Of a DNA stretch of 64,000 bases, positions 1 to 64,000 are shown one piece after another. The translations under genes and the position numbers were made by a program. A model generated the notes under the pieces. The model saw only the letters and a list, made by a program, of their open reading frames with translations. It did no database searches and was not told the DNA's origin. Source of the DNA: Escherichia coli. GTDB taxonomy: Bacteria > Pseudomonadota > Gammaproteobacteria > Enterobacterales > Enterobacteriaceae. The stretch is taken from assembly GCF_003334385.1 (NCBI RefSeq), contig NZ_QOWN01000009.1. One strand, written 5' to 3'. The first letter of the stretch is position 1. Each line of letters starts with the position of its first letter.

Positions 1-324
1 GTGTCTGCGCGTGCTGGTCAATATGGAATTATTCCCGGTTCGATGGGAGCAAAAAGCTTTATCGTCCGTGGGCTGGGAAATGAAGAGTCGTTCTGTTCGT
101 GCAGCCACGGTGCCGGGCGGGTAATGAGCCGAACTAAAGCGAAAAAACTGTTCAGCGTGGAAGATCAAATTCGTGCCACCGCGCATGTGGAATGCCGTAA
201 AGATGCCGAAGTGATCGACGAAATCCCGATGGCGTATAAAGATATTGATGCGGTGATGGCGGCACAAAGCGATCTGGTGGAAGTTATCTATACCCTGCGT
301 CAGGTGGTGTGCGTAAAAGGATAA
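1..324 (+). CDS. rtcB: RNA-splicing ligase RtcB, C-terminal fragment (5' end lies outside the window)
   Basis: Frame-1 ORF runs from window edge to TAA at 322..324; C-terminus recognised as RtcB; immediately followed by rtcA as in the rtcBA operon. Confidence 0.85.
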   Translation: MSARAGQYGIIPGSMGAKSFIVRGLGNEESFCSCSHGAGRVMSRTKAKKLFSVEDQIRATAHVECRKDAEVIDEIPMAYKDIDAVMAAQSDLVEVIYTLRQVVCVKG

Positions 325-1344
<1,020 letters not shown>

Positions 1345-1357
1345 TGCAGAGATGTAA

Positions 1358-1382
1358 GCCGGATCTGGCGCGTTATCCGGCT
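1358..1382. repeat. REP-like palindromic element between convergent rtcA and malT
   Basis: Imperfect palindrome gccggatctggcgcgttatccggc matching the E. coli REP family core (GCCGGATG...CATCCGGC). Confidence 0.6.
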
Positions 1383-1386
1383 AAAC

Positions 1387-4098
<2,712 letters not shown>

Positions 4099-4589
4099 TC
4101 ACTTCACTGTGGAAAATGAGGAAATATTATTTTTTTGCGCTTCGTAATTAATGGTTATAAGGTCGGCCAGAAACCTTTCTAATGCAAGCGATGACGTTTT
4201 TTTATGTGTCTGAATTTGCACTGTGTCACAATTCCAAATCTTTATTAACAACTCACCTAAAACGACGCTGATCCAGCGTGAATACTGGTTTCCCTTATGT
4301 TCATCAGATTCATTTAAGCAAGGGTTTCTTCTTCATTCCTGATGAAAGTGCCATCTAAAAAGATGATCTTAATAAATCTATTAAGAATGAGATGGAGCAC
4401 ACTGGATATTTTACTTATGAAACTGTTTCACTCCTTTACTTAATTTATAGAGTTACCTTCCGCTTTTTGAAAATACGCAACGGCCATTTTTTGCACTTAG
4501 ATACAGATTTTCTGCGCTGTATTGCATTGATTTGATGCTAATCCTGTGGTTTGCACTAGCTTTAAGTGGTTGAGATCACATTTCCTTGC

Positions 4590-4634
4590 TCATCCCCGCA
4601 ACTCCTCCCTGCCTAATCCCCCGCAGGATGAGGA
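4590..4634 (+). promoter_or_regulatory. MalT-box cluster of the malPQ promoter
   Basis: GGATGA-type MalT boxes in both orientations (tcatcc 4591, ctcctcc 4602, ggatgagga 4626) about 70-110 bp upstream of the malP ATG. Confidence 0.6.
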
Positions 4635-4678
4635 AGGTCAACATCGAGCCTGGCAAACTAGCGATAACGTTGTGTTGA

Positions 4679-7096
<2,418 letters not shown>

Positions 7097-7105
7097 GGAA
7101 GCTCG

Positions 7106-9190
7106 ATGGAAAGCAAACGTCTGGATAATGCCGCGCTGGCGGCGGGGATTAGCCCCAATTACATCAATGCCCACGGTAAACCGCAGTCGATTAGCGCCGA
7201 AACCAAACGGCGTTTGCTTGACGCGATGCATCAACGTACCGCCACGAAAGTGGCGGTAACGCCAGTCCCGAATGTCATGGTTTATACCAGCGGCAAAAAA
7301 ATGCCGATGGTGGTGGAGGGCAGCGGCGAATATAGCTGGCTGCTGACCACCGAAGAAGGAACGCAGTACAAAGGCCATGTAACGGGGGGCAAAGCGTTCA
7401 ATCTACCGACGAAGCTGCCGGAAGGTTATCACACGCTGACACTCACCCAGGACGACCAGCGCGCGCATTGCCGGGTGATTGTCGCCCCGAAACGCTGTTA
7501 CGAACCGCAGGCGTTGCTGAATAAACAAAAGCTGTGGGGTGCCTGCGTTCAGCTTTATACGCTGCGATCGGAAAAAAACTGGGGTATTGGGGATTTTGGC
7601 GATCTCAAAGCGATGCTGGTGGATGTGGCAAAACGTGGCGGGTCGTTCATTGGCCTGAACCCGATTCATGCGCTCTATCCGGCAAATCCGGAGAGCGCCA
7701 GCCCATACAGCCCGTCTTCTCGCCGTTGGCTGAATGTGATTTATATCGACGTTAACGCCGTTGAAGATTTCCATCTTAGCGAAGAGGCTCAGGCCTGGTG
7801 GCAGTTGCCGACCACGCAACAGACGCTGCAACAGGCGCGCGATGCCGACTGGGTCGATTACTCCACGGTTACCGCCCTAAAAATGACAGCATTACGAATG
7901 GCGTGGAAAGGTTTCGCGCAACGTGATGATGAGCAGATGGCCGCGTTTCGCCAGTTTGTTGCAGAGCAGGGCGACAGCCTGTTCTGGCAGGCAGCCTTTG
8001 ATGCGCTACATGCCCAGCAAGTGAAAGAGGACGAAATGCGCTGGGGCTGGCCTGCATGGCCAGAGATGTATCAGAACGTGGATTCACCAGAAGTGCGTCA
8101 GTTCTGCGAAGAACATCGTGATGACGTCGATTTTTATCTCTGGTTGCAGTGGCTGGCTTACAGCCAGTTTGCCGCCTGCTGGGAGATAAGCCAGGGCTAT
8201 GAAATGCCGATTGGCTTGTATCGTGATCTGGCGGTTGGCGTAGCGGAAGGTGGGGCGGAAACCTGGTGTGACCGTGAACTATATTGCCTGAAAGCATCGG
8301 TTGGCGCGCCGCCGGATATCCTCGGCCCGTTGGGGCAGAACTGGGGATTACCGCCAATGGACCCGCATATCATCACCGCGCGTGCCTATGAACCGTTTAT
8401 CGAGCTGTTGCGTGCCAATATGCAAAACTGCGGCGCATTACGAATTGACCATGTGATGTCGATGCTGCGTTTGTGGTGGATACCGTATGGCGAGACGGCA
8501 GATCAGGGCGCGTATGTTCACTATCCGGTGGATGATCTGCTCTCGATTCTGGCACTCGAAAGTAAACGTCATCGCTGTATGGTGATTGGTGAAGATCTCG
8601 GTACCGTACCGGTAGAGATTGTCGGTAAGCTGCGCAGCAGCGGTGTGTACTCTTACAAAGTGCTCTATTTCGAAAACGACCACGAGAAGACGTTCCGTGC
8701 ACCGAAAGCGTATCCGGAGCAGTCGATGGCGGTTGCGGCGACACATGACCTGCCAACGCTGCGCGGTTACTGGGAGAGCGGGGATCTAACGCTGGGCAAA
8801 ACCCTGGGGCTGTATCCGGATGAAGTGGTACTGCGCGGTCTGTATCAGGATCGCGAACTGGCGAAGCAAGGGCTGCTGGATGCACTGCATAAATATGGTT
8901 GTCTGCCGAAACGTGCCGGGCATAAGGCATCGTTGATGTCGATGACGCCGACGCTGAACCGTGGTTTGCAGCGCTACATTGCCGACAGTAACAGTGCTCT
9001 GTTAGGACTACAGCCGGAAGACTGGCTGGATATGGCCGAACCGGTGAATATTCCTGGCACCAGTTACCAGTATAAAAACTGGCGACGCAAGCTTTCCGCA
9101 ACGCTTGAGTCGATGTTTGCCGATGATGGCGTGAACAAGTTGCTGAAGGATTTGGACAGACGGCGCAGAGCTGCAGCGAAGAAGAAGTAG
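7106..9190 (+). CDS. malQ: 4-alpha-glucanotransferase (amylomaltase)
   Basis: 694-aa ORF starting 10 nt after malP; recognised as MalQ. Confidence 0.97.
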   Translation: MESKRLDNAALAAGISPNYINAHGKPQSISAETKRRLLDAMHQRTATKVAVTPVPNVMVYTSGKKMPMVVEGSGEYSWLLTTEEGTQYKGHVTGGKAFNLPTKLPEGYHTLTLTQDDQRAHCRVIVAPKRCYEPQALLNKQKLWGACVQLYTLRSEKNWGIGDFGDLKAMLVDVAKRGGSFIGLNPIHALYPANPESASPYSPSSRRWLNVIYIDVNAVEDFHLSEEAQAWWQLPTTQQTLQQARDADWVDYSTVTALKMTALRMAWKGFAQRDDEQMAAFRQFVAEQGDSLFWQAAFDALHAQQVKEDEMRWGWPAWPEMYQNVDSPEVRQFCEEHRDDVDFYLWLQWLAYSQFAACWEISQGYEMPIGLYRDLAVGVAEGGAETWCDRELYCLKASVGAPPDILGPLGQNWGLPPMDPHIITARAYEPFIELLRANMQNCGALRIDHVMSMLRLWWIPYGETADQGAYVHYPVDDLLSILALESKRHRCMVIGEDLGTVPVEIVGKLRSSGVYSYKVLYFENDHEKTFRAPKAYPEQSMAVAATHDLPTLRGYWESGDLTLGKTLGLYPDEVVLRGLYQDRELAKQGLLDALHKYGCLPKRAGHKASLMSMTPTLNRGLQRYIADSNSALLGLQPEDWLDMAEPVNIPGTSYQYKNWRRKLSATLESMFADDGVNKLLKDLDRRRRAAAKKK

Positions 9191-9199
9191 AGTGCGGTT

Positions 9200-9295
9200 G
9201 ATGCCGGATGCGATGCTTGACGCGTCTTATCCGGCCTACTAATTCATCCCGAATCGTAGGCCGGATAAGGCGGTCACGCCGCATCCGGCAGTCAG
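9200..9295. repeat. BIME: two inverted REP elements downstream of malQ
   Basis: gatgccggatgcgatgcttgacgcgtcttatccggcctac and inverted copy gtaggccggataaggcggtcacgccgcatccggc. Confidence 0.85.
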
Positions 9296-9300
9296 TGTTA

Positions 9301-10617
9301 TCAAATCACCATATTCAGCAGCAGACAGCCTACCAGACCGCACACCGAGATAATGGTTTCCAGCATCGACCAGGATTTGATGGTCTCGCCGATAGTCAGG
9401 TTAAAGTACTCTTTGAACAGCCAGAAGCCCGGATCGTTCACATGAGAGAAAATCACACTACCGGAACCAACCGCAATAACCATCAGCTCCGGGCTAACAC
9501 CCGTCGTTGCAATCAGCGGTGCCGCGATACCACCCGCAGTGATTGCCGCAACGGTTGCGGAACCCAGCGCGATACGCAGTACGGCAGCAATCGACCAGGC
9601 CATCAGCAGCGGAGAAATGTTGGTTTCGTGCATCATGGAAGCAATGTATTTGTCCACGCCGCTGTCTACCAGCACCTGCTTGAACGCACCGCCACCACCG
9701 ATGATCAACAGCATCATCGCAATGATTTTGATGGAAGAAACCAGCGTGTCGTTAATCTGATCCATTGAACGACCACGGTTTAGACCAAAGGTGAACATCG
9801 CAATCAGCACGGCAATCAGCGTTGCCATTACCGGGTCACCGAGGAACTCCGCTACCGGCAGGAAAGCGTGACCTTTCGGCAGGATCATTTCGGCAATCGC
9901 ACGCATCGCCATCAGTACTACCGGCACCAGAGAGGTCCAGACGCTGACGCCAAAGCTCGGCATCTCTTCTTCGCTGAAGGTTTTCGCGCTGTAGAGACCT
10001 TCCGGAATTGGCTTATCGATACCTTTCAACACGCGAGCGTAAACCGGACCGGCGAGAATCACGGTCGGGATTGCCAGAATAGTACCGTACAGCAGGGTTT
10101 TACCCATATCGGCATTGAAAATGGTGGCAATCGCAGTCGGACCCGGATGCGGTGGCAGGAAGCCGTGGGTCACAGACAGTGCAGCCGCCATTGGTACACC
10201 AACATACAGCAGTGGAATATTCGCAGAAGCCGCGATGGTAAACACCAGCGGCAGCATCAGCACAAAGCCCACTTCATAGAACAGGGCAAAACCAACGGTA
10301 AAACCGGTCAGTACCACCGCCCACTGGATGTGTTTTTTACCAAATTTGGCAATCAGCGTGGTGGCGATACGTTGTGCGCCACCGCAGTCTGCCAGCATTT
10401 TGCCCAGCATTGCGCCAAAACCCATGATCAGGGCAAGGCTACCGAGCGTCCCGCCGACACCGGCTTTGATGGAGCCAATAACTTTATCCAGCGGCATTCC
10501 TTGCATTAATCCAACAGCAAGCGCCACGAGGACGAGAGCGATGAAGCCGTTCATTTTGAAGCGGATCATCAGGAGCAACAACAAGATTACACCGATAGCA
10601 ACAATGACTAATGGCAT
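9301..10617 (-). CDS. gntT: High-affinity gluconate transporter (GntP family)
   Basis: 438-aa highly hydrophobic ORF; recognised as GntT. Confidence 0.95.
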   Translation of the reverse strand: MPLVIVAIGVILLLLLMIRFKMNGFIALVLVALAVGLMQGMPLDKVIGSIKAGVGGTLGSLALIMGFGAMLGKMLADCGGAQRIATTLIAKFGKKHIQWAVVLTGFTVGFALFYEVGFVLMLPLVFTIAASANIPLLYVGVPMAAALSVTHGFLPPHPGPTAIATIFNADMGKTLLYGTILAIPTVILAGPVYARVLKGIDKPIPEGLYSAKTFSEEEMPSFGVSVWTSLVPVVLMAMRAIAEMILPKGHAFLPVAEFLGDPVMATLIAVLIAMFTFGLNRGRSMDQINDTLVSSIKIIAMMLLIIGGGGAFKQVLVDSGVDKYIASMMHETNISPLLMAWSIAAVLRIALGSATVAAITAGGIAAPLIATTGVSPELMVIAVGSGSVIFSHVNDPGFWLFKEYFNLTIGETIKSWSMLETIISVCGLVGCLLLNMVI

Positions 10618-10636
10618 GATTTACCTGGCCTTTCAT

Positions 10637-10655
10637 TTGTTATGGGTAACGTCAA
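10637..10655 (-). promoter_or_regulatory. Candidate GntR operator (promoter-proximal/leader) of gntT
   Basis: ttgttatgggtaacgtcaa resembles the GntR operator palindrome (TGTTACCCGTAACA-like); gntT is known to have two GntR operators. Confidence 0.5.
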
Positions 10656-10774
10656 TTTTCTGACGACAAACTCTAATTATCCCAATCGGGAACAGAGATA
10701 TTGCGGCACCACGACTGATACCCACTAAAACTAATTATTGTAGTCAGATGTCAGGAGTATGTTTGGTACCCATG

Positions 10775-10793
10775 TGAATGATACGGGTAACAT
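10775..10793 (-). promoter_or_regulatory. Candidate GntR operator (upstream) of gntT
   Basis: Reverse complement atgttacccgtatcattca is a near-palindromic GntR-type operator, about 140 bp from the first site. Confidence 0.5.
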
Positions 10794-10917
10794 CTGGCGT
10801 TTGAGAATCACCAGAGCGGGGTAAATTTAAATTATGAGAGGTTGGTCATATTATCGCGGGGAAACGAACCGAGGATTTGACAAAGCAATGCTGCGCCAAC
10901 GTCTGGCATATGTTCAA

Positions 10918-10976
<59 letters not shown>

Positions 10977-11552
10977 TTAGTAGTAGGAGTGTTCGCCGCG
11001 CTGGTGTTCGGTGAGATCGCGCACACCTTTCAGCTCCGGGAATTCGTTCAGCAGCTGCTTCTCGATCCCTTCTTTCAGCGTCACATCGACCATGGAACAA
11101 CCGTTACAGCCGCCGCCAAATTGCAGAATGGCGTAACCGTCTTCGGTGATTTCCATCAGCGAAACGCGACCACCGTGACCAGCAAGCTGTGGGTTGATCT
11201 GCGACTGCAGCATATACTCCACGCGCTCCATCAGCGGTGCATCGTCTGCCACTTTACGCATTTTGGCGTTCGGGGCTTTCAGCGTTAACTGGGAACCCAA
11301 CTGGTCGGTAACAAAATCGATCTCTGCATCTTCCAGGTATGGTGCGCTTAACTCATCAACATACGCGGTCAGCAGGTCAAATTTCAGGGCTGTGTCGGTG
11401 GCTTCCACAGCGTCCGGCGGACAATAAGAAACGCCACATTCAGCGTTAGGCGTGCCAGGGTTAATCACAAATACGCGGATTTGTGTCCCTTCTTCCTGAT
11501 TTGCCAGCAGTTTGGCAAAGTGCGCTTGTGCAGCATCGGAAATACGGATCAT
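10977..11552 (-). CDS. nfuA: Fe/S biogenesis protein NfuA
   Basis: 191-aa ORF with Nfu-type CxxC motif ([15 protein letters not shown]). Confidence 0.95.
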
Positions 11553-11610
11553 AGTAATGGCCTAATAGTTGACTATTTTAGTTGGTTATAATACGCCCAT
11601 CATCGAGGCT

Positions 11611-13102
<1,492 letters not shown>

Positions 13103-13130
13103 GTGGCTTTTGAAATGGCGAGACAGAACT

Positions 13131-14009
13131 TTACTGACTCGCCGCAGCCAACTCTTCTTCTGACAGCCCGGTAAAGCGCATGATGTCTGCAAGAGGAACT
13201 CCGGATTCAAGCATTATTTTGGCTATATGCAGGGCTTTGGATTGTTCCCCCTCCTGCCGCAATCTTTCCGCAATAGTCATTAAACTCTCCTTGTGTTTCG
13301 GTGAACGTTCGGCAACGCCGTCGATAAAATCGTTAAAACGTACAGCGTCGCCAGTTTGCAGTATGTAATTAAACAGCCCTTTGATTTGTCTGTCATTAGC
13401 GTATCCACTACTTAATAAGCAGGCCATTTGCTCTACCAGCCCCATCAGGTCGCGTTGACGAATATGTTTTTGAATTAACTCCAGCAGCGCCATACGTCGG
13501 TGCTGCATGATTTCATCATCAGGCATGACGGTGACATCAATCAGCGGAAATGCGGAGGCATAAAGCTGCCTTGCCAGTTTGGGATCGGCGAAACAATCCA
13601 GCCAACACAGCGAATAGGGATAGGGGCTTTCAATACCGTGGTAAAACAACAATGGCACCACCATCGGCAACGTTTTGTATCCAGCATCAAGGTGATTTTG
13701 CATTGCGGCAATAGCGTAACGCATCATGCGAAATGCGATCAGTTTGTTTGAGGTGCTTTGATGTTCAATCAGACAATAGATGTATCCTGGTCCTTGTTCC
13801 GTTTTCACCGACCACAGCACATCGGAATAGCTTTCACGCAGATCGTCATCAATAAAGCTGCTCGACTCCAGCTTGAGGGTTTTCATATCACAAAGCGCGT
13901 GAATGGGTGCCGGTAAATGAAACGCAAGAAAATCACGAGCCGTGTCCGGTTGGCGTAAAAAGAGTTTGAACAGCGCATCGTGTGGGGTGGAACTCTGCTT
14001 TTTGCTCAT
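13131..14009 (-). CDS. rpnA: Recombination-promoting nuclease RpnA (YhgA; PD-(D/E)XK transposase_31 family)
   Basis: 292-aa ORF recognised as YhgA/RpnA. Confidence 0.85.
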
Positions 14010-14152
14010 GGCGTTCCTTCACCTGTTGTTTGAATGCCGCGACTCTACGCGCCACTCCACACCTGTGTATTAGCGAGTTTTCATCCCTGCGAGATGCTTT
14101 CAAAGGAACTTACGCCGTGCTGCAAGAGTTGCATTTTTATGGAAAGCCGCAC

Positions 14153-14187
14153 GCAAAAAAGCCCGGATGCAGACGCATACCGGGCTT
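14153..14187 (-). terminator. Intrinsic terminator downstream of feoC
   Basis: Hairpin agcccgg...ccgggct with a U-tract on the minus strand (aaaaaa on plus at 14153..14158). Confidence 0.6.
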
Positions 14188-14211
14188 TCCAAAACAGGCG
14201 ATGGAGTAAGG

Positions 14212-14448
14212 TTAACGCAGCGCCCACCACTCGCGCAGACAGGCTTTTCCTTCCGGGCAGCTTTTACAACTGCCAGAGAGGCAGCCGTCAGGTTCTTCCT
14301 GAATCCGCACGGCTTTGCCCATACTTTCCAGTTGTTGCAGCATGGCGTTAATCATTGACTGTGGAGTGTTCAATGTCTGGCTTATCTGGGCCGCTTCCAT
14401 ACGGCCCCGTAACGCCAGCAAATCGCGCACCTGAATAAGTGAAGCCAT
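14212..14448 (-). CDS. feoC: Ferrous iron transport protein FeoC (winged-helix, Cys-rich)
   Basis: 78-aa product starting MASLIQVRD; Cys cluster ([15 protein letters not shown]); start overlaps the feoB stop. Confidence 0.9.
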
Positions 14449-16769
14449 TAATGGCAATCACCGGTGGTGCTGGCTGCGCAGCAACTGCTTACCGACTTGC
14501 GGGTTGCCAGCAGTTCGATATCCACCCGGCTACGCGCGCGGCGCAGCAGACCGATAACCACGATGTTAAACAGGATAACCGCCAGAATGCACACCAGGCT
14601 GTAAGTTGGATGCTGACTGTAGCTGGCGACCTGATAGAACAATGTTGCCAGTGAGTAAGCGATATTCAGCCCCCACAGGATGGAGAAGCCCATCCAGCCA
14701 CGGCTTGATTCACGGGCGATAGCCCCCATCACCGAGATACATGGTACATACAGCAGGACGAAAATCAGGTAGCTGTAAGCTGCTGCTGCGCTACCGAATT
14801 TCTGATCCATCACGCCCATCGCCCCGGTACCCATTTCGCCGTCGCCTTTGCTGGCTTCAATGGGGTTCATCAGTACGCTAAGGCTGAAGGTGTCTTTCAG
14901 GCTCTGCCAGGTTTCATCTATCGCACTGAACAGCTCTTCACCGAGGTTAAATTCTGCCGGATTGAACTCTTCGTCCTGAATATTTTCTGCGGTGTAGAGG
15001 GTGTTGAGCGTACCCACTACCACTTCTTTCGCCATGGCACCTGTAAACAGGCCAACCGTTGCCTGCCAGTTATCTTCATGCACGCCAATTGGCTTGAAGA
15101 CCGGGGTGATCACCCGGCTGACGGACGCCAGCGCCGAGTCGTTGATGTTATCGACGATTTTCCCGCTCAGCGAGAAGCTGTTGAAAGCGCTCAGGAAAAT
15201 GCTGACGATGATGATCACTTTACCAGCACGCAGAACGAAGCCTTTCAGACGCTGCCAGGTCTGGATAATCAGGCTTTTAACGTGTGGTACATGATAGACC
15301 GGCAACTCCATGACAAACGGCGTCGCTTCACCGCGCATGATGGTGTACTTGAGCATCAGGCCAGTCAGCACCGCCATCACAATACCCAGCATATACAGCG
15401 AGAAGACCGCCAGCGCACCGTTCTGCCCGAAGAAGGCAGCCGCGAATACTGCGAAGATAGCCAGACGCGCGCCGCAGGACATAAACGGTGCCATCATGAT
15501 GGTCATCAGACGTTCACGCGGTGCATCAAGCGTACGTGCACCCATTACCGACGGTACGTTACAACCGAAACCGACGATCAGCGGCACAAAGGATTTCCCC
15601 GGCAAGCCCAGCGCCTGCATCAGACGGTCCATCACAAACGCCGCACGCGCCATATACCCGGAGTCCTCAAGGAAGGAGAGGAACAGGTACATCATGCCAA
15701 TCTGCGGCACCAGTGGCAGCACGGTGTTAATGCCGCCACCCAGGCCCTGGGCGAGGAAGATAGTCAGCCAGTCCGGGAAGTGGAGCGTGTAGCCAATCCA
15801 TTGAATACCATGCACAAATAGCGCCACGGAGCCGACGTCAAACAGCGGCTGTAACGCCCCGCCGATGTTGATAGCCAGCAGGAACATCAGGTACATCACA
15901 AAGAGGAAAATCGGCAGACCGAGGAAACGGTTGAGCACGATTTTATCTACCGCAGTGGTGAAACGGCTGGGTTCTGCCGTCAGGGTGTTGCTTACCACAT
16001 CACAGATGGCAGCAATGCACTGGTAACGCGCATCGGCAATGTGCAGCGCCGGATCGTCCATCTCATTACGCAGACGGGCGAGGGCGGCATCCAGATGCTG
16101 CGACGCTTCACCGGCGTAGGCGCGGCTGTAGATATCGCCTTCCAGCATTTGCAGGCCCAGCCAGCGACGTTGTTTCAGCGGGATGTCGGAAGGCATCACT
16201 TTTGCCAGTGAATCTGCTTCGTTGAGCAGCGGCTGTGCGTAATGCACCAGTTCCACATTCTCGTTAGCTTTATAGCGATCAATCGCCAGCTTGAGCGCTT
16301 CAATACCGCGACCACGGGTTGAAACCAGCGGGATCACCGGACAGCCCAGACGCGCCGACAGAGCATCAATTTCAATACGAATATTTTGCTTCTCGGCAAT
16401 GTCGAGCATGTTCAGTGCCACAATGCAGGGAATGCCGAGTTCCAGCAGTTGTAGCGTCAGGTACAGGTTACGCTCAAGGTTAGACGCATCCACCACGTTA
16501 ATCAGCAGGTCGGCGTCGCCACTCAAAATGTAGTGACAGGCGATTTGCTCATCGAGCGAGGTCTGCGATGAGATGGTGGTCAGAGAATAGGTGCCGGGCA
16601 GGTCCACCAGCGTGACCTGATGATCGGTGGTGGAGAATTGCCCTTCTTTACGTTCGACGGTAACGCCAGCCCAGTTACCTACACGCTGACGTGAGCCAGT
16701 GAGCTGGTTAAATAACGTTGTCTTGCCAGAATTTGGATTACCAATTAAGCCAATGGTTAATTTTTTCAT
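14448..16769 (-). CDS. feoB: Ferrous iron transporter FeoB (N-terminal G-protein domain plus membrane domain)
   Basis: 773 aa from [21 protein letters not shown] (G1 motif); long hydrophobic C-terminus. Confidence 0.97.
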
Positions 16770-16785
16770 TGTTGTTATCACCGTA

Positions 16786-17013
16786 TTAACAGGAAACCGC
16801 TTCCACTTCTAATAAGGCCAGATCTTTTTTGCGTAATACCAGGCTCACACGACGGGTTTCGATATGAATGGGGTCGCCGAGTGGAGCGACGCGCACCACA
16901 TTAAAAGAGGAGCCAGGTAACATGCCAAGAGAAAGCAGTTTTTGGCGATATGCCGGGCTGATTTCACGGGAAAAGCCAGTGATTTTCCACGCAGTATCTG
17001 GAGTGTATTGCAT
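16786..17013 (-). CDS. feoA: Ferrous iron transport protein FeoA
   Basis: 75-aa ORF immediately upstream of feoB; recognised as FeoA. Confidence 0.93.
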
Positions 17014-17121
17014 AGGTGCCTACTTGTTTCTCATTAACTGGATAACTACCTCATGGGGCGTTTGACAGCGACATGAGACCAGATGATTTGCCAACAAAGG
17101 AGAGATTAAATAATCAACAAC

Positions 17122-17142
17122 ACAATGATAATGAGAATGGTT
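17122..17142 (-). promoter_or_regulatory. Candidate Fur box in feoABC promoter
   Basis: caatgataatgagaatggtt resembles the Fur consensus GATAATGATAATCATTATC; about 110-130 bp upstream of feoA. Confidence 0.45.
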
Positions 17143-17202
17143 TCTATCAGCAATACTTAAAATGTGTGCGAATGTTGGTTTGAATAATAATCTGACTCAA
17201 TG

Positions 17203-17216
17203 TTGATGTGGCTCAA
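17203..17216 (-). promoter_or_regulatory. Candidate FNR site in feoABC promoter
   Basis: TTGATgtggCTCAA, one mismatch from TTGAT-N4-ATCAA. Confidence 0.4.
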
Positions 17217-17342
17217 GGTTATATCGCAGCGAAAATATAATTCGAATAGTGAATTACCCGGACTGGCTAATGTTTAATTAAGGTTTCAGTTGTTAATGAA
17301 ATGATAAATATTGCCGGAATATATTATGAGTTTGGCTGTGGA

Positions 17343-17369
17343 ATAAAAATGCCGGAGATATTCTCCGGC
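17343..17369 (-). terminator. Intrinsic terminator downstream of tex
   Basis: Hairpin gccggagatattctccggc with minus-strand U-tract; about 100 nt past the tex stop. Confidence 0.55.
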
Positions 17370-17395
17370 ACTTTTATGTCAGGCAAGGCGTTCGT

Positions 17396-17431
17396 TGCCA
17401 GATGCGGCGTGAACGCCTTATCTGCCCTACG
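17396..17431. repeat. REP element downstream of tex
   Basis: tgccagatgcggcgtgaacgccttatctgccctacg, REP-family sequence. Confidence 0.7.
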
Positions 17432-17469
17432 ATTTCGTGCAAATTCGAACCGTAGGCCAGTACGGGCGT

Positions 17470-19791
17470 TTAACGTTTTTTGCCCATTGCCGCCGCCAGC
17501 GCATCCATCATCGCGCTATTACCGGCAGGCTGCGCTTCACGACCGCGTGGTTTGGCTGCCGGGCGGTTGTTTTGCGGGCGTTCATTACCGCCGCCGCGAC
17601 GAGCGTTGGTTTCGCCAGGCTGCTCATCCAGGCGCATAGTCAGGGCGATACGTTTACGCTGAAGATCCACTTCCAGCACTTTCACCTTCACAATGTCGCC
17701 CGCTTTCACCACGGTATGCGGATCTTCCACAAACTTGTTCGACAATGAAGAGATGTGAACCAGGCCGTCCTGATGCACGCCAATATCGACAAACGCGCCA
17801 AAGTTGGTGACGTTGGTCACTGCGCCTTCGAGGATCATACCCGGTTGCAGGTCGTTCATTGTCTCGACGCCATCGGCAAACTGAGCGGTTTTAAATTCCG
17901 GACGCGGATCGCGACCCGGTTTTTCCAGCTCTTTGATGATGTCGGTTACCGTCGGCACACCGAATTTCTCATCAGTAAAGTCAGACGCTTTCAGGTTACG
18001 CAGTTCGCTGCTGTTACCCATCAGATCTTTCAGTGCCTGCTGTGTTGCTGCCAGAATGCGTTCCACCACCGGATAGGCTTCCGGGTGAACGGTAGACGCG
18101 TCCAGCGGGTTATCACCGTGGTTAATGCGCAAGAAGCCCGCGCACTGCTCGAAGGCTTTCGGCCCCAGACGGCTCACTTTTAACAGTTGCTGACGGTTCT
18201 GGAACTGACCGTTCTCATCGCGCCAGGCAACGATGTTTTGCGCCATCATGCGCGTCAGGCCCGCCACGCGGGTTAACAGCGGAACAGAAGCAGTGTTGAG
18301 ATCGACGCCAACGGCGTTTACGCAGTCTTCTACTACTGCGTCCAGTTTGCGGGCCAGTTGCGTCTGGCTGACGTCATGCTGATACTGACCTACGCCGATA
18401 GATTTCGGATCGATTTTCACCAGCTCCGCCAGCGGATCCTGCAAACGGCGGGCGATAGACACCGCGCCACGCAGCGAAACGTCGAGATCCGGGAACTCCT
18501 GTGCAGCCAGCTCGGAAGCCGAGTAAACCGACGCGCCTGCTTCGCTGACGATTACTTTCTGCGCGGTCACTTTCGGGAACTGCTTCTGCACATCGAGATA
18601 GAAACGCTCAGTTTCGCGGGAAGCTGTACCGTTACCGATCGCTACCAGTTCAACGTTATGTTTTTCACACAGCGCAGCAACGGTCATCGCTGCTTTTGCG
18701 GCCTGTCCGGTGTGCGGGTAAATGGTGTCGGTCGCCACCAGTTTGCCAGTGGCATCGACCACCGCCACTTTTACCCCAGTACGCAGACCCGGATCGAGGC
18801 CCATCGTTGCACGCAGTCCGGCAGGGGCCGCCATCAGCAGATCGTGCAGGTTACGGGCAAAGACGTTGATTGCTTCATCTTCCGCACGTTCGCGCACGGT
18901 GCCCATCAGTTCGGTTTCCAGATGCATCAGCACCTTGATGCGCCACGTCCAGCTCACCACGCCTTTGCGCCAGCTATCCGCCGGGGCATTGTTCAGGCGC
19001 AGGCCAAGGTGATCCATGATGATTTGCTCGCAATAGCTCTCTTTGGGCGGCTCATCGAACTGTGGATCGGCATTCAGCGAAAGCTGAAGTACGCCTTCGT
19101 TACGCCCACGGAACATCGCCAGCGCGCGGTGAGAAGGCACCGTGGACAACGGTTCGTGATGATCGAAATAGTCGCGGAATTTCGCCCCTTCCTCTTCTTT
19201 ACCGCTCACCACCGTAGAAACCAAATGCGCGTTCTTCCACAGATAATCACGCACTTTCGCCAGCAGCGCGGCATCTTCGGCAAACCGTTCCATCAGGATA
19301 TAGCGCGCGCCATCCAGCGCGGCTTTGGTATCTGCCACGCCTTTATCGGCATCAACATATTGTGCAGCGGCGACTTCTGGCGTGTGTGACGGATCGCTCC
19401 ACAGCAGGTCAGCCAACGGCTCAAGCCCTGCTTCAATGGCGATTTGCCCGCGGGTGCGGCGTTTAGGTTTGTAGGGCAGGTAGAGGTCTTCGAGTTCGGT
19501 TTTGCTTAGGGTGGCGTTGATGGCCTTCGCCAGATCATCGGTGAGTTTGCCTTGCTCGGAAATGGACTTGAGGATCGCCTGACGTCTCTCTTCCAGCTCG
19601 CGCAGATAGCTCAGACGCGTTTCCAGATTACGCAGCTGCGTGTCATCCAGACCGCCGGTGATTTCCTTACGATAACGTGCGATAAACGGCACGGTATTCC
19701 CTTCGTCAAGCAGGCGAACGGCAGCGTCAACCTGTTCCGGGCGCGCCTGAATTTCACCCGCAATAATGCGGCAGAACGAATCATTCATCAT
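17470..19791 (-). CDS. tex: Transcription accessory protein Tex (YhgF), S1 and YqgF/HhH domains
   Basis: 773-aa ORF; C-terminal S1 domain and Arg/Gly-rich tail. Confidence 0.95.
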
Positions 19792-19887
19792 GGTTTGAGT
19801 TCATCTTTTCGGATCAAAAATCAGGGGATAGTTATACGGACTGGCTGGCAAAAATGCCAGCCATCGGCAGGAGGTTAAGACTCTTCC

Positions 19888-20364
19888 TTACGGTTTCACG
19901 TACTCGATAGCATTAACATACCAGCTCGCTTCCCCGGCAGGGGTATTCACCACCGCCAGATCGCCGACTTCTTTTTTCAGCAATGCGCGGGCCATCGGGG
20001 AATCGATAGAGATGTAATCTTTACGGCCAAAAATTTCATCGTAGCCGACAATACGGAAACGGTGAGTCACGCCATCGTCGTTTTCAATCTCCACCCACGC
20101 GCCAAAAAAGACTTTGCCTTCCTGCTGAGGGGAGTAATCGACGATTTTGAGATTTTCCAGGCATTTAGTGAGATAGCGCACGCGACGGTCGATTTCACGC
20201 AGACGCTTTTTATTATACTGATAGTCAGCATTTTCGCTGCGGTCGCCCAGACTTGCGGCCCAGGTCACCTTTTTTGTGACCTCCGGGCGTTCTTCACGCC
20301 AGAGATAATTAAGCTCTTGTTTGAGTTTTTCATACCCTTCCCGGGTAACCAGGGGCGTTTTCAT
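19888..20364 (-). CDS. greB: Transcription elongation factor GreB
   Basis: ORF track 170 aa trimmed to MKTPLVTREGYEKLK (158 aa), the GreB N-terminus. Confidence 0.93.
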   Translation of the reverse strand: MKTPLVTREGYEKLKQELNYLWREERPEVTKKVTWAASLGDRSENADYQYNKKRLREIDRRVRYLTKCLENLKIVDYSPQQEGKVFFGAWVEIENDDGVTHRFRIVGYDEIFGRKDYISIDSPMARALLKKEVGDLAVVNTPAGEASWYVNAIEYVKP

Positions 20365-20591
20365 CTCGTTGATTCCCTTTGTCTGTTTGATAATGCGCAC
20401 ATTGGGTATAACGTGATCATATCAACAGAATCAATAATGTTTCGCCGAATAAATTGTATACTTAAGCTGCTGTTTAATATGCTTTGTAACAATTTAGGCT
20501 GAAATTCATACCAGATTTAGCTGGTGACGAACGTGAGCTTTTTTAAGAATACACGCTTACAAATTGTTGCGAACCTTTGGGAGTACAAACA

Positions 20592-22660
<2,069 letters not shown>

Positions 22661-22664
22661 ATAA

Positions 22665-22698
22665 ACGGGAGGCGAAGGTGCCTCCCGTTTTGCTTTCT
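22665..22698 (+). terminator. Intrinsic terminator after envZ (between convergent envZ and pck)
   Basis: Hairpin acgggaggcgaaggtgcctcccgt followed by tttgctttct. Confidence 0.6.
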
Positions 22699-22735
22699 AT
22701 AAGATACTGGATAGATATTCTCCAGCTTCAAATCA

Positions 22736-24358
22736 TTACAGTTTCGGACCAGCCGCTACCAGCGCGGCACCCGCAGGGGTGTCGGTGTATTTATCGAAGT
22801 TGTCGATAAACAGTTTCGCCAGGGTTTCGGCTTTTTCCTGCCACTGTTCCGGAGAAGCGTAGGTGTTACGCGGATCGAGAATCTTCGTGTCTACGCCCGG
22901 CAGTTCGGTTGGGATCGCCAGGTTAAACATCGGCAGAGTGAAGGTTTCTGCATTATCCAGCGAACCGTTGAGGATGGCGTCGATAATGGCGCGGGTATCT
23001 TTAATCGAGATACGTTTGCCAGTGCCGTTCCAGCCAGTGTTAACCAGATAAGCCTGCGCGCCCGCCGCCTGCATACGTTTCACCAGCACTTCTGCGTACT
23101 GAGTCGGGTGCAGCGACAGGAATGCCGCGCCGAAGCAAGCGGAGAAGGTTGGCGTCGGTTCGGTGATGCCACGCTCAGTACCGGCCAGTTTGGCGGTGAA
23201 GCCAGAGAGGAAGTGATACTGGGTTTGATCGGCAGTCAGGCGAGAAACCGGCGGCAACACGCCGAAAGCATCAGCAGTCAGGAAGATAACCTTAGTCGCG
23301 TGGCCCGCTTTGGAAACCGGCTTAACAATGTTATCGATGTGATAGATCGGATAAGAAACGCGGGTGTTCTCGGTTTTTGAACCATCATCAAAGTCGATAG
23401 TGCCATCTTCACGCACGGTGACGTTTTCCAGCAACGCATCACGACGGATAGCGTTGTAGATTTCAGGTTCCGCTTCTTTCGACAGCTTGATAGTTTTTGC
23501 GTAGCAGCCGCCTTCGAAGTTAAACACGCCGTCATCGTCCCAGCCGTGTTCGTCATCGCCAATCAGGCGACGTTTCGGGTCGGTGGAAAGGGTGGTTTTA
23601 CCGGTGCCGGAAAGGCCGAAGAACACCGCAACATCGCCTTTCTCACCAACGTTGGCGGAGCAGTGCATAGAAGCGATACCTTTCAGCGGCAGCAGGTAGT
23701 TCATCATCGAGAACATCCCTTTCTTCATTTCGCCGCCGTACCAGGTGCCGCCAATCAGCTGCATGCGCTCGGTCAGGTTAAACGCCACGAAGTTTTCGGA
23801 GTTGAGACCCTGTTCTTTCCACTGCGGGTTAGTGCACTTCGCGCCGTTCATAACGATAAAGTCTGGTTTGAAACCTGCCAGTTCTTCATCGCTCGGGCGA
23901 ATAAACATGTTTTTGACAAAATGCGCCTGCCAGGCCACTTCGGTGATGAAACGGACGGAAAGACGAGTATCCGGGTTCGCACCACAGAAAGCGTCGACAA
24001 CGAACAGACGTTTGCCGGAAAGCTGCCTGGTCACCAGGCCTTTCAGATGCTGCCAGGTTTCCGGAGAGAGAGGTTTGTTGTCGTTCTTACCTTTGCCTTT
24101 GTCTGCCCACCAGAAAGTATCGCGAGTGGTATCGTCACGGACGATATACTTATCTTTTGGTGAACGACCGGTGAAGATCCCGGTATCGACGGCAACGGCA
24201 CCCAGATTAGTTAACACCCCGCGCTCATAACCTGTCAGGCTCGGATCGAGCTCTTCCTGATACAGCAGGTCGTAGCTTGGGTTGTAAACGATATCATGTA
24301 CGTCACTGATACCATAAGCCTCGAGTTCTTGCGGGGTCAAACCATTGTTAACGCGCAT
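22736..24358 (-). CDS. pck: Phosphoenolpyruvate carboxykinase (ATP)
   Basis: ORF track 563 aa trimmed to [16 protein letters not shown] (540 aa); kinase P-loop GLSGTGKTT. Confidence 0.95.
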
Positions 24359-24736
24359 TTCACTGCTCCTTAGCCAATATGTATTGCCTGAATAGTAAAG
24401 TCTTTTTGGGGGTGTTAACCGCGACAAGGCTCATAGATTTACGTATCTGGAGAAATTCATATTTGACAAAAAACTCCGTGATTCCTGTCACGAAACGGTT
24501 GCTATTATCGCAGAAATAGCATTTTAGGTGTGGAAAATGTTCTCAAAAGGTTAAATCTTGGTTTATATGGCGGGAATATTGTGAGTGGAATCGCATTCCT
24601 GAATGAAATTGATGCAAATTCAACCGGTAAAGTATCGATTCACCACGCTAACTTTTTTTGATTATTTTCTGAAAAAAGCAAAATACTACTGCCCGGATGC
24701 GATAATTAACCCACCTTTTGATTCTGGATAACCAAC

Positions 24737-26461
24737 ATGGATAACGTTGAACTTTCACCCGCAACACGCTGGGGGATGATTGCTACCGGATTACTTCAGG
24801 GTCTGGTTTGCTACCTGCTGATCGCCTGGCTTTCCGGAAAAAATCACAGTTGGATTGTTTATGGCGTGCCTGCGACCGTCGCGTTTTCATCCGTTTTACT
24901 CTTCTCCGTGATCTCTTTTAAACAGAAGCGCCTTTGGGGATGGCTGGCGCTAGTGTTTATTGCCACGCTGGGGATGAGCGGCTGGCTGAAGTGGCAAACT
25001 GATGGCATGAACCCCTGGAGAGCTGAAAAGGCGCTTTGGGATTTTGGTTGCTATCTGCTGTTGATGGCAATGTTGTTGCTACCGTGGATACAACAAAGCC
25101 TTCGCATCCGCAATGACAGTAGCCGCTATCGCTATTTTTACCAGTCAGTATGGCATAACGTACTTATATTACTGGTGATTTTTCTCGCCAATGGCTTGAC
25201 GTGGCTGGTGCTTTTACTGTGGAGTGAGTTGTTTAAACTTGTTGGCATCACGTTTTTCAATACGCTCTTTTTTGCAACCGACTGGTTTATTTATCTCACG
25301 TTAGGTCTGGTTACCGCGCTGGCGGTGATCCTCGCGCGAACACAGTCACGTTTAATCGACTCTATTCAAAAGTTGTTCACGTTAATCGCCACGGGGTTGC
25401 TGCCGTTAGTATCATTGCTAACCCTGATGTTTATCATCACCCTGCCGTTTACGGGCCTGAGCGCGATTTCTCGCCACATCTCCGCCGCCGGGTTGCTGTT
25501 GACGCTGGCCTTTTTGCAATTGATCTTAATGGCTATTGTCCGCGATCCGCAAAAAGCGTCACTTCCCTGGACAGGGCCGTTGCGTTGCCTGATTAAAACC
25601 GCTTTGCTGGTTGCTCCGCTGTATGTGTTCGTCGCCGCCTGGGCGTTATGGCTGCGGGTCGCTCAGTACGGCTGGACTGTCGACCGCTTGCAGGGCGTGC
25701 TGGCGGTGCTGGTGTTACTGGTGTGGTCGCTGGGGTATTTTGTCAGCATCGTCTGGCGTAAAGGGCAAAATCCCGTTGTTCTTCAGGGCAAAGTGAACCT
25801 TGCGGTTTCGTTATTGGTGTTGGTGATACTGGTGCTTCTTAATTCGCCGGTGCTGGACAGTATGCGCATTAGCGTGAACAGCCATATGGCGCGTTATCAG
25901 AGCGGCAAAAACACGTCAGACCAGGTAACTATCTACATGCTCGAGCAGAGCGGTCGCTATGGACGTGCTGCGCTTGAGTCGCTGAAAAGCGATGCCGGGT
26001 TTATGAAAGACCCGAAACGCGCGCGGGATCTGCTGATGGCGTTAGATGGAGAGCAACATCTTCAGCAACAGGTATCGGAAAAAGTATTAGCCGATAATGT
26101 GTTAATTGCCCCTGGTTCTGTTAAACCTGATGCGACATTCTGGTCGGCCTTAATCCAGGATCGCTATAACGTGATGACCTGTATTGAAAAAGACGCCTGC
26201 GTCCTGGTCGAGCAAGATCTGAATAGTGATGGTCAGGCGGAGCGGATCCTGTTTGCTTTTAATGATGACAGAGTCATTGTCTATGGCTTTGACTCAGACA
26301 GAAAAGAATGGGACGCGCTTGATATGAGTTTACTTCCGAACGAAATAACGAAAGAAAAATTACTCACAGCTGCGAAGGATGGAAAACTGGGGACGAAGCC
26401 TAAAGCGTGGCGCGATCTTGTAGTGGATGGTGAAAGGCTGAATGTGAATCTGAATGAGTGA
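24737..26461 (+). CDS. yhgE: Inner-membrane protein YhgE (function unknown)
   Basis: 574-aa ORF with many hydrophobic segments in the N-terminal two-thirds; recognised as YhgE. Confidence 0.85.
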
Positions 26462-26492
26462 CAAAGCGCATCAGGTGTATTAGTCGTAAAAT

Positions 26493-26513
26493 CCGGCAGA
26501 GCCCTCTCTGCCG
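26493..26513. terminator. Palindromic hairpin between convergent yhgE and hslO (possible bidirectional terminator)
   Basis: Perfect inverted repeat ccggcagag-ccc-ctctgccgg; flanking U-tracts are weak. Confidence 0.35.
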
Positions 26514-26523
26514 GACATACTCA

Positions 26524-27402
26524 TTAATGAACTTGCGGATCTGCCGGAGACGCGTTGTTGCGGATTTCAGCAATATCCATCGCATTGAACAGATAGTGGT
26601 TACCGCAGTAATCACAATGCATGTCAATTTCGCCATCTTCCGCCAGGATGCTATCAACTTCTTCATCAGGCAGCGTTTTCAGCGCATCGGCGCAACGTTC
26701 ACGCGAGCAGGTGCATTTGAACTCCACATCCTGCGGATCGTAAACCGTCACCTCTTCTTCGTGATACAAACGCCACAACACTTCGTTTGCCGGTAAGGTC
26801 AGCAGTTCTTCGGTTTTGATGGTTTCGGTTAGCGTCGCCAGGTGGTCAAAGTCGTCCTGCTGGGCATTTTGCGCAGGCATTACCTGCAACAACATACCGC
26901 CTGCAGCCGGTTTGCCGTCTACGTCGCCGGTGCGAATAAACAGGCGCGTCGGCAGCTGTTCAGAACGCATAAAGTAATCTTCCAGGCAGGCCGCCAGGGT
27001 ATCACCTTCCAGACCAACTACGCCCTGATAGCGTTCGCCTTCGCTCGGGGTAATGGTGATCACCACGTAACCATTGCCGACCAGCGTTTTCAGGTCGGCA
27101 TTTTCTGGAATTTCGCCCTGCACGCGCGCCACACCGCGCATCTGCTGGTTATTGTTACCGTTAATAACCGCCAGATTCATCGGACCGTCGCCCTGCAGCT
27201 GTACGGTGATATCACCATCAAACTTCAGCGTAGCGGTTAACAGGCTGGTCGCAACCAGCAGTTCTGCCAGCACGTTTTTAACGGGCTGCGGATAATCGTG
27301 GTTCTCAAGGATCTGTTGCAGGGTTTCCGAAACGGTTACCAGTTCGCCGCGCACGGCAAAGTTTTCAAACAGATAGCGATGTAATTGGTCATGTTGCGGC
27401 AT
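26524..27402 (-). CDS. hslO: Redox-regulated chaperone Hsp33
   Basis: 292 aa from [15 protein letters not shown]; C-terminal zinc centre CTCSRERC...CDYCG. Confidence 0.95.
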
Positions 27403-27426
27403 AATCATCTCTCTTGCAGGTGACAG

Positions 27427-27828
27427 TTATTCACTGTCGCCGTGTTTAAATCGTAACAGGTCGCGGCGCTCTTTTTTGTCCGGGCGTCGGTCCGGGTGCG
27501 GCATGGTTAAGGCATTAAGTTTACGTGCCAGCGCCATTTTTTCGCGTTTCTCTACACTTTCCGCAGTCTCTTCATACAGCAAGGCTGCCTCGCTGGCGGG
27601 GCGACGCTGTTCAGTAATCGCCTTTACAATCACCGTGCGTTCGTCATTTCCCTGGCGCAGAGTGAGCGTGGCATTCAGCTCGACGATTTTGCTCGGCTTG
27701 CTGCGCTGCCCGTTGTAATGCACCTTACCGCCTTCAATCATTTCACGGGCCAGCGCGCGGGTTTTATAAAAACGGGCAGCCCATAGCCATTTATCCAGTC
27801 GAACCTCAACAGCAGGTTTCTCTTTCAT
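27427..27828 (-). CDS. hslR: Heat shock protein Hsp15 (S4-domain, ribosome-associated)
   Basis: 133-aa basic ORF directly upstream of hslO. Confidence 0.93.
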   Translation of the reverse strand: MKEKPAVEVRLDKWLWAARFYKTRALAREMIEGGKVHYNGQRSKPSKIVELNATLTLRQGNDERTVIVKAITEQRRPASEAALLYEETAESVEKREKMALARKLNALTMPHPDRRPDKKERRDLLRFKHGDSE

Positions 27829-27838
27829 GGCGTCTCCT

Positions 27839-28507
27839 TCACATTAGCGAGGGGATCAGGCGGCGGTAGTCATTCAGTGACGGATGGCGTTGATACTGTT
27901 TCTCGGCAATCCCGGAATCAGGATTAGTCACGCCGAGGCAGTAACGAATACCAAATTGCGCGGCAGCATCGAGAATCGCTTCGCTGTCATCAATAAACAG
28001 CGTTCTTTCAGCTTTCAGACCCGTAGCTTCGGCCACCGCATGCCATAACCGCTGATCCTCTTTCGGATAACCAAATGTGTGGGTGGAAAGTAATAAATCA
28101 AGGTGTGCGTCCAGACCGGTATGCTCAAGTTTTACCGCCAGGTTGTGCGGATGCGCATTGGTGAGCAAAATTCGCTGCTTACCGCTGGCTTTCAGTGCCT
28201 CAAGAAACGGAATGGTATCTTCACGCAGTACGGCACGCGGTCCCATCTCGGTGGTCATCGCACAGATATCCAGACCCAGTTGCTCACTCCAGTAATCAAG
28301 ACAGTACCAGTTTAGCGTATGCTGTACGTCGTGATATTGCTGGCGCATATATTCCATCGCTTCCTGTGGCGTAACCCCGTTTTTCGCGCCCCATGTTTCA
28401 GGCACCAGCTTTTGCCAGAAATAGTTATCGAAGGCGAGGTCGAGCAACGTGCCGTCCATATCCAGCAGAACGGTATCTACGTCCTGCCAGGCAATGTTGA
28501 TATGCAT
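27839..28507 (-). CDS. yrfG: HAD-superfamily nucleotidase YrfG
   Basis: ORF track 237 aa trimmed to MHINIAWQDVDTVLLDMDGTL (222 aa); HAD motif I DMDGTL. Confidence 0.9.
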   Translation of the reverse strand: MHINIAWQDVDTVLLDMDGTLLDLAFDNYFWQKLVPETWGAKNGVTPQEAMEYMRQQYHDVQHTLNWYCLDYWSEQLGLDICAMTTEMGPRAVLREDTIPFLEALKASGKQRILLTNAHPHNLAVKLEHTGLDAHLDLLLSTHTFGYPKEDQRLWHAVAEATGLKAERTLFIDDSEAILDAAAQFGIRYCLGVTNPDSGIAEKQYQRHPSLNDYRRLIPSLM

Positions 28508-28571
28508 GAGGGAAATCTCCAGAGTGAAGCAATTTGCGCGACAGGGTAGCATAACCTGCCGCGCAAACGTG

Positions 28572-30707
28572 TTATTCGATAAGGCTTTCTGAAGGGGTGA
28601 TCAGTTGCGGGTTCAGGCAGCTTTCATAATAGGCCTGAATCTCCATCATGCGAGTGCGATGACGCTGGTAACGACGCCAGGCCTGTACGCCATTGTAAAT
28701 GGCGCTACCCAGCATCGTCAGTAGCAGCAATGTGGTGCTGAGATAGCGCCACAGGCCGGAACGATCCGGGATCGGATGAAGGCCAATATGCTGCGTACCA
28801 TTGGCGTCAGTGAAGATTTTTGTGACGATACCCTCGGCGTTAAACGGCGTATGCATCAGCATTTGTGCCAGTTTCTGGAAAGCGTTCCACTGTTCTTGCG
28901 GCTGGTAGTCGTAAAGTGATGCCGAAGGCCAGGGCTGATCAACAAAATCGCTGCCTTCGTCGCTGACAATCAGGAATCCGCCGGGGGCCGGACTGTTTAG
29001 TGATTGTGCCGCTCGCGCCGTTTCATGCGTGATAAACGGCGCGGTGGAGGTTGCCACCAGGTTATCCAGCGATTCCGCACTCACCGGGCGTAATAACACA
29101 TTCACGCCATCGAGCTTCCCGGCGTTGGCGCGTTTTACCAGCGCGTCCCAGTCTTTACTGTTGCCGAGATTGACCAGCGCATTTTTCAGTCGCACACAGT
29201 CATCTTTGGCAGAACATAAATCCGCTGTCTTCAGTACAATGTCGCCAAAATCATCAAGCAATACCATGCCGGATTTTTGAATTGCTGAACGTAATGAGGC
29301 ACTGACGCGAGATTCATCTTCCGGTTTAGGGTGCAGCTGGCGATTAACTGCTTCAGTCAATGCCGTCGCTTTGTTGACCAGTTCAGATTCTGGTGATGGC
29401 AATGAGCGGGCGTCGTTCCAGATGATCTGCGAGCAGTCAAACGGTAAAAAAGGTGAATTGGTTTTCGCGCTCCAGGTTCCGGAAGTTCGAATATTACACA
29501 TTCCCGTACCGCTAATACGCAATGTATCGCCTACCCGCACGCCAGCGTCAGCCAGTTGTTTTACGCTGGTGGCTTCAATGGTCTGCGCGCCTTTCATCCA
29601 TGAGAGAGTGAATTTCAGCGGCATATCCAGCGGGATCCAGAATAACAGCATAAACAGCACCAGCAGCGAGCCCGCAGCGATAATCGTACTGCGCAGCCAG
29701 TGCTGTAACGGAAAGTTTTTTACTTCATCATGCAGCGAAAGATATCGTCCCTGACGCACTACATGGCGGTCGAGATAGATATCGATATCGGTTTGTTGAC
29801 CGAGATCCTGAGCAATGTATGGCTGCCAGTGTGCGGGATAGACCAGGTCGATAATACCGAGTGAAATATTGTTGATCTGTTCCTGATCGTTTTCGCCAAA
29901 CAATCCCCAACGACGGGGTGTACCGCGCAGACAATGAATTTCCCGCAGGGAGGATTTTGCCGGGGGCGCGAATAGCCCCCACAGACCTGCGCCCAGCAGC
30001 AGTAACGCGCCGCCTGCCAGCCACGGAACAAATACATCCGGGGTAATCAGGCAGAAAAAGAACATCAGGAAGGAGGCGACGATCAGCAACGCTTCACGCA
30101 GCCCGCGCGGACGACTCAGCGCATATTCTTCATGCGTTTCTTTGCGAATATTGAGTAGCTCGATTTGCTCACTCTCTTCCCCGCGAATCGACGCCTGCGT
30201 TGACGGAACAGGTTGCAAGGCATAGCTGCGAGTTTCCTGCATGTACTCCTGCAGCGTATGACCGTTGAGTGAAATAACCAGCGGCAGCGAATCGGTATGA
30301 ATCAGTTCAACGGTATTCTCATCGTTGATGTACTGTTCCCAGAAAGGGGGCAGGTGGACTTCTACCGAATCGAGGTAGTAACGCCATTTATTCGGATCGT
30401 CGGTAGAGATGCCGTAACGCGTGATAGCGTGTGTCAGCATCATGACGTTGTTGCTTTCGGCATTCAGCGCCAGAGAGATCGGTGCCGCGCTGGCTCCCGT
30501 TGGGCCAGGCACCTGTAATACCTGCGTCAGGCTCTCAAGATAATTTTCAACGGCGCTACGTTCTTCAGGTGTGAGTTTACGCGTTTGCGCATCCGCGAAG
30601 GCGTTGGTCCAGGGCAGCTGACGCCGTCTGGATCGCACTTTTATCAGCCATCCCGCAAGTAGTGAGCAGGCCAGCAAAGCAGCTAAAAAAATCACAATGG
30701 TGCTCAT
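28572..30707 (-). CDS. igaA: Rcs-system attenuator IgaA (YrfF), inner membrane protein
   Basis: 711-aa ORF with N-terminal and internal TM segments; recognised as IgaA/YrfF. Confidence 0.93.
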   Translation of the reverse strand: MSTIVIFLAALLACSLLAGWLIKVRSRRRQLPWTNAFADAQTRKLTPEERSAVENYLESLTQVLQVPGPTGASAAPISLALNAESNNVMMLTHAITRYGISTDDPNKWRYYLDSVEVHLPPFWEQYINDENTVELIHTDSLPLVISLNGHTLQEYMQETRSYALQPVPSTQASIRGEESEQIELLNIRKETHEEYALSRPRGLREALLIVASFLMFFFCLITPDVFVPWLAGGALLLLGAGLWGLFAPPAKSSLREIHCLRGTPRRWGLFGENDQEQINNISLGIIDLVYPAHWQPYIAQDLGQQTDIDIYLDRHVVRQGRYLSLHDEVKNFPLQHWLRSTIIAAGSLLVLFMLLFWIPLDMPLKFTLSWMKGAQTIEATSVKQLADAGVRVGDTLRISGTGMCNIRTSGTWSAKTNSPFLPFDCSQIIWNDARSLPSPESELVNKATALTEAVNRQLHPKPEDESRVSASLRSAIQKSGMVLLDDFGDIVLKTADLCSAKDDCVRLKNALVNLGNSKDWDALVKRANAGKLDGVNVLLRPVSAESLDNLVATSTAPFITHETARAAQSLNSPAPGGFLIVSDEGSDFVDQPWPSASLYDYQPQEQWNAFQKLAQMLMHTPFNAEGIVTKIFTDANGTQHIGLHPIPDRSGLWRYLSTTLLLLTMLGSAIYNGVQAWRRYQRHRTRMMEIQAYYESCLNPQLITPSESLIE

Positions 30708-31026
30708 GCTTTCCCCATCTTACTTAGTCTGTCAGGCGTGGTCAGTCGCACCGGACACAATACATGATTCTGCGGTTGGCTATCGGCAAGCGTGGAGTTT
30801 AACTTGAGCATCATTAAGCACATCACAGTAACCGCTGATCATAGCAAACCCTCTGAAGGCGGAATATCAGCAAATTCCTGGAGTTATTTCAACCTATTGA
30901 CTTTTAATTTGATTTGAGGACGATTATTTATTAAGTTACATAAATGTAAATAACATGCAATTCACATTGCCGAAAGCGTGTCCGATATCGCACAATAACC
31001 GCTGATTTCACAGCATAGATCCCACG

Positions 31027-31587
31027 ATGAGCAAATCATTACAAAAACCCACCATTCTGAATGTTGAAACTGTAGCCCGTTCCCGACTGTTTACCGTCGA
31101 GAGCGTGGATCTGGAGTTCAGCAATGGCGTGCGGCGTGTTTATGAACGAATGCGTCCAACCAACCGGGAAGCAGTGATGATTGTGCCGATTGTGGACGAT
31201 CACCTGATCCTGATCCGCGAATACGCAGTGGGAACTGAATCCTACGAATTAGGTTTTTCGAAAGGATTAATTGATCCGGGTGAAAGCGTCTACGAAGCCG
31301 CTAACCGCGAGCTAAAAGAAGAGGTTGGATTTGGAGCGAACGATCTGACTTTTTTGAAGAAGCTCAGCATGGCACCGTCTTACTTTTCCAGCAAAATGAA
31401 TATCGTGGTAGCGCAAGATCTCTACCCGGAATCACTGGAAGGCGATGAGCCAGAGCCGCTACCACAGGTGCGCTGGCCGCTGGCGCATATGATGGATTTG
31501 CTGGAAGACCCTGACTTCAATGAAGCGCGCAATGTCAGTGCGCTGTTCCTCGTGCGCGAATGGTTGAAAGGGCAGGGGCGAGTGTAA
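31027..31587 (+). CDS. nudE: ADP-sugar diphosphatase NudE (Nudix hydrolase)
   Basis: 186 aa; Nudix-box-like segment GLIDPGESVYEAANRELKEEVG. Confidence 0.93.
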   Translation: MSKSLQKPTILNVETVARSRLFTVESVDLEFSNGVRRVYERMRPTNREAVMIVPIVDDHLILIREYAVGTESYELGFSKGLIDPGESVYEAANRELKEEVGFGANDLTFLKKLSMAPSYFSSKMNIVVAQDLYPESLEGDEPEPLPQVRWPLAHMMDLLEDPDFNEARNVSALFLVREWLKGQGRV

Positions 31588-31668
31588 ATGCGTGAAGTTT
31601 GCCTGATGCACAATGTTTATCAGGCTTATGGGGTTTCTGCAATTTATTGAGTTTTCACGATTTTGTTA

Positions 31669-31700
31669 GCCGGATAACGCGTTCACGCCGTATCCGGCAT
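31669..31700. repeat. REP element between nudE and mrcA
   Basis: gccggataacgcgttcacgccgtatccggcat. Confidence 0.75.
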
Positions 31701-31726
31701 AAACAAGTGCACTTTGTCAGCAAACT

Positions 31727-31750
31727 GAAAAGGCGCCGAAGCGCCTTTTT
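31727..31750. terminator. Bidirectional intrinsic terminator between convergent nudE and mrcA
   Basis: aaaa-ggcgccgaagcgcc-ttttt: GC stem flanked by A- and T-tracts. Confidence 0.65.
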
Positions 31751-31752
31751 AA

Positions 31753-34305
31753 TCAGAACAATTCCTGTGCCTCGCCATTATCGATAATGGTCGTTCCCAC
31801 CTCGTGCACTGCCTGTTGTGTCGGCTGCGTACCTTCGATGAAATACTCTTCGCGGCTGTTGCCACCATTAGCTAACTGCCCGGTGCTGCGATCGATATTC
31901 ACCGTCACAATACCCGGTGGCGGCGTCAGCGGCTGCTCCGGCACACCTTCAAGAACGGCTTTCATATAAGCGTCCCATGCAGGCTGGGCACTCTTGGCAC
32001 CGCCTTCGTAACCTGAGATCTGATCTTTAATCGCTCCGGAAGCCGTTGTATGACCGAGATTACGACGGTGATCATCAAAGCCAATCCAGACCGAGGTCAC
32101 AACGCCCGGACCGTAACCCGAGAACCACGCATCTTTCGAACTGTTAGTGGTCCCGGTTTTCCCGCCGATATCGCGACGCTGCAAATCACGACCTGCACGC
32201 CAGCCAGTACCCTGCCAGCCTGGCTCACCAAAGATATTGGTGTTCAAAGCACTCTTAATCAGGAATGCCAGCGGAGTGTTGATGACGTGCGGTGCGTACT
32301 CCTGCGCGCCAGTCTTCGCCACTAACGCCTGATTTGCCTGCTCCAGCTGCGGCATTGGTACAGAAACATTCTGCTGCTCGCGGGAGATAGCGACATCTTC
32401 AACATCGTTATTTTCCAGCACGTTCGATTTCTGCGTATCACCGTAAATCACCGGAATATCGCATTCCGGGCAGGCTACTTTCGGTTTCGCTTCGAAAATC
32501 ACGCCGCCCTGATCGTTTTCAATTTTGCTGATAAACCACGGGTCCACCAGGAAGCCGCCGTTCGCCATGACCGCGTAGCCGCGCGCCACCTGCATTGGGG
32601 TGAAGGACGCTGAACCCAGCGCCAGCGATTCGGTGTGGACAATGTTTTGTGCCGGGAAGCCGAAGCGTTGCAGATATTCTGCAGCGTAGTCGACGCCCAT
32701 CGCCCGCATTGCGCGTACCATCACCACGTTTTTCGACTGACCCAGCCCCTGACGTAAGCGAATTGGACCAGCATACTGCGGTGGTGAGTTCTTCGGCTGC
32801 CAGTCAGAACCGGCACTTGCATCCCAGCGAGAAATTGGCACATCGTTCAACATACTTGCCAGCGTCAGACCTTTATCCATCGCCGCGGTGTAGAGGAACG
32901 GTTTGATGTTGGAACCCACCTGACGCAGTGCCTGGGTGGCGCGGTTAAACTTGCTCTGATTGAAATCAAAGCCACCGACCAGCGCCATAACGGCACCGTT
33001 TTGCGGATTGATCGACACCAGCGCCGAGTTCACTTCCGGCACTTGTGCCAGCCACCATGCATCGCCAACCTGACGAACCCAGATTTGCTGACCCGTTTGC
33101 AGAACATCGGTCACTTTACGCGGCGTCGGTCCTTGCTGAGTATCCGAACGGTAAGGACGCGCCCAGCGAACGCCTTCCATACTCAATGCGACGGTCGACC
33201 CGTCCGCCAGCATCGCCGTCGCTTGCTGAGGATTGGCGCTGGTGACTGCGGCAGGCAGCAGCGGACCATAGGTTGGCAGCGCCTTCAGCGTATCGGTAAT
33301 CTTGTTGTTATCCCACGCCGACTCGCCCACTTTCCACAGCACATTTGCCGGGCCGCGATAGCCGTGGCGCATGTCGTAGTCCAGCACGTTATTACGTACC
33401 GCCTGCTGCGCGGCCTGCTGCACTTTGCGGGTGATGGTGGTGTAAATGCGATAACCGTCTTCATAGGCACTTTCGCCATAACGGTTATACATCTCCTGGC
33501 GCACCATTTCGCTCAGGTACGGCGCAGAGAAAGCAATCTCCGGCGCGTGATAGTTAGCGTTAATCGCCTCAGTGCGTGTCTGATCGAACTGTTGTTGGGT
33601 GATATACCCTTCATCCAGCATCCGCGACAGCACGACGTTACGCCGCGCGACGGCACGATCCATCGAGTAGAGCGGGTTGAAGGTGGAAGGCGCTTTCGGC
33701 AGCCCGGCTATCACCGCCATTTCGTTCAGCGTCAGTTGGTCGACCGTTTTTCCGAAATAGACTTGTGCCGCAGCACCGACACCATAGGCGCGGTAACCAA
33801 GGTAAATCTTGTTCAGATAAAGCTCGAGGATCTCGTCTTTCGTCAGCAGCTGTTCAATGCGAATCGCGAGGAAGACTTCCTTAATCTTACGCATCAGCGT
33901 GCGTTCTGGACTGAGGAAGAAGTTTCTCGCCAGCTGCTGGGTAATGGTACTTGCCCCTTGTGACGCGTGACCGGAGAACAGCGCCACGCTTGCTGCACGG
34001 AAGATCCCCACCGGGTCAACGCCGTGATGCTCGTAGAAGCGGCTGTCTTCTGTCGCGATAAAGGCTTTCACCATCTCCGGTGGGATTTGATCCAACGTAA
34101 CCGGAATACGACGTTTCTCACCGTATTGAGCAATCAGCTCGCCATCGGCGCTGTAAATCTGCATCGGAATTTGCAGGCGAACATCTTTTAATGTCGCCAC
34201 ATCCGGCAGTTGTGGCTCGATGTAGCGGTATAGGCCATAAATCGAGCCTGCTCCCAGCAGAATGCAACAGACTGCAAGGATCAAAAAATACTTTACGAAC
34301 TTCAC
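31753..34305 (-). CDS. mrcA: Penicillin-binding protein 1A (bifunctional transglycosylase/transpeptidase)
   Basis: 850 aa from a GTG start (MKFVKYFLILAV...); the ORF track extends 8 codons upstream; transpeptidase SxxK segment (GSNIKPF). Confidence 0.95.
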   Translation of the reverse strand: MKFVKYFLILAVCCILLGAGSIYGLYRYIEPQLPDVATLKDVRLQIPMQIYSADGELIAQYGEKRRIPVTLDQIPPEMVKAFIATEDSRFYEHHGVDPVGIFRAASVALFSGHASQGASTITQQLARNFFLSPERTLMRKIKEVFLAIRIEQLLTKDEILELYLNKIYLGYRAYGVGAAAQVYFGKTVDQLTLNEMAVIAGLPKAPSTFNPLYSMDRAVARRNVVLSRMLDEGYITQQQFDQTRTEAINANYHAPEIAFSAPYLSEMVRQEMYNRYGESAYEDGYRIYTTITRKVQQAAQQAVRNNVLDYDMRHGYRGPANVLWKVGESAWDNNKITDTLKALPTYGPLLPAAVTSANPQQATAMLADGSTVALSMEGVRWARPYRSDTQQGPTPRKVTDVLQTGQQIWVRQVGDAWWLAQVPEVNSALVSINPQNGAVMALVGGFDFNQSKFNRATQALRQVGSNIKPFLYTAAMDKGLTLASMLNDVPISRWDASAGSDWQPKNSPPQYAGPIRLRQGLGQSKNVVMVRAMRAMGVDYAAEYLQRFGFPAQNIVHTESLALGSASFTPMQVARGYAVMANGGFLVDPWFISKIENDQGGVIFEAKPKVACPECDIPVIYGDTQKSNVLENNDVEDVAISREQQNVSVPMPQLEQANQALVAKTGAQEYAPHVINTPLAFLIKSALNTNIFGEPGWQGTGWRAGRDLQRRDIGGKTGTTNSSKDAWFSGYGPGVVTSVWIGFDDHRRNLGHTTASGAIKDQISGYEGGAKSAQPAWDAYMKAVLEGVPEQPLTPPPGIVTVNIDRSTGQLANGGNSREEYFIEGTQPTQQAVHEVGTTIIDNGEAQELF

Positions 34306-34424
34306 TGGAAATTTCCCATTTAGTTTCATTTGGGCAGTTTATAAACAAACGCGCGGTAGTATAAAGGCAAGCCAGACGCATTGATATACCCGTCAGAGTG
34401 ACGGGTGATAAGGAGATCATCACA

Positions 34425-35204
34425 ATGGCATTTAAGATCTGGCAAATTGGTTTGCATTTACAACAGCAAGAAGCGGTAGCGGTTGCGATCGTGCGGGGCG
34501 CAAAAGAATGCTTTTTGCAACGCTGGTGGCGGTTGCCGCTGGAGAACGACATTATCAAAGATGGGCGGATTGTTGATGCGCAGCAGCTGGCTAAAACGTT
34601 GTTACCGTGGAGTCGCGAACTGCCGCAGCGTCATCACATTATGTTGGCGTTTCCCGCCAGTCGCACATTACAGCGGTCATTTCCGCGCCCGTCGATGTCC
34701 CTTGGTGAGCGGGAGCAAACGGCCTGGCTGTCAGGGACGATGGCCCGCGAGCTGGATATGGATCCGGACTCCCTGCGCTTCGATTACAGCGAAGACTCAC
34801 TCAGTCCCGCCTATAACGTGACTGCCGCGCAAAGCAAAGAGCTGGCAACGCTGCTTACTCTGGCAGAAAGGTTGCGTGTTCATGTGAGCGCGATCACCCC
34901 GGATGCCAGTGCATTACAGCGATTCCTGCCTTTTTTACCTTCTCATCAGCAATGTCTGGCCTGGCGTGATAACGAACAGTGGCTGTGGGCGACGCGCTAT
35001 AGCTGGGGGCGCAAACTGGCGGTGGGGATGACTAGCGCGAAGGAGCTGGCGGCAGCGTTATCCGTTGATCCCGAAAGCGTCGCGATATGTGGCGAAGGCG
35101 GATTTGATCCCTGGGAGGCCGTTTCTGTTCGTCAGCCGCCGCTACCGCCGCCAGGTGGAGACTTTGCCATCGCGCTGGGGCTGGCGCTTGGGAAGGCGTA
35201 CTGA
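34425..35204 (+). CDS. hofM: Type IV pilus/DNA-uptake assembly protein HofM (PilM-like)
   Basis: 259 aa from MAFKIWQIGLHL with RBS aaggag; divergent from mrcA; first gene of hofMNOPQ. Confidence 0.88.
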   Translation: MAFKIWQIGLHLQQQEAVAVAIVRGAKECFLQRWWRLPLENDIIKDGRIVDAQQLAKTLLPWSRELPQRHHIMLAFPASRTLQRSFPRPSMSLGEREQTAWLSGTMARELDMDPDSLRFDYSEDSLSPAYNVTAAQSKELATLLTLAERLRVHVSAITPDASALQRFLPFLPSHQQCLAWRDNEQWLWATRYSWGRKLAVGMTSAKELAAALSVDPESVAICGEGGFDPWEAVSVRQPPLPPPGGDFAIALGLALGKAY

Positions 35205-35743
35205 TGAACCCGCCAATTAATTTTTTGCCCTGGCGACAGCAACGCCGGACCGCTTTTCTGCGTTTCTGGTTGCTGATGTTCGTTGCGCCTCTGCTGCTGG
35301 CCGTCGGGATAACGCTAATACTGCGTCTGACAGGCAGCGCCGAAGCGCGCATAGACGCAGTTTTGCTTCAGGCGGAACAACAACTCGCCCGAAGCTTACA
35401 GATAACGAAGCCACGTTTGCTGGAGCAACAGCAGTTACGCGAACAGCGTTCGCAACGGCAGCGCCAGCGACAATTTACCCGCGACTGGCAATCTGCGCTG
35501 GAAGCACTGGCGGCGCTTTTACCCGAGCACGCCTGGCTGACAACGATAAGCTGGCAGCAGGGAACGCTGGAGATCAAGGGGCTGACAACAAGCATTACCG
35601 CGTTAAACGCACTAGAAACGTCACTCCGCCAGGATGCATCTTTTCATCTCAATCAGCGGGGAGCCACGCAGCAGGATGCGCAGGGACGCTGGCAATTTGA
35701 GTATCAGTTAACAAGGAAGGTTAGCGATGAACATGTTCTTTGA
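35204..35743 (+). CDS. hofN: DNA-utilisation protein HofN (PilN-like)
   Basis: 179 aa; 1-nt stop/start overlap with hofM. Confidence 0.85.
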   Translation: MNPPINFLPWRQQRRTAFLRFWLLMFVAPLLLAVGITLILRLTGSAEARIDAVLLQAEQQLARSLQITKPRLLEQQQLREQRSQRQRQRQFTRDWQSALEALAALLPEHAWLTTISWQQGTLEIKGLTTSITALNALETSLRQDASFHLNQRGATQQDAQGRWQFEYQLTRKVSDEHVL

Positions 35744-36167
35744 CTGGTGGTTCGCCACATCACCCCGCCTCCGCCAGCTTTGCTGGGCATTCTGGTTGCT
35801 GATGTTAGTTACGCTCATTTTTCTGTCATCGACACACCATGAAGAGCGCGACGCATTAATTCGACTACGGGCAAGTCATCACCAGCAGTGGGCCGCACTG
35901 TATCGCCTGGTAGACACCACTCCCTTCAGCGAGGAAAAAACGCTGCCCTTTTCGCCACTGGATTTTCAGTTATCCGGCGCGCAACTGGTTTCCTGGCATC
36001 CATCCGCGCAGGGAGGCGAGTTGGCGTTGAAAACGCTGTGGGAAGCAGTGCCGTCGGCATTTACACGGCTGGCAGAGCGCAACGTCAGCGTGAGCCGTTT
36101 TTCGTTAAGCGTGGAAGGTGATGATCTTTTGTTCACGCTACAACTGGAGACGCCGCATGAGGGTTAA
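35727..36167 (+). CDS. hofO: DNA-utilisation protein HofO (PilO-like)
   Basis: 146 aa; overlaps hofN 3' end. Confidence 0.85.
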   Translation: MNMFFDWWFATSPRLRQLCWAFWLLMLVTLIFLSSTHHEERDALIRLRASHHQQWAALYRLVDTTPFSEEKTLPFSPLDFQLSGAQLVSWHPSAQGGELALKTLWEAVPSAFTRLAERNVSVSRFSLSVEGDDLLFTLQLETPHEG

Positions 36168-36561
36168 ACGCTGGTTGTTGGCAGGTATTGCATTGTGCCT
36201 TTTAACCGGTATGCGTGACCCTTTTAAACCGCCGGAAGATCTATGCCGGATTAGCGAACTTAGCCAGTGGCGCTATCAGGGGATGGTAGGGCGAGGCGAG
36301 CGCATCATCGGTGTAATAAAAGACGGGCAAAAGAAATGGCGACGGGTGCAGCAAAACGATGTGCTGGAAAACGGCTGGACAATTTTACAGCTGACGCCAG
36401 ACGTACTAACGCTGGGTACCGGGACAAACTGCGAACCGCCACAATGGTTGTGGCAACGGCAAGGAGATACAAATGAAGCAATGGATAGCCGCACTACTGT
36501 TGATGCTGATACCCGGCGTACAGGCGGCAAAGCCGCAAAAAGTGACGCTGATGGTGGATGA
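36157..36561 (+). CDS. hofP: DNA-utilisation protein HofP (PilP-like)
   Basis: ORF track 147 aa trimmed to MRVKRWLLAGIALCLL (134 aa). Confidence 0.8.
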   Translation: MRVKRWLLAGIALCLLTGMRDPFKPPEDLCRISELSQWRYQGMVGRGERIIGVIKDGQKKWRRVQQNDVLENGWTILQLTPDVLTLGTGTNCEPPQWLWQRQGDTNEAMDSRTTVDADTRRTGGKAAKSDADGG

Positions 36562-37711
36562 CGTTCCGGTAGCTCAGGTGTTGCAGGCGCTGGCTGAACA
36601 GGAGAAGTTGAACCTGGTCGTGTCGCCAGACGTCAGCGGTACGGTGTCGTTACATCTAACAGATGTTCCCTGGAAGCAGGCACTACAAACTGTAGTGAAA
36701 AGCGCCGGACTGATAACGCGGCAGGAAGGCAACATTCTCTCAGTGCATTCCATTGCCTGGCAGAATAACAATATCGCCCGCCAGGAGGCGGAGCAGGCGC
36801 GGGCGCAGGCAAATCTGCCGCTGGAAAATCGCAGTATAACCCTGCAATACGCCGACGCGGGAGAACTGGCGAAAGCGGGGGAGAAGCTACTGAGTGCCAA
36901 AGGGAGTATGACCGTCGATAAACGCACCAATCGCCTTTTGCTACGAGATAACAAAACGGCGTTAAGCGCGCTTGAACAGTGGGTAGCGCAAATGGATCTG
37001 CCGGTCGGGCAGGTTGAGCTGTCGGCGCATATTGTCACCATTAATGAAAAAAGTTTGCGTGAGTTAGGCGTGAAATGGACGCTGGCCGATGCGCAACACG
37101 CTGGTGGCGTTGGGCAAGTCACCACGCTTGGTAGCGACCTCTCCGTAGCGACGGCGACAACGCATGTCGGTTTTAACATTGGGCGCATCAACGGACGCTT
37201 GCTGGATCTTGAGCTTTCCGCGCTCGAACAAAAACAGCAGCTGGATATTATCGCCAGTCCGCGTCTGCTGGCCTCACATCTTCAGCCTGCCAGCATTAAA
37301 CAGGGGAGCGAAATTCCATATCAGGTTTCCAGCGGGGAAAGTGGCGCGACGTCGGTGGAATTTAAAGAGGCCGTCCTGGGGATGGAGGTCACGCCCACGG
37401 TGTTACAAAAAGGTCGCATCCGGCTGAAATTACACATCAGCCAGAACGTTCCGGGGCAGGTGCTACAGCAGGCCGATGGCGAAGTGCTGGCGATTGATAA
37501 GCAGGAGATCGAAACGCAGGTCGAGGTCAAAAGCGGAGAAACGTTGGCGCTGGGCGGCATTTTTACCCGTAAAAATAAATCGGGTCAGGATAGCGTACCG
37601 TTGCTTGGCGACATTCCCTGGTTCGGGCAATTATTTCGTCATGACGGAAAAGAAGATGAACGACGCGAGTTAGTGGTGTTTATCACGCCACGACTGGTTT
37701 CCAGTGAGTAA
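36473..37711 (+). CDS. hofQ: Outer-membrane secretin HofQ (PilQ/ComE-like)
   Basis: 412 aa with signal peptide and C-terminal secretin domain; 89-nt overlap with hofP. Confidence 0.92.
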   Translation: MKQWIAALLLMLIPGVQAAKPQKVTLMVDDVPVAQVLQALAEQEKLNLVVSPDVSGTVSLHLTDVPWKQALQTVVKSAGLITRQEGNILSVHSIAWQNNNIARQEAEQARAQANLPLENRSITLQYADAGELAKAGEKLLSAKGSMTVDKRTNRLLLRDNKTALSALEQWVAQMDLPVGQVELSAHIVTINEKSLRELGVKWTLADAQHAGGVGQVTTLGSDLSVATATTHVGFNIGRINGRLLDLELSALEQKQQLDIIASPRLLASHLQPASIKQGSEIPYQVSSGESGATSVEFKEAVLGMEVTPTVLQKGRIRLKLHISQNVPGQVLQQADGEVLAIDKQEIETQVEVKSGETLALGGIFTRKNKSGQDSVPLLGDIPWFGQLFRHDGKEDERRELVVFITPRLVSSE

Positions 37712-38111
37712 ACAGCCGTAAAAGCGGTAATGTTTTTACGCTGAACGTGTTTCATCTATTTGACGCGCGCAGGTATTTAGCATACAAGGAGTACCGATTT
37801 GAGAGTTGGTGCTCTTCGCTGCCTGCGTTCCATGATGATGATTTATCATTCAGGCGGCATTTTGCTGTCTTTTTTACGCTAATCTTACCCGGTGATTTAT
37901 CGCCAGAGCGGTGGTAGCAAGGCAGCGCGCTTGCAGCGACCAGATATGCAGAGGGATGGGTGATTTATTCAGTTGCCAAACCCGCTGGAGTATTGAGATA
38001 ATTTTCAGTCTGACTCTCGCAATATCTTATGAGGTTTCAGTTCATGTCCTGCGGCGCTCTCTGAGCGAAGCGGGTTTATCATTAACGAATAGTCTTAGTA
38101 GTACCGAAAAA

Positions 38112-38633
38112 ATGGCAGAGAAACGCAATATCTTTCTGGTTGGGCCTATGGGTGCCGGAAAAAGCACTATTGGGCGCCAGTTAGCTCAACAACTCAATAT
38201 GGAATTTTACGATTCCGATCAAGAGATTGAGAAACGAACCGGAGCTGATGTGGGCTGGGTTTTCGATTTAGAAGGCGAAGAAGGCTTCCGCGATCGCGAA
38301 GAAAAGGTCATCAATGAGTTGACCGAGAAACAGGGTATTGTGCTGGCTACTGGCGGCGGCTCTGTGAAATCCCGTGAAACGCGTAACCGTCTTTCCGCTC
38401 GTGGCGTTGTCGTTTATCTTGAAACGACCATCGAAAAGCAACTTGCACGCACGCAGCGTGATAAAAAACGCCCGTTGCTGCACGTTGAAACACCGCCGCG
38501 TGAAGTTCTGGAAGCGTTGGCCAATGAACGCAATCCGCTGTATGAAGAGATTGCCGACGTGACCATTCGTACTGATGATCAAAGCGCTAAAGTGGTTGCA
38601 AACCAGATTATTCACATGCTGGAAAGCAACTAA
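38112..38633 (+). CDS. aroK: Shikimate kinase I
   Basis: 173 aa from [22 protein letters not shown] (P-loop); the ORF track is extended 67 codons upstream. Confidence 0.95.
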
Positions 38634-38689
38634 TTCTGGCTTTATATACACTCGTCTGCGGGTACAGTAATTAAGGTGGATGTCGCGTT

Positions 38690-39778
38690 ATGGAGAGGAT
38701 TGTCGTTACTCTCGGGGAACGTAGTTACCCAATTACCATCGCATCTGGTTTGTTTAATGAACCAGCTTCATTCTTACCGCTGAAATCGGGCGAGCAGGTC
38801 ATGTTGGTCACCAACGAAACCCTGGCTCCTCTGTATCTCGATAAGGTCCGCGGCGTACTTGAACAGGCGGGTGTTAACGTCGATAGCGTTATCCTCCCTG
38901 ACGGCGAGCAGTATAAAAGCCTGGCTGTACTCGATACCGTCTTTACGGCGTTGTTACAAAAACCGCATGGTCGCGATACTACGCTGGTGGCGCTTGGCGG
39001 CGGCGTAGTGGGCGATCTGACCGGCTTCGCGGCGGCGAGTTATCAGCGCGGTGTCCGTTTCATTCAAGTCCCGACGACGTTACTGTCGCAGGTCGATTCC
39101 TCCGTTGGCGGCAAAACTGCGGTCAACCATCCCCTCGGTAAAAACATGATTGGCGCGTTCTACCAACCTGCTTCAGTGGTGGTGGATCTCGACTGTCTGA
39201 AAACGCTTCCCCCGCGTGAGTTAGCGTCGGGGCTGGCAGAAGTCATCAAATACGGCATTATTCTTGACGGTGCGTTTTTTAACTGGCTGGAAGAGAATCT
39301 GGATGCGTTGTTGCGTCTGGACGGTCCGGCAATGGCGTACTGTATTCGCCGTTGTTGTGAACTGAAGGCAGAAGTTGTCGCCGCCGACGAGCGCGAAACC
39401 GGGTTACGTGCTTTACTGAATCTGGGACACACCTTTGGTCATGCCATTGAAGCTGAAATGGGGTATGGCAATTGGTTACATGGTGAAGCGGTCGCTGCGG
39501 GTATGGTGATGGCGGCGCGGACGTCGGAACGTCTCGGGCAGTTTAGTTCTGCCGAAACGCAGCGTATTATAACCCTGCTCAAGCGGGCTGGGTTACCGGT
39601 CAATGGGCCGCGCGAAATGTCCGCGCAGGCGTATTTACCGCATATGCTGCGTGACAAGAAAGTCCTTGCGGGAGAGATGCGCTTAATTCTTCCGTTGGCA
39701 ATTGGTAAGAGTGAAGTTCGCAGCGGCGTTTCGCACGAGCTTGTTCTTAACGCCATTGCCGATTGTCAATCAGCGTAA
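38690..39778 (+). CDS. aroB: 3-dehydroquinate synthase
   Basis: 362-aa ORF directly after aroK; recognised as AroB. Confidence 0.95.
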
Positions 39779-39869
39779 CAACAAGAAAGGTCAGGCCGCT
39801 TATCAAGCGGTCTATTAGCTTCAGGTTAATTGCAACGTGGTAAGCATTAACCTTTTAGTGGGGTGTTAA

Positions 39870-41156
39870 ATGGATGAATTCAAACCAGAAGACGAGCTGA
39901 AACCCGATCCCAGCGATCGTCGTACTGGTCGTTCTCGTCAATCTTCTGAACGTTCTGAGCGTACTGAACGTGGCGAACCGCAGATCAATTTTGATGATAT
40001 TGAACTTGATGACACTGACGATCGCCGTCCGACTCGTGCGCAAAAAGAGCGCAATGAGGAACCGGAAATCGAAGAAGAAATTGACGAATCCGAAGATGAA
40101 ACCGTGGATGAAGAGCGCGTAGAGCGTCGTCCGCGTAAGCGCAAAAAAGCAGCCAGTAAACCCGCTTCTCGTCAGTATATGATGATGGGCGTCGGCATTC
40201 TGGTTCTACTGCTGTTGATCATCGGTATCGGTTCTGCGCTAAAAGCCCCCTCGACCACTTCCAGCGATCAAACCGCGTCTGGCGAGAAGAGTATTGATCT
40301 TGCTGGCAATGCGACCGAACAGGCGAATGGCGTGCAGCCAGCGCCGGGAACCACGTCTGCGGAAAATACTCAGCAGGATGTTTCTCTGCCACCGATCTCT
40401 TCTACGCCGACTCAAGGGCAAACCCCGGTGGCAACGGATGGTCAACAACGTGTTGAAGTGCAGGGTGACCTGAACAATGCGCTGACCCAGCCACAAAATC
40501 AGCAACAGCTGAACAATGTGGCGGTCAATTCCACGTTGCCGACTGAACCCGCAACGGTTGCGCCTGTTCGCAATGGCAATGCATCGCGTGACACGGCGAA
40601 AACGCAAACCGCTGAACGTCCGTCCACTACGCGCCCAGCTCGTCAGCAGGCGGTGATTGAACCGAAAAAACCGCAAGCAACCGTGAAAACGGAGCCGAAG
40701 CCGGTAGCACAGACGCCGAAGCGTACTGAACCAGCTGCCCCTGTGGCGAGCACGAAGGCACCGGCTGCGACTTCTACGCCAGCACCAAAAGAGACGGCGA
40801 CTACGGCTCCAGTACAGACGGCATCCCCGGCGCAAACCACGGCAACACCCGCTGCTGGGGCGAAGACCGCAGGTAATGTTGGTTCGTTGAAATCGGCACC
40901 GTCCAGCCATTACACTCTGCAGCTGAGCAGTTCCTCTAACTACGACAACCTGAACGGTTGGGCGAAGAAAGAGAATCTGAAAAACTACGTTGTCTATGAA
41001 ACGACGCGTAATGGTCAGCCGTGGTATGTCCTGGTTTCTGGCGTGTACGCTTCGAAAGAAGAGGCGAAAAAAGCGGTATCTACATTGCCAGCAGATGTCC
41101 AGGCCAAAAACCCGTGGGCGAAACCGCTGCGTCAGGTACAGGCCGATCTGAAGTAA
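39870..41156 (+). CDS. damX: Cell-division protein DamX (SPOR domain, disordered linker)
   Basis: 428 aa: acidic N-terminus, one TM segment, long Pro/Ala/Thr/Gln-rich linker, C-terminal SPOR domain. Confidence 0.93.
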
Positions 41157-41262
41157 TCAAGGTTATCTCCCGCAATGGTTTATCGTTGCGGGAGTTGCCT
41201 GAAGCGCTGGATGCTGTCGGAGCTTTCTCCACAGCCGGAGAAGGTGTAATTAGTTAGTCAGC

Positions 41263-42099
41263 ATGAAGAAAAATCGCGCTTTTTTGAAGTGGGCAGGGGG
41301 CAAGTATCCCCTGCTTGATGATATTAAACGGCATTTGCCCAAGGGCGAATGTCTGGTTGAGCCTTTTGTAGGTGCCGGGTCGGTGTTTCTCAACACCGAC
41401 TTTTCTCGTTATATCCTTGCCGATATCAATAGCGACCTGATCAGTCTCTATAACATTGTGAAGATGCGTACTGATGAGTACGTACAGGCCGCACGCGAGC
41501 TGTTTGTTCCCGAAACAAATTGCGCCGAGGTTTACTATCAGTTCCGCGAAGAGTTCAACAAAAGCCAGGATCCGTTCCGTCGGGCGGTACTGTTTTTATA
41601 TTTGAACCGCTACGGTTACAACGGCCTGTGTCGTTACAATCTGCGCGGTGAGTTTAACGTGCCGTTCGGCCGCTACAAAAAACCCTATTTCCCGGAAGCA
41701 GAGTTGTATCACTTCGCTGAAAAAGCGCAGAATGCCTTTTTCTATTGTGAGTCTTACGCCGATAGCATGGCGCGCGCAGATGATGCATCCGTCGTCTATT
41801 GCGATCCGCCTTATGCACCGCTGTCTGCGACCGCCAACTTTACGGCGTATCACACAAACAGTTTTACGCTTGAACAACAAGCGCATCTGGCGGAGATCGC
41901 CGAAGGTCTGGTTGAGCGCCATATTCCAGTGCTGATCTCCAATCACGATACGATGTTAACGCGTGAGTGGTATCAGCGCGCAAAATTGCATGTCGTCAAA
42001 GTTCGACGCAGTATAAGCAGCAACGGCGGCACACGTAAAAAGGTGGACGAACTGCTGGCTTTGTACAAACCAGGAGTCGTTTCACCCGCGAAAAAATAA
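41263..42099 (+). CDS. dam: DNA adenine methyltransferase (GATC N6-adenine)
   Basis: 278 aa; catalytic DPPY motif ([10 protein letters not shown]) and AdoMet-binding region. Confidence 0.97.
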
Positions 42100-42116
42100 T
42101 TCTCAAGGAGAAGCGG

Positions 42117-42794
42117 ATGAAACAGTATTTGATTGCCCCCTCAATTCTGTCGGCTGATTTTGCCCGCCTGGGTGAAGATACCGCAAAAGCCCTGGCAGCT
42201 GGCGCTGATGTCGTGCATTTTGACGTCATGGATAACCACTATGTTCCCAATCTGACGATTGGGCCAATGGTGCTGAAATCCTTGCGTAACTATGGCATTA
42301 CCGCCCCTATCGACGTACACCTGATGGTGAAACCCGTCGATCGCATTGTGCCTGATTTCGCTGCCGCTGGTGCCAGCATCATTACCTTTCATCCAGAAGC
42401 CTCCGAGCATGTTGACCGCACGCTGCAACTGATTAAAGAAAATGGCTGTAAAGCGGGTCTGGTATTTAACCCGGCGACACCTCTGAGCTATCTGGATTAC
42501 GTGATGGATAAGCTGGATGTGATCCTGCTGATGTCCGTCAACCCTGGTTTCGGCGGTCAGTCTTTCATTCCTCAAACACTGGATAAACTGCGCGAAGTAC
42601 GTCGCCGTATCGACGAGTCTGGCTTTGACATTCGACTAGAAGTGGACGGTGGCGTGAAGGTGAACAACATTGGCGAAATCGCTGCGGCGGGCGCGGATAT
42701 GTTCGTCGCCGGTTCGGCAATCTTCGACCAGCCAGACTACAAAAAAGTCATTGATGAAATGCGCAGTGAACTGGCAAAGGTAAGTCATGAATAA
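42117..42794 (+). CDS. rpe: Ribulose-phosphate 3-epimerase
   Basis: 225-aa ORF recognised as Rpe. Confidence 0.95.
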
Positions 42795-43545
42795 GTTTGA
42801 AGATATTCGCGGCGTCGCTTTTGATCTTGATGGTACGCTGGTCGACAGTGCTCCTGGTCTTGCTGCTGCGGTAGATATGGCGCTGTATGCGCTGGAGTTG
42901 CCCGTCGCAGGTGAAGAACGCGTTATTACCTGGATTGGTAACGGCGCAGATGTTCTGATGGAGCGCGCATTGACCTGGGCGCGTCAGGAACGTGCGACTC
43001 AGCGTAAAACAATGGGTAAACCGCCCGTTGATGACGACATTCCGGCAGAAGAACAGGTACGTATTCTGCGTAAACTGTTCGATCGCTACTATGGCGAGGT
43101 TGCCGAAGAGGGGACGTTTTTGTTCCCGCACGTTGCCGATACGTTGGGCGCGTTGCAGGCTAAAGGCCTGCCGCTAGGCCTGGTCACCAACAAACCGACG
43201 CCGTTCGTCGCGCCGCTGCTCGAAGCCTTAGATATCGCCAAATACTTCAGCGTGGTGATTGGTGGTGATGATGTGCAAAACAAAAAACCGCATCCGGACC
43301 CGCTGTTACTGGTGGCTGAGCGGATGGGAATTGCCCCACAACAGATGCTGTTTGTCGGCGACTCACGCAATGATATTCAGGCGGCAAAAGCGGCAGGTTG
43401 CCCATCAGTTGGCTTAACCTACGGATATAACTACGGCGAGGCTATCGATCTCAGCCAGCCTGATGTAATTTATCAGTCTATAAATGACCTTCTGCCCGCA
43501 TTAGGGCTTCCGCATAGCGAAAATCAGGAATCGAAAAATGACTAA
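42787..43545 (+). CDS. gph: Phosphoglycolate phosphatase (HAD superfamily)
   Basis: 252 aa; HAD motif DLDGTLVDS; 8-nt overlap with rpe. Confidence 0.95.
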
Positions 43546-54009: not shown

Positions 54010-54836
54010 CTCTCATCCTCCGGCAGCAGCGCGCGAAAGCGTTCCAGCGCCTGGCGGGCATAGAGTCTGGGCTCGTTCATATACATCGTCACCAGCTCCA
54101 CCGTACAGTAACCCTCATAGCCCCGCTCAATAATATCGCGCATCAGTTCCCGCAGCGGCATTTTGCCTTCTCCAGGAATGTAATGCGTGTCGCTGGCCCC
54201 GTCGCTGTCGACAATATGCAGATGACGTAATTTATCGCCCAGTTTGTCGAAATAACTCATCACCGGTTCCGCCTGGACATACGGCGCGCAAATGTCGACC
54301 ATGCTGAACAGGCGCGGCGAAGGCACCAGCGCCAGCGCATGAAGCACATCATTAGCATTACACACGACGTTCGATTCATACGGCGTTAACGGTTCGAGGA
54401 TTAGATCCATGCCGATGTTTTCCGCGTACTCACACAGTTCGCTTAGGTTCTCTGCCAGCCGTCCCCAGATAACATTAGGTGGCGTGAGATAGCCCGCGTG
54501 GGCCGCGGAAATCAGCGTATAACCCGCGTTCATCTCTTTTGCCATATCCATCGCCAGCTTGATCATGTCGAGGCTTTCGCGACGCATATGTTCATCGCCC
54601 AGCATCATGTTATACGGATAGCCGTTGGTTTCTGGCGTATAGCCGATAATCGGCATCTGATACGTCTGCGCCAGCGCCTTGATTTGTTTGATGCCGCCCG
54701 CTTTTAAGTCCGGCGCGAACGCGTGCGGGCGACCGCCCCAAATTTCGATGCCGTCGTAACCCAGCTCGCTTGCATCACGAAATGCGTGTTCAATAGGCAG
54801 CCGCTGGTGGCCGCAGGTAAACATACCTGTTTTCAT
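54006..54836 (-). CDS. frlC: Fructoselysine 3-epimerase (xylose-isomerase-like TIM barrel)
   Basis: 276 aa from [16 protein letters not shown]; 4-nt overlap with frlD. Confidence 0.92.
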
Positions 54837-54885
54837 CGGGTAACTCCTTGCGTAAATCCGGCCCGTTGCCGGGCCGGGAGAGGGA

Positions 54886-55908
54886 TTAATATTCCACCAG
54901 ACCACCGTAATAGCGGCGTTCATCCGGGTTGTGATCTTTGTAAATAGACAGGTAGTAGCAGAGCCACTCCATTGGCACGAACATCAGGAACGGTGCCAGC
55001 CACGGGTGCAGCCCTTGCGAAATTTCGGCGTAATCGATGACGATCACGTTGTCAGTACGCTGTTTAACAAAGTTAATGGCGCGTTCGGTGGTGTGGCGAC
55101 TTTCATCATTGCCGAGCAGGAACAGGAACGGAACGCCCGGTTCGACAATCTCCAGCGGGCCATGGCGGAACTCTCCGCTCTCAATCACGCAGCCGTGCGT
55201 CCAGGTAAATTCCATCAGCGTTACAATGCCTTCTTTGTAACCCAGCGGACGCAGCGGACCCGCAGCAACGGTATAAATCATCGGCCACTGGCTGGCCAGT
55301 TCACCAAGCTGGCGGCCTTTTTCTTCCCAGGTGCGTACCAGATGACCGAGCGCATTCGGCAACTGCTTGAGATCGTTTTTGATCTTGCCGATTTCCGCGT
55401 TCGGCGCGAGGCGGGTGATCATCTCCAGCACCACGCTGTAGCAGAGCAGCAGGTGAATTTCCCAGATACAGTCGGCCTGATAATCAATGCTAAATTCCGC
55501 CGCCGAGGTAATCGGGCTATCCGCGCGTTTGGTGAACGCCGCAGTGAGTGCGCCGCAGGCCCGGCCCAGCTCCAGCGCTTTGATTACCTCTTCGGTTTTA
55601 CCGTAGTCAGAAACGCCAATTACTGCGCAACGATCGTCGAGGCGATACGGGGTGTTATCGCAGAACTCCCAGCCGGAAATGGCGTAGACCTGAAGATCGG
55701 AAAAGCGATCCGCCAGATGTTTCGCCGTTTGCGCCGCGTTGAGTGGCGATCCGCAGGCAACGAAATAAATACGATCAATGTCGCGCTTCACCATCTCTTC
55801 CACGATGGCGTGCACCAGCGGAACGTCATGGCTGAGAACTTTTTCCACTTCCTGAACCATATTTTCGGTGACCAGAAAGTCCACGGTGCTTTTATCAATA
55901 TCCAACAT
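54886..55908 (-). CDS. frlB: Fructoselysine-6-phosphate deglycase (SIS domain)
   Basis: 340 aa from [13 protein letters not shown]. Confidence 0.92.
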
Positions 55909-55928
55909 TTTATTTTCTCCAGATAACA

Positions 55929-57317
<1,389 letters not shown>

Positions 57318-57482
57318 TTAAAAGGTAATATGACAATGCATGATGAATATAACAACATATGATGTTATGTAATGTGGAGGAAGATCACAAAATTTCGCAC
57401 AGGATCGCGCTGTGGCTAATGGATGTAGTTATCAAATTGAATTTAAAGTGAAAATATTTTTACGGGCGGGGGCAAGAAGGAC

Positions 57483-57519
57483 ATAGAAACAAATACGCCC
57501 TCGGAAAATCCAGAGGGCG
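57483..57519 (-). terminator. Candidate intrinsic terminator downstream of yhfL (upstream of the frlA promoter)
   Basis: Hairpin cgccctc...gagggcg followed on the minus strand by a T-rich run (tatttgtttct). Confidence 0.45.
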
Positions 57520-57560
57520 TCGGGCAATTAAACCGGTGTTAGCCGATTTCTGTCAGAGAC

Positions 57561-57728
57561 TTACTGTGCAGTAGGACCGCAACCGCCAATGATTTTAGAA
57601 ATAGAAATTGCCGGGTGCAGCAGGTAGTCGTAAGAGCAGTTCTTATCACGGTTTTCAATATGACCAGTACATGCAGTTAACGTAGCCAGTACTGCACCTA
57701 CCAGTGCAACTTTAATAAATTTGTTCAT
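57561..57728 (-). CDS. yhfL: Small lipoprotein YhfL
   Basis: 55-codon ORF absent from the ORF track (under 60 aa); product MNKFIKVALVGAVLATLTAC... has a lipobox (LTAC) and a C-terminal Cys-rich segment. Confidence 0.8.
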   Translation of the reverse strand: MNKFIKVALVGAVLATLTACTGHIENRDKNCSYDYLLHPAISISKIIGGCGPTAQ

Positions 57729-57974
57729 TTACATTCCCTATGTATTATATATTAATTAATATTCATTGATTATATGAATATAAGCAGACTGCTCGTTAAG
57801 AACGATACAGGAATATTTAATTGGCGTCAGTGAGCGAATGACTTAATTTTGTAAGTCGCTGTAACGGTGAATATAACCCATTAGCAGATAATATTTATTA
57901 AGGGGCTATGTTTTATTTGCTGAATATATAAAAAGAGTCATTAAGAAGGCCAGAATTCTCTGGCCCGGGTTAAA

Positions 57975-59348
57975 TTAATGGTTGGAGAACCAGTTCAGTT
58001 TATCGCGCAGGCCAACAACCCGACCAATAATAATTAGCGATGGACTGTTCATTTGCTGCGCCAGTTCTCCCAGCTGTGTGAGCGTACCGTCAATCACGCG
58101 CTGCGTGACTGCCGTACCGTTTTCGACAATTGCCACCGGCATTTCGCCTGGCATTCCGTGTTCAATCAGCTTTTGCTGAATAGTCGCGGCCTGATTCAAC
58201 CCCATATAGAACACCAGCGTCTGTTTTTCTGCCGCCAGGTTTTCCCAGTCCAGCTCGCCACCGGTTTTTAAGTGTCCGGTAATTAAGCGTACGCTCTGGG
58301 CATAATCGCGATGCGTGAGTGGAATACCCGAATAGGCAGAGCAACCAGAAGCTGCGGTAATACCCGGAACCACCGAGAACGGAATACCCGCGTTGCACAG
58401 TGTTTCCAGCTCTTCGCCACCACGGCCAAAAATAAACGGATCGCCACCTTTCAGCCGCACCACGCGTTTGCCTTTTTGCGCTTCCCGCAGCAGGATCTGG
58501 TTAATCTCTTCCTGGGGTACGCAGTGGTATCCCGCGCGTTTGCCGACGAAAACACGGTCCGCATCGCGGCGTACCAGATTCATAATATCGTCAGAAACCA
58601 GACGGTCGTAGACCACCACATCTGCCTGCTGAATTTGTTGCAGTCCTTTCAGTGTCAGCAGCCCGGCATCGCCCGGACCTGCACCAACCAGCACCACTTC
58701 ACCGCGATGGTCGAGCGGTTCGTTGATTAACTGTTCGGTCGTTTCAGTAATGGCTTTCTGATCGTTGTTTGCCAGCGACTGCGCCAGGCGGTCGTTAACG
58801 AACAATTTCTCCCAGAAACGGCGACGCTCACCCATCGTGGCGAACTGTTGTTTCACTCGCCCGCGTAATTGCCCGGCGTATTTCGCTACCTGGCCCAGAT
58901 GTAACGGCAGCAGTGATTCAAGTTTTTCGCGCAACAGGCGTGCCAGAACCGGAGAGGTGCCGCCAGAGGAGACCGCTACCATGAGCGGTGAGCGGTCAAT
59001 AATCGACGGCATAATAAAGCTGGCGGCTTTCGGCGCATCGACCACGTTACAGAAGATGCGACGAGCTTCAGCGGCTTCGCTGACGCGCTGGTTAAGCGCG
59101 TCATCATCCGTCGCTGCAATCGCCAGCCAGCAGGTGTCGAGAAGGCTTTCATCAAATGGCCCTTCGACGAGGGTTAACATGCCTGCATCTGCCCATGCGG
59201 TGAACTGTGGAATAAACGCTAATGCATTCACCGTTAAGCGAGCGCCTGCGTCTAACAGCAACCTTGCTTTGCGTTCCGCGACATCACCACCGCCGACAAT
59301 CAGACAGTCGCGATCGCGTAATTGGCAAAATATAGGCAAATGATCCAC
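57975..59348 (-). CDS. cysG: Siroheme synthase (multifunctional: uroporphyrinogen-III methyltransferase, precorrin-2 dehydrogenase, ferrochelatase)
   Basis: 457-aa ORF; N-terminal Rossmann motif ([10 protein letters not shown]) and C-terminal methyltransferase domain; follows nirC. Confidence 0.97.
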
Positions 59349-59366
59349 GTAAAAACCCCTTAGTAA

Positions 59367-60173
59367 TTAACCGGCAGCCGTTTCAGTTTGATTAAATTTG
59401 TCCGCAACCGGACGATTCGCTTTCGGCGTAGCATACCAATAACCCAATCCCATGAATACGGCACCTGATAAAGTATTACCCAGCGTCACCCACAGCAGGT
59501 TATGACCAATACCCGCCAGCGTGTAGGCTTCGCTGTGGTTGCCGAACCAGGAGAGCGCGAACAGCGTCATGTTAGCGATAGAGTGCTCGTAGCCGGACGC
59601 GATAAATGCCAGCAGACACCACCAGATAGCGATAAATTTCGCCGCCCCTTCAGTGCGCAGCGCCATCCAGATTGCCAGGCAAACCAGCCAGTTACACAAT
59701 GCACCTTTGAAGAAGAGTACCATTGCCGGTGCAGTGGTTTTAGCCAGCGCGACGGAGTGAACGATGCTGGTATCTACCGGCAGCAGGCTACCGCCGCCCC
59801 AGCTATAGAGCATGGCAACGAAGACGGAACCGACCAGGTTACCCAGCCAGGTTTGCGGCAGGATTGCCCACATTTGCCCGTGGCTGATGCTGCCCGCTTT
59901 TACCCCAAAGGTGAGGAACATGGTGTGTCCGGTGAACAGTTCAGAACCGGCGATAATCACCAGCGTTAAGGCGATACCAAAGGTCGCGCCCATCACCAAA
60001 GGGCGTACGGATGGATCGAGCAAATTACCGAGCGTGAAAATCAGGATGATCCCAAGACCCACATACGCGCCCGCCATGGCGGAGCTGACCCAAAAGCCGA
60101 GCGGGTTATTTGCCGACAGGCGTGCAATGCGCGCAGCGTTAGCCGCACACTTATTAATAGTGTCTGTAAACAT
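59367..60173 (-). CDS. nirC: Nitrite transporter NirC (formate/nitrite transporter family)
   Basis: 268 aa from MFTDTINKCAANAARI; the ORF track is extended 31 codons upstream. Confidence 0.95.
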   Translation of the reverse strand: MFTDTINKCAANAARIARLSANNPLGFWVSSAMAGAYVGLGIILIFTLGNLLDPSVRPLVMGATFGIALTLVIIAGSELFTGHTMFLTFGVKAGSISHGQMWAILPQTWLGNLVGSVFVAMLYSWGGGSLLPVDTSIVHSVALAKTTAPAMVLFFKGALCNWLVCLAIWMALRTEGAAKFIAIWWCLLAFIASGYEHSIANMTLFALSWFGNHSEAYTLAGIGHNLLWVTLGNTLSGAVFMGLGYWYATPKANRPVADKFNQTETAAG

Positions 60174-60285
60174 TTGATTATCCTTTAAAAAATAAAACAA
60201 AAAGTTTAAAAAATGTCCTGCAATATACCGAAGATTATTACAGGACCATGCAAAAAGGGGAGGCATTGCGCCTCCCGTTAAAACA

Positions 60286-60612
60286 TTAACCGCGCAGCTG
60301 CACCACGCCGTCTTTCACTCGCGCTTCGTAATGTTTGACGGAAAACTGTTCGTCTTCCATGCACAAGCCGTCGCTTAAGCGAAAACGCTGTTTTTTCAGC
60401 GGGCTGGCGACCCACAGCTCGCCCTGGTGTTCCGCAATCAGTCCGCGTGACAGCACGCTGGACTCGAAGAACGGGTCGATGTTGCTGATCGCAAACACCT
60501 GATCGCTGTGATACGGGTGGAAAATCGCGACCTGCTCGTCACCTAACAGCGCGCAGACGCCGGTTTCAGGCAGGATGTCATCGATTTTGCAGATGTCTTT
60601 CCACTGGCTCAT
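60286..60612 (-). CDS. nirD: Nitrite reductase [NAD(P)H] small subunit
   Basis: 108-aa Rieske-like ORF; 4-nt overlap with the nirB stop. Confidence 0.95.
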   Translation of the reverse strand: MSQWKDICKIDDILPETGVCALLGDEQVAIFHPYHSDQVFAISNIDPFFESSVLSRGLIAEHQGELWVASPLKKQRFRLSDGLCMEDEQFSVKHYEARVKDGVVQLRG

Positions 60613-63152
60613 GCGTTGTCCTCCACCAGAGTTACTGGGATACGTTCATACGGCGTTGCCGGACGGTGCTGTTCGCGCTCTGGCACCATCTGCACGTTCG
60701 GGTCACGCTTGTCGCTGTTGATGAAGTGTTTGAAGCGAGTCTGCGCAGACGGCGTATTGACCGTTTCAGTCCACTCACACAGTACCGCTTCACGCAGGCG
60801 CGCCATCTCTTCTTCCAGATGTGCGTTCAGCCCCAGTTTGTCGTCAATGATCACTGCTTTCAGGTAATCGATGCCGCCTTCGAGGTTTTCTAACCACGGT
60901 GCGGTACGCGTCAGTTTGTCGGCAGTACGGATGTAGAACATCATGAAGCGGTCGAGATATTTGATCAGCGTTTCGCGATCGATATCCGCCGCCAGCAGAT
61001 CCGCATGACGCGGTTTCATGCCGCCGTTACCGCAAACATACAGGTTCCAGCCTTTTTCAGTGGCGATAATACCCACGTCTTTACCCTGAGCTTCTGAACA
61101 TTCACGGGTACAGCCGGAGACACCGAACTTCATTTTGTGCGGCGTACGGATGCCTTTGTAGCGGTTTTCCAGTTCCACGCCGAGGCCGACGCTGTCGCCA
61201 ACGCCGTAGCGGCACCAGGTGCTACCCACGCAGGTTTTCGCCATACGCAGTGCTTTCGCATAGGCATGACCGGTTTCGAAGCCGGCTTCAATCAGCTGAC
61301 GCCAGATCTCCGGCAGATCGTCTTTCTGTGCGCCAAACATCGCCAGACGCTGGGAGCCAGTGATCTTGGTGTAGAGATTAAATTCACGCGCGATACGACC
61401 TACCGCCATCAGCCCTTCCGGGGTGATTTCACCGCCCGGAGAACGCGGGATCACCGAGTAGGTGCCGTCTTTCTGGATGTTAGCGAGGAAGTTGTCGTTA
61501 GAATCCTGCAGCGGAGTATGTTCCGGCTTCAGAATGTATTCGTTCCAGCAGGAGGCCAGCAGCGAACCGACGGTTGGTTTACAAACTTCACAACCGTAGC
61601 CTTTGCCGTGTTTCGCCAGCAGTTCTTCGAAGGTTTTAATGCCTTCAACGCGGATCAAATGGAACAGTTCCTGACGCGAATAAGCAAAGTGTTCGCACAG
61701 GTTGTTGTTAACTTCGATGCCCTGTTTCGCCAGTTCCGCGTTCAGTACCTGAGTGACCAGCGGGATACAGCCACCGCAGCCAGTACCCGCTTTGGTTTCA
61801 GCTTTCAGCGCCGCAACTGTGTGGCAGCCTTTGTTGATGGCAGCAATCAGATCACCTTTGGTGACGTCGAAGCAGGAGCAGATTTGCGCGCTGTCCGGCA
61901 GTTTATCAACACCGATAGACGGCTTGCCGCTACCCGAGTGTGCTGGCAGGATCAGGGAATCCGGGTTTTCCGGCAGTTCGATAGCGTTCAGCACCAGTTG
62001 CAGCAGGTTACCGTAGTCGCTGGTATCGCCCACCAGTACCGCACCGAGCAGGGTTTTGTTGTCTTCGCTGACAATCAGGCGTTTGTAGATCTCTTTACTT
62101 TCGTCGAGGTAAACGTAGCTACGTGCGCCAGGCGTGCGACCGTGCGCATCACCAATACCGCCTACGTCTACGCCCAGCAGTTTCAGCTTGGCGCTAAGGT
62201 CAGCACCTTCAAAGGCGTTTTCGCTACCGAGAATATGGTCAACGGCGACCTGCGCCATTTTGTAGCCAGGTGCTACCAGACCAAATACACGGTTGTTCCA
62301 GCTTGCGCATTCACCGATGGCGTAGATATCCGGATCGGAAGTCTGGCAGGAATCATTAATGACAATACCCCCACGCGGAGCAACGTCCAGACCACACTGG
62401 GTTGCCAGCTTATCGCGCGGACGGATACCGGTAGAGAAGACGATAAAGTCGACTTCCAGTTCGCTGCCGTCGGCAAAACGCATGGTTTTACGCGCTTCAA
62501 CACCTTCCTGCACAATCTCAAGGGTGTTTTTGCTGGTGTGAACGCGCACGCCCATACTTTCGATTTTGCGACGCAGCTGCTCGCCGCCCATCTGATCAAG
62601 CTGTTCTGCCATCAGCATAGGGGCAAATTCGATAACGTGGGTTTCAATACCTAAGTTTTTCAGCGCGCCTGCGGCTTCCAGACCTAACAGGCCGCCACCA
62701 ACAACGGCACCGCGTTTGCTGCGACGGGCGCAGGATTCAATGGCGTTGAGGTCTTCAATAGTGCGATAGACAAAGCAGTCCTGAGTATCAGAACCTTTGA
62801 TTGGCGGGATCCACGGGTAGGAACCGGTTGCCATGATCAGCTTGTCATAAAAAACGGTACGTCCGGCGCTGGAGTGAATCACCTTCTCCTGACGGTTGAT
62901 GGTGATAGCGCGTTCGCCGACCAGAACTTTGATGCCGTGTTTCTCGTAGAAGCCTTCGCGCACCAGCGACAGCTCTTCGGCGGTGTGGTGAGAGAAGTAA
63001 GACGAGAGGTGTACGCGGTCATAAGCGATGCGCGGTTCTTCACAGAAAACGGTAATATCAAAGTTGGCCGCATCAGATTTATCAAGAAGATCTTCGATAA
63101 AGCGATGGCCGACCATACCGTTACCGATAATTGCGAGTCTGACTTTGCTCAT
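60609..63152 (-). CDS. nirB: Nitrite reductase [NAD(P)H] large subunit (FAD/NAD, siroheme/Fe-S)
   Basis: 847 aa; N-terminal dinucleotide fold (IGNGMVG) and C-terminal nitrite/sulfite reductase Cys cluster. Confidence 0.97.
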   Translation of the reverse strand: MSKVRLAIIGNGMVGHRFIEDLLDKSDAANFDITVFCEEPRIAYDRVHLSSYFSHHTAEELSLVREGFYEKHGIKVLVGERAITINRQEKVIHSSAGRTVFYDKLIMATGSYPWIPPIKGSDTQDCFVYRTIEDLNAIESCARRSKRGAVVGGGLLGLEAAGALKNLGIETHVIEFAPMLMAEQLDQMGGEQLRRKIESMGVRVHTSKNTLEIVQEGVEARKTMRFADGSELEVDFIVFSTGIRPRDKLATQCGLDVAPRGGIVINDSCQTSDPDIYAIGECASWNNRVFGLVAPGYKMAQVAVDHILGSENAFEGADLSAKLKLLGVDVGGIGDAHGRTPGARSYVYLDESKEIYKRLIVSEDNKTLLGAVLVGDTSDYGNLLQLVLNAIELPENPDSLILPAHSGSGKPSIGVDKLPDSAQICSCFDVTKGDLIAAINKGCHTVAALKAETKAGTGCGGCIPLVTQVLNAELAKQGIEVNNNLCEHFAYSRQELFHLIRVEGIKTFEELLAKHGKGYGCEVCKPTVGSLLASCWNEYILKPEHTPLQDSNDNFLANIQKDGTYSVIPRSPGGEITPEGLMAVGRIAREFNLYTKITGSQRLAMFGAQKDDLPEIWRQLIEAGFETGHAYAKALRMAKTCVGSTWCRYGVGDSVGLGVELENRYKGIRTPHKMKFGVSGCTRECSEAQGKDVGIIATEKGWNLYVCGNGGMKPRHADLLAADIDRETLIKYLDRFMMFYIRTADKLTRTAPWLENLEGGIDYLKAVIIDDKLGLNAHLEEEMARLREAVLCEWTETVNTPSAQTRFKHFINSDKRDPNVQMVPEREQHRPATPYERIPVTLVEDNA

Positions 63153-63210
63153 TTTTGCCTCGATTTCTTTTCTATTACCGCCTACCTTAACGATTCAGCA
63201 ACCCCGCTTA

Positions 63211-63224
63211 TTGATGTAAATCAA
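63211..63224 (-). promoter_or_regulatory. FNR site of the nirB promoter
   Basis: Perfect TTGATgtaaATCAA about 60-70 bp upstream of the nirB start, consistent with a class II FNR promoter and a TAAGGT-like -10 near 63183..63188. Confidence 0.8.
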
Positions 63225-63237
63225 ATTCACCTTTATA

Positions 63238-63253
63238 TACTCCTTAATGGGTA
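63238..63253 (-). promoter_or_regulatory. NarL/NarP 7-2-7 heptamer pair of the nirB promoter
   Basis: Minus-strand TACCCAT-TA-AGGAGTA inverted heptamers about 28 bp upstream of the FNR site centre. Confidence 0.7.
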
Positions 63254-63370
63254 TATTGCTGATTTGTATAAATTTTCTTAAGTCACGGAATTGTCTGATA
63301 TTTCATGTTTGTGCAAAAAATAGACAAAATGAGCGGGTTTATAGAAATAGATGCACGTAGCGGGGGAAGA

Positions 63371-63405
63371 GAGGAAAAGGCCGGACGACGATAGTGCCGT
63401 CCGGC
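63371..63405 (-). terminator. Candidate intrinsic terminator after tsgA
   Basis: Hairpin gccggacg-N10-cgtccggc followed on the minus strand by cttttcctc. Confidence 0.45.
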
Positions 63406-63413
63406 ATGAGCAA

Positions 63414-64000
63414 TTAATGAGAGGTCAGGGTGTTATGCTGACGGTGACGGCTGACGAAACCTAACAGGAAGCACATCACAAAGACGACAGCGTACAGACC
63501 GTTTGCTGTAAGCAGTGCCGCCTGCGGACCGCTATGTTCAACGATCGGGCCGGTAACCACAAAGGTCAACATAGTACCGATGGTTCCGCAGGTCAGGACA
63601 AAGTTAACCAGTTTTGGCGACGGTACTTTGGTCTGCTGTGAACCCAGGGTGATGATGGTGGTATAGATCGCGCTGGAGAAGAAGCCCAGAGCGAGAATTG
63701 ACCACGCCATATGTGCTGGTGTTCCGGTGTTAAAGACGTACATCAGAATCGCAGCCAGACCAGCCAGTACGGTCAGAATGCGTTGCAAATCAAAGAAGCG
63801 AAGAATAAAGCTGAACGCCCACATGCCGACCATGTATGACATCCAGAAGTTACTCACCAGCGTGCCCGCGTCGTTCAGGCTCATGCCCAGGCCTTTGGCA
63901 TACTCAGGCACCCAGGAGATAAAACCTAACTGACCGAGGATGTAGCACAACGCCGCAACAGAGAGAAACAGTACGCCGATCCCCCACTTTTCTTTCTCTA
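63414..64000 (-). CDS. tsgA: MFS-type membrane protein TsgA, C-terminal fragment (5' end lies outside the window)
   Basis: Hydrophobic ORF running off the window edge; located upstream of nirB as in K-12. Confidence 0.85.

Follow-up and report, generated by a model that had tools for sequence, protein, structure and literature searches.

The feoABC control region of Escherichia coli: Fur on the core promoter and probable activation by FNR from a distal site

Positions 17014-17300 of the stretch of Escherichia coli DNA analyzed here (64,000 nucleotides, hereafter the window) are the known sigma-70 promoter region of feoABC, the ferrous-iron transporter operon of E. coli K-12. With a probability that we put at about 0.8, this region combines Fur bound to a core promoter that initiates at window position 17119 (w17119; the prefix w denotes window positions) with FNR activating the same promoter distally, from a site centered at about -90.5. 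The initial annotation had recognized a feoABC control region with iron- and anaerobiosis-responsive sites, which identity to the K-12 locus and ChIP data bear out, and had offered a choice between a non-functional FNR motif and a Fur roadblock within the leader. Neither is needed: Fur lies over the core promoter and FNR is distal.

Control of feoABC by Fur, FNR and ArcA is already established, and the sites described below coincide with published ChIP data. The promoter, feoAp, has reportedly been studied by Kammler et al. in 1993, by Seo et al. in 2014 and by Beauchene et al. in 2015 and 2017. It is also covered in two further studies (Myers et al., 2013; Park et al., 2013). The novel observation is that the spacing between the FNR site and the promoter is fixed in Enterobacteriaceae and the length of the leader is not.

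The feo locus and the coordinate frame

The genes and the upstream boundary of the control region are as follows.

16786..17013, minus strand: feoA coding sequence, 75 aa (ORF list and RefSeq annotation of the identical MG1655 locus)
16769..14448, minus strand: feoB (ORF list and MG1655 RefSeq annotation)
14448..14212, minus strand: feoC (ORF list and MG1655 RefSeq annotation)
17350..17370, unstranded: GC-rich hairpin flanked on either side by T-runs, probable terminator of yhgF (tex), bounding the feo control region upstream (terminator scan)

Given that the feo genes are encoded on the minus strand, the control region is read on that strand, and upstream corresponds to higher coordinates. 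The interval 17014..17469 (456 bp) matches E. coli K-12 MG1655 at 100% identity; all of the 5,426 complete E. coli genomes searched contain it. The gene order in the MG1655 record is ompR, greB, yhgF (tex), feoA, feoB, feoC, and in the ORF list yhgF, also on the minus strand, ends at 17470. Compared with feoAp of E. coli K-12 as described in EcoCyc and RegulonDB, the window shows no difference: the DNA is identical, as are the FNR 14-mer, the ArcA site and the Fur footprint.

Published coordinates were transferred to the window with the relationship g(U00096.2) = 3555198 - w, which was verified on two published sites, namely the ArcA site at 3537888-3537908 (w17310..17290) and the FNR site at 3537982 (w17216). 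As an independent check, a Fur ChIP-exo peak at U00096.2 3534739-3534772, assigned in the source to the ompR intergenic region, falls at window positions 20426..20459, within the intergenic region between greB and ompR. This segment contains GAATCAATAATGTTT, which is loosely Fur-like, and Fur binding next to ompR may provide a regulatory link, OmpR being a listed activator of feoABC.

The hairpin that bounds the control region consists of TGCCGGAGA-TAT-TCTCCGGCA with T-runs on both strands and, read on the minus strand, presents the stem followed by TTTTTATT; the terminator scan called the plus strand only. It is probably a bidirectional terminator that closes yhgF. Between the yhgF stop codon and this terminator, at about 17385..17450, there is a REP-type palindromic element (containing CAGATAAGGCGTTCACGCCGCATCTGGCAA) that scores 32 bits with the Rfam family naRNA4, short of the gathering score of 59.5. 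The plus strand of 17234..17383, antisense to the feo upstream region, weakly matches two Salmonella sRNAs in Rfam, STnc390 and STnc430, at 23 and 22 bits, respectively, below their gathering scores of 50 and 47; these matches probably reflect similarity to the terminator or to REP elements.

Transcription start, core promoter and leader

The start of feoA transcription corresponds to U00096.2 3538079, that is, w17119, as follows from the placement of the ArcA site 3537888-3537908 at -191..-171 (Park et al., 2013). This position is second-hand, taken from Tables S4 and S6 of that study, which were built on start sites from EcoCyc or from Kim 2012, and the Kim 2012 supplements contain no entry for feoA or for coordinates 35379xx/35380xx. 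A single known start site is given for feoA in Table S9 of Myers et al. (2013), and the Fur ChIP-exo footprint and the conservation data described below converge on w17119. The elements defined relative to this start are the following.

17130..17125, minus strand: -10 element TATCAT (5/6), at -11..-6 (sequence and conservation)
17153..17148, minus strand: -35 element TTGCTG (3/6 in E. coli) with a 17-bp spacer, at -34..-29 (sequence and conservation)
17119..17014, minus strand: feoA 5' leader of about 106 nt, from the mapped start to the base before the ATG

The pair TTGCTG-17-TATCAT ranks first among sigma-70-like pairs on the feoA strand of the intergenic region when scored with a rough sigma-70 position weight matrix (PWM), with a score of 8.5 that lies within the range of shuffled sequences (median best score 7.5). 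A score at the level of shuffles is in keeping with a weak promoter that depends on activators. The feoA promoter was missed by the built-in promoter scan because the E. coli -35 element matches the consensus at only 3 of 6 positions; in most relatives, this element is TTGATG or TTGAAG. Promoter prediction by itself is thus insufficient to settle where feoA transcription starts.

We also considered a cis-regulatory RNA in the leader (a riboswitch, an attenuator or a target of a small RNA) and rejected this candidate: the leader matches no Rfam family, its predicted fold is no more stable than those of shuffled sequences (z = 0.39), and about 70 nt of it are absent in Enterobacter, Leclercia and Lelliottia, where the leader is about 34 nt long.

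The Fur operator covers the core promoter

Fur binding was located with a published ChIP-exo footprint and with sequence motifs.

17151..17118, unstranded: Fur operator (ChIP-exo footprint), at -32..+2, enclosing both the box at 17122..17142 and the hexamer array at 17121..17138
17142..17122: Fur box of the initial annotation, at -23..-3

The Fur-like box reported at 17122..17142 stands, as there is a hexamer array at this position and a footprint that encloses it. The array consists of three tandem GATAAT-type hexamers, CACAAT GATAAT GAGAAT, at 17121..17138, with 15 matches in 18 positions; the 64 kb window contains only this match to the three-hexamer pattern with at most three mismatches, where 0.05 would be expected by chance. 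A window scan for the classical 19-mer Fur consensus, also with up to three mismatches, returned no match, and the best registers obtained by hand alignment reach about 12-13 of 19 positions, so that a hexamer array fits the box better than the 19-bp consensus does.

The footprint, determined in iron-replete cells, spans U00096.2 3538047-3538080 (PMC10164565, supplement file 3, peak P104) and overlaps both TTGCTG and TATCAT of the mapped start, as expected for promoter occlusion. A roadblock operator would lie downstream of the start, whereas the Fur operator spans -32..+2 of the only known one. In a feoA-lacZ fusion, repression by Fur was seen anaerobically; that repression becomes visible only under anaerobic conditions, with the activators present, matches epistasis of Fur when iron is sufficient.

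The FNR site and its position

17216..17203, unstranded: FNR site TTGAGCCACATCAA, centered at w17209.5, about -90.5 from the mapped start; the plus strand reads TTGATGTGGCTCAA

The initial annotation was right about the existence of an FNR site at 17203..17216 and wrong in describing it as half-degenerate: TTGAGCCACATCAA matches 9 of the 10 consensus positions of TTGAT-N4-ATCAA, and exactly this 14-mer was reported as a PWM site at 3537982, with a score of 14.6, beneath an FNR ChIP-seq peak (Myers et al., 2013). Matches to the FNR consensus with at most one mismatch number six in the 64 kb window, several of them within genes, compared to 2.0 expected; the motif by itself is therefore statistically unremarkable, and its significance must rest on other evidence. 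The real support for both the FNR and the Fur sites of feoA comes from the published in vivo data and from conservation, each element being retained in at least 78 of 81 Enterobacteriaceae loci. A second, weak FNR-like motif, TTGAGTCAGATTAT, is located 16 bp downstream of the first and is conserved in Escherichia and Citrobacter only.

The same frequency of near-consensus matches is what could be adduced for the view that the feoA motif is a chance match without function. This view has to contend with the ChIP-seq peak over the PWM site, with the strong conservation of the half-sites TTG and TCAA, and with the fixed distance to the -10 element in 78 of the 81 loci compared below, and we give it hardly any credence.

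At most FNR-activated promoters, FNR binds at -41.5 (class II), and natural activation from beyond -61.5 is rare. The feoA site occupies such a distal, class I-like position. Its center at w17209.5 is at -90.5 from w17119, far outside the class II position of -41.5 (+/-4), so the conclusion that the two sites are incompatible with a conventional class II promoter holds. The spacing is unconventional, as had been noted, for a different reason, however, than the one proposed: FNR is at -90.5. With the Fur box over the core promoter and the FNR motif at neither -41.5 nor -61.5 of the mapped start, the outcome is the very one that the initial annotation had named as contradicting its reading.

The roadblock reading deserves to be spelled out. 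If FNR acted at -41.5, transcription would start near w17168 and the Fur box would fall at about +27..+47, where Fur would block the elongating polymerase within the leader. The arithmetic, given correctly in the initial annotation, makes this geometry possible, and class II promoters are the majority of FNR-activated promoters. This reading requires, however, a -10 element about 28-32 bp downstream of the FNR center, where E. coli offers at best CAACAT (3/6) and a hexamer with A2/T6 and at least 4 of 6 matches occurs in only 4 of 79 loci; furthermore, the sole known start is mapped to w17119 and the Fur footprint coincides with the conserved -35/-10 pair. We consider the roadblock very improbable. 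A class II promoter at feoA was rejected as a candidate, with no usable -10 element in the required window and a geometry of -90.5 from the start. Another candidate -10 element, TATTAT (17189..17184), was also rejected: its distance to the FNR center is 23 bp, no -35 element is present at 16-18 bp, and its pattern of conservation is unlike that of a -10 element.

The window provides a control for class II geometry in the nirB promoter, where a perfect FNR site (63224..63211; TTGATTTACATCAA on the minus strand) is located 28.5 bp from the -10 element TAAGGT, upstream of an ORF of 847 aa (63152..60609, beginning with MSKVRLAIIG). FNR acts there at -41.5 (Myers et al., 2013, Table 1). Both promoters combine an FNR site with an anaerobically induced operon; nirB has a perfect site in the class II position, whereas at feoA the site is 79.5 bp from the -10 element and the core is covered by the Fur operator, a difference that also counts against the roadblock. 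The published coordinate of the nirB FNR site (3491961; Myers et al., 2013) and the coordinate obtained with the local map (3491974) are 13 bp apart.

Conservation in Enterobacteriaceae

For comparison, 80 feoA loci of Enterobacteriaceae were fetched, one per species, and counts are given over 81 loci. An FNR-like site is present at a near-fixed distance in 78 of these. Most loci (56) have 79.5 bp between the FNR center and the first base of the -10 element, another 22 have 78.5 bp, and a single locus (L060) has 69.5 bp, the latter being exactly 10 bp, or one helical turn, shorter, with the A/T block described below remaining adjacent to the FNR site despite the loss. All three distances keep the upstream site on one face of the helix, as is characteristic of class I promoters. 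Over the approximately 50 bp that separate the FNR site from the -35 element, the sequence diverges considerably and the spacing is retained.

Information content is near maximal from the -35 to the -10 element; TATCAT is the -10 element in 68 of the 81 loci, and all loci scored have 4/6 or 5/6. The block TTGATGATAAAAACCATTCTCATTATCAT hardly varies, and ATTCTCATTA is identical throughout an alignment of 24 genera. TTG and TCAA of the FNR site rank with the best-conserved columns of the region.

The leader behaves differently, with lengths from 32 to 234 nt across the 81 loci. Given that the distance between FNR and the -10 element is fixed while the leader varies, selection has held the FNR site in register with the promoter that carries the Fur box, not with the start codon or the leader. 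Leaders of 32-37 nt were observed in 13 loci from Enterobacter, Leclercia, Lelliottia, Silvania and Huaxiibacter (L039, L041, L047, L055, L062, L068, L071, L072, L075-L078 and L080), leaders of about 100 nt in Escherichia, Citrobacter, Salmonella and Klebsiella, and a leader of 234 nt in Klebsiella indica (L070); in the loci with short leaders and in L070, the module comprising FNR site, Fur operator and promoter is unaltered.

In Cedecea davisae and C. neteri (L069 and L079), the TATCAT promoter is conserved and has no FNR-like site at the usual spacing. In these two loci, a perfect FNR consensus (TTGATCTAAATCAA and TTGATTTAAATCAA, respectively) is located 369-380 bp upstream of the feoA ATG and may belong to a different gene.

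Elements between and beyond the FNR site and the promoter

17188..17194, minus strand: conserved A/T block CAGATTA (family consensus CAAATTA), at about -75..-69, 18-19 bp downstream of the FNR center
17163..17176, minus strand: conserved box AACATTCGCACACA (family consensus ACATtCcgtCACA), at about -57..-44 (conservation)
17290..17310, plus strand: ArcA-P site TTGTTAATGAAATGATAAATA, at -191..-171 (Park et al., 2013, Tables S3, S4 and S6)

The A/T block could serve as a docking site for the alpha-CTD of RNA polymerase. It could also supply the -10 element of an additional weak promoter, TTGAGC-18 bp-GATTAT, that overlies the FNR site and would start near w17180, with transcripts crossing the Fur operator. 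Such a two-promoter arrangement has been proposed for Yersinia pestis, where feoABC, as in E. coli, has a Fur site over the -35 and -10 elements of a downstream promoter (P2) and a putative Fnr site further upstream, over which an upstream promoter (P1) was inferred. The pair TTGAGC-18-GATTAT is the second-ranked sigma-70-like pair of the intergenic region, and the A/T block that provides its -10 element is conserved. Its PWM score is nevertheless below that of the main promoter and well inside the shuffles, and the conservation of the block is strongest at the two central Ts and not at hexamer positions 2 and 6, unlike what is seen in a -10 element; FNR would also sit on the -35 element of this promoter (center at about -29.5), from where activation is impossible, and one start is listed for feoA. 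The two species differ as well: in Y. pestis, mutations in fnr and arcA were without effect and P1 was proposed, whereas in E. coli there is one known start and FNR is bound in vivo. Two promoters at E. coli feoA thus appear improbable.

The box AACATTCGCACACA is a candidate site for an OmpR-family protein (RstA or OmpR). Its family consensus ACATtCcgtCACA presumably resembles the RstA box that the feoA promoter of Salmonella enterica is said to carry, according to work by Jeon et al. in 2008. In the Salmonella loci L007 and L015, TACATTCCGTCACA occupies the position of AACATTCGCACACA of E. coli, with the same FNR and Fur blocks. An EcoCyc-derived listing gives p-OmpR as an activator of feoABC and includes NagC among the regulators. 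Further upstream, ArcA-P activates feoABC (Park et al., 2013). The motif ATATTTATCA recurs in Escherichia and Citrobacter loci, about as far from feoA as the ArcA-P site.

These elements raise the question of how FNR would act from its distal position. As a background, the lac promoter is a class I promoter with its activator at -61.5, and alpha-CTD docks about 19 bp from the center of CRP sites. Synthetic promoters activated by CRP or FNR are said to be active with the activator at -61.5, -71.5, -82.5 and -92.5, in work of Gaston in 1990 and Wing in 1995, and -90.5 is accordingly 1-2 bp away from the reported optimal class I phase of such synthetic promoters, -92.5. Like class I promoters of the CRP/FNR type, feoAp has its activator well upstream of the -35 element, changes in spacing of approximately a helical turn, and an A/T block about 19 bp to the promoter-proximal side; it departs from the class I reference in this slight offset. 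From the near-fixed spacing with its 10-bp exception and from the A/T block, we infer that FNR may contact alpha-CTD at feoA in the class I manner.

With the architecture itself unchanged, FNR might instead work together with ArcA-P and/or an OmpR-family protein, or counter a nucleoid protein, and not as a simple alpha-CTD class I activator. The activating ArcA-P site at -191..-171, the conserved OmpR-family-like box at -57..-44, the presence of p-OmpR and NagC among the listed regulators and the slight offset from the ideal class I phase would all be compatible with such cooperation. The FNR-to-promoter spacing, however, is kept within 1 bp, with the sole larger change being exactly 10 bp, as expected of direct contact, and the A/T block is at the distance at which alpha-CTD docks beside activators of the CRP family. 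Cooperation of this kind is accordingly unlikely, albeit a possibility to be taken seriously.

A model of feoABC control

Taken together, the preferred reading, with Fur on the core promoter and FNR acting distally, can be formulated as follows. Transcription would proceed from the weak promoter TTGCTG-17 bp-TATCAT, about 106 nt upstream of the feoA ATG. Fe2+-loaded Fur, bound to the hexamer array over the -35 element, the spacer, the -10 element and the start, would exclude RNA polymerase by promoter occlusion. Under anaerobic conditions, FNR at its near-consensus site about 90.5 bp upstream of the start would activate the same promoter in a class I-type manner, with ArcA-P acting further upstream (-191..-171) and the OmpR-family-like box placed between FNR and the -35 element. 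Its place on the core promoter would make Fur epistatic to both FNR and ArcA when cells are iron-replete.

In iron-replete cultures, FNR was bound at feoABC and no FNR-dependent change in expression was seen (Myers et al., 2013), and feoABC is described in the literature as an FNR-activated operon masked by Fur in such cultures. Direct activation in vivo from the feoA FNR site rests on older genetics.

A more specific version of this model, which we offer tentatively and at somewhat less than even odds, is that feoAp is a natural, evolutionarily fixed distal class I FNR promoter, with FNR at -90.5 or -91.5 (-81.5 in one lineage) and alpha-CTD on CAAATTA, acting across an OmpR-family site. If this is true, oxygen, envelope/acid and iron signals would be integrated on one weak promoter, with the core gated by Fur.

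Implications

The main use of this analysis is negative, in that neither a Fur roadblock nor a dead FNR site has to be invoked at feoA. The promoter is among the few natural ones with FNR far upstream, at about -90, in a geometry that is conserved in the family. It is a convenient natural model both for distal activation by FNR and for a core-promoter repressor that overrides upstream activators.

Follow-up and report, generated by a model that had tools for sequence, protein, structure and literature searches.

An intact, conserved hofMNOPQ operon in Escherichia coli whose 89-nt hofP/hofQ overlap appears to be a by-product of the HofQ signal peptide

Positions 34425-37711 of the 64,000-nucleotide stretch of Escherichia coli DNA analysed here (the window) are, with near certainty, the intact chromosomal hofMNOPQ operon (formerly yrfDCBA-hofQ), a core-genome locus. 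This is a conserved, annotated operon rather than a chance set of open reading frames; every one of the 5,426 complete E. coli genomes searched contains the region, at 95-100% identity, and no observation speaks against the identification. The genes are arranged as follows:

31753-34305, minus strand: mrcA coding sequence, divergent from hofM, with a 119-bp spacer between them
34425-35204, plus strand: hofM, 259 aa, predicted PilM-fold cytoplasmic actin-like protein, shorter than PilM, with the phosphate-1 Asp replaced by His
35204-35743, plus strand: hofN, 179 aa, predicted PilN-like bitopic protein; 1-nt TGATG overlap with hofM
35727-36167, plus strand: hofO, 146 aa, predicted membrane protein in the PilO position; 17-nt overlap with hofN
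36157-36561, plus strand: hofP, 134 aa, with predicted signal peptide, RDPF motif, PilP/GspC-HR beta-domain (residues ~30-103) and disordered tail (residues 106-134)
36473-37711, plus strand: hofQ, 412 aa, predicted secretin of the outer membrane, made up of signal peptide, N0/STN, N1 and a complete secretin domain, without AMIN

The open reading frame listing and the junctions, read directly, contained no frameshift and no premature or internal stop, in keeping with the original prediction of five open, full-length genes diverging from mrcA. The overlaps of 1, 17, 11 and 89 nt that it had listed agree exactly with the RefSeq annotation of the five genes from hofM to hofQ, and identical coordinates were obtained from two annotated genomes, one of a strain 100% identical in this region and the other of K-12 BW25113 (99.9% identical). 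The K-12 genes (b3395-b3391, formerly yrfD, yrfC, yrfB, yrfA and hofQ) occupy the same locus, with the same neighbours nudE, mrcA, aroK, aroB and damX; starts, stops and overlaps are equal, and HofM, HofN, HofP and HofQ share RefSeq protein accessions, whereas the HofO accession differs (WP_001055760.1 in the window, WP_001055759.1 in K-12; 99% identical). Full (100%) identity to the window was seen in several human isolates, but not in K-12. Searches of the whole 64 kb against Rfam at the gathering threshold, and of all five Hof proteins against PADLOC defence models, returned no match.

Anti-Shine-Dalgarno (anti-SD) pairing was strongest at the annotated start among the in-frame candidates for each of the five genes. 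Two of the ribosome binding sites, and the longest overlap, are located as follows:

34410-34415, plus strand: hofM Shine-Dalgarno AAGGAG, 9 nt 5' of the ATG; anti-SD duplex -9.3 kcal/mol, the best in frame
36461-36466, plus strand: hofQ Shine-Dalgarno AAGGAG, 6 nt 5' of the ATG, within hofP codons Gln-Gly-Asp
36473-36561, plus strand: hofP/hofQ overlap, where one frame encodes the signal peptide of HofQ with its first N0 residues and the other encodes the HofP tail

The sequence ATAAGGAGATC at the hofM site is nearly invariant among 65 loci, and the hofQ site (anti-SD duplex -8.5 kcal/mol) is conserved across loci and unpaired in the predicted fold. The hofO reading frame opens only at 35712, so its overlap with hofN is forced; this 17-nt overlap is identical in 53 loci, and 61 loci have a hofM/hofN spacing of -1 or -4 nt. 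All four junction architectures recur in about 80 other Enterobacteriaceae species, which indicates that the overlaps are not start-codon artefacts.

From these patterns we infer both start usage and coupling at the junctions. Termination-reinitiation works at stop-start spacings of about -8 to +10 nt (PMC10666635), a range that includes hofM/hofN at -1 (TGATG); hofO/hofP at -11 and hofN/hofO at -17 fall just outside it, and hofP/hofQ at -89 lies outside. The proposal that the overlaps reflect translational coupling is thus a reasonable one for the 1-nt hofM/hofN junction, the only good fit, uncertain for the 11- and 17-nt overlaps, and unlikely for hofP/hofQ, where the overlap is too long for termination-reinitiation. 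RNA folding at the four junctions was no more stable than in shuffles, leaving coupling by RNA unfolding unsupported. One mRNA would be translated into five proteins, each gene having its own Shine-Dalgarno site; the TGATG junction is of a type that would permit termination-reinitiation, the 11- and 17-nt overlaps would be borderline, and hofQ would most likely be initiated independently, from its own strong, unpaired site.

The region upstream of hofM and the end of the operon contain several published or predicted elements:

34149-34274, no strand assigned: published yrfD (hofM) EMSA fragment, to which both primers of PMC1635313 map uniquely, entirely within the mrcA coding sequence
34157-34178, no strand assigned: best candidate from a half-site scan for the distal CRP-S site ("E.c. 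-246"), core TGCATCGGAATTTGCA, matching 7/10 CRP-S core positions
34306-34388, no strand assigned: mrcA-hofM intergenic block, near-invariant in Enterobacteriaceae, a shared divergent promoter/5'-UTR region
34389-34405 (extending to 34387-34407), plus strand: predicted stem-loop CCCGTCAgagTGACGGG, just 5' of the hofM Shine-Dalgarno
37715-37728, plus strand: weak terminator-like hairpin from a consensus scan, 4 nt past the hofQ stop; a second lies at 37852-37870

Two weak CRP-S sites have been reported on the yrfD (hofM) promoter fragment (PMC1635313). With the CRP-S core taken as TGCGA-N6-TCGCA and up to two mismatches allowed, the 800 bp upstream of hofM held no site, the nearest being at 33573, and the whole window held 32, fewer than the 50 expected from shuffles. 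The best candidates in a relaxed half-site scan were 34160-34175 and 34241-34256, each with 7/10 positions, and the placement of the sites therefore rests on the published primers. The candidate 22-mer at 34157-34178 ends 247 nt 5' of the hofM ATG, which compares with -246 in the legend of Figure 4 of PMC1635313, and we infer that it is the published distal site. Membership of the operon in the CRP-S/Sxy regulon rests on the literature, in which Sxy induced the hofM operon 16-fold (PMC1635313); the same study backs the earlier statements on poor expression and on induction by Sxy and CRP, and the link to DNA uptake and to DNA as a nutrient is backed by PMC3330819.

Mean pairwise identity across genera was 91% in the intergenic block, versus 60% for the third codon positions of mrcA and 64% for the opening 120 nt of hofM. 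A special role for this spacer was rejected, since conservation in this alignment is no lower 5' of aroK and damX. For the stem-loop, the minimum free energy fold had z = -2.5, and 72.7% of cells were paired, compared to 20-54% in slid controls; double-change cells numbered 33, against 21 +/- 5 in shuffles, a count reached by 3 of 500, suggesting modest support for conserved pairing. A consensus scan for promoters and terminators over 34100-38200 found sites at numbers not above shuffles and no plus-strand promoter upstream of hofM; a hand-read candidate (-35 TTTATA at 34338-34343, 16 nt, -10 TATAAA at 34360-34365) is speculative. The five terminator-like sites compare with 4.8 expected in shuffles and so give no evidence of function.

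HofM, HofN, HofO and HofP had no NCBIfam HMM match, and were assigned with Pfam, profile searches against the PDB and structure prediction. Fold and profile searches placed HofM in the actin/FtsA-like fold, closest to PilM. Its family scores were weak (Pfam PilM_2, E = 0.047; T2SSL, E = 0.0024), and a profile of 66 HofM orthologues matched Myxococcus xanthus PilM at E = 0.0039. The profile alignment set "GLH(I/L)QQ" of HofM, in which His11 is invariant in the 66 orthologues, opposite "GLDIGS" of PilM; the canonical phosphate-1 Asp-x-Gly is missing, and HofM may therefore differ from PilM in how it works. HofN matched Pfam PilN over residues 99-166 (3.1e-9) and has an (I/V)N(F/L)LPWR motif at residues 5-11, conserved in nearly all loci, followed by the hydrophobic stretch FLRFWLLMFVAPLLLAVGITLIL, features that mark it as a predicted PilN with a PilM-binding N-terminal motif and one transmembrane segment. 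HofO matched a single Pfam family, PF25319 "HofO EspM-like" (2.2e-25), and no PilO model; its gene position and N-terminal hydrophobic segment suggest that it is the PilO counterpart. Fold and profile searches indicated that HofP contains a PilP/GspC-type beta-sandwich HR domain, of the kind that docks on the secretin N0 domain. No lipobox was seen by eye in the E. coli N-terminus, MRVKRWLLAGIALCLLTGMRDPF, in which the sole Cys follows "IAL"; this Cys is absent from most orthologues (for example LSLLMLTGMRDPF), and HofP, in contrast to classical PilP, is apparently no lipoprotein.

HofQ, for which a comparison of secretin integrity with PilQ and ComE homologues had been proposed, has a complete secretin domain with no lesion. 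It matched NCBIfam NF007851 over residues 1-412 of 412 with 855 bits (cut-off 598) and the PilQ model TIGR02515 with 449 bits (cut-off 284), and its Pfam domains are STN (46-89), Secretin_N (120-180) and Secretin (250-409, model positions 1-168 of 169). The N-terminus, MKQWIAALLLMLIPGVQA-AK, reads by eye as a signal peptide. HofQ residues 23-409 correspond to chain residues 158-569 of Vibrio cholerae PilQ (PDB 6w6m; 2e-74) and to residues 322-737 of Neisseria meningitidis PilQ. No AMIN domains were found in HofQ, and 412 aa leaves no room for them, which places the protein in the HofQ/ComE subfamily and is not a lesion.

It is barely credible that the overlaps, above all the 89-nt one, are annotation artefacts from start codons picked too far upstream. 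Same-strand overlaps of this length are unusual, those above 8 nt being rare in E. coli gene pairs (PMC10666635), and an alternative hofO ATG 6 nt downstream has nearly equal Shine-Dalgarno pairing, but that ATG would still leave an 11-nt overlap with hofN. The annotated hofN, hofO and hofQ starts are already the first start codons after the frame opens; a later hofN start would cost the INFLPWR motif, and a later hofQ start would cost the n-region or the whole of the signal peptide (MKQWIAALLLMLIPGVQA-AKP). The same Shine-Dalgarno motifs and overlap lengths are also seen in 53-68 of some 75 divergent loci, and we reject the artefact reading on this sequence evidence. Less far-fetched, though unlikely, is that the 89-nt overlap is a selected regulatory device, with translation of the tail through the hofQ ribosome binding site setting the HofP:HofQ ratio, or with a tail that is itself functional. 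Its length is strikingly conserved (exactly 89 nt in most genera and in the majority of 73 loci, nearly all of which lie within 80-98 nt), the tail is included in the Pfam HofP model, and subunits of heteromeric complexes are enriched for short overlaps (PMC10666635). However, random synonymous recoding of HofQ codons 1-45 gave a median overlap of 89 nt, with about 60% of the recoded sequences staying open for the observed length or longer, and the conserved "GG-stop" ending of HofP is a direct outcome of the HofQ Val-Asp-Asp codons. The HofP tail is poorly conserved in sequence and predicted to be disordered (pLDDT <50), HofP ends at an ATGA junction in Leclercia-type loci and after 38-62 nt in others, and local fold stability around the unpaired hofQ Shine-Dalgarno was not above shuffles. 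The long overlap appears instead to be a passive by-product, existing because the hydrophobic codons of the hofQ signal peptide cannot give stops in the hofP frame. The earliest opportunity for hofP to stop would be the TGA at 36559-36561, which straddles the conserved HofQ codons Asp29-Asp30 (GAT GAC), and HofP would be left with a disordered, probably dispensable tail. With the overlap explained by HofQ signal-peptide amino acids, it should be taken neither as a sign of coupling nor as a sign that the HofP tail has a function.

It is also highly improbable that the operon is a decaying relic, its frames open here by chance, selection gone and intactness uninformative about capacity. Such a reading could draw on the poor laboratory expression (PMC1635313) and on the very fast divergence of HofM, HofN, HofO and HofP, which are 30-50% identical between genera, versus 67-88% for HofQ; the HofO proteins of E. 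coli and E. albertii share only 75% identity. Sporadic lesions occur in E. coli, where PNUSAE151638 carries a hofM frameshift, strain C8 an internal hofQ stop and CNR20180903 a deletion of hofQ; in other species, the type strain of E. albertii has nonsense codons in both hofO and hofP, and the copy in C. koseri NCTC10786 is decayed. Against it, dN/dS lies far below 1 (0.09-0.25 for hofMNOP, 0.02-0.03 for hofQ), indicating that all five genes are under purifying selection, and the operon is intact, with five open frames, in 68 of the 72 species loci that span it, despite saturated synonymous divergence. Shine-Dalgarno sites, start positions and the short functional motifs INFLPWR and RDPF are conserved, and hofQ phenotypes have been published (PMC3330819, PMC2649431). 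The low dN/dS supports the claim that capacity is retained. Although the four small genes change several-fold faster than hofQ, purifying selection still acts on them, which argues that the cryptic pilus or DNA-uptake capacity continues to be used somewhere in nature. Horizontal exchange was rejected as the cause of high dS in hofMNO; low expression and low codon bias are a simpler explanation, preferred because dS in hofQ is similarly high while its dN is very low.

The operon encodes the envelope-spanning alignment and secretin part of the cryptic type IVa pilus or DNA-uptake machine. In this machine HofM is the cytoplasmic PilM-fold protein, HofN and HofO are predicted bitopic inner-membrane proteins, with HofN contributing the PilM-binding motif, HofP is a periplasmic domain that would dock on the secretin N0 domain, and HofQ is the outer-membrane channel. 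According to published work, transcription is near silent in laboratory culture and is switched on by CRP-cAMP and Sxy through weak CRP-S sites, which map here within the coding sequence of the divergent mrcA. The present analysis supplies identity, intactness, starts, the conservation of the junctions, purifying selection and folds to this picture, and the literature supplies regulation and DNA-uptake phenotypes. A further, rather doubtful possibility is that the enterobacterial Hof system is a streamlined PilMNOPQ variant, not a plain copy, with a truncated HofM that has lost nucleotide binding, a non-lipidated HofP and a covarying stem-loop next to the hofM ribosome binding site acting as a post-transcriptional control that contributes to the silence of the operon; loss of nucleotide binding is conceivable because an invariant His replaces the phosphate-1 Asp.

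As a discovery the locus carries little weight: the operon is an ordinary one that all E. coli genomes have annotated, and published work already covers its regulation and role in DNA uptake. What has been clarified is that the 89-nt overlap is real, yet explained by the HofQ signal-peptide sequence, and the way in which the nucleotide-binding loop of HofM departs from that of PilM can be tested in work on the E. coli type IV pilus.

PilMNOPQ form the type IVa pilus alignment subcomplex and secretin in Pseudomonas, Myxococcus, Thermus and Neisseria. In comparison, HofM is about 75-135 residues shorter than solved PilM chains, in addition to its different loop, HofO belongs to its own Pfam family only, unlike PilO, HofP is without the conserved lipobox cysteine of PilP, and HofQ starts at N0, without the approximately 157-330 N-terminal residues (AMIN domains) of PilQ; HofM and HofP are 9-21% identical in sequence to solved homologues. 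The Haemophilus influenzae comABCDE operon is orthologous, yrfD being the comA orthologue (PMC1635313), and shares with hof both dependence on Sxy and CRP-cAMP and the short, AMIN-less type of secretin; the periplasmic domains of Aggregatibacter HofQ (2y3m) match HofQ residues 27-182. In contrast to the Pasteurellaceae com operon, the CRP-S sites of E. coli are weak, lie more than 150 bp upstream and are inside mrcA, and natural transformation of E. coli by the hof system has never been shown without artificial sxy expression and recombineering help (PMC3330819). In every comparison with GspL, GspM, GspC and GspD of type II secretion, PilM, PilP or PilQ scored equally well or better: HofQ reached 194 bits with the GspD model, under its 351-bit cut-off, but passed that of the PilQ model, and the order of the hof genes is that of pilMNOPQ.

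The hofMNOPQ genes form a known, annotated core-genome operon. A six-frame ORF list and direct reading of the junctions placed five open frames on the + strand, divergent from mrcA, with successive overlaps of 1, 17, 11 and 89 nt:

hofM: 34425-35204, + strand, 259 aa
hofN: 35204-35743, + strand, 179 aa
hofO: 35727-36167, + strand, 146 aa
hofP: 36157-36561, + strand, 134 aa
hofQ: 36473-37711, + strand, 412 aa
mrcA: 31753-34305, - strand, divergent from hofM across a 119-bp spacer

These are the open frames, overlap lengths and orientation that the original prediction had described, and its overall reading was essentially right, apart from a caveat about translational coupling. All hof starts and stops coincide with the RefSeq features of a 100%-identical record and of BW25113. 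Megablast of 34330-37711 found matches in all 5,426 of 5,426 complete E. coli genomes at 95-100% identity, including 100% to several human isolates and 99.9% to K-12 BW25113; nudE, aroK, aroB and damX, along with mrcA, surround the operon.

Wrong start-codon choice could in principle create such overlaps, but the annotated starts were supported by ribosome-binding-site pairing. Predicted pairing with the 16S anti-Shine-Dalgarno sequence was -9.3 (hofM), -6.4 (hofN), -8.3 (hofO), -6.4 (hofP) and -8.5 kcal/mol (hofQ), in each case the strongest or joint-strongest among in-frame candidates, and the starts of hofN, hofO and hofQ are the earliest available once the frame opens. With later starts, HofN would lose its (I/V)N(F/L)LPWR motif, HofO its hydrophobic segment and HofQ its signal peptide (MKQWIAALLLMLIPGVQA-AKP). 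Stops and homologous starts were also located in 80 orthologous loci of further Enterobacteriaceae species, among them members of Escherichia, Salmonella, Citrobacter, Enterobacter, Klebsiella, Kluyvera and Raoultella. At hofM/hofN, 31 loci have a 1-nt overlap and 30 a 4-nt overlap; at hofN/hofO, 53 overlap by 17 nt (the Enterobacter group has a 3-nt gap instead); at hofO/hofP, 68 overlap by 11 nt; and at hofP/hofQ most show exactly 89 nt, with nearly all in the range 80-98 nt. Because pairing, N-terminal features and recurring junction architecture agree, annotation artefact was rejected, and the comparison indicates that the overlaps are real and ancient.

The overlaps had also been taken to suggest translational coupling, which holds only in part. 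Two-reporter experiments in E. coli show termination-reinitiation to be a local event, possible when stop and start overlap or are separated by about -8 to +10 nt and nearly abolished at 20-38 nt (PMC10666635; review PMC12548453). The TGATG junction of hofM/hofN lies within this distance, making coupling there a reasonable expectation. The hofO/hofP (-11 nt) and hofN/hofO (-17 nt) junctions fall just beyond the typical coupling class and each has its own Shine-Dalgarno sequence, so that coupling would be uncertain at both. At hofP/hofQ it appears unlikely, given that -89 nt does not fit the termination-reinitiation distance and hofQ has a strong Shine-Dalgarno sequence of its own (AAGGAG, 6-nt spacer), unpaired in the predicted fold. 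Coupling through RNA unfolding was unsupported, as none of the four junction folds was more stable than shuffled controls.

The long hofP/hofQ overlap is explained passively by the sequence of hofQ. The hofP stop, TGA at 36559-36561, spans HofQ codons Asp29-Asp30 (GAT GAC), part of the conserved Val-Asp-Asp motif where the N0 domain begins, and the 29 C-terminal residues of HofP are the HofQ signal-peptide codons read in an alternate frame. A stop in the hofP frame arises only where T is the last base of a HofQ codon and the next codon, for Asn, Lys, Ser, Arg, Asp or Glu, begins with AA, AG or GA; a hydrophobic signal peptide rarely provides such a pair. In each of 73 loci, HofQ codons 1-45 were synonymously recoded 2,000 times. 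For most of these loci the simulated overlaps again had a median of 89 nt, and the share of recodings that remained open to at least the observed extent had a median of 60%. In the AlphaFold model of HofP (74 orthologues), residues ~30-103 form a beta-domain with pLDDT 85-92, and the overlap-encoded tail from residue ~105 has pLDDT below 50; its sequence is poorly conserved across orthologues. The conserved Gly-Gly-stop ending is dictated by the HofQ Val-Asp-Asp codons, and HofP ends at an ATGA junction in two Leclercia-type loci and after 38-62 nt in several others. Recoding, model and ortholog comparison gave no independent sign of selection on the tail. It is the reproduced length, the low-confidence, poorly conserved tail and the earlier HofP ends elsewhere that support the passive explanation.

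The five genes evolve at unequal rates. Across 80 species, protein identity was 67-98% for HofQ and fell to 30-50% for HofM, N, O and P; to E. albertii it was 97% (HofQ), 86% (HofM), 78% (HofN) and 75% (HofO). Nei-Gojobori dN/dS of these genes against five other Escherichia lineages was 0.02-0.03 for hofQ, 0.09-0.10 for hofM, 0.12-0.17 for hofN, 0.15-0.22 for hofO and 0.09-0.25 for the hofP core (controls mrcA, aroK and aroB, 0.02-0.08). These ratios (0.09-0.25 versus 0.02-0.03) indicate that hofM, N, O and P (34425-36472) change several-fold faster than hofQ (36473-37711) inside one operon, yet that all five are under clear purifying selection. Against E. albertii, dS was ~0.9 for hofM-O, 0.47 for mrcA and 0.08 for aroK; the roughly twofold excess over mrcA and the far larger one over aroK are consistent with very low expression.

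All five frames were open in 68 of the 72 species loci covering the full operon. Sporadic inactivation was seen in otherwise conserved surroundings: nonsense codons in hofO and hofP of the E. albertii type strain (NBRC 107761; 3462 and 3784 in its fetched locus, L005), a decayed copy in C. koseri NCTC10786 (fetched locus L040) affecting hofM and the hofQ 5' end, a hofM frameshift in Phytobacter massiliensis, and fused hofM-hofN frames in one C. amalonaticus assembly. Three E. coli strain loci (L083, L084 and L085), chosen as atypical matches and so giving no frequency estimate, carry a hofM frameshift (PNUSAE151638), an internal hofQ stop with a 45-nt hofN deletion (C8), and a hofQ deletion joined to truncated barA (CNR20180903, 4.28 Mb).

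Several features were observed in the flanking sequence:

34306-34388 (with mrcA codons 1-15, 34261-34305): mrcA-hofM spacer, almost invariant from Escherichia to Klebsiella
34306-34329, - strand: mrcA frame open 24 nt 5' of the annotated GTG (34305), to an ATG at 34329 (MKLNGKFP-VKFVKYF...)
34389-34405 (extended 34387-34407), + strand: stem-loop CCCGTCAgagTGACGGG, a few nt 5' of the hofM Shine-Dalgarno sequence
37712-38111: hofQ-aroK spacer, 400 bp, poorly conserved overall (54% column identity)

Mean pairwise identity of the mrcA-hofM spacer across genera was 91%, reaching 96% in a 40-bp window from 34333; mrcA third-codon positions gave 60% and the opening 120 nt of hofM 64%. In the same alignment the 5' regions of aroK and damX are just as conserved, so this is probably ordinary housekeeping promoter and 5'-UTR constraint serving mrcA. 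The mrcA GTG is invariant across genera, whereas conservation of the ATG 5' of it breaks down in Klebsiella and Superficieibacter, which supports the annotated start. The stem-loop differs in sequence among genera with pairing largely retained (72.7% of cells paired versus 20-54% in slid controls), and its double changes were reached in 3 of 500 shuffles, suggesting modest covariation support; lacking a T-run, it was ruled out as an intrinsic terminator. In the hofQ-aroK spacer the final ~40 nt (38073-38111), directly 5' of aroK, are 97-99% identical. A promoter-like site (37973-38002, 10/12) and terminator-like hairpins (37715-37728, 37852-37870) also occur in this spacer, at frequencies not above shuffles.

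Poor laboratory expression of the operon, part of the original prediction, agrees with Cameron and Redfield (PMC1635313), who reported poor or undetectable yrfD-hofQ transcription, 16-fold induction of yrfD (hofM) by Sxy with a requirement for CRP and cAMP, and weak CRP binding to a yrfD promoter fragment carrying two predicted CRP-S sites. Their EMSA primers map to 34149-34274. This fragment, 151-276 nt 5' of the hofM ATG, is wholly within the coding sequence of mrcA, a position that implies a long hofM leader or remote activation. A candidate for their "-246" CRP-S site is the 22-mer at 34157-34178; a pattern search of the fragment gave weak cores (7/10) and nothing better. Deletion of hofQ abolishes sxy-dependent DNA uptake (Sinha and Redfield, PMC3330819), and the predicted link to DNA as a nutrient is upheld as far as the summary of the Finkel laboratory phenotype in that paper goes. 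Uropathogenic E. coli with a hofQ deletion also persist less in the kidney (PMC2649431). PpdD pilus assembly is supported by a Ptac plasmid that combines the other pilus genes with hofM-hofQ, the latter cloned as a single PCR fragment in which the hofM ribosome-binding site was modified (bioRxiv 10.1101/856302).

Compared with the type IVa pilus proteins, HofQ scores above cut-off over its full length against the NCBIfam models for both HofQ and PilQ, and it contains STN/N0 and Secretin_N domains as well as a complete secretin domain. From its residue 23 on, it aligns to V. cholerae PilQ from residue 158 onward, and it therefore lacks AMIN domains, a trait of HofQ/ComE-type secretins. HofN has a PilN domain and an N-terminal motif predicted to bind PilM; HofO matches its own Pfam family only. 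HofM residues 9-14 (34449-34464) read GLHLQQ, with a His invariant in the HofM family at the position of the phosphate-1 Asp of PilM and other actin-fold ATPases (GLDIGS), and HofM is ~75-135 residues shorter than solved PilM chains, so that nucleotide binding may have been lost. Together, HofMNOPQ constitute a PilMNOPQ-type alignment subcomplex and secretin, with family-specific departures.
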